From: a virus | Lineage: Duplodnaviria > Heunggongvirae > Uroviricota > Caudoviricetes | Reading direction: 5' to 3' (one strand) | IMG/VR virus record: IMGVR_UViG_2548876954_000010 | Span: 1-30,963 of that record | Length of the DNA: 30,963 bases | In this document: in pieces, positions 1 to 30,963 of the stretch | Numbering within the stretch: position 1 is the stretch's first letter | Layout: the number at the start of each line of letters is the position of its first letter | Notes under the pieces: generated by a model | Databases searched by the model: none | What the model saw: the letters and a program-made list of their open reading frames with translations, nothing else | What the model was told of the DNA's origin: nothing | Made by a program: the position numbers and the translations under genes

Positions 1-16
1 AACACGAGCAAACAGA

Positions 17-50
17 TAAAAAAAGGGCCAGCCAATTGGCCAGCCCTTCT
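17..50 (-). terminator. Hairpin with flanking A/T runs; likely rho-independent terminator for leftward transcription at the prophage/host junction
   Basis: Perfect 10-bp palindrome gccaattggc (31-40) extended by GGGC/GCCC arms (25-28 / 43-46), preceded by a 7-A run (reads as U-run on the minus strand) and followed by ttctt. Confidence 0.4.
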
Positions 51-172
51 TAACAGGATGTCGCTTAAGCGAAACCTTAGTTAAGACGCTCCTATTAACA
101 CCCCATAACAAACAAACACTTACCATATAAAACAATTAGTTAATGCAATTTTTAATGCAGTGAATTGCAGCG

Positions 173-1222
173 TTACGCAACCTCTGCCGCCACGTTGTCG
201 CCAATACACAGTGACAACGGATTCAAGGTGACAGCTTGTTCAAGATGGTCAGGAGCAAAGTGCGCATACTTCATTGTTTCACGAATATTTGCGTGACCGA
301 GTATCTTCTGGAGTACAAGGATATTGCCGCCATTCATCATAAAATGCGCGCCAAAGGTGTGACGTAAAACGTGCGTTTTCTGCCCTTCAGTCAATTCAAT
401 GTTTGTGAGTTTGAGCATCTTCTTAAAGTCCTGATAGCAGGGCTTGAACATTCTTCCCTGACGTTCGGACAACTCGTCATACAGCCATTTAGGAATCGGA
501 ACCGTGCGATTCTTCTTACCTTTGGTTTTGGTGAAAGTCAGCTTGCAGGGGGAAAGTTGGGGACGTGTAAGTCTCTCAGCTTCTCCCCATCGTGCGCCAG
601 TAGCCAGGCACACCTTAACAATCATAGTAAGATTTTCTTTGCCATATTGTTCACAGGCTCGGAACAGCTCCGGGAGCTGAGACAAAGTTAGCCAGGACAT
701 TTCTTTCTCAGCTTCTTTGAATACACGAATCCCGTCCAGTGGATTGGGTAAACTCCATTCACCTAATCGCCGCAGTTCATTGAACACAGCTTCGAGGTAT
801 TGCTGTTCGCGATTGACAGTTATAGGTTTGGCGATCCATTTCGCCGGGTCTTTGTGATAGCCGTTGTCTATTTCGCCACGTAATCGACGGTCACGGTAAT
901 GAGCCCAATCTTTAGCGGTAAGACGAGATGCAATAGGGTCGCCCAACCCGTTACATACAATTTGAAGCTTAGCTAACCGCGACTTACTGGCGACCAACGC
1001 CTGTCCATGTAAATTATGCCAAAGCTGGATAATCTCACTTAAGCGTCGGCGGTCTTCTTTCTTGCCGAGCCACGGCTTATCTTCACTCTCGCTTTTCGTA
1101 AATGCTTCGAATGCCTCGGCCTCACCTTTGGTATTGAATTGCCGACGTATTCGCCGCCCTTCTCGCCCATTAGGATAAAGCTCACATAACCATTTGCCAT
1201 TTTTTTGCTTACTTATAGTCAT
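173..1222 (-). CDS. int: Tyrosine-recombinase integrase (P2/186 type)
   Basis: Minus-strand ORF; translation has the C-terminal catalytic region typical of phage integrases (ATGARWGE, HVLRHTFGAHFMMNGGNILVLQKILGHANIRETMKYAHF). Start chosen at internal MTISKQ (ATG at 1220-1222) with GGTGA RBS just upstream, rather than the ORF-track start at 1270. Position next to the repressor fits P2/186 layout. Confidence 0.9.
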   Translation of the reverse strand: MTISKQKNGKWLCELYPNGREGRRIRRQFNTKGEAEAFEAFTKSESEDKPWLGKKEDRRRLSEIIQLWHNLHGQALVASKSRLAKLQIVCNGLGDPIASRLTAKDWAHYRDRRLRGEIDNGYHKDPAKWIAKPITVNREQQYLEAVFNELRRLGEWSLPNPLDGIRVFKEAEKEMSWLTLSQLPELFRACEQYGKENLTMIVKVCLATGARWGEAERLTRPQLSPCKLTFTKTKGKKNRTVPIPKWLYDELSERQGRMFKPCYQDFKKMLKLTNIELTEGQKTHVLRHTFGAHFMMNGGNILVLQKILGHANIRETMKYAHFAPDHLEQAVTLNPLSLCIGDNVAAEVA

Positions 1223-1244
1223 AATGTCACCGAGGCAACTCTTA

Positions 1245-1583
1245 TCATTCGCAAAGTGCTGTCGCAGCATCCATTACGGGATCCAAAGGAATTTTTACTC
1301 CTTCATAATCCGGGCTATTTTTCCAAACAGTATCAATATCGCTCCCCTCAAGCTTTCCAGACTTTACACCATCAATAGCAAACCCATTTAATGGGTATCG
1401 GTCATCTGTTGCTTTGTCGTACACAAAGGCATATCTACCATTAACACAAGACACCGTAGCTTTTTCAAAAGTTAACGGCCAATCATCACCAAACTTAGCA
1501 CCGTCTAAATCCTGTGTTTTTTCAGCGGCTGATGCACCGAAAGAAAGTGAAAGAAATAAAGCTAAAAAAAGCTTACGTTTCAT
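1245..1583 (-). CDS. Small secreted/periplasmic protein of unknown function (moron between repressor and integrase)
   Basis: Start at MKRKLFLALFLSLSFGASA, a classic signal peptide with AxA cleavage motif, with AAGGGA RBS 4 nt upstream. AT-rich relative to the late genes. P2 itself has no gene between C and int, so this is an insertion in my recollection of the canonical layout. Confidence 0.6.
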   Translation of the reverse strand: MKRKLFLALFLSLSFGASAAEKTQDLDGAKFGDDWPLTFEKATVSCVNGRYAFVYDKATDDRYPLNGFAIDGVKSGKLEGSDIDTVWKNSPDYEGVKIPLDPVMDAATALCE

Positions 1584-1591
1584 AATGTCCC

Positions 1592-2428
1592 TTATACGTG
1601 TTTTTCCAATGTGAAAATTACAGCACCTACTGGTGTGATATCTGTAATGCTGCATTCAAACTCGGCAGACTTATTTGACAACCTGACTTTTCCGCCGGGA
1701 AGACGAATTACATCAAAAACATCAAGAGCGCCGTCAATATCAATTAACCAACGCCCATTACTTATGTTCGAAGCAGAACGGTTGACAAGCCAAGAGGCTC
1801 CAACACCTTCAACAAAAATCAACTCCTCTGAGTCAGAGGGTATCATCGAGGGGTCTGGATGCCATTCGCCAGCGTCCTTAAGCTCACCCGCTTCAAGGCG
1901 AAATTTTTTAATTGAAAAACTTGATGTGACCATTTCTCTGTTAGTTCGCATTTGCCCCTTGCCGGTTGCTAACCATTCCAGCGAAACACCAGTATCAAGG
2001 GCACAAGTAACAACTACATCGCCTGGGAAAAAATCACGCCGAACCCATGTGCTAATTGTTCCAGATGATATACCGAGTAAATCACCCAGCTCCTTTTGCA
2101 TAGAAAAACCGTAAGCATCAAGGATGCGTCTCAGAACAGGTTTACCACCTGAAGCCATGACCTTTTCATAAAGCTCTTTGCCCTTCAGGGTCGCACGTGG
2201 AGAGTTTGCTTTTGCAAGCTCCCCTGTCACTAACCATCCGATATCTGCGCCCGTTTCAATAGCACATTCAACAAATACATTGCCCGGAACGCTATCTCTG
2301 GCAAGCCAACTGCTTATGTTGTTGGCATAAATACCAAGTTTTTCGCCAAGTTCTTTTTGCGAGCTAAGTCCATAAGCCGAAAGGATTCTTTCGATAGCCG
2401 GAGCCGCACCATCTCCAAATTTAGCCAT
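1592..2428 (-). CDS. CI-type immunity repressor with tandem-duplicated N-terminal HTH domains
   Basis: 278 aa. Two consecutive copies of the same motif (ERILSAYGLSSQKELGEKLGIYANNISSWLARDSVPGNVFVECAIETGADIGWLVTG and RRILDAYGFSMQKELGDLLGISSGTISTWVRRDFFPGDVVVTCALDTGVSLEWLATG), followed by a ~120-aa C-terminal domain. Divergent from the apl/cII operon and upstream of int, as for a 186 CI-type repressor. Confidence 0.8.
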   Translation of the reverse strand: MAKFGDGAAPAIERILSAYGLSSQKELGEKLGIYANNISSWLARDSVPGNVFVECAIETGADIGWLVTGELAKANSPRATLKGKELYEKVMASGGKPVLRRILDAYGFSMQKELGDLLGISSGTISTWVRRDFFPGDVVVTCALDTGVSLEWLATGKGQMRTNREMVTSSFSIKKFRLEAGELKDAGEWHPDPSMIPSDSEELIFVEGVGASWLVNRSASNISNGRWLIDIDGALDVFDVIRLPGGKVRLSNKSAEFECSITDITPVGAVIFTLEKHV

Positions 2429-2548
2429 GTATCGCCACCAAAATTAATTTTCGCCATTGCAAAATTAAATTTCGCGAACTAAAGTGATGATTATCAACCA
2501 CGATGCACATCAATGCAGTTCACTACAAACAACAGGAGATAATGCGAT
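2429..2548. promoter_or_regulatory. Lysis/lysogeny switch region between repressor and apl-like gene; candidate rightward promoter
   Basis: 120-bp AT-rich spacer between divergent gene starts. Candidate rightward promoter: -35 TTGCAA (2457-2462), 17-bp spacer, -10 TAAAGT (2480-2485). AGGAGA RBS at 2534-2539. P2/186 switches use face-to-face promoters (established for the family); the exact positions here are inference. Confidence 0.4.
2439..2476. promoter_or_regulatory. Two direct repeats (putative operator / Apl-Cox box pair)
   Basis: CAAAATTAATTTTCGCC (2439-2455) and CAAAATTAAATTTCGCG (2460-2476), 15/17 identical, start-to-start spacing 21 bp (two helical turns), overlapping the candidate -35. 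Confidence 0.45.
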
Positions 2549-2920
2549 ATGTCAGATGCAAAATCAATCTCGACGCATGATTCGCAAAACTCACAAAATC
2601 AAACTGTGCTGTTAGATCCGGCTCAGTTTGATGCCATCGTTACCGCTATGCTGCCAGCTCTGCAGACAATGATCCGCTCCGCTATGTCAGACACAATGAC
2701 AGTGAAAGACTTTGCCGCCACTCGCGGTGTAAGCGAGCGTCTGGTCTGGCAATGGCTTGATGAGGGAATCCTCCTCAAAGCTCCAACTAAAGACTTTTCC
2801 AACAAGGAAGAGGCTGGAAAACGAAGCCGCACCCTCGTAAACGTGAAAGCATGGCGCGACAAACTAACCCAGCAAGCGATTGATTGTCGCTACATCGACC
2901 ACCGCATCGCTCTTAACTGA
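2549..2920 (+). CDS. Apl/Cox-like excisionase / transcriptional regulator (HTH)
   Basis: First rightward gene of the switch, strong AGGAGA RBS. Contains an HTH-like segment MTVKDFAATRGVSERLVWQWLDEGIL. Position matches apl (186) / cox (P2). It is longer (123 aa) than 186 Apl as I recall it, so the function is by position and motif only. Confidence 0.55.
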   Translation: MSDAKSISTHDSQNSQNQTVLLDPAQFDAIVTAMLPALQTMIRSAMSDTMTVKDFAATRGVSERLVWQWLDEGILLKAPTKDFSNKEEAGKRSRTLVNVKAWRDKLTQQAIDCRYIDHRIALN

Positions 2921-2952
2921 ATTTGATTATGCAAGTTAGAGGGAATTTAACC

Positions 2953-3462
2953 ATGTTTGATTTTCAGATTTCTAAACATCCTCACTATGACGAAGCGTGC
3001 CGGGCTTTTGCGCAGCGTCACAACATGGCGAAGCTGGCCGAGCGTGCGGGTATGAACGTTCAAACGTTACGTAACAAGCTCAACCCAGAACAGCCTCACC
3101 AATTCACACCGCCTGAATTGTGGCTGCTGACTGACCTGACCGAAGACTCAACCCTCGTTGATGGCTTTCTGGCGCAAATACATTGTCTGCCATGCGTGCC
3201 GGTTAATGAGCTGGCTAAAGAGAAATTGCAGTCTTATGTGATGCGCGCAATGAGTGAACTCGGCGAACTGGCGAGCGGTGCGGTATCAAATGAACGTATG
3301 ACCTCTGACCGCAAACACAGCATGGTTGAGAGTGTTAATGCAGGCATCCGCATGTTGTCTCTGTCGGCGCTGGCGTTACAGGCGCGTCTACAGGCTAACC
3401 CGGCAATGTCGAGCGTGGTTGATACCATGACCGGCATCGGCGCAACATTTGGTTTGGTATGA
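2953..3462 (+). CDS. cII: CII-like lysogeny-establishment regulator (186 CII family)
   Basis: Start at MFDFQISKHPHYDEACRAFAQRHNMAKLAERAGMNVQTLRNKL (ATG 2953, AGAGGG RBS). 169 aa, and the sequence closely matches my recollection of coliphage 186 CII. Second gene of the rightward early operon. Confidence 0.8.
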   Translation: MFDFQISKHPHYDEACRAFAQRHNMAKLAERAGMNVQTLRNKLNPEQPHQFTPPELWLLTDLTEDSTLVDGFLAQIHCLPCVPVNELAKEKLQSYVMRAMSELGELASGAVSNERMTSDRKHSMVESVNAGIRMLSLSALALQARLQANPAMSSVVDTMTGIGATFGLV

Positions 3463-3469
3463 GGTGTTT

Positions 3470-3670
3470 ATGCTGAAAAATGAACCCTCATTCGCATCTC
3501 TGCTCGTTAAACAAAATCCAGGTATGCATTACGGTCACGGCTGGATCGCGGGTAAAGATGGTAAGCGCTGGCACCCGTGCCGCTCTCAGTCTGATTTACT
3601 GGCTGGCCTCTCTACTCAAAAGCTGGGGGAATCATGGCTATCGAAGCTGTTTCCGCGACTATTCCGCTAA
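3470..3670 (+). CDS. Small early protein (fil/dhr-region gene of 186-like phages); function not assignable
   Basis: ATG at 3470 with GAGG RBS 5 nt upstream; 66 aa. Lies where 186 encodes host-interference genes (fil, dhr). No motif I can identify. Confidence 0.4.
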   Translation: MLKNEPSFASLLVKQNPGMHYGHGWIAGKDGKRWHPCRSQSDLLAGLSTQKLGESWLSKLFPRLFR

Positions 3671-3972
3671 AAGCGGGTGAACGTCTGGCCGGTCTCAATC
3701 ATGTAGCTGAATTGCGCGCGAGATATTGGGGCGATAGTTGGAAAGAGGTTGAGCGCTTTGTCGATGATATGCGCGATAAACGTGACTCTCAATTTGAAGA
3801 AAATAATCGGGCGCTGGCCGCTATTTTCTTTCTGGCAAAAATACCGGCGGCTCGTCATGAGCTCGAATTAAGTGAGCTGACTACTGACGAGAAAAAAGCG
3901 CTTATTACAGCGATGAATCATTTTCGTGCAGTAGTGAGCTTATTTCCCAAACGGCTAACCATGCCGAATTAA
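3634..3972 (+). CDS. Early-operon protein of unknown function (fil/dhr region)
   Basis: 112-aa ORF with GGGGGA RBS at 3622-3627. Overlaps the previous gene by 37 nt in another frame; same strand and operon. Confidence 0.45.
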   Translation: MAIEAVSATIPLKAGERLAGLNHVAELRARYWGDSWKEVERFVDDMRDKRDSQFEENNRALAAIFFLAKIPAARHELELSELTTDEKKALITAMNHFRAVVSLFPKRLTMPN

Positions 3973-4038
3973 CCAAAACAGAAATTAATGGCGTAAACCC
4001 GCCGGGCATTTTATTGCCCAAAATCAGGAGAGTTAGTT

Positions 4039-4266
4039 ATGCGTAATACCGAACCCCGTAGTTTTAATACTGATAGTGACACGCTGGCCGTGCTGCTGAC
4101 AGATGCAAAAAAAGAAGAACGCAAAGACCGCGCACTCGCCGTTTCAATCCGTCTTGAGGCGCTGGCTATCCATATCACTAAAGAGGGCATGAACGGCACC
4201 GAAGCCGCTGAACTGCTGCGCCGTGAGGCCACCCGCTACGAAAACGAATCACAGGAGCTGCACTAA
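4039..4266 (+). CDS. Small conserved early protein (P2-family orf80/DUF2732-like)
   Basis: 75-aa ORF with CAGGAGAG RBS at 4024-4031. Charged helical protein immediately upstream of the zinc-finger gene, as in the P2 early operon. Confidence 0.5.
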   Translation: MRNTEPRSFNTDSDTLAVLLTDAKKEERKDRALAVSIRLEALAIHITKEGMNGTEAAELLRREATRYENESQELH

Positions 4267-4487
4267 TGGCCGACGCAATGGATTTAGCACAACTGCGCGA
4301 GCAGGAAGACCGCGAGCGCCACATCAGCAACGCGCGCAGCCGTATAGCAGCGTCCTCTCCTTTCCTCTGCGAAGAATGTGACTCACCAATCCCGGAAGCT
4401 CGCCGTGCTGCAATTCAGGGGGTGGCATTTTGCGTGACTTGTCAGCAAATCGCAGAGCTAAAAAACAAACACTATCGGGGGGTATAA
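4266..4487 (+). CDS. TraR/DksA-family C4 zinc-finger protein
   Basis: 73 aa with a CxxC...CxxC motif (CEECDSPIPEARRAAIQGVAFCVTCQ). Start overlaps the upstream stop. P2-like phages carry such a gene just before A. Confidence 0.7.
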   Translation: MADAMDLAQLREQEDRERHISNARSRIAASSPFLCEECDSPIPEARRAAIQGVAFCVTCQQIAELKNKHYRGV

Positions 4488-4488
4488 A

Positions 4489-6711
4489 TTGGCTGTTCAA
4501 TTCGCTTATCCGTGGAATGCTCCACGATCGGCTATAGCCAGCCCATACCTTACTTATAAGCAACAGCATCGCCGCGACCGTATGTTCGCGGCGATGCTGC
4601 ATGCTAAAAAGGTGCTTTCTCTCCAGCCCGACTGCGTGCGGTTAGATGTTTATCGCACTGCGGCAGTGCTGGAGCAAAATCAGGGCATTCAACGAGCCAA
4701 TGCCTTTTTGATCAGCTTCTGCAAAAAGGCATTGCCGCGTCTTGAATTGGTCGCAAAAAAATACGAATGCGCGGGTATCAACAGCAAGGTATCAACCTCT
4801 GTTTTTGGAAGTCATTTTGATACCCAGCTTATGCAATATCTGGCGTCACGCATGGTTAATATGGTCGCCCGATATAACCGCCTCCCGGATATGTCGCGCG
4901 CTGATGTTGACCTGTTGGCCGCCGATATTGCTAATTTCATTCGTGGTGAACTTGCCAACATTAATGACCACGGATTCGGCGAGCTTAAAACGCTGTACAC
5001 CTGGTATAATCGTGCTGGCTTTATTTCCCTCCAGTTCAACGTTATCCCCCCCCATTGGGATCGGGTTGCAAAAAAATATGTTGGCGCGGATGAAATCGCA
5101 CCGGCTATCGCCAAGATGTTTAACGATGGGTGGTGGCGTGGTCGTTTGCGCCGGGTTGCAGCTACGTGGCGCGAACACCTGCAAATTGCAGTCGGCAACG
5201 TCAGCAAGAAAAAAAACACCTATGCGAGTAAAAACTGCGTGACTGACTGGCGTGAACAAAAGCGCCGAACTCGTGAATTTCTCAAAGGTCTGGATCTCGA
5301 AGACGAAGACGGCAACCGTATCAGCCTGATTGAAAAATATGATGGCTCAGTTGCTAACCCTGCGATTCGCCGCTGTGAGCTCATGACTCGCATTCGTGGG
5401 TTTGAAAACATCTGTAATGAGCTCGGTTATGTCGGTGAGTTTTACACTCTGACCGCGCCGTCGAAATATCACGCCACGACTAAAGCCGGTTACCGTAACA
5501 GCAAATGGAGCGGTGCCAGCCCGGCTGACACGCAAAACTATCTAACTGATATCTGGGCGCGTATCCGTGCCAAACTGCATCGGGAAGATGTCCGTATTTT
5601 CGGTATTCGTGTCGCCGAGCCCCATCACGACGGTACTCCACACTGGCACATGCTGATGTTCATGCTGCCGGAAGATGTTGAATATGTTCGCTCCATCGTC
5701 CGTAAATACGCGTGGAAAGAAGACCGCCGCGAACTGAAAAGCGATAAGGCAAAAAAAGCACGTTTCCACGCCGAGTCCATTGACCCGGAGAAAGGCAGCG
5801 CAACCGGCTATGTTGCTAAATACATATCAAAAAATATCGACGGTTATGCTCTCGATGGTGAAACCGATGATGAAAGCGGTGAACTGCTGAAAGAGACAGC
5901 CCCCGCCGTTTCAGCATGGGCTTCGCGCTGGCACATCCGTCAGTTTCAGTTTATCGGTGGTGCGCCGGTGACGGTTTACCGTGAGTTGCGTCGCCTCGCT
6001 GATACCGAAACCGCGCACGGACTGAGCGTTGAGTTTGCCGCCGTCCATGATGCCGCCGACGCTGGTGACTGGGCTGGTTATGTTAATGCGCAGGGTGGAC
6101 CGTTTGTCCGTCGCGATGATTTACAGGTGCGCACACTGTATGAACCACGTACCGAGCTTAATCAGTACGGTGAGGAAACGGTATGTATTAAGGGGGTCTA
6201 CGATTCCTCCATAGGTGCAGGTAGCCCGATTTTAACCCGGCTCACTCAGTGGAAGATTGTTCCGAAGCATGCTGTTGATTTGGCCGTTGACCTTCAGGAC
6301 GGCAAAGCCGTCCCTCGGAGTTCTGTCAATAACTGTACGGGAAGCGAAAACGCTCCACCGGTACTGGATTTGACAAAGCCCCTGAGTCGACGCGAAAGAC
6401 GAGAGCTAACCAACCGACTCAGGAAGCAAAAATCAGCAATACGGCGAAAGTTCAGCCACGGAACGGATGAGCAAAACGCAGCTATAGCTAAAACTATCGA
6501 CGAGATACAACTGACAACCGGCATTACAATCAGCCGGAGCGAAGCCCTGCACCTGATGGCCGGTGGTAAAAGTTGTTTTGATGGCAAATGGCTACGCGGA
6601 ACGGCCAAAGGGGAAATATTTTCCGCAGCACCATCGCATGAGGCTAAAGCTCGGAAAATCCTTAATCGTGTTGCGGCGATGGCTGAATCATCAAAACCAA
6701 CACATGAGTAA
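4489..6711 (+). CDS. A: Rolling-circle replication initiator endonuclease (P2 gpA family)
   Basis: 740-aa ORF. Contains the HUH-like motif region (EPHHDGTPHWHMLMF) and paired tyrosines in GYVAKYISKNIDGYAL. Codon at 4489 is TTG; the first in-frame ATG is at 4582, so the exact start is uncertain. Confidence 0.9.
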   Translation: MAVQFAYPWNAPRSAIASPYLTYKQQHRRDRMFAAMLHAKKVLSLQPDCVRLDVYRTAAVLEQNQGIQRANAFLISFCKKALPRLELVAKKYECAGINSKVSTSVFGSHFDTQLMQYLASRMVNMVARYNRLPDMSRADVDLLAADIANFIRGELANINDHGFGELKTLYTWYNRAGFISLQFNVIPPHWDRVAKKYVGADEIAPAIAKMFNDGWWRGRLRRVAATWREHLQIAVGNVSKKKNTYASKNCVTDWREQKRRTREFLKGLDLEDEDGNRISLIEKYDGSVANPAIRRCELMTRIRGFENICNELGYVGEFYTLTAPSKYHATTKAGYRNSKWSGASPADTQNYLTDIWARIRAKLHREDVRIFGIRVAEPHHDGTPHWHMLMFMLPEDVEYVRSIVRKYAWKEDRRELKSDKAKKARFHAESIDPEKGSATGYVAKYISKNIDGYALDGETDDESGELLKETAPAVSAWASRWHIRQFQFIGGAPVTVYRELRRLADTETAHGLSVEFAAVHDAADAGDWAGYVNAQGGPFVRRDDLQVRTLYEPRTELNQYGEETVCIKGVYDSSIGAGSPILTRLTQWKIVPKHAVDLAVDLQDGKAVPRSSVNNCTGSENAPPVLDLTKPLSRRERRELTNRLRKQKSAIRRKFSHGTDEQNAAIAKTIDEIQLTTGITISRSEALHLMAGGKSCFDGKWLRGTAKGEIFSAAPSHEAKARKILNRVAAMAESSKPTHE

Positions 6712-6785
6712 TTCATATCCATATCATGCACATACGGCAATCGCTCTATTCGTTTTTTTTCTTCCCATTTTTTGCCAATACGTGT

Positions 6786-6805
6786 TACTGTATAAATATA
6801 CAGTA
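6786..6805. promoter_or_regulatory. LexA (SOS) box overlapping a candidate promoter
   Basis: TACTGTATAAATATACAGTA is a near-perfect match to the E. coli LexA consensus (CTGT-N8-ACAG, palindromic). Candidate -35 TTGCCA lies upstream; a GGGAGGGA RBS and ATG at 6825 follow. Confidence 0.75.
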
Positions 6806-6824
6806 ACCCTGTGGGAGGGATTTC

Positions 6825-7007
6825 ATGGTTGGCGAACATTGCAGCCGAACGCAGCAAAAGTGGGCTTGTGTGCAATTTATTGCCGAGGTATCTCTGATTG
6901 CAAACTGCAAGCCATCAGACTTAAAGCTCGCGCTCACTCTCATTGCAGACCTAGCAAACAGCGAAAATAACGAAACCGAAGATGATAATTTTTATAAGGC
7001 TGATTAG
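6825..7007 (+). CDS. LexA-controlled small protein; possibly the N-terminal part of a Tum-type antirepressor
   Basis: 60-aa ORF with a strong RBS (GGGAGGGA, spacing 4) 20 bp downstream of the LexA box. It is followed within 3 bp by a dinI-like reading frame. 186 Tum is an SOS-induced antirepressor whose C-terminal part is DinI-like (recollection). Confidence 0.45.
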   Translation: MVGEHCSRTQQKWACVQFIAEVSLIANCKPSDLKLALTLIADLANSENNETEDDNFYKAD

Positions 7008-7009
7008 AT

Positions 7010-7240
7010 TATGAGAATCAATATCACGTTGGATAAAGAACAAAAAATTAGGGCAACAGATCATTGATGCTTTTCAGAATGAAATAACACATCGAGTACA
7101 ATGCGTTTTCCTGCAACAAAAGTTAACGTTAAGAAAGGGTCAATGACTAGTGTAGAGGCTATCGGATTCGATAAAGAGGCGGACAGAGAAACATTAGGCA
7201 GCATATTACAAGAGATGTGGGAAGACGATAGCTGGCGTTA
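7010..7240 (+). pseudogene. dinI-family gene disrupted by two frameshifts (DinI-like domain of a tum-type locus)
   Basis: Three collinear segments across two frames read MRINITLDKEQKIRATDH* / IDAFQNEITHRVQCVF... / MTSVEAIGFDKEADRETLGSILQEMWEDDSWR*. Together they track E. coli DinI end to end as I recall it (MRIEVT..., ...IDALAGELSRRIQYAF..., ...KEDKQRISEILQETWESADDWF...). Stops fall at 7064-7066 and 7143-7145. Confidence 0.5.
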
Positions 7241-7258
7241 AACATAATAACCGTGCTG

Positions 7259-7312
7259 GCGCAAAAACTAGCTTTTTGCGTCGGCGGGGTTGAGTAACGA
7301 GCCCACGAGGCT
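7259..7312. repeat. Copy A of a composite motif: 8-bp-stem hairpin followed by a conserved ~30-nt box
   Basis: Hairpin CGCAAAAA-ctagc-TTTTTGCG (7260-7280), then tcGGCGGGGTTGAGTAACGAGCCCACGAGGC. A second copy lies at 7664-7718. Confidence 0.5.
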
Positions 7313-7440
7313 TAAGTCCTGCCTTTCAAAATTTCTCAATGTGCTATTGATGACACGCCCATGATTAATGAGGCATGACCTGAGATAGTTTTATAGTGGC
7401 GTTTTGACGGCACTGATTAAAATTCATTGAGGGTGATAAT

Positions 7441-7650
7441 ATGCATCGACTACCAGGTGAAATTCCGCATCACAAAACTAAAAGCATCAAACTGATGGCC
7501 ATCGTTCATCGTCTGCAGCAGATAATGGTCAATGAGAATTTGACACCCACAGAGCTGGTCGGGTGTGCCGAAATAGTCAGGGATAATTACGGCAAGCTGG
7601 ATAGCATCAGCAGGCCGACACAATACGCCCCCCCACCACGTCGACGATAG
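7441..7650 (+). CDS. Hypothetical 69-aa protein
   Basis: ORF with a good RBS (GAGGGTGA) and ATG at 7441. Lies between the two copies of the hairpin-plus-box motif. No recognisable motif. Confidence 0.45.
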   Translation: MHRLPGEIPHHKTKSIKLMAIVHRLQQIMVNENLTPTELVGCAEIVRDNYGKLDSISRPTQYAPPPRRR

Positions 7651-7663
7651 CAAACGTCGTCAA

Positions 7664-7718
7664 GCGCTGAAACTCGCTTTCAGTGCTGACGGGGTTGAAC
7701 AACGAGCCACGCGAGGCG
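7664..7718. repeat. Copy B of the composite hairpin-plus-box motif
   Basis: Hairpin GCGCTGAAA-ctcgc-TTTCAGTGC, then tGACGGGGTTGAACAACGAGCCACGCGAGGC. The stem differs from copy A at paired positions (AA/TT in A versus TG/CA in B), so base-pairing is preserved. Confidence 0.5.
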
Positions 7719-8150
7719 TTAGTTGGTTACCTGATTGACACCGAGCGAAAGCAGGTTTGTCACCGCACCGGCAATAACTCCGGGTGTCCCGTCTTTCACC
7801 GCACTGATAATCTTATCGCCCAGCGTTTCATTACCGCCGAGTGCCTCGGGCTTTTTGTTGAGCACGGCGAGTGCTTTCTCGGTCAGGCGCACATCCCGAA
7901 AATAAGTCTGATTGTCTGTTTCATACTGGATGTAGCCGTTTTCACTGAGAAAAGTGAATGTACCCTCAACCACACTACGCAACTGATTCAGTGCTTTCAT
8001 TTCCGGTGAGTTAAGTTGGTCAAAGTAGTCATCAGGTAGCGCGGCGTTAAATTTTTCGTAGGTGATGACCTGCGGCACCGGGAAGTTATCCCATAACACC
8101 GCAAAAATTTCCGCCGTCTGCTGATTAAATAATTCGAGGTTTTTGGACAT
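7719..8150 (-). CDS. Hypothetical 143-aa protein (orphan gene in the A-to-cos accessory region)
   Basis: Minus-strand ORF with AAGGGA RBS upstream of ATG (8148-8150). Ends immediately beside motif copy B. No motif I can assign. Confidence 0.55.
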   Translation of the reverse strand: MSKNLELFNQQTAEIFAVLWDNFPVPQVITYEKFNAALPDDYFDQLNSPEMKALNQLRSVVEGTFTFLSENGYIQYETDNQTYFRDVRLTEKALAVLNKKPEALGGNETLGDKIISAVKDGTPGVIAGAVTNLLSLGVNQVTN

Positions 8151-8340
8151 GCATAATTCCCTTTCATCGATAGACCCGTTTGCCGATTGGGCAAAAAAGC
8201 TGACCGTAATGGCTTCAAATAACGACCTGAGTTCTCGTGAGGTGGAAAGCTACACCGAAAAAATGGTCGAGCAAGCCAGTAAAGATGAGCTTACGGTCGT
8301 TATCAAACACCTGTTAAACCACATCAGAATGCACAAATAA
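8143..8340 (+). CDS. Hypothetical small protein (65 aa); weak call
   Basis: ORF whose start overlaps head-to-head with the start of the 143-aa minus-strand gene. RBS is poor at 8143. A terminator follows at 8481-8505. May be spurious or start internally. Confidence 0.3.
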   Translation: MDMHNSLSSIDPFADWAKKLTVMASNNDLSSREVESYTEKMVEQASKDELTVVIKHLLNHIRMHK

Positions 8341-8480
8341 AATGATCTATATCAATATGTTATCTCTCGTTTATGAAAATCGGTGGACGACGATTTTTCT
8401 GCTGATTTTTGACAGCATGTGCCTCAATAGTGTTATTGGCGCATTACGCGGCCAGTAATCGCGCCAAAACCAGCCCCAAA

Positions 8481-8505
8481 CCGGCACCGTGAATGCCGGT
8501 TTTTT
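8481..8505 (+). terminator. Rho-independent terminator
   Basis: Stem CCGGCA (8481-8486) / TGCCGG (8494-8499) with a 7-nt loop, followed by TTTTTT (8500-8505). Confidence 0.55.
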
Positions 8506-8662
8506 ATGCCATTTTTCCGCGATTTCCCCGTTTTAGCCGTGCATGCAACAGGTGCATGGTTTTGCATTCGCAGGGGTTGCCCGTTCTGACCGTGCGCCGC
8601 CAGAGCTGGCGCGGATCCCGAGAGTTCATGCAACTGCATTAAAACCGCCCCGTAAAGCGGGC

Positions 8663-8681
8663 AGGCGTGGCGGGGAAAGTA
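8663..8681. other. cos: cos site (cohesive-end sequence) of the P2/186 family
   Basis: ggcgtggcggggaaagtat followed by tgcgcgctg matches my recollection of the P2 left end (GGCGAGGCGGGGAAAGCAC TGCGCGCTG...) and the 186 cos. It sits in a GC-rich hairpin-dense ~250-bp segment between the A-side accessory genes and the portal gene, where the permuted prophage map puts cos. Confidence 0.6.
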
Positions 8682-8796
8682 TTGCGCGCTGGATCATAAA
8701 CGATTGCTTACTTTGAAGAAAATAGTGTGCTTATGAACTGCAAACTTTATACAATCAGAATTTGCCGAATCTCTTTTTTGATGAATAAGGGTTTTT

Positions 8797-9624
8797 ATGA
8801 CTGGTGTTGTGAATTACGATGTGGTTATCAGGAGTGGTGATCAGCCCGTTGATATGGATTATGCGCTGGAAACGTTAGGCGGAGCATCGGAAGTTACCTG
8901 TTTACTAGCAGAAGCAATCCTACAAAAAAAAGTCGTTAAAAGAAGAAGTCCTGCTAATAAAGCGCGAGCAGTTTTACATCAGAGCTTCCCGAGTTCTTAT
9001 GGACAAAACTTTGCGTTAGCTATAGATGACCCAATATTAAAAGCTCGTTTAGTTGAAATAACCAACCCTGTACTTGCGGAAATTATGGGATTTTACATAT
9101 CTGAAGCTATGTATATACAACCTCCGGCTTTATCAGCACGAGCCAGACATTATATTGAAGAGCTTGAATATCTTGAAGATGAAATTATAAGCCGTATTCG
9201 GAATCCTTTAATACGCATGCACAAAATTAATTACCGTCGCAACTGGGATATTGATTTCAATTTTAAACCTGATGGTAGACAAAGAAAAATAGTGACTTTA
9301 AATACTAGGACTGCAGCAAATCTAACTCACACAACGGTTGAAAGGGAAAGATTTAATATAATTGCAATGGTTACAAGATTCAACTCTCGTACAGGTAATG
9401 GCCGTTTAGTGCTACAAGATGAGGACGAGACTGTTGCTTTTGGTTTTGCCAACCAATTAGGAATGGTTCCGTCCGCACAGAAAAGAATGATTTCTTTGAA
9501 TCTACATAATAATAATGGAAGATCCGATAATTACATATATCTTAGTATGACTGTCAGTAGGGTTGTAATTATGAGCGGTGAGACTGTAAAATATGCAGTA
9601 CACTCTGTGCGTGTATTGGAATAA
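8797..9624 (+). CDS. Hypothetical soluble 275-aa protein, first gene of an AT-rich two-gene cargo cassette
   Basis: ORF with AAGGG RBS. Markedly AT-rich compared with the flanking phage backbone. No TM segment or catalytic motif I can recognise. Its stop (9622-9624) is 2 nt from the next start. Confidence 0.7.
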   Translation: MTGVVNYDVVIRSGDQPVDMDYALETLGGASEVTCLLAEAILQKKVVKRRSPANKARAVLHQSFPSSYGQNFALAIDDPILKARLVEITNPVLAEIMGFYISEAMYIQPPALSARARHYIEELEYLEDEIISRIRNPLIRMHKINYRRNWDIDFNFKPDGRQRKIVTLNTRTAANLTHTTVERERFNIIAMVTRFNSRTGNGRLVLQDEDETVAFGFANQLGMVPSAQKRMISLNLHNNNGRSDNYIYLSMTVSRVVIMSGETVKYAVHSVRVLE

Positions 9625-9626
9625 GT

Positions 9627-10376
9627 ATGAATAGAATTAAGTGCATATGTGGGTTGATACTAGCTGCTGCTTGGGCAGCGTACTATCTTCATTTTGGCAT
9701 AGACGGAAGCCTCTCCCAAAAAACTGAAGTTTGGGGACAGTTTGGCGACTACGTAGGTGGGGTGGTCAACCCCATTTTAAGTTTTATAACCATATATCTA
9801 CTTATTAACTCAATAGGGTTACAGCGCGAATCTAATGAAAGCTTAACCAATGAAATAAAAAGACAAGAGAAGCTAGAGGAATATAAAAAATTTGAGCTAC
9901 GATTCTTTCGCTTGATTGAATCGCAGGAGGAAAACTTCAGTCGTTTTAAAATATGTATATCACAACAGGATGATGATGAGCAAAATGTTGATGAACAGTT
10001 AGAAAAAACAGATGAAATATTGAGTGGTGGAGCAGCAGTAACATTCATTGAAGATTGTTTGTTACCCCTCAAAGAGGCTGGAGTTAGCAAGGAGCGTGTA
10101 TTCCATTGGTTAGATAGTTTGGATGATGATGGATCATTTTTTTCATTAGTAAGACGTTTCTATCTCATTCTCAAATTAGTCGATGCCAATACACTTACAA
10201 AAAGCGAGAGAGATGAAATGTATGAAACGTTGATTAATCTTACTGATATTAAAGTAATTAGCATCATTGCAATCTTGAGTTTGCATTATGATTGGTACGC
10301 AATCAAATACATTAAGGCAACAAAAATTCTTGACAAGGAAGGAGTTAGGGAATTCGTTGAAATGTATAAAATTTAA
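9627..10376 (+). CDS. Hypothetical membrane protein (two N-terminal TM helices plus acidic cytoplasmic domain), second gene of the cassette
   Basis: N-terminus has two hydrophobic helices (ICGLILAAAWAAYYLHF and VGGVVNPILSFITIYLLINSIGL). The rest is charged and Asp/Glu-rich. AT-rich, closely spaced after the upstream gene, followed by a terminator. Confidence 0.7.
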   Translation: MNRIKCICGLILAAAWAAYYLHFGIDGSLSQKTEVWGQFGDYVGGVVNPILSFITIYLLINSIGLQRESNESLTNEIKRQEKLEEYKKFELRFFRLIESQEENFSRFKICISQQDDDEQNVDEQLEKTDEILSGGAAVTFIEDCLLPLKEAGVSKERVFHWLDSLDDDGSFFSLVRRFYLILKLVDANTLTKSERDEMYETLINLTDIKVISIIAILSLHYDWYAIKYIKATKILDKEGVREFVEMYKI

Positions 10377-10411
10377 TTGTGAAAATTTACAGTCAATTCA
10401 TGGCGATCGGT

Positions 10412-10437
10412 TGAAGCCGCTAACAAGCGGCTTTTCT
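10412..10437 (+). terminator. Rho-independent terminator closing the two-gene cassette
   Basis: Stem AAGCCGC (10413-10419) / GCGGCTT (10426-10432), then a T-rich tract. Sits between the cassette and the convergent portal gene. Confidence 0.55.
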
Positions 10438-10447
10438 ATATCGATAT

Positions 10448-11458
10448 TTATCCGATTGTGTAATCTTTAAAGCTTATTACCTTCACCCCCAGCCAGTCAT
10501 TAATTTCTTTGAATCGCTCCTGCAACGGTGTTAACTCGTTGCGAACAAACACCTTTGCTACCCTCTCAACATCCCCGAGCGATGCGATGTTTTCAGGCTT
10601 GCCCCCCATCAACTGGAACGGCACGCGGTGCGCATCGAGCAGGTCAGCGGCGCTCACCTTTTTAATATTGAAAAAGTCATCTTTCGTGGCAACCTCACTC
10701 AGCGGCACAATCTTGATACCATCCGGTTTCCCGTTCGGTGCGTAGAAAAACAGGTTTTTAAAATTCCCGAGTCCCTTTGAATCACGCATCGCAGAACGCA
10801 GTGACTCGACGTCGGTGCTGCTTTGGGCAGCGTCGGTGACGTACATGATGTAACCCGCGTGCGCGCCATTCTGGTAATACTTGCGACGAAACAGGGTGGC
10901 GGATTCATTCAGCCAGGCGGAATTGAGTGCGCTCAGATATTCAGGCATACCGTAAAGCTCCTGATTAATGTCAGGCTCCAGCAGATGAAACACCGAGCCG
11001 GGTGCGAACTGATGTGGGTTGTTAAAGCTCGACACGTACCAGTAAACACCATCCTCAACGCCACGACGGGTATATTTAGCTGGCGATGTTTCCAGTTTTA
11101 AAAGGTGACCGGTAACACTCATGCGCTTCTCAAGATAACCGTTCGCAAAGACCAGATAATCCAGCACGAGGCGGCTGAAATCCTGACGCGACAGCAGCGG
11201 GTGCGGGATGTAGGTGCTCGCCAGAATGTTACGTTTCACGTAAATCGGCGAGCTGTGATGAACGGCGGCGCGCAGGCTTTTTGCCAGACCAGAGAAGTTG
11301 ACCGGCGGCTCGTACCACTTACCGTTATTGATGCACTCGACATAATCGAGGATATCGCGACGATCCAGAACGGCAGAGGGCTCGCCAAAGGTGAACGCCT
11401 CCATTTTTTGCGGTGCGCTAACGGTCGTTGTGGTGGGTATCTTCAGTTGCTTTTTCAT
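10448..11458 (-). CDS. Q: Portal protein (P2 gpQ family)
   Basis: 336-aa minus-strand ORF directly downstream of the terminase ATPase gene. N-terminal region (FTFGEPSAVLDRRDILDYVECINNGKWYEP) matches P2 Q as I recall it. Leftward Q-P pair next to cos as in P2. Confidence 0.9.
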   Translation of the reverse strand: MKKQLKIPTTTTVSAPQKMEAFTFGEPSAVLDRRDILDYVECINNGKWYEPPVNFSGLAKSLRAAVHHSSPIYVKRNILASTYIPHPLLSRQDFSRLVLDYLVFANGYLEKRMSVTGHLLKLETSPAKYTRRGVEDGVYWYVSSFNNPHQFAPGSVFHLLEPDINQELYGMPEYLSALNSAWLNESATLFRRKYYQNGAHAGYIMYVTDAAQSSTDVESLRSAMRDSKGLGNFKNLFFYAPNGKPDGIKIVPLSEVATKDDFFNIKKVSAADLLDAHRVPFQLMGGKPENIASLGDVERVAKVFVRNELTPLQERFKEINDWLGVKVISFKDYTIG

Positions 11459-11459
11459 G

Positions 11460-13229
11460 TCAGTTAATATCCAGAATTGTCGTTGAATGCATGCCGCTAC
11501 CGGCGGAAAGAGGTTCGTTTAACAGGGCGTGCATGGTCGCCCATGCGATATCGGCGTGACTGGCTTCCTCGGTACGGCTGGCCTCGTAGGTGGCGCTGCG
11601 CCCGCTGCTGGTCATGGTTTTGCGAATCGACATAAACGACTGCGTGACGTCGGTTGCTCCGGCGTCGTACTCCAGACAGCCACGGCGAATGGTGTCTTTC
11701 GCCTTGAGTACCATTGCAGTTTTCATTTCAGGTGTGTAACGGATGCCGCGTGCCGCCGGGTAAAATGAGCGCACCAGCTGGAACACGCCGAGACCGAGGC
11801 CGGTTGCGTCAATGCCGATGTATTCGACGTTGTATTTCTCGGTCAGCTTGCGGATGCCCTCTGCCTGTGCTGCAAAATCCATGCCCTTCCACTGGTGGCG
11901 CTCCAGCATGCGGAACTTGCCACCAGAGACCACCGGCGGCGCGAGCACGACGCACCCGGCACTGTCGCCGGTGTGTGACGGGTCGTAGCCAATCCAGACA
12001 GGACGAGAGCCGAACGGATGGTCGGCGAACGGGGCAAAGTCCTCCCATTCCTCCATCACATCGACCATGCAGCGCTGCAGCTCCTCGAACGGGAATACCG
12101 ACGCTTTATCGTCGACAAACTCGCACATAAACAGGTTCTTAAAGTCCTCATCACTGTTTTCGCGTTTGAGCTGGTCGAGGTCGAACAGGGTGCAGCCACC
12201 CGCAAGGGCGTCCTCAATGGTGACAATCTGCCGCCACTGGCCATCGTCGCAGAGCTGGCCACCGGCGAGCGCGCTGTGACTGATGTCGATTTCGATGCGG
12301 TCGGCAATCCGGCTGCGCCCCTTGTTGAACAGCTCGCCAGACCAGAAGGGGTAAGCGCCGTGCGCCAGCGTGGAAGGTGTCGAAAAATAGGTCGAGCGCA
12401 GGTGCTTTTGCGAGGCCATGCCCGAGGCGACTTTGCGCAGTTTCTGAAAATTCGGGATCCAGAATATTTCATCGACATACAGATCGCCGTTATGGCTCTG
12501 CGCGGTGTTGGAATTGGTACCGAGAAAAATCAGTTTTGCGCCGTTGTTACCGATGACAATCGGGTCGCCAGTCAGGTCAACGTCGACCAGTCGCGCAAAC
12601 TGGATGATGTATTCGCGGAACACGTAAGCCTGCGTTTTACTGGCTGATAAAAATATCTGGTTATGGCCGGTTTTGAGTGCGCGCAGCAGTGCCTCGCGGG
12701 AGAAATAGAATGTCGCGCCAATCTGGCGGGATTTGAGAATGTCACGAATACGGTGCTCCAGTCCTGCGCGGTACCACTGCAACTGGTACTCGAAAGACTG
12801 GTCGAAAAATAATTCCTCTAGTTTATCGATAGCCTCGTCGCTGAAAAAATTCTTTTTCGGCTTTTTGCGCTCCCCTTTGTTGCGGTTGGCGACGTTGGGG
12901 TTAAGGTCGGCTTCGTTGCCGGTCTGGCTGTAGCGGTTGACTCGCGCCAACCGTTCAATCTGCCGTCCGAGCAGGTCAATCTCTTTGAAATCACCCCCTG
13001 TCTTTTGCGGCTTGGCGATGAGCTGAATCAGCCTGGCCTCAAGGCTGCTTTCAACGCGGGAAATCGGCGCGATGCCGTCCCAGCCGTCGCGCTGCTTCCA
13101 GCTCTGCACGGTCGGGCGCTTGACCTGCAGCATTTCGGCAATCTGTGGCACGGAAAACCCCTGCCAGTAAAGCAGCGATGCCTGGCGTCGCGGGTCATGC
13201 AACAAGGTTGTATCGGTGGAAATGGTCAT
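11460..13229 (-). CDS. P: Terminase large (ATPase) subunit (P2 gpP family)
   Basis: 589-aa minus-strand ORF. Size, position and divergent arrangement against the scaffold/capsid operon match P2 gpP. Confidence 0.9.
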   Translation of the reverse strand: MTISTDTTLLHDPRRQASLLYWQGFSVPQIAEMLQVKRPTVQSWKQRDGWDGIAPISRVESSLEARLIQLIAKPQKTGGDFKEIDLLGRQIERLARVNRYSQTGNEADLNPNVANRNKGERKKPKKNFFSDEAIDKLEELFFDQSFEYQLQWYRAGLEHRIRDILKSRQIGATFYFSREALLRALKTGHNQIFLSASKTQAYVFREYIIQFARLVDVDLTGDPIVIGNNGAKLIFLGTNSNTAQSHNGDLYVDEIFWIPNFQKLRKVASGMASQKHLRSTYFSTPSTLAHGAYPFWSGELFNKGRSRIADRIEIDISHSALAGGQLCDDGQWRQIVTIEDALAGGCTLFDLDQLKRENSDEDFKNLFMCEFVDDKASVFPFEELQRCMVDVMEEWEDFAPFADHPFGSRPVWIGYDPSHTGDSAGCVVLAPPVVSGGKFRMLERHQWKGMDFAAQAEGIRKLTEKYNVEYIGIDATGLGLGVFQLVRSFYPAARGIRYTPEMKTAMVLKAKDTIRRGCLEYDAGATDVTQSFMSIRKTMTSSGRSATYEASRTEEASHADIAWATMHALLNEPLSAGSGMHSTTILDIN

Positions 13230-13394
13230 TGATACCTCGCCGTAGTGGATTCAGGGCAAGGCTACTTAATGGCCGTCAGTGATTCGCTAAGGTGCTGTTG
13301 TGTGGGAGATTACCCAGCCGTCGTTAGTGGTCTCGTGTGCCTGGAGTCTGGAAACTGGCGTTGACCAGTAACCCCAACCTCAGGACTCCTGACA
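13230..13394. promoter_or_regulatory. Divergent late-promoter region between P (leftward) and O (rightward)
   Basis: 165-bp intergenic spacer between divergently transcribed head operons. In P2-like phages this holds Ogr-dependent late promoters. I could not find a clean TGT-N12-ACA element by eye, so this is positional only. Confidence 0.3.
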
Positions 13395-14249
13395 ATGGCA
13401 AAAAAAGTCTCAAAATTCTTTCGCATCGGCGTCGAGGGTGACACCTGCGATGGCCGCATTATCAGCGGTAACGATATTCAGGAAATGGCAGAATCGTTTG
13501 ACCCTCGTGTCTACGGTTGCCGCATTAACCTTGAGCATATTCGCGGCCTCTTTCCCGATGGCGATTTCAAACGCTTAGGCGATGTGGTCGAGCTGAAAGC
13601 CGAGAAGATTGACGACGATTCTGCGCTTAACGGCAAATGGGCGTTGTTCGCTAAAATCACCCCGACCGAGGACCTTATTGCGATGAATAAAGCTGCGCAG
13701 AAGGTCTACACCTCAATGGAAATCCAGCCGAATTTTGCCAATACCGGCAAATGCTACCTCGTTGGTCTGGCCGTCACAGATGACCCGGCGAGCCTCGGCA
13801 CTGAATACCTCGAATTCTGCCGCAACGCGAAGCACAACCCTTTGCAGCGCTTTAAGGCCAACCCTGAAAACGTCTTTTCCGCTGCCACGCTGGCAGAACT
13901 GGAGTTTGAAGACGTTCCCGACACGGTGCTCAACAGCCTGGCCGATAAGGTGAAAGCCATTTTCAGCCGTAAGCAGGTCAGCGACGATGCGCGCCTGAAT
14001 GATGTGCATGAAGCGGTGACCACCGTCAGCGAGCATGTGCAGACCAATCTGACCGTGCAGGATAAACGCCTTTCCGATATGGAAACCGCGTTTGCCACTT
14101 TCAAACAGGAACTGACCGGCAAGGTTGAAGAAACCAGCCAGGCATTTTCCGCACTGAAAACCACCCTCGACAAAACCGAAAGTTTCAGCCAGCCGCGACG
14201 CACAAAAGCCAGCGGCGGTGGCGGTGATGAGCTGCTGACCGACTGCTGA
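13395..14249 (+). CDS. O: Capsid scaffolding protein (P2 gpO family)
   Basis: 284-aa ORF, first gene of the rightward head operon, N-terminus MAKKVSKFFRIGVEGDTCDGRIISGNDIQEMAESFDPRVYGCRINLEH. Confidence 0.9.
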   Translation: MAKKVSKFFRIGVEGDTCDGRIISGNDIQEMAESFDPRVYGCRINLEHIRGLFPDGDFKRLGDVVELKAEKIDDDSALNGKWALFAKITPTEDLIAMNKAAQKVYTSMEIQPNFANTGKCYLVGLAVTDDPASLGTEYLEFCRNAKHNPLQRFKANPENVFSAATLAELEFEDVPDTVLNSLADKVKAIFSRKQVSDDARLNDVHEAVTTVSEHVQTNLTVQDKRLSDMETAFATFKQELTGKVEETSQAFSALKTTLDKTESFSQPRRTKASGGGGDELLTDC

Positions 14250-14324
14250 TAAACCGCAGACCGAAACCGGGCGGTAACCCCGCCCGATGCTGTGACTAAC
14301 CGATTAATTCAAACAGGAAATACT

Positions 14325-15392
14325 ATGCGCCCGGAAACCCGTTTTAAGTTCAATGCCTATCTGACCCGCGTCGCTGAGCTGAACGGCATCAACACTGATG
14401 ACGTCAGTAAAAAGTTCACCGTCGAGCCGTCCGTCACGCAAACGCTGATGAACAAAGTGCAGGAGTCATCCGCGTTTCTGCAGACGATTAATATTCTGCC
14501 GGTCACAGAAATGAAGGGGGAGAAAATCGGCGTCGGTGTGACCGGTACTATCGCCAGCACGACCGACACCTCGGGTGATGATGAGCGTAAAACCGCAGAC
14601 TTCACCGCGCTTGAGTCCAACAAGTACGAGTGCGACCAGATTAACTTTGATTTCCATCTGAAATACAAAACCCTCGACCTGTGGGCGCGTTTTCAGGACT
14701 TTCAGCGCCGCATCCGTGACGCCATTGTTAAGCGTCAGGCGCTCGATTTCATCATGGCCGGTTTTAACGGTACCACCCGCGCCGCCACCTCTGACCGCGC
14801 CAAAAATCCGATGCTGCAGGATGTAGCCGTCGGCTGGCTGCAGAAATACCGCAACGAAGCCCCGACGCGTGTGATGAGCAATATCACCGATGCTGACGGT
14901 AAGGTCGTTTCGGCAGTGATTCGCGTCGGTAAAAACGGCGACTATGAGAACCTCGACGCGCTGGTAATGGATGCTACCAACAACCTGATTGACGAGGTTT
15001 ATCAGGATGACCCGAAACTCGTTGCCATCGTTGGCCGTAAGCTGCTGGCCGACAAATATTTCCCGCTGGTGAACAAGCCGCAAGAAAACAGCGAAGCGCT
15101 CGCGGCAGATATCATCATCAGCCAGAAGCGAATCGGCAACCTGCCTGCTGTGCGTGTGCCGTACTTCCCGGCGAATGCCGTGTTAGTGACAACGCTGGAA
15201 AACCTCTCTATCTATTTCATGGATGAGAGCCACCGCCGCAGCATTGATGAAAACCCGAAAAAAGACCGCGTGGAAAACTACGAGTCAATGAATATCGACT
15301 ATGTGGTCGAGGCGTATGCCGCCGGGTGTCTGCTGGAAAACATCACCCTGGGCGATTTCACCGCACCTGCAGCACCGGAAAGCGGAGAGTAA
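14325..15392 (+). CDS. N: Major capsid protein (P2 gpN family)
   Basis: Start at MRPETRFKFNAYLTRVAELNGI (ATG 14325, AGGAAA RBS). Translation aligns closely along its length with my recollection of P2 gpN. Confidence 0.9.
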   Translation: MRPETRFKFNAYLTRVAELNGINTDDVSKKFTVEPSVTQTLMNKVQESSAFLQTINILPVTEMKGEKIGVGVTGTIASTTDTSGDDERKTADFTALESNKYECDQINFDFHLKYKTLDLWARFQDFQRRIRDAIVKRQALDFIMAGFNGTTRAATSDRAKNPMLQDVAVGWLQKYRNEAPTRVMSNITDADGKVVSAVIRVGKNGDYENLDALVMDATNNLIDEVYQDDPKLVAIVGRKLLADKYFPLVNKPQENSEALAADIIISQKRIGNLPAVRVPYFPANAVLVTTLENLSIYFMDESHRRSIDENPKKDRVENYESMNIDYVVEAYAAGCLLENITLGDFTAPAAPESGE

Positions 15393-15396
15393 GCCC

Positions 15397-16146
15397 ATGA
15401 CGAGCCCCGCACAGCGTCACATGATGCGGGTCTCGGCCTCTCAAGCCGCGCAGCGGGAACAAGCCCCGCTGCGCCATGCAACCGCCTACGAGCAGATGCT
15501 GGTAAAGCTGGCCGATGACCGCCGCACGTTGAAAACCATCCGTTCAAACGAACTGAAAGCCGCGAAAAAGCGTGAGCTGCTGCCGTTCTATGCGCCGTGG
15601 GTCGCCGGTGTGCTGGCTGATGGGCGTGGTGCGCAGGATGACATTCTGATGACCGTCATGCTGTGGCGTCTCGATGCCGGTGATATCGCTGGCGCGCTGG
15701 AAATTGCGCCCTACGCGCTGAAGTACGGCCTCACCTCTGACTATCGCCGCACGACACCTTACATGCTGATTGAGGAGGTGGCGCTTGCCGCGCTGCGCCT
15801 GCGCGATGCCGGTGAGCCTGTCGACCTCGCATTACTGCTGACCACCCTTAGCCTGACCGACGGCGCTGACGTTCCCGATATGGTGCGCGCTCGACTGCAT
15901 AAGGTGACCGGTCTAACCCTGCGCGATGCCGGTCAGAGCGCCGAAGCGCTGGCACAGTTTCAGCGCGCGATGCAGCTCGACCGCAATGCCGGTGTGCGCA
16001 AAGAGATTGAGCGGCTGGAGCGCGCATCGAAGCCAAAGCCAGAGGCAGCATCCCGTAAAACGACTAAACCGCGCACGCGCAAACCTGCCAACAAACCGGC
16101 GGCAAAGCGCGGGCGTCCACCAAAGGCGGTAAAAACCGCCGGTTAA
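15397..16146 (+). CDS. M: Terminase small / endonuclease subunit (P2 gpM family)
   Basis: Start at MTSPAQRHMMRV (ATG 15397-15399, GGAGAG RBS), just after the N stop; 249 aa with a basic C-terminus. The ORF-track start at 15301 lies inside N and is rejected. Confidence 0.85.
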   Translation: MTSPAQRHMMRVSASQAAQREQAPLRHATAYEQMLVKLADDRRTLKTIRSNELKAAKKRELLPFYAPWVAGVLADGRGAQDDILMTVMLWRLDAGDIAGALEIAPYALKYGLTSDYRRTTPYMLIEEVALAALRLRDAGEPVDLALLLTTLSLTDGADVPDMVRARLHKVTGLTLRDAGQSAEALAQFQRAMQLDRNAGVRKEIERLERASKPKPEAASRKTTKPRTRKPANKPAAKRGRPPKAVKTAG

Positions 16147-16239
16147 CTGAACGCTCCCCGAGCCGGGCGGCACGCCGGTCAAAGTGGGTTTTGACCCTGA
16201 CGGCGACCGGCGTCCACCGCCCAACCTAATGAGGTTGTC

Positions 16240-16749
16240 ATGACGACAGTAATACTGAATCAGCCCGACGAACCGCAGGACGTACCGGGCGTGGTGATTC
16301 CCGCACCGGAGACGGGCGACGCAGTGATTAAAAACACGTTCTTTTTCCCTGATGTGGATCCGAAGCGGGTGCGCGAACTGATGCGCCTTGAGCAGACGGT
16401 TTCCGATGCGCGCCTGCGCAACGCCATCAAGACCGGCATGGCGGAAACCAATGCGGAGCTTTACGACTACCGGCTGCGCCAGATTGCCGCAGGGTTTAAG
16501 ACACTGGCCGACGTGCCTGACGCCGAGGAAATCGACGGCGAGAATGTGCGCGTTTTCCACTACCTCAGCGCCGTGACGGCGATGGCGACCGCCACCCTGT
16601 ATGAGCGTTATCGCGGGGTTGAGGCCACGGGCAAGGGTGACAAAAAAGCCGACAGCGTCGAAACCACCATTGATGACCTGTGGCGGGATATGCGCTGGTC
16701 GGTCTCGCGTCTGCAGGACAAGCCGCGCTGCATCGTGGGTCAGCTCTGA
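16240..16749 (+). CDS. L: Head completion / stabilisation protein (P2 gpL family)
   Basis: 169-aa ORF after M, before the lysis cassette, consistent with P2 L. Confidence 0.85.
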   Translation: MTTVILNQPDEPQDVPGVVIPAPETGDAVIKNTFFFPDVDPKRVRELMRLEQTVSDARLRNAIKTGMAETNAELYDYRLRQIAAGFKTLADVPDAEEIDGENVRVFHYLSAVTAMATATLYERYRGVEATGKGDKKADSVETTIDDLWRDMRWSVSRLQDKPRCIVGQL

Positions 16750-16952
16750 TGAAAGTCTACGCGATGCAGGGCGACACCCTCGACGCGCTTTGCGCCCGGT
16801 ATTACGGGCGCACTGAGGGCGTGGTCGAGACGGTGCTGCAGGCTAATCCCGGTCTGTCTGAGCTGGGCGTCATTCTGCCGCATGGCACGGCGATTGACCT
16901 GCCCGACGTGGCATCGTCACCCGTAACAGAAACTATCAACCTTTGGGAGTAA
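16749..16952 (+). CDS. X: Tail protein X (LysM-like small protein)
   Basis: Start MKVYAMQGDTLDALCARYYG (ATG 16749-16751, overlapping the L stop as ATGA). 67 aa, position as P2 X. Confidence 0.75.
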   Translation: MKVYAMQGDTLDALCARYYGRTEGVVETVLQANPGLSELGVILPHGTAIDLPDVASSPVTETINLWE

Positions 16953-16955
16953 ACC

Positions 16956-17252
16956 ATGACAGAAGGGGAAAAAGGCGTCCTGTCACTGTTTGTGATTGGC
17001 GTGATGATTGTTGTCGGAAAAGTGCTGGCGGGTGGTGAGCCCATTACCCCGCGCCTGTTTATCGGCCGCATGCTGCTCGGCGGTTTTGTTTCAATGGTCG
17101 CCGGTGTTGTTCTGGTGCAGTTTCCAGATATGTCACTGCCTGCCGTTTGTGGGATTGGATCCATGCTCGGCATTGCAGGTTATCAGGTGGTGGAAATCGC
17201 CATTCAGCGCCGCTTTAAGTCACAACAGGGGGATAGCGATGCCGGTCATTAA
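16956..17252 (+). CDS. Y: Holin (P2 gpY family)
   Basis: 98 aa with hydrophobic TM segments (VLSLFVIGVMIVVGKVLAGG, LLGGFVSMVAGVVLVQF) and a charged C-terminus. Sits immediately before the endolysin. Confidence 0.8.
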   Translation: MTEGEKGVLSLFVIGVMIVVGKVLAGGEPITPRLFIGRMLLGGFVSMVAGVVLVQFPDMSLPAVCGIGSMLGIAGYQVVEIAIQRRFKSQQGDSDAGH

Positions 17253-17736
17253 TACTCACCAGAATATCGCCGCATTTCTGGACATGCTGGCCTATTCCGA
17301 AGGGACGGCGACGCATCCGCTGACGAAAAATCGTGGTTACGACGTCATTGTCACTGGCCTTGATGGCAAGCCGGAAATTTTCACCGACTACACCGACCAC
17401 CCTTTCGCACATGGCAGACCAGCGAAAGTGTTTAATCGACGCGGCGAAAAATCCACGGCATCAGGGCGTTACCAGCAGCTTTATCTCTACTGGCCGCACT
17501 ATCAGAAACAACTCGCATTGCCTGATTTCAGCCCGTTGTCGCAGGACAAACTTGCGATTCAGTTAATCCGCGAACGCGGTGCCATTGAGGATATTAAGGC
17601 GGGGCGTATTGAGCGGGCAATTTCACGGTGCCGCAATATCTGGGCGTCGTTACCGGGTGCCGGTTACGGCCAACGTGAGCACAGCCTCGACAAACTGGTC
17701 ACCGTATGGCGCACCGCTGGCGGGGTAATGGAATGA
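17239..17736 (+). CDS. K: Endolysin (lysozyme, P2 gpK family)
   Basis: Start at MPVINTHQNIAAFLDMLAYSEGTATHP (ATG 17239), overlapping the holin end. 165 aa, lysozyme-like N-terminus. The longer ORF-track start at 17008 is in the holin region and rejected. Confidence 0.85.
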   Translation: MPVINTHQNIAAFLDMLAYSEGTATHPLTKNRGYDVIVTGLDGKPEIFTDYTDHPFAHGRPAKVFNRRGEKSTASGRYQQLYLYWPHYQKQLALPDFSPLSQDKLAIQLIRERGAIEDIKAGRIERAISRCRNIWASLPGAGYGQREHSLDKLVTVWRTAGGVME

Positions 17737-18146
17737 AAATCCTGATTACACTTCTGGTGCTGACTGTGCTCGGGATGTTGTGGTTGCGCCATGAGAACGG
17801 CAATTTATCCCGTTCCTTTGAGACAGCAAACCGCGTCGCGAGCGAACAAAAGACGACGATTGGCATGCTGAAAAATCAGCTCAGTGTTGCCGGTCAGCTT
17901 GCCAGACGTAATGAATCTGCGCAGGTGGCACTGCGTGAGCAACTCGCAAAGGCCAGCGAGGAAGCCAGCCGCCGCGAGCAGACAATAACGAGGTTACTTA
18001 ATGAAAATGAAGCCTTTCGCCGCTGGTATAACGCTGCTTTACCTGATGTTGTGCGTCGGTTGCACATCCGCACCGCCTGCGCCAGCGCCGGTGATTGTGG
18101 TCAACGGATGCCCGAGAGTGAGCCTTTGCCCGATGCCGGGAAGTGA
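17733..18146 (+). CDS. lysB: LysB-like inner-membrane spanin component
   Basis: Start MKILITLLVLTVLGMLWL (N-terminal TM), ATG overlapping the K stop, then coiled-coil-like charged sequence. Contains the embedded lysC frame. Confidence 0.7.
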   Translation: MKILITLLVLTVLGMLWLRHENGNLSRSFETANRVASEQKTTIGMLKNQLSVAGQLARRNESAQVALREQLAKASEEASRREQTITRLLNENEAFRRWYNAALPDVVRRLHIRTACASAGDCGQRMPESEPLPDAGK

Positions 18147-18291
18147 CCCGAAAACCAATGGTGACCTGAGCGCAGATATCCGCCGCCTTGAGGGCGCGCT
18201 GATCGCCTGCGCGCTACAGGTCAAAACCGTCAAACACTGTCAGGATGAACTCGATGCAGAAGCACAAAAGCCTGCGCAAAGCGCTGATTAA
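18001..18291 (+). CDS. lysC: LysC-like outer-membrane spanin lipoprotein, embedded out of frame in lysB
   Basis: 96-aa ORF in the +1 frame overlapping the lysB 3' half. Signal sequence with lipobox-like LCVGC and a Pro-rich segment (PPAPAPV), typical of Rz1-type spanins. Confidence 0.65.
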   Translation: MKMKPFAAGITLLYLMLCVGCTSAPPAPAPVIVVNGCPRVSLCPMPGSDPKTNGDLSADIRRLEGALIACALQVKTVKHCQDELDAEAQKPAQSAD

Positions 18292-18721
18292 CGCCGTGCC
18301 GCAGCTCCGAAACAACCCCGATATGCTGCGCCTTTTTGCCGACAACGGCCATACCGATTCCCGATTGGCGAGCTCGCTGTCGTTTGAAAAAGTGTACGTG
18401 CTTAACGTGGTGGTGACCGACTTCACCGGCGACCTTGATTTGATATTCGTGCCGGTGCAGGCGTGGCTGCGCGAACATCAGCCGGACATTATGACCACCG
18501 ACGACGGACGGGAAAAAGGATTCACCTGGATTATTGATATCAATAACGACGATTCGCTCGATATCAGTATCAGCCTGAGGCTCACCGAGCGCACGCTCGT
18601 CAAAGAGGTCGACGGCGCGCTGCATGTCAGCTATGCCCCTGAGCCGCCGCTGCCTGAGCCGGTGACGCGCCCGGTCGAGCTGTACGTTAACGGCGAACTG
18701 GTGAGTAAGTGGGATGAGTGA
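18245..18721 (+). CDS. R: Tail completion protein (P2 gpR family)
   Basis: 158-aa ORF after the lysis genes. Start may be 18245 or 18254. Confidence 0.8.
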   Translation: MNSMQKHKSLRKALINAVPQLRNNPDMLRLFADNGHTDSRLASSLSFEKVYVLNVVVTDFTGDLDLIFVPVQAWLREHQPDIMTTDDGREKGFTWIIDINNDDSLDISISLRLTERTLVKEVDGALHVSYAPEPPLPEPVTRPVELYVNGELVSKWDE

Positions 18722-19169
18722 GTTAACCGCACTGCAGGAACGCCTTGCCGGTCTGATTGCCAGCCTGTCACCGGCGGCGCGTCGGCAAATGGCGGCTGAG
18801 ATTGCGAAAAAGCTGCGTACCAGTCAGCAACAGCGTATCAAGCGCCAGCAGGCACCCGACGGCACCCCGTATGCGGCACGAAAGCGCCAGCCGGTGCGGA
18901 GCAAGAAAGGTCGGATTAAACGTGAAATGTTCGCCAAACTGCGCACCAGTCGCTTTATGAAAGCCAAAGGCAGCGACAGTGCGGCGGTGGTGGAGTTTAC
19001 CGGCAAGGTGCAGCGCATGGCGCGGGTGCATCAGTATGGGCTCAAAGACAGACCAAACCGCAACAGCCGGGATGTGCAGTACGAGGCGCGCCCGTTGCTC
19101 GGATACTCTTCATCAGACTTACAAAAAGTTGAGAGTTTAATTATGGATGCTTTATGTCAACGCCATTGA
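18714..19169 (+). CDS. S: Tail completion / virion morphogenesis protein (P2 gpS family)
   Basis: 151-aa ORF overlapping the R end, basic central region. Order R-S as in P2. Confidence 0.8.
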   Translation: MSELTALQERLAGLIASLSPAARRQMAAEIAKKLRTSQQQRIKRQQAPDGTPYAARKRQPVRSKKGRIKREMFAKLRTSRFMKAKGSDSAAVVEFTGKVQRMARVHQYGLKDRPNRNSRDVQYEARPLLGYSSSDLQKVESLIMDALCQRH

Positions 19170-19259
19170 CTTTGGATTCGCTGAGAATTACTATATATCT
19201 CAGCGATAGAGGTAGACTGGTGTCTAGGTGGGCGTGCCCACTGAGTTGGGTTCGATTCC

Positions 19260-20096
19260 CTAACCTCGTATTATTCCTCTCGATATTTTTATTGCTGGGT
19301 TTTCCTTTCTTATTTCATTTTTAATTTGCTCATCACAAATTAAATAATCTATGTTTTTTGCTTTAACAAGTTCTTTAACGCTAATGTTAATTGAATTTAA
19401 TAGATTTGCATTCCGCATGTTAGCCCCTTCATAAGTAACGGATTTAAAATCACATCCTTTTAATATGCAGCTTTTCATTTCGCTATCTGTAAAATACCCC
19501 CCTTCAAAACTGCAGTTTTCGAAAGTAACATTTTGAAAACGTGTATTAAATGCCTTAATATTTCTTAGCTTGCAGTTTTTGAATTTAACACTCTTAACTC
19601 TATTGCCTGTAATATTTAGAGCTTGAATTGTGCAATTATCGAAAGAACAATCTCTAATGTATGATTCGCTCATATTCAAGCCGGTTAAGTCAGCGTCTTT
19701 AAAATGTAAGTATTTGATAGTGGACATTTTATCAAGTTCAATCCTTGGAACTTGAATGTTATATATTCCTTTGGCATTTAACTGACGTATGATTTTTATC
19801 TTCATAATATTCAGTTCTGCAGAAGAATGCTTTGCCAGATTTTCAAGATCTTCAATTAGTTCGTGAATAGCATCTTTATTTTGCCTTTTATTTTCAAAAT
19901 AGTAAAGGATCACACCCAAAACAAGAAAGTCTAAAATTGAAGAATTTGCATTAACAAGAAAATTCTCCATGAATTTTGAGTTGTAGTTATCATTATAAAC
20001 AGACAACCCTACTATAAGCCCGGAGTATAAAAAAAAGATACCTATAATATATTTCATATTGCTTATTGTACGCCTAAAAGATGAAGTTCTTTTCAT
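19260..20096 (-). CDS. Membrane-anchored pentapeptide-repeat protein (moron, antisense to the late operon)
   Basis: Minus-strand ORF. Start taken at MKRTSS (20094-20096), with 20141 also possible. Two N-terminal hydrophobic helices (YIIGIFFLYSGLIVGLSV, ILDFLVLGVILYYF), then ~20 tandem pentapeptide repeats (CSFDN CTIQA LNITG NRVKS VKFKN CKLRN IKAFN TRFQN VTFEN CSFEG ...). Very AT-rich against a GC-rich backbone. Confidence 0.7.
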   Translation of the reverse strand: MKRTSSFRRTISNMKYIIGIFFLYSGLIVGLSVYNDNYNSKFMENFLVNANSSILDFLVLGVILYYFENKRQNKDAIHELIEDLENLAKHSSAELNIMKIKIIRQLNAKGIYNIQVPRIELDKMSTIKYLHFKDADLTGLNMSESYIRDCSFDNCTIQALNITGNRVKSVKFKNCKLRNIKAFNTRFQNVTFENCSFEGGYFTDSEMKSCILKGCDFKSVTYEGANMRNANLLNSINISVKELVKAKNIDYLICDEQIKNEIRKENPAIKISRGIIRG

Positions 20097-20233
20097 TACT
20101 ACCTGCCATATGTTTTGTGTGATTTTCGAATGAGTCAACACTCAAATGATACATGAATGCACACCGAATTGTGTAGAAGAGCATACAGCTGAATCGTTTT
20201 GCTCTTGGCTTTAACAATCGGCATTCTTTGTTC

Positions 20234-20869
20234 ATGAACACATTAAACACCATTCAAGAGTTAGCACGTGCCATTCGCAACCTCATCCGCTCAGGCGTGG
20301 TGACTGAGGTCGATACTGTGCAGGGGCTGTGCCGCGTACAAAGCGGCGGGATCCAGACTACATGGCTGAACTGGCTGACCACCCGCGCCGGTCGTTCGCG
20401 GACGTGGTGGGCTCCCTCGGTCGGTGAGCAGGTTCTGCTGCTGGCAATCGGTGGCGAGCTTGATACCGCTTTCGTGCTGCCGGGTATTTTCTCCGACGAT
20501 AACCCCGCCCCCTCTGCCTCGGAGGATGCGTGGCATGTGGTTTTCCCTGATGGTGCGGTCATTGAGTACGAGCCCGAGACCAGTGCGCTGACGGTCAGCG
20601 GCATCAAAACGGCCGACGTGACAACATCGGAGTCCATCACCGCAACCGTGCCGCTGGTACTGGTGAAAGCCTCGACCAGTATCACCCTCGACACCCCTGA
20701 GGTGATTTGCACCAATAAGCTGACGACGGCGACGCTTGAGGTGCAAAAGGGCGGCACGATGAAAGGCAACATCGAGCATACCGGCGGGTCACTGTCGTCT
20801 AACGGCAAGATACTCCACACCCATAAACACCCCGGCGACAGCGGCGGGCAAACGGGGGCTCCGTTATGA
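20234..20869 (+). CDS. V: Baseplate spike / assembly protein (P2 gpV family)
   Basis: Start at MNTLNTIQELARAIRNL (ATG 20234); 211 aa. Position before W-J-I as in P2. Confidence 0.85.
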   Translation: MNTLNTIQELARAIRNLIRSGVVTEVDTVQGLCRVQSGGIQTTWLNWLTTRAGRSRTWWAPSVGEQVLLLAIGGELDTAFVLPGIFSDDNPAPSASEDAWHVVFPDGAVIEYEPETSALTVSGIKTADVTTSESITATVPLVLVKASTSITLDTPEVICTNKLTTATLEVQKGGTMKGNIEHTGGSLSSNGKILHTHKHPGDSGGQTGAPL

Positions 20870-21213
20870 TGGCGCGCTATCAGGGTATGAACCGAAATAC
20901 CGGCCTCGGCATCAGCGACACCGAGCACATCAGCCAGAGCATGCGCGATATTCTGCTGACGCCGGTCGGCTCGCGGGTGATGCGTCGTGAATATGGCTCG
21001 CTTCTGTCGGCGCTGATTGATATGCCGCAAAACCCGGCGCTCAGGCTGCAAATTATGGTGGCGTGCTATTCGGCTATCCAGAAGTGGGAGCCGCGCATCC
21101 GGCTTACCGCCATCAGCTTTGAGACCGGCGACGCTGGCGAAATGTATGTCGATATTACCGGGATGCGTACCGATACCGGTGCGTCAGTTTCAACCACTGT
21201 TTCACTGAGTTAA
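20866..21213 (+). CDS. W: Baseplate wedge protein (P2 gpW, gp25-like)
   Basis: 115-aa ORF overlapping the V stop. Size and position as P2 W. Confidence 0.85.
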   Translation: MMARYQGMNRNTGLGISDTEHISQSMRDILLTPVGSRVMRREYGSLLSALIDMPQNPALRLQIMVACYSAIQKWEPRIRLTAISFETGDAGEMYVDITGMRTDTGASVSTTVSLS

Positions 21214-21219
21214 ATCACT

Positions 21220-22128
21220 ATGGCAACTGTTGACCTGAGTCAGTTACCCGTTCCCGACGTAGTTGAGGAACTGGACTATGAAACCATCCTTGCGGAACGC
21301 ATTGCAACGCTGATTTCGCTCTATCCCGAAGACCAGCAGGAGGCCATTGCCCGGACACTGGCGCTTGAGTCAGAGCCGATTGTTAAGCTGCTGCAGGAAA
21401 ACGCCTACCGTGAAGTTATCTGGCGTCAGCGGGTGAACGAAGCCGCGCAGGCAGTGACGCTGGCCTACTCCGCCGGTAACGACCTCGACGTCGTGGCCGG
21501 GAACAACAATACCGAACGCCTGACCATCACCCCGGCGGATGACACCACCATCCCGCCGACACCTGCCGTTATGGAATCCGATACCGACCTGCGTCTGCGC
21601 ACGCAACAGGCGTTTGAGGGCTTGAGCGTGGCGGGGCCGGTCGGCGCATATGAGTATCACGGTCGCAGCGCCGACGGGCGGGTCGCAGACGTGTCGGTCG
21701 CAAGTCCGTCGCCAGCCTGCGTGACGATTACCGTGCTATCGCGCGAGGGTGACGGCACTGCCAGCCCTGAACTACTGGCGATTGTTGATAAAGCGCTGAA
21801 CGCCGAAGATGTGCGCCCGGTGGCTGACCGGGTGACTGTCCAGTCAGCCGAGATTGTGCCGTACCAGATTGACGCGACGCTCTACGTTTACCCCGGCCCC
21901 GAATCTGAACCCATCAGACAGGCATCAGAGCAGAAGCTGCAGAGCTACATCAGCGCGCAGCACCGTCTCGGACGTGATATTCGACTGTCAGCCATTTATG
22001 CGGCGCTGCATGTTGAAGGGGTGCAGCGCGTCGAGCTGACATCACCGCAGGCCGACATTGTTCTGAGTAAGTCGCAGGCATCGAACTGTACAGAGTACCA
22101 GATAACTATCGGGGGCTCGGATGAGTGA
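21220..22128 (+). CDS. J: Baseplate assembly protein J
   Basis: 302-aa ORF following W, same operon. Size and position as P2 J. Confidence 0.9.
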   Translation: MATVDLSQLPVPDVVEELDYETILAERIATLISLYPEDQQEAIARTLALESEPIVKLLQENAYREVIWRQRVNEAAQAVTLAYSAGNDLDVVAGNNNTERLTITPADDTTIPPTPAVMESDTDLRLRTQQAFEGLSVAGPVGAYEYHGRSADGRVADVSVASPSPACVTITVLSREGDGTASPELLAIVDKALNAEDVRPVADRVTVQSAEIVPYQIDATLYVYPGPESEPIRQASEQKLQSYISAQHRLGRDIRLSAIYAALHVEGVQRVELTSPQADIVLSKSQASNCTEYQITIGGSDE

Positions 22129-22729
22129 CCGGCTGTTACCCGTTGGCTCGTCGCTGCTGGAGGTCGCTGCCGCTGCTGCGCTCTCTGAGATTCAGCGCGT
22201 GCCGGTACCGCTGCGCACCCTGTGGAACTGGCGCACCTGCCCGGTAAACCTGCTGCCGTATCTGGCGTGGGCGCTGTCGGTCGACCGGTGGGATGAGAAG
22301 TGGCCGGAGGCGACAAAGCGCAGCGTCTGCGCGTCTTCGTTTTTCGTCCATCAACACAAAGGCACCATCAGCGCATTGCGCCGGGTAGTCGAGCCGCTCG
22401 GCTTTCTGATTGAAGTGCGCGAGTGGTGGCAGCTCAACGAGGAGCCCGGCACATTCCGTCTTGTTGTCGGCGTGCTCGACAGCGGCATCACTGATGAGAT
22501 GTATCAGGAGCTTGAGCGCCTGATTGAAGACGCCAAACCGGCAAGCCGTCACCTTACCGGGCTGGCTATCAGCCTGAGTGCAACCGGTGAGCTGTACGTC
22601 GGCGCGGGATGTTACGACGGCGACGCGCTGACCGTTTACCCCTACACCCCCGAGGAAATTGTCGTTGGCGGTGAATATTACCCGGCCTCGGCCATCCATT
22701 TGATTGATAACCTGAGAGTGAACGCATGA
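22121..22729 (+). CDS. I: Baseplate / tail formation protein I
   Basis: 202-aa ORF overlapping the J end. Position as P2 I. Confidence 0.85.
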   Translation: MSDRLLPVGSSLLEVAAAAALSEIQRVPVPLRTLWNWRTCPVNLLPYLAWALSVDRWDEKWPEATKRSVCASSFFVHQHKGTISALRRVVEPLGFLIEVREWWQLNEEPGTFRLVVGVLDSGITDEMYQELERLIEDAKPASRHLTGLAISLSATGELYVGAGCYDGDALTVYPYTPEEIVVGGEYYPASAIHLIDNLRVNA

Positions 22730-23865
22730 CCGCAAAATATTTTGCCATTCTGACCAATCAGGGCGCGGCGCGGCTGGCGAACGCGGCGGCACTCGGTACC
22801 AAACTCAACCTGACGCAGATGGCCGTCGGTGATGCGAATGGTACGCTGCCGACCCCTGACCCGGCGCAGACGAAGCTCATTAACCAGAAGCGTATCGCGC
22901 CGCTGAACCTGCTGACCGTTGACCCGGCTAATACCAGCCAGATTATCGCGGAACAGATTATTCCCGAGAATGAAGGTGGTTTCTGGATCCGCGAGATTGG
23001 TCTCTATGATACTGATGGCATTCTGATTGCCGTGGCGAACTGCCCGGAGACCTACAAGCCGCAACTGCAGGAGGGAAGCGGCCGCACGCAGACCATTCGC
23101 ATGATTCTGATTGTATCGAGCACGTCGGCAATTACCCTGAAAATCGACCCGTCGGTCGTGCTGGCAACGCGTCAGTATGTCGACGATAAGGTTATCGAGG
23201 TGAAAGCCTATGCTGATAGTCTGCTGGCCGCACACCTCGCCGCTGCTGACCCGCACACGCAGTACCTCAAAACAGCGGATATTGATAAATATATTCCGGT
23301 TGGCTTTCCGCTGCCGTGGCCGCAGGCAACGCCGCCCGACGGCTGGCTAAAATGCAACGGTGCGGCTTTTGACAAGGCGAAATATCCAAAGCTGGCCGTT
23401 GCTTATCCTTCCGGTAATCTGCCTGATTTGCGCGGTGAGTTTCTGCGTGGCTGGGATGACGGGCGTGGCGTGGATGCAGGGCGTGCTCTGTTGAGCGCTC
23501 AGGGATTTGCTTTTGAAGACCATGCTCTGGAAATGCCAACCAACCAAGGCTATGCAGGTGTAGAACAGGGTAGCACTGAGCGTGATATCTATGCGGCTTT
23601 CTCTGATGGGATGCGATACATCGGGAAGGAAACCAGCAACGGGCAATGGGATGATTACACTCAATCAAAAATATACCTTCGTGCTGATGGTAAACCTGTG
23701 GGTAACAATGGCGGGCTGGCTGGTACTTCAGAGGCGCAATATTCATTTTTGCGTACCTATAAAGCAAGTACAGGGTGGCACAATCCGGGCTTAAACACGC
23801 CTAAGACTGCTGCAGAAACCCGCTCACGTAACATCGCGTTCAACTTCATCGTAAGGGCTGCATAA
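22726..23865 (+). CDS. H: Tail fibre protein (P2 gpH family) with C-terminal collar-like receptor-binding region
   Basis: Conserved N-terminus MTAKYFAILTNQGAARLANAAALGTKLNLTQMAVGDANG. C-terminal part contains LPDLRGEFLRGWDDGRG, typical of tail-collar domains. 379 aa, shorter than P2 H as I recall it. Confidence 0.85.
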   Translation: MTAKYFAILTNQGAARLANAAALGTKLNLTQMAVGDANGTLPTPDPAQTKLINQKRIAPLNLLTVDPANTSQIIAEQIIPENEGGFWIREIGLYDTDGILIAVANCPETYKPQLQEGSGRTQTIRMILIVSSTSAITLKIDPSVVLATRQYVDDKVIEVKAYADSLLAAHLAAADPHTQYLKTADIDKYIPVGFPLPWPQATPPDGWLKCNGAAFDKAKYPKLAVAYPSGNLPDLRGEFLRGWDDGRGVDAGRALLSAQGFAFEDHALEMPTNQGYAGVEQGSTERDIYAAFSDGMRYIGKETSNGQWDDYTQSKIYLRADGKPVGNNGGLAGTSEAQYSFLRTYKASTGWHNPGLNTPKTAAETRSRNIAFNFIVRAA

Positions 23866-24461
23866 TGGCAAAGGCAACGTTAAACAAAAACATGATTGCC
23901 ACTAAAGCTGGCGATATTACGGTTTTTAACTTTGATGGTGATACCGGAGAATATTTATCCGCGACGGTTGAGTTTCTTGCTGTAGGCGTTGGGCTTCCCG
24001 CGCACTCCTGTACGGATGCCCCACCGGATGGAAAAGACGGTTTTGCTATTTGTCGAATGACTGGTCAGGCTGGATGGGAATATGTTGTAGACCACCGGGG
24101 CGAACTGGTTTTTGATACGCAAACCGGACAAACTGTAAAGGTGACGAGGCCGGGTGACTATCCTGATAATGTGACCACCATTGCACCAACAACACCTTAT
24201 GACGAGTGGAGTGGTAGCGAATGGGTAACGGATGAAAATGCGTTGCAGCGGGGGCAGGTACTGGAAGCTGAGCAGAAAAAAGCCTCAATGCTGGCCGAAG
24301 CGCAAAGCGCAATCAGCCTGTGGCAGACTGAGCTGCAGCTCGGCATCATCAGCGACGATGACAAGGCCAGCCTGATTGCGTGGATGAAATACATTCAGGC
24401 ACTGAACGCGGTCGATACCTCCACGGCACCGGATATCGAGTGGCCGGTTAAACCGGAGTAA
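23865..24461 (+). CDS. G: Tail fibre assembly chaperone (P2 gpG family)
   Basis: 198-aa ORF immediately after H with overlapping start/stop. Position as P2 G. Confidence 0.8.
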   Translation: MAKATLNKNMIATKAGDITVFNFDGDTGEYLSATVEFLAVGVGLPAHSCTDAPPDGKDGFAICRMTGQAGWEYVVDHRGELVFDTQTGQTVKVTRPGDYPDNVTTIAPTTPYDEWSGSEWVTDENALQRGQVLEAEQKKASMLAEAQSAISLWQTELQLGIISDDDKASLIAWMKYIQALNAVDTSTAPDIEWPVKPE

Positions 24462-24466
24462 TGCGA

Positions 24467-24490
24467 GGCGGGCTGATGCCCGTCTTTTTT
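24467..24490 (+). terminator. Rho-independent terminator after the tail-fibre operon
   Basis: Stem GGCGGGC / GCCCGTC (one G-U pair), loop tgat, followed by TTTTTT (24485-24490). Confidence 0.55.
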
Positions 24491-24592
24491 ATGATTTGTT
24501 TATGTGTCATCCGCTACCCATCGCCGACAAATAGCTCCTCACCAGACCAGCCAGGACAATAACACTCGCCCACTAACCACGGAGTTAACCGG

Positions 24593-25780
24593 ATGAGTGA
24601 TTTTCACCACGGCGTACAGGTGCTTGAGATTAACGACGGCACCCGCGTCATTTCCACTGTAGCAACCGCAATCGTTGGCATGGTCTGCACGGCCAGCGAT
24701 GCGGATGCCGAAACATTCCCCCTCAATGAGCCGGTACTGATTACCAATGTGCAGAGCGCCATTGCGAAAGCCGGTAAAAAAGGCACGCTGGCCGCATCCC
24801 TGCAGGCTATCGCCGACCAGTCAAAACCCGTCACCGTTGTCGTGCGCGTTGCCGAAGGTGTCGACGATGACCCGGATGCAGCTCAGGCGCAGACCATTTC
24901 TAACATCATCGGCGGCACGGATGAGAACGGTAAATACACCGGTATCAAGGCGCTGTTGACTGCCGAAGCGGTCACTGGTGTTAAGCCGCGTATTCTCGGC
25001 GTGCCGGGTCTCGATACGCAGGAAGTCGCAACCGCGCTCGCGTCGGTCTGTATCAGTCTGCGCGCGTTTGGTTATGTCAGCGCATGGGGCTGTAAAACCA
25101 TTTCAGACGCCATCAAATACCGAGACAATTTCAGCCAGCGCGAGCTGATGGTTATCTGGCCTGACTTCCTCGCATGGGACACTACCGCGAACGCCACCGC
25201 GACGGCCTACGCCACTGCGCGCGCACTCGGCCTGCGTGCCTACATCGACCAGACTGTCGGCTGGCACAAAACCCTGTCTAACGTTGGCGTGCAGGGTGTC
25301 ACCGGCATCAGCGCCTCAGTTTTTTGGGATTTGCAGGCATCCGGCACCGATGCTGACCTGCTCAACGAGGCCGGGGTCACTACGCTGGTGCGTAAGGATG
25401 GTTTCCGCTTCTGGGGTAACCGCACCTGCTCTGATGACCCGCTTTTCCTGTTTGAGAACTACACCCGCACCGCGCAGGTGCTGGCCGATACGATGGCCGA
25501 GGCGCACATGTGGGCGGTCGATAAGCCCATCACCGCATCGCTCATCCGCGACATTGTCGATGGCATCAACGCCAAATTCCGCGAGCTGAAATCTAACGGC
25601 TACATCGTGGACGGTGAATGCTGGTTCGACGAGGAATCGAACGATAAGGAAACCCTCAAGGCCGGGAAACTGTATATCGACTACGACTATACGCCGGTTC
25701 CACCACTGGAAAGCCTGACCCTGCGCCAGCGCATCACCGATAAATATCTGGTGAATCTGGCCGAATCGGTCAACAGCTAA
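24593..25780 (+). CDS. FI: Contractile tail sheath protein (P2 gpFI family)
   Basis: 395-aa ORF, first gene of the FI-FII-E-T-U-D tail operon, N-terminus MSDFHHGVQVLEINDGTRVIS. Confidence 0.9.
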   Translation: MSDFHHGVQVLEINDGTRVISTVATAIVGMVCTASDADAETFPLNEPVLITNVQSAIAKAGKKGTLAASLQAIADQSKPVTVVVRVAEGVDDDPDAAQAQTISNIIGGTDENGKYTGIKALLTAEAVTGVKPRILGVPGLDTQEVATALASVCISLRAFGYVSAWGCKTISDAIKYRDNFSQRELMVIWPDFLAWDTTANATATAYATARALGLRAYIDQTVGWHKTLSNVGVQGVTGISASVFWDLQASGTDADLLNEAGVTTLVRKDGFRFWGNRTCSDDPLFLFENYTRTAQVLADTMAEAHMWAVDKPITASLIRDIVDGINAKFRELKSNGYIVDGECWFDEESNDKETLKAGKLYIDYDYTPVPPLESLTLRQRITDKYLVNLAESVNS

Positions 25781-25795
25781 GGAGCCTGAAATAAC

Positions 25796-26314
25796 ATGGC
25801 ACTACCCCGCAAACTCAAATATCTGAACATGTTCAATGACGGCCTGAGCTACATGGGCGTTGTTGAATCCGTGACGCTGCCGAAGCTGACCCGCAAGCTC
25901 GAAAACTATCGCGGCGGCGGCATGAATGGTGCGGCACCGATTGACCTCGGTCTCGACGATGATGCGCTCACCGTCGAATGGTCTGTCGGTGGTCTGCCTG
26001 ATGTGGCGCTATGGGCGCAATATGCAGCGCCGGGTGCTGACGCCGTGCCGCTGCGTTTTGCTGGATCCTACCAGCGCGACGACACCGGCGAAGTCATCGC
26101 GGTCGAGGTGGTCATGCGTGGCCGTCACAAAGAAATCGACGGCGGCGAAAATAAGCAGGGTGAAAACACCTCGACCAAACTGTCGACCGTTTGCACCTAT
26201 TACCGCCTGACGATTGATGGTAGCGACGTCATCGAAATCGACACCGTCAACATGGTCGAGAAGGTGAACGGCGTCGACCGTCTGGAACAGCACCGCCGCG
26301 CAATCGGGCTGTAA
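25796..26314 (+). CDS. FII: Tail tube protein (P2 gpFII family)
   Basis: 172-aa ORF following the sheath gene. Confidence 0.9.
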   Translation: MALPRKLKYLNMFNDGLSYMGVVESVTLPKLTRKLENYRGGGMNGAAPIDLGLDDDALTVEWSVGGLPDVALWAQYAAPGADAVPLRFAGSYQRDDTGEVIAVEVVMRGRHKEIDGGENKQGENTSTKLSTVCTYYRLTIDGSDVIEIDTVNMVEKVNGVDRLEQHRRAIGL

Positions 26315-26323
26315 TTCCCTGAC

Positions 26324-26348
26324 CGGTCAGCACTGCTGGCCGGTTATT
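26324..26348 (+). terminator. Hairpin after FII (possible attenuator/terminator)
   Basis: Stem CCGGTCAGC / GCTGGCCGG (one G-U pair), loop act, followed by ttattaat. Confidence 0.4.
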
Positions 26349-26377
26349 AATCCCCATTCAGAGCAGAGAAAAACATC

Positions 26378-26713
26378 ATGGCAAAAGCACCACGTAAAAC
26401 CGCTGAATTTGTTGATACGGCTGGCAATGAAATTGACACCGTAAACCCGAACGTCGTGACCCTCGACAAGCCGATTAAGCGCGCCGGTCAGACGATTGAT
26501 AAAGTCACCCTGATTGAGCCGAACGCCGGTACCCTGCGCGGTGTCAGTCTGGCGGCGGTGGCGCAGTCTGAGGTCGATGCGCTGATTAAAGTCCTGCCCC
26601 GCATGACCTACCCCGCGCTCACCACGCAGGAGCTAACCGCGATGAACCTGCCCGATATGCTGTCGCTGGCCGCTAAGGTGATTGGTTTTTTGTCACCGGC
26701 TTCGGCGGAGTAG
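26378..26713 (+). CDS. E: Tail assembly chaperone E
   Basis: 111-aa ORF directly upstream of the tape-measure gene, with a T6G slippery run near its 3' end. Confidence 0.8.
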   Translation: MAKAPRKTAEFVDTAGNEIDTVNPNVVTLDKPIKRAGQTIDKVTLIEPNAGTLRGVSLAAVAQSEVDALIKVLPRMTYPALTTQELTAMNLPDMLSLAAKVIGFLSPASAE

Positions 26714-26865
26714 ACTTCCCGCCCGACCTGTCGACCGATGACCTGATGGCGGATATCGCGGTGATATTCCACTGGCCGCCATCAGAGCTCTATTCCCTGA
26801 GCCTGACCGAGCTCATCACATGGCGCGAAAAGGCGCTGCAGCGTAGCGGAAACAACAATGAGTAA
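26378..26865 (+). CDS. E+E' tail chaperone produced by programmed -1 frameshift
   Basis: Slippery run GGTTTTTTG (26684-26692). The -1 frame is open from there to TAA at 26863-26865 and encodes FFVTGFGGVDFPPDLSTDDLMADIAVIFHWPPSELYSLSLTELITWREKALQRSGNNNE. This E/E' arrangement upstream of the tape measure is conserved in P2-like phages. Confidence 0.6.
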
Positions 26866-29299
26866 TAACCTGAGGCTTGAGGTATTGCTGAAAGCGGTCG
26901 ACCAGGCGACCCGACCGCTTAAATCCATCCAGACCGCGAGTAAAACCCTCTCGGGTGATATTCGCGACACACAAAAAGGGCTGCGTGACCTGAATGGTCA
27001 GGCGTCGAAAATCGACGGCTTTCGTAAGGCAAGCGCGCAACTGGCCGTGACCAGTCAGGCGCTTGATAAGGCGAAACGCGAAGCTGGTGAGTTGACCGTA
27101 CAGTTTAAAAACACCACCAGTCCGACCCGCGCACAGGCTCAGGCACTCGAAGCGGCAAAGCGTGCCGCCTCTGAGCTGCAGACGAAATACAACAGCCTGA
27201 GAACGTCAGTACAGCGCCAGCGCTCCGAGCTGATGCAGGCCGGTATTAATACCCGCACCCTGTCTGCCGATGAGCGTCGGCTAAAAACCTCCATCAGCGA
27301 AACGACGGCGCAGCTTAACCGCCAGCGCGAGGCACTGGCACGCGTCAGTGCGCAGCAGGCGAAATTAAGCCGGGTGAAAGAGAGATATAAGTCAGGGAAA
27401 GAGCTTGCCGGTAACATGGCCGCAGCCGGTGCTGCCGGGGTCGGTATCGCGACAGCGGGAACGATGGCCGGGGTTAAATTACTGATGCCCGGTTATGACT
27501 TTGCGCAGAAAAATTCCGAACTGCAGGCCGTGCTCGGGGTCGATAAGCAGTCGCCAGAAATGCAGGCACTACGCAAACAGGCTCGTCAGCTCGGCGACAA
27601 TACTGCAGCCTCTGCAGATGACGCAGCGAGCGCGCAAATCATCATTGCGAAAAGCGGCGGTGACGCTGCTGCCATTCAGGCGGCGACGCCAGTCACGCTG
27701 AATATGGCGCTGTCAAACCGGCGCTCAATGGAGGAAAACGCGGCGCTGCTGACCGGGATGAAATCAGCGTTTCAACTTTCAAACGACAAGATTGCTCACA
27801 TTGGCGACGTTCTCTCGATGACAATGAACAAAACCGCCGCCGATTTTGACGGACTGAGCGACGCGCTGACCTATGCCGCGCCAGTGGCGAAAAATGCCGG
27901 GGTGAGCATCGAGCAAACCGCCGCAATGGTCGGTGCGCTGCACGACGCCAAAATCACCGGGTCAATGGCGGGTACCGGTAGCCGCGCCATTCTCAGCCGC
28001 CTGCAGGCTCCCACCGGAAAAGCGTTTGAGGCCATTAAGGAACTCGGCGTCAAAACGTCCGACAGCAAGGGGAACACGCGCCCGATATTCTCCATCCTGA
28101 AAGAAATGCAGCGCAGCTTTGAGAAAAACAACCTCGGGACAAGCCAGCGCGGCGAGTACATGAAAACCATTTTCGGCGAGGAGGCCAGCTCGGCGGCGGC
28201 GGTGCTGATGGAAGCAGCCTCAAGCGGCAAACTTGACAGGCTCACTGCCGCGTTTAAAGCCTCGGACGGTAAAACCGAGGAACTGGTTAAGGTTATGCAG
28301 GATAACCTCGGCGGCGACTTTAAAGAGTTCCAGTCGGCTTATGAGGCAGTCGGTACCGACCTTTTTGACCAGCAAGAGGGCTCGCTGCGTAAACTCACCC
28401 AAACAGCCACACAATATGTGTTAAAGCTCGACGGCTGGATCCAGAAAAACAAAGGTCTGGCGACAACTATCGGCATTATTGCCGGTGGCGCACTTGCTCT
28501 GATTGGTATCATCGGCGGCATTGGTCTCGTTGCGTGGCCGGTTGTCATGGGGATTAACGCCATTATCGCCGCTGCTGGCGTGTTGGGTACGGTCTTTACT
28601 GTTGCTGGCAGTGCCATTGTGACCGCGCTCGGCGCGATTACCTTGCCGATTGTGGCTGTGGGGGCGGCGATTGTGGCCGGGGCGTTACTTATCCGTAAAT
28701 ATTGGGAACCCATAAGCGCATTTTTCTCAGGGGTGATTGAGGGCATCATGAGCGCCTTTGCTCCGGTCGGGGAAATGTTTGCTCCACTGGCACCCATTTT
28801 TGACGGACTCGGTGAGAAACTGCGCGGCGTCTGGCAATGGTTTAAAGACCTGATTGCGCCGGTCAAGGCCACGCAGGAGACGCTCGATAGCTGCAAAAAT
28901 GTCGGCGTCATATTTGGTCAGGCACTGGCCTCTGCCTTGATGGCTCCGCTCAATGTTTTTAACAAGCTGCGCAGCGGTGTCGACTGGCTTCTCGAAAAAC
29001 TCGGCATCATCAACAAAGAATCGGACAGCCTCGACCAGACTGCCGCCAAAACCAACGCCGCCACGCAGGGTAATTCCTACATCCCGGCAACCAGCACATA
29101 TGGAGGCTATCAGGCTTACCAGCCAGTTACCGCACCGGCGGGACACTCTTACATTGACCAGAGTAAAAGTGAATACAACATCACTCTGCCGGGAGGTGTT
29201 GCACCGGGGCATCAGCTTGACAGACAGTTACGCGATACGCTCGAACAGATTGAGCGCGAAAAGCGTGCGCGTCAGCGTGCCAGTATGGGCCATGACTAA
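26858..29299 (+). CDS. T: Tail tape-measure protein (P2 gpT family)
   Basis: 813-aa ORF. Ala/Gln-rich coiled-coil N-terminal half and a hydrophobic Gly/Ala/Ile-rich segment (GLATTIGIIAGGALALIGIIGGIGLVAWPVVMGINAIIAAAGVLG), typical of tape-measure proteins. Confidence 0.9.
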   Translation: MSNNLRLEVLLKAVDQATRPLKSIQTASKTLSGDIRDTQKGLRDLNGQASKIDGFRKASAQLAVTSQALDKAKREAGELTVQFKNTTSPTRAQAQALEAAKRAASELQTKYNSLRTSVQRQRSELMQAGINTRTLSADERRLKTSISETTAQLNRQREALARVSAQQAKLSRVKERYKSGKELAGNMAAAGAAGVGIATAGTMAGVKLLMPGYDFAQKNSELQAVLGVDKQSPEMQALRKQARQLGDNTAASADDAASAQIIIAKSGGDAAAIQAATPVTLNMALSNRRSMEENAALLTGMKSAFQLSNDKIAHIGDVLSMTMNKTAADFDGLSDALTYAAPVAKNAGVSIEQTAAMVGALHDAKITGSMAGTGSRAILSRLQAPTGKAFEAIKELGVKTSDSKGNTRPIFSILKEMQRSFEKNNLGTSQRGEYMKTIFGEEASSAAAVLMEAASSGKLDRLTAAFKASDGKTEELVKVMQDNLGGDFKEFQSAYEAVGTDLFDQQEGSLRKLTQTATQYVLKLDGWIQKNKGLATTIGIIAGGALALIGIIGGIGLVAWPVVMGINAIIAAAGVLGTVFTVAGSAIVTALGAITLPIVAVGAAIVAGALLIRKYWEPISAFFSGVIEGIMSAFAPVGEMFAPLAPIFDGLGEKLRGVWQWFKDLIAPVKATQETLDSCKNVGVIFGQALASALMAPLNVFNKLRSGVDWLLEKLGIINKESDSLDQTAAKTNAATQGNSYIPATSTYGGYQAYQPVTAPAGHSYIDQSKSEYNITLPGGVAPGHQLDRQLRDTLEQIEREKRARQRASMGHD

Positions 29300-29311
29300 G
29301 GGACATAAACG

Positions 29312-29797
29312 ATGATGCTTGCGCTTGGAATGTTTGTGTTTGAACGCCGCCCCCTGCCTTATCAGTCGATGCAGCACTCGAAGGATTACCGCTGGGCGTC
29401 TAATGACAGAGTGGGTAAACCGCCTGCGTATCAGTTTCTCGGCGAGGGGGAAAACTCGATCCAGCTTGCCGGTACGCTTTACCCTGCTATTACTGGCGGT
29501 CGTATATCCCTGCTGGCTGTTGAGCTGATGGCCGACGAGGGTAGAGCGTGGCCGCTTATTGAGGGAACCGGCAATATCTTCGGAATGTATATCGTCGATA
29601 AGGTGTCGACCACGCATACCGAGTTTTTCAGCGACGGCGCGACCAGAAAGATTGATTTTACACTTTCGCTGAAACGGGTCGACGAATCACTGACGGCAAT
29701 GTTTGGCGACCTGAATAAGCAAGCCAGCGAGCTTCTCGGCTCTGCCGGTAATCTGACTGATAAGCTGCAGGGTGCGCTCGGAGGGCTGACCGCATGA
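29312..29797 (+). CDS. U: Tail protein U
   Basis: 161-aa ORF after T. Position as P2 U. Confidence 0.85.
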   Translation: MMLALGMFVFERRPLPYQSMQHSKDYRWASNDRVGKPPAYQFLGEGENSIQLAGTLYPAITGGRISLLAVELMADEGRAWPLIEGTGNIFGMYIVDKVSTTHTEFFSDGATRKIDFTLSLKRVDESLTAMFGDLNKQASELLGSAGNLTDKLQGALGGLTA

Positions 29798-30963
29798 TTA
29801 CGGGCATGACCATTGACGCCGGTACCAGCCTTGCACCGGCATTTATGCTGACGCTGAACAGCCAGGACATTACCAGTAATTTTAGTGACCGACTGATTTC
29901 TCTCACCATGACAGACAACCGGGGCTTTGAGGCTGACCAGCTTGACATTGAGCTCGACGATACCGACGGCAAAGTCGAGTTACCTCTGCGCGGGGCGGTG
30001 CTGACGCTGTGGCTTGGCTGGCAGGGTTCGGCGCTTCTGAATAAGGGAGATTTCACGGTCGATGAGATTGAGCACCGGGGCGCGCCTGATACCCTGACCA
30101 TCCGGGCGCGTAGTGCAGATTTTCGGGGAACACTCAATTCACGGCGTGAAGAGTCATGGCATGACACCACCCTCGGTGAGCTGGTCAGCACCATTGCAAA
30201 GCGCAATAAACTGACGGCCAGTGTCGCGGATTCACTGAAAAAAATACCGGTACCGCATATCGACCAGTCGCAGGAGTCCGACGCCGTATTTCTGACCCGG
30301 TTGGCTGACCGCAATGGGGCGGCGGTGTCAGTGAAGGCGGGTAAGCTCCTGTTTCTGAAAGCCGGTAGTGCAATGACCGCCAGCGGCAAGCCCGTCCCAC
30401 AAATGACGCTGACCCGCAGCGATGGCGACCGTCATCAGTTTGCCATTGCTGACCGTGGGGCTTACACCGGCGTAACAGCAAAATGGTTGCATACTAAAGA
30501 CCCGAAGCTGCAAAAGCAGAAAGTAACACTGAAACGTAAGCCAAAAGAGAAGCACCTGCGCGCACTGGAGCACCCGAAAGCAAAGCCGGTTAGCAAAAAG
30601 ACAAAGGCCAAAAAAGAGCCGGAGGCGCGCGAGGGTGAGTATATGGCCGGTGAGGCCGATAACGTGCTGGCGCTGACGACTGTCTACGCTTCTAAGGCGC
30701 AGGCGATGCGCGCCGCTCAGGCTAAGTGGGATAAGCTACAGCGAGGCGTTGCGGAGTTTTCAATTACGCTGGCGCTTGGTAGGGCTGATTTATTCCCTGA
30801 GATACCGGTGCGTGTGTCAGGCTTTAAGCGCGTCATAGACGAGCAGTCTTGGTTAATCAGTAAGGTAACTCACAATCTGAATAATAATGGATTCACGACG
30901 GGCTTAGAGCTTGAGGTTAAGCTCTCCGATGTGGAGTACAGCTCAGAGGAAAGTGAAAACTGA
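29794..30963 (+). CDS. D: Tail protein D (late control D protein)
   Basis: 389-aa ORF overlapping the U stop. Its TGA is the last codon of the window. Last gene of the P2-like tail operon; ogr and attR would lie beyond the window. Confidence 0.85.
   Translation: MITGMTIDAGTSLAPAFMLTLNSQDITSNFSDRLISLTMTDNRGFEADQLDIELDDTDGKVELPLRGAVLTLWLGWQGSALLNKGDFTVDEIEHRGAPDTLTIRARSADFRGTLNSRREESWHDTTLGELVSTIAKRNKLTASVADSLKKIPVPHIDQSQESDAVFLTRLADRNGAAVSVKAGKLLFLKAGSAMTASGKPVPQMTLTRSDGDRHQFAIADRGAYTGVTAKWLHTKDPKLQKQKVTLKRKPKEKHLRALEHPKAKPVSKKTKAKKEPEAREGEYMAGEADNVLALTTVYASKAQAMRAAQAKWDKLQRGVAEFSITLALGRADLFPEIPVRVSGFKRVIDEQSWLISKVTHNLNNNGFTTGLELEVKLSDVEYSSEESEN

What the first reader, a model, noticed from the sequence alone, without database searches (positions are those of the whole stretch)
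19170..20233. Antisense AT-rich moron between tail-completion gene S and baseplate gene V encoding a membrane-anchored pentapeptide-repeat protein
About 1 kb of very AT-rich DNA interrupts the otherwise contiguous R-S-V-W-J late operon. It carries a single gene on the opposite strand: two N-terminal TM helices followed by roughly 20 pentapeptide repeats. Opposite-strand expression would let it be made from the lysogen while the late genes are silent. Soluble pentapeptide-repeat proteins such as Qnr and McbG act as DNA mimics that protect topoisomerases; a membrane-tethered one in a prophage is unusual. It could act in superinfection exclusion at DNA entry or in protection against gyrase-targeting toxins.
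Basis: partly seen in the sequence, partly recalled or inferred. Interest (0 to 1): 0.7.

Follow-up and report, generated by a model that had tools for sequence, protein, structure and literature searches.

The report
Membrane pentapeptide protein with tRNA-like RNA partner
A foreign, AT-rich cassette in a classic cargo slot of a P2/186-type prophage encodes a membrane-anchored pentapeptide-repeat protein and also a previously unnoticed tRNA-shaped small RNA gene that always accompanies it, which points to an undescribed protein-plus-RNA conflict module rather than a Qnr-like DNA mimic.

Summary
Window 19170-20233 is a ~1 kb insert of 28-35% GC between tail gene S and baseplate gene V of a 186-like prophage. 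Its antisense gene (19260-20096) encodes two transmembrane helices, a helical linker and ~24 pentapeptide repeats modelled as a quadrilateral beta-helix.

The interpretation needs revision in three ways.

1. The slot is the known P2 orf30 moron site between two late operons.
2. The architecture is not rare: the N-terminal module defines at least 714 clusters, and 140 of the 150 scanned also carry pentapeptide repeats.
3. The beta-helix is basic (pI 7.7-9.3), unlike acidic DNA mimics. Its best named match is the Hailong effector HalA, far below the membership cutoff.

The main new finding is a second gene. A convergent small RNA (core 19205-19273, + strand) has a conserved sigma-70 promoter and overlaps the protein's stop codon. 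It folds as a tRNA-like cloverleaf without an anticodon loop. It is present in every enterobacterial locus, with proteins down to ~28% identity. Covariation is strong: 94% of cells paired, 13 of 19 pairs compensatory. It is never found alone and matches no Rfam family.

Most likely this is a lysogen-expressed module in which the RNA controls a membrane effector. The function itself is inferred, not shown.

The parts
18714..19169 (+). Left flank: gene S homologue (tail completion; 186 gene O). Its last ~15 codons already diverge from phage 186.
   Evidence: phrog_26, E 1.7e-48. Alignment with the phage 186 junction. GC starts to fall from about 19100.
19166..19194 (+). Promoter of the small RNA: -35 TTGACT (19166-19171, overlapping the S stop codon TGA at 19167-19169), a 17-nt spacer, and -10 TACTAT (19189-19194).
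   Evidence: Promoter scan. TTGAC[T/A/G] is invariant. The spacer is 17 nt. The -10 keeps A2 and T6 in 14 of 15 close variants while the spacer sequence diverges. The same layout is found in the deep branches.
19205..19273 (+). Core of the tRNA-like small RNA, a cloverleaf. Acceptor-like stem: GAGGT 19209-19213 with ACCTC 19263-19267. Mini D-arm: 19214-19225, loop TGGT. Middle hairpin: 19228-19241, with no anticodon loop. T-arm: 19246-19262, loop TTCGATT.
   Evidence: Covariance model R1: 80.7 bits, E 3e-18, one hit per locus, always antisense to the gene. Covariation counts. G.U 16 versus A.C 7 favours this strand. ARAGORN and Rfam are negative.
19260..20096 (-). Gene for the 278-aa membrane pentapeptide-repeat protein. 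The stop codon TAG at 19260-19262 lies inside the RNA's T-arm. An alternative GTG start at 20141 would give 293 aa.
   Evidence: ORF list. Annotated start in ON470592. phrog_12514, E 6.6e-142, function unknown. Pfam pentapeptide families.
19899..20057 (-). Transmembrane hairpin: TM1 aa 14-35 and TM2 aa 45-66. TM2 carries the invariant or near-invariant polar residues N49, N51, S52, S53 and D56. Predicted topology is N-in/C-in.
   Evidence: Hydropathy and flanking positive charges. Invariant columns. D56 is kept in at least 90% of the 150-member superfamily sample.
19746..19898 (-). Cytoplasmic helical linker, aa 67-117. It is part of the conserved N-terminal module.
   Evidence: AF2 helices H42-87 and H93-108. 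The profile of aa 1-118 finds 714 clusters.
19377..19745 (-). Pentapeptide-repeat beta-helix, aa 118-240: about 24 repeats, roughly 6 coils. The domain is net basic.
   Evidence: for the fold. for register and charge (+4, pI 8.8); best named match is HalA at 46 bits, below the cutoff.
19263..19376 (-). C-terminal cap helices and a variable tail, aa 241-278. In relatives the tail is a read-through of the RNA gene, either in another frame or past a lost stop codon.
   Evidence: AF2 model. Tails such as EVRESNPTQ and GIEPNSVGKPT appear in alignment A1, and the underlying DNA is shown.
20146..20175 (-). Promoter-like site for the protein gene: -35 TACACA (20175-20170), 18-nt spacer, -10 TATCAT (20151-20146).
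   Evidence: Promoter scan. ACACA and the -10 (TATAAT, TGTAAT) are conserved in four independent contexts.
20170..20187 (+). TGT-N12-ACA dyad, the expected binding site for the late activator (Ogr/B type) of the V-operon promoter. Its left half is the complement of the protein gene's -35 hexamer.
   Evidence: Read directly from the sequence. The phage backbone resumes at ATTGTGT when compared with phage 186. P2 annotates an activator site at the equivalent place. The dyad consensus itself is recalled from knowledge of P2 late promoters.
20234..20869 (+). Right flank: gene V (baseplate spike).
   Evidence: phrog_6142 and phrog_9992. The ORF is listed from TTG 20228.

Best explanation
The insert is a compact two-gene cargo cassette, not a one-gene moron.

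Gene 1 encodes an inner-membrane protein. It has an N-in/C-in two-helix hairpin whose second helix carries invariant polar residues. A cytoplasmic helical linker and a basic, 24-repeat pentapeptide beta-helix follow.

Gene 2 is transcribed convergently from its own sigma-70 promoter and overlaps the 3' end of gene 1. It produces a roughly 70-nt tRNA-shaped RNA with acceptor-like, D-like and T arms, and a plain hairpin where the anticodon arm would be.

Shown here: both genes exist, they are always inherited together across deep divergence and across different prophage contexts, and the RNA fold is under selection.

Inferred:
- The cassette is expressed from the lysogen as a conflict module, either anti-phage abortive infection or exclusion, or an addiction module.
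- The membrane protein is the effector, acting by perturbing the membrane after oligomerising through its polar TM2.
- The RNA is its regulator, antidote or sensor.

Two sub-mechanisms remain open. In the first, the folded RNA binds the basic beta-helix and holds the effector inactive, analogous to oligo-dA holding HalA closed in Hailong or to type III antitoxin RNAs. In the second, cis-antisense action and convergent transcription at the mRNA 3' end limit synthesis of the effector, as in type I systems. I lean slightly to direct binding, because a conserved three-dimensional tRNA shape is what a protein would recognise, not what base pairing needs.

A further inference concerns the prophage's own lytic cycle. 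Late transcription reading out of gene S would run through the RNA gene in sense and through the protein gene in antisense. That would silence the effector when the prophage itself replicates.
For: Anatomy:
- ORF, composition and flanks.
- TM hairpin and topology.
- Beta-helix model and fold matches.

RNA gene:
- The -35 TTGAC[T/A/G] is invariant, the spacer is 17 nt, and the -10 keeps A2/T6 while the spacer diverges.
- The covariance model gives one hit per locus, always antisense to the gene.
- On the CM alignment, 83.7% of cells are paired against 45-55% when slid, 9 pairs are compensatory, and 0 of 500 shuffles reach the score.
- On the curated alignment of 23 variants, 94.1% are paired against 44-54%, 13 of 19 pairs are compensatory, there are 80 double-change cells against 1-19, and 0 of 500 shuffles reach the score.
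- Unconstrained MFE folds of divergent members give the same cloverleaf with different stem sequences.
- G.U exceeds A.C by 16 to 7 on this strand.
- The DNA stays conserved although the overlapping protein tail is read in different frames or stops at different points.

Linkage:
- Every enterobacterial locus with the gene has the RNA, for proteins 27.6-100% identical.
- Pattern scans for the RNA alone return only gene-bearing contigs: 7 of 7 viral and 4 of 4 metagenomic.
- The same 14 of 5426 E. coli genomes hold both.
- The pair travels together into non-P2 prophage cargo regions, next to umuDC/DinI and next to an Abi_C protein.

Conflict-module context:
- The S/V slot is a classic P2 moron site, and defence systems occur within the P2 late genes.
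- The cassette is rare, patchy and AT-rich.

Nucleic-acid partner idea:
- The beta-helix is basic in 25 of 25 members.
- Its best named match is HalA, a membrane pentapeptide effector that is negatively regulated by a nucleic acid.
Against: - No expression, toxicity or phage-resistance data exist. PADLOC has no model for the protein, and the weak SLATT hit is not robust.
- No channel domain is detected in the N-terminal module by Pfam or by PDB sequence search.
- The wider protein family includes members without the RNA in ordinary chromosomal contexts, for example Paenibacillus. The protein is therefore not intrinsically dependent on the RNA and need not be toxic.
- The overlap between the RNA core and the CDS varies from 0 to ~36 nt, which weakens a simple antisense model.
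- No cognate-specific pairing with the translation start region was found.
- Thermodynamic z-scores are modest and symmetric between strands. The strand assignment therefore rests on the promoter, the motifs and the G.U excess.
- The curated alignment was fitted by hand to the structure.
Confidence: 0.5

Rival explanations
1. The protein is a membrane-tethered DNA mimic of the Qnr/MfpA/McbG type. It would block incoming phage DNA or DNA-handling proteins at the membrane (superinfection exclusion), or protect gyrase from toxins. The RNA would be incidental.
For: The fold is the same right-handed quadrilateral beta-helix as AlbG, MfpA and Qnr. The protein is membrane-anchored and probably expressed in the lysogen. 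P2 morons in other slots are known exclusion genes (mentions fun(Z)).
Against: The beta-helix is net basic in all 25 members, whereas DNA mimicry by MfpA and Qnr relies on an acidic surface (established knowledge, not tested here). Qnr and MfpA NCBIfam scores are about one tenth of their cutoffs. The model does not explain the strictly linked RNA, which is under structural selection.
Confidence: 0.1
2. The tRNA-like sequence is not an expressed RNA. Instead it is a DNA-level relic or recombination site, namely the 3' part of a tRNA gene that served as an integrase att site and hitch-hiked with the cassette.
For: Integrases commonly target the T-arm to the 3' end of tRNA genes (established knowledge). 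One lineage carries three tandem copies of the 14-nt T-stem/acceptor 3' segment, which could reflect repeated recombination. ARAGORN finds no functional tRNA.
Against: Compensatory changes occur in all four helices, including the 5' acceptor strand and the D-arm, which an att remnant would not need. A promoter is conserved at a fixed distance. No integrase is adjacent, and the element sits in a slot that is not a tRNA gene.
Confidence: 0.07
3. The RNA is the real cargo and acts on its own as a tRNA mimic, for example as a decoy or sponge for tRNA-targeting nucleases, tRNA-modifying enzymes or RNase P. The membrane protein would then be a functionally separate passenger, or merely supply a 3' end.
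For: The T-loop and D-loop 'elbow' motifs that tRNA-binding proteins recognise are invariant. tRNA-targeting defence and counter-defence is a known theme (PARIS is mentioned).
Against: The RNA is never found without the protein gene, and the two have co-diverged down to ~28% protein identity. This argues for functional coupling. There is no anticodon loop to mimic a specific tRNA target.
Confidence: 0.13
4. The cassette is a lysogenic-conversion function unrelated to phage conflict, for example a membrane sensor or adaptor that changes host physiology. The RNA would be an ordinary cis-antisense regulator that tunes its expression.
For: Distant family members sit in ordinary chromosomal neighbourhoods. 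The family is large and unannotated. No defence-database model matches.
Against: All enterobacterial members examined lie in prophage cargo slots, several of them next to defence or SOS-type cargo such as Abi_C and umuDC. The rarity and patchiness (14 of 5426 genomes) fit conflict genes better than a generally useful host function.
Confidence: 0.2

Closest known systems
Hailong anti-phage system, effector HalA (PDB 9nyi; NCBIfam NF051894)
   Different: The score is far below the 250-bit equivalog cutoff. In the HalA model the repeats lie at the N-terminus (positions 24-130 of 338), whereas here they follow the TM hairpin. No IRK-type channel domain is detected. No HalB nucleotidyltransferase gene is present, since the insert has a single protein ORF. 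The candidate nucleic-acid partner here is a genome-encoded structured RNA, not enzymatically made DNA.
Type I toxin-antitoxin systems with convergent, 3'-overlapping antisense RNAs (e.g. txpA/RatA and bsrG/SR4 of Bacillus prophages; from established knowledge)
   Same: A membrane protein gene sits in a prophage together with a convergently transcribed small RNA that overlaps its 3' end.
   Different: Those toxins are peptides of fewer than 60 aa, whereas this protein has 278 aa and a large folded cytoplasmic domain. Their antitoxin RNAs are not tRNA-shaped. The overlap here can be as short as 0-14 nt of coding sequence. Toxicity has not been tested.
Type III toxin-antitoxin systems (ToxIN, CptIN; from established knowledge)
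   Same: A structured RNA could directly bind and neutralise a protein effector, releasing it when phage infection perturbs host RNA synthesis.
   Different: Type III antitoxins are tandem repeats processed by their endoribonuclease toxin and lie upstream on the same strand. Here the RNA is a single cloverleaf on the opposite strand, and the protein has no nuclease domain.
Qnr / MfpA / AlbG / McbG pentapeptide-repeat topoisomerase protectors
   Different: Those proteins are soluble, about 180-220 aa, and act as acidic DNA mimics. This protein is membrane-anchored and basic, and it scores 28-30 bits against cutoffs of 240-360.
P2 Orf30 and other morons of the S/V slot
   Same: They occupy the same slot in the same antisense orientation, are AT-rich and are nonessential cargo.
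   Different: There is no sequence similarity to P2 Orf30 (BLASTP E 0.37). The RNA model finds nothing in the P2 orf30 region.
tRNA-like RNAs (the tRNA-like domain of tmRNA, bacterial Y-RNA-like YrlA, phage T4 stable RNAs C and D; from established knowledge)
   Same: The cloverleaf or elbow mimicry uses a canonical T-arm/T-loop and a GG-containing D-loop, but there is no decoding function.
   Different: No Rfam family matches. The best hit is tRNA-Sec at 24 bits against a gathering score of 47 on one variant. The acceptor stem has 5 bp, no CCA is encoded, and a plain hairpin replaces the anticodon arm. The RNA is dedicated to one protein family.

Membership tests
Pentapeptide-repeat proteins (Pfam PF00805/PF13599/PF13576) | Tandem five-residue repeats scoring above the Pfam gathering thresholds | tested here: met
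   PF13599 scores 61.8 bits (cutoff 38), PF13576 41.5 (cutoff 27) and PF00805 39.6 (cutoff 20.2). About 24 repeats lie in register at aa 118-237.
Pentapeptide-repeat proteins (Pfam PF00805/PF13599/PF13576) | Right-handed quadrilateral beta-helix fold | tested here: met
Qnr/MfpA/AlbG DNA-mimic topoisomerase protectors | Sequence membership (NCBIfam equivalog or exception cutoffs) | tested here: not met
   Qnr scores 29.7 bits against 240, and MfpA 28.1 against 360.
Qnr/MfpA/AlbG DNA-mimic topoisomerase protectors | Acidic, DNA-like surface on a soluble protein | tested here: not met
   Net charge is +1 to +7 and pI 7.7-9.3 in 25 of 25 members. The protein has a two-TM anchor. Charge was computed from sequence, not from a surface.
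Qnr/MfpA/AlbG DNA-mimic topoisomerase protectors | Binds or protects gyrase or topoisomerase IV | not testable with these tools
   Requires biochemistry or susceptibility assays.
Hailong HalA | NCBIfam equivalog score of at least 250 bits | tested here: not met
   46.1 bits, with only the repeat region aligned. PDB 9nyi is matched only through the repeats.
Hailong HalA | Adjacent HalB nucleotidyltransferase gene | tested here: not met
   The 1-kb insert holds a single protein ORF. None of the related loci examined shows an adjacent nucleotidyltransferase.
Hailong HalA | Potassium-channel-like (IRK) membrane domain | tested here: not met
   No Pfam channel domain. The N-terminal profile has no PDB sequence match. 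Remote structural similarity of the TM hairpin was not resolved.
Hailong HalA | Effector held inactive by a bound nucleic acid | not testable with these tools
   The only evidence is circumstantial: a basic beta-helix and a strictly linked structured RNA.
SLATT-domain effectors | Significant match to SLATT models across the family | tested here: not met
   The 293-aa form hits RTasSLATT at E 6e-5, but only 1 of 25 members reaches E <= 0.01.
Type I toxin-antitoxin | cis-encoded antisense RNA overlapping the toxin mRNA | tested here: inconclusive
   A convergent RNA gene with its own promoter overlaps or abuts the 3' end in all loci. The transcripts themselves were not observed.
Type I toxin-antitoxin | Small toxic membrane peptide | tested here: not met
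   The protein has 278 aa and a folded cytoplasmic domain. Toxicity is untested.
tRNA | Cloverleaf with a 7-nt anticodon loop, a 7-bp acceptor stem and detection by tRNA finders | tested here: not met
   ARAGORN finds none in the window or in 10 loci. Rfam's tRNA clan reaches only 24 bits against 47. The middle hairpin loops vary freely, for example CGTG, GAAA, CTTG and 7-nt loops. The acceptor stem has 5 bp.
tRNA | T-arm with a T-loop (GTTCRANYC type) and a D-loop GG | tested here: met
   GGTTCGATTCC or GGTTCAATTCC, and the D-loop GG, are invariant or nearly so across 23 variants.
P2-family S/V (orf30) moron slot | Non-essential foreign DNA between the tail-completion gene S and the baseplate gene V, absent from close relatives | tested here: met
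   Homologues occupy the same slot in Enterobacter, Salmonella and Yersinia prophages.

The most novel reading that the evidence does not exclude
The cassette is a new kind of two-component immune or addiction module. In it, a genome-encoded tRNA-shaped RNA binds the basic pentapeptide beta-helix of a membrane effector and keeps it off. Phage-induced loss, cleavage, modification or sequestration of that RNA would release the effector to depolarise the membrane. This would be an RNA-gated counterpart of DNA-gated Hailong: it needs no signal-synthesising enzyme and uses tRNA mimicry as the sensor surface.
Probability: 0.25. Interest if true: 0.88.

Novelty: new variant of a known kind. Interest (0 to 1): 0.74.

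Why it matters
The P2/186 S/V slot has been known for decades to hold cargo of unknown function. This work shows that one recurrent occupant is a protein-plus-RNA unit, not a lone gene.

The RNA is a new structured family, tRNA-like and supported by strong covariation. It is invisible to tRNA finders, Rfam and RefSeq annotation.

The protein belongs to a large unnamed family of 2-TM pentapeptide proteins, with at least 714 clusters at 50% identity. Its closest named relative is the effector of the recently solved Hailong system.

If the RNA does control the effector, nucleic-acid gating of membrane pentapeptide effectors would extend from enzymatically made DNA to an encoded RNA. It would also give a minimal, directly testable model, about 1 kb with two promoters. 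Independently of function, it warns that single-gene morons in phage hotspots can hide non-coding partners.

Tried and rejected
- **P2 Orf30 homology.** None was found (BLASTP E 0.37).
- **SLATT domain.** The initial PADLOC hit did not hold across the family (1 of 25), so it was rejected.
- **Word-indexed search with the N-terminal profile.** It returned nothing, not even the family itself. I treat this as a tool limitation. The exhaustive HMMER search then found 714 clusters.
- **N-terminal profile against PDB sequences.** No hit.
- **tRNA and RNA databases.** ARAGORN and Rfam recognise no family. The only hit is a sub-threshold tRNA-Sec match.
- **RNAalifold on the raw MAFFT alignment.** It recovered only fragments of the fold because of misaligned indels. 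This was resolved with a covariance model and a curated N-padded alignment.
- **Trans pairing of the RNA with its own mRNA's translation start region.** There is no cognate preference: -22.4 versus -21.6 kcal/mol.
- **Thermodynamic z-scores.** They are modest and do not discriminate between strands.
- **A HalB-like or other partner protein.** None is present in the insert or in the Paenibacillus locus.
- **Mycobacteriophage Sbash.** I recalled that its defence system involves a pentapeptide protein. The paper contains no such term, so I dropped it.
- **The primary Hailong paper.** It could not be read. Statements about Hailong rest on secondary descriptions, the PDB title and the NCBIfam model name.
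- **Generic-repeat artefact for the RNA element.** Excluded.
Full report
**1. The observation**

The window is a near-complete 186-like (P2-family) prophage. It carries an integrase at 173-1270, the CI repressor at 1592-2428, replication gene A at 4489-6711, the portal and terminase genes, and late genes through gpD.

Between the S homologue (18714-19169, +) and the V homologue (20234-20869, +) lies about 1.06 kb of DNA with 28-35% GC, against 55-64% in the flanks. The region holds one protein ORF on the minus strand, 19260-20141. The start annotated in the only phage record that carries it (vB_EcoM-613R3, where it is labelled 'YjcF') is the ATG at 20096, giving 278 aa.

Phage 186, PSP3, EtG and some 80 other relatives join S to V with no insert. 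The insert occurs in 14 of 5426 complete E. coli genomes, once per genome and always chromosomal. The described feature is therefore real and is a genuine insertion.

One nuance applies. In P2 the same slot lies between the terminator of the O operon and the activator site and promoter of the V operon, and it holds the unrelated, nonessential, antisense orf30. It is one of the three classic moron regions of P2-like phages. It is an inter-operon gap, not an interruption of an operon.

**2. The protein**

- Pfam detects three pentapeptide families above threshold over aa ~127-235 of the 278-aa form.
- The register shows about 24 contiguous pentapeptides.
- An AlphaFold2 model built on 25 homologues has pLDDT 86.6, and above 90 over the repeats. 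It shows helices at 15-34, 42-87 and 93-108, then a beta-helix, then two cap helices.
- Hydropathy gives two membrane segments, aa 14-35 and 45-66. Positive charge on both sides implies an N-in/C-in hairpin with the beta-helix in the cytoplasm.
- The second helix carries the family's invariant polar residues: N49, S53, D56, then G61 and the YY motif.

**3. How unusual is the protein?**

The close family is small. It has 29 clusters, covering Klebsiella, Edwardsiella, Citrobacter, Enterobacter, Yersinia, Raoultella and Salmonella, plus one Paenibacillus at 27% identity. PHROGs lists it as phrog_12514, function unknown.

A profile of the N-terminal 118 residues was then searched exhaustively. 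It finds 714 representative clusters at E <= 1e-3. Of the 150 sequences scanned (the top 149 hits plus the window protein), 140 also carry pentapeptide repeats and none shows another recurrent Pfam domain. Members come from Enterobacterales and Firmicutes, and all are annotated only as 'pentapeptide repeat-containing protein'.

The architecture '2 TM + helical linker + pentapeptide beta-helix' is thus a widespread family that has no name. Membrane anchoring as such is not exceptional.

**4. The DNA-mimic idea**

- The beta-helix domain is net basic in all 25 members examined, with charge +1 to +7 and pI 7.7-9.3. MfpA and Qnr mimic DNA through an acidic surface; that point is established knowledge and was not recomputed here.
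- NCBIfam Qnr and MfpA models score 28-30 bits against cutoffs of 240-360.
- The best named match is the Hailong effector HalA, at 46.1 bits and E 3.8e-12. This is far below its 250-bit cutoff and covers only the repeats, which lie at the N-terminus of the HalA model.
- No HalB-like gene, IRK domain or robust SLATT similarity is present.

The protein is therefore not a member of the Qnr, HalA or SLATT families. HalA is the nearest functional analogue. It is a membrane pentapeptide effector carried by P2/P4-type elements, and a nucleic acid keeps it inactive until infection.

**5. The unexpected second gene**

Downstream of the protein gene, overlapping its stop codon, lies a block of about 110 nt that is conserved in every enterobacterial locus. 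The following description reads it on the strand opposite to the gene, which is the window's + strand.

Promoter:
- The -35 hexamer TTGAC[T/A/G] is invariant. In the window it is TTGACT at 19166-19171, overlapping the S stop codon.
- The spacer is exactly 17 nt.
- The -10 hexamer keeps the two critical positions, A2 and T6, in 14 of 15 close variants. In the window it is TACTAT at 19189-19194.
- The spacer sequence itself diverges freely.
- About 12 nt further on comes a conserved RNA core.

The core in the window (19205-19273) folds as a four-way cloverleaf:
- a 5-bp acceptor-like stem, GAGGT with ACCTC;
- a miniature D-arm whose loop keeps GG;
- a middle hairpin of 5-10 bp whose loop is unconstrained (CGTG, GTTA, CTTG, GAAA and 7-nt loops), so there is no anticodon;
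- a 2-5-nt variable region;
- a T-arm with an invariant GGTTCGATTCC or GGTTCAATTCC.

Tests of the fold:
- A covariance model built from 16 variants finds exactly one copy per locus, always antisense to the gene. It finds none in the P2 orf30 region or next to the two distant relatives.
- On the model-derived alignment, 83.7% of cells pair against 45-55% when partners are slid. Nine pairs show compensatory changes, and 0 of 500 shuffles reach the covariation score.
- I then fetched deeper branches of the family, with proteins only 27.6-42% identical to the window's. Each has a divergent copy at the same place and in the same orientation.
- Unconstrained MFE folding of those copies gives the same cloverleaf with entirely different stem sequences. 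Acceptor stems are GGAGU/ACUCC, GGCA/UGCC, GAGGC/GCCUC and AAGCU/AGCUU.
- On a curated alignment of 23 variants, 94.1% of cells pair against 44-54% when slid. Thirteen of 19 pairs are compensatory, including all five acceptor pairs and all five middle-arm pairs. There are 80 double-change cells against 1-19, the covariation score is 0.528 against at most 0.109, and 0 of 500 shuffles reach it. That alignment was fitted by hand, so it leans towards the structure. The model-derived count and the independent MFE folds do not share that bias.

Strand assignment rests on three things: the promoter, the T-loop and D-loop motifs, and an excess of G.U (16) over A.C (7).

The constraint is not on the protein. 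The same DNA is read as a stop codon (window), as read-through in the same frame (...GIEPNSVGKPT), or in another frame (...EVRESNPTQ) in different members.

ARAGORN and Rfam do not recognise the element. The best Rfam hit is tRNA-Sec at 24 bits against a gathering score of 47. RefSeq annotates nothing there.

**6. Linkage and mobility**

- Scanning IMG/VR and the metagenome collection for the RNA pattern alone returned only contigs that also carry the gene: 7 of 7 and 4 of 4.
- The RNA occurs in exactly the same 14 E. coli genomes as the gene.
- Most family members sit antisense in the S/V slot of P2-like prophages of Escherichia, Enterobacter, Salmonella and Yersinia.
- The gene-RNA pair also occurs at the cargo edge of other prophages, next to umuDC, DinI and a SRAP protein and next to an Abi_C protein. 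One divergent copy lies beside the SdsR/RyeA locus.

The pair therefore moves as a unit.

Compared with phage 186, the phage backbone resumes at ATTGTGT (~20167). On the left, divergence starts inside the last ~15 codons of S. The protein gene's promoter-like site (-35 TACACA at 20175-20170, -10 TATCAT at 20151-20146, conserved in four contexts) overlaps a TGT-N12-ACA dyad at 20170-20187. This dyad is where the late activator of the V promoter would be expected to bind; the site consensus comes from knowledge of P2, and P2's equivalent annotation is.

**7. Mechanism**

Shown: the cassette has two genes and two promoters; the fold of the RNA is under selection; the two genes are strictly co-inherited; and the cassette lives in cargo slots.

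Inferred: it is a lysogen-expressed conflict module in which the RNA regulates, neutralises or senses for the membrane protein.

Two modes are possible.
- Direct binding of the folded RNA by the basic beta-helix, like HalA with oligo-dA or like type III antitoxins. I favour this slightly, because selection preserves a tRNA-like three-dimensional shape, which proteins recognise.
- cis-antisense action or transcriptional interference at the 3' end, like type I systems.

Two observations weaken simple antisense models. The overlap between the RNA core and the coding sequence ranges from 0 to ~36 nt. And there is no cognate-specific pairing with the translation start region.

A further inference follows from the geometry. 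During the prophage's own late phase, transcription leaving gene S would pass through the RNA gene in sense and the protein gene in antisense. No convincing terminator follows S. This would shut the effector off during the prophage's own lytic growth.

There are also arguments against any toxic-effector model. The distant Paenibacillus homologue lacks the RNA and sits among ordinary chromosomal genes. No defence-database model matches the protein.

**8. Rivals**

- The DNA-mimic or exclusion model is disfavoured by charge, family scores and its silence about the RNA.
- The att-site relic model is disfavoured by covariation in all arms and by the promoter.
- An independent tRNA-decoy role for the RNA is disfavoured by the strict coupling.
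- A non-conflict lysogenic-conversion role with an ordinary antisense regulator cannot be excluded.

**9. Novelty and verdict**

The slot and the fold are known, and the protein family is uncharacterised but widespread. The tRNA-like RNA and its obligate pairing with a HalA-like membrane pentapeptide protein appear to be undescribed. No Rfam family matches, RefSeq has no annotation, and my literature searches found nothing.

I rate it a new variant of a known kind, namely nucleic-acid-controlled membrane effectors or RNA-antitoxin cassettes in prophage hotspots. There is a one-in-four chance that it is an RNA-gated counterpart of Hailong.

Noticed in passing
window 8797-10376: A second AT-rich cargo island (GC 35-37%) lies in the classic P2 'tin/old' defence hotspot between replication gene A and the portal gene. 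It holds two + strand ORFs of 275 and 249 aa with no Pfam match. The second has a weak PADLOC ZorB/MotB-like hit (E 3e-4, aa 25-88).
   Followed up: partly
L017 4819-4862 (also L026 and L034; Enterobacter cloacae P2-like prophage): The 14-nt unit CGAGGTTAGGGAAT is present three times in tandem. In RNA sense it is the 3' half of the T-loop, the T-stem 3' strand and the acceptor 3' strand. The first copy provides the protein's stop codon. The origin is unexplained; slippage or repeated recombination at a tRNA-like site are possibilities.
   Followed up: no
L047 1-129 and 387-1305: A divergent gene-RNA cassette (34% protein identity) lies about 260 nt from the SdsR/RyeB-SraC/RyeA small-RNA locus (Rfam 99.5 and 122.7 bits). 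From memory only, I recall this locus as an insertion hot spot for foreign DNA in Salmonella.
   Followed up: no
window 20170-20187 versus 20170-20175: The -35 hexamer of the protein gene's promoter (TACACA, minus strand) is the exact complement of the left half of the TGT-N12-ACA dyad expected to bind the late activator of the divergent V-operon promoter. Activator binding during the late phase could therefore also occlude the cargo promoter.
   Followed up: partly
window 19100-19169: The last ~15 codons of gene S differ from phage 186, and GC already falls here. This suggests the cassette was exchanged between P2-like phages by recombination inside S rather than inserted precisely after it.
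   Followed up: partly
L039 4400-5239: In a non-P2 prophage context the cassette sits directly beside a gene with an Abi_C (abortive infection) domain and umuDC, which looks like a small defence/SOS cargo cluster.
   Followed up: no
window 19260-20096 (protein), family alignments A1 and A7: Many family members have a ~60-aa N-terminal extension (the 339-aa forms) ahead of the TM hairpin. In TM2, D56 is kept in at least 90% of a 150-member superfamily sample even though mean identity is only 12%.
   Followed up: no
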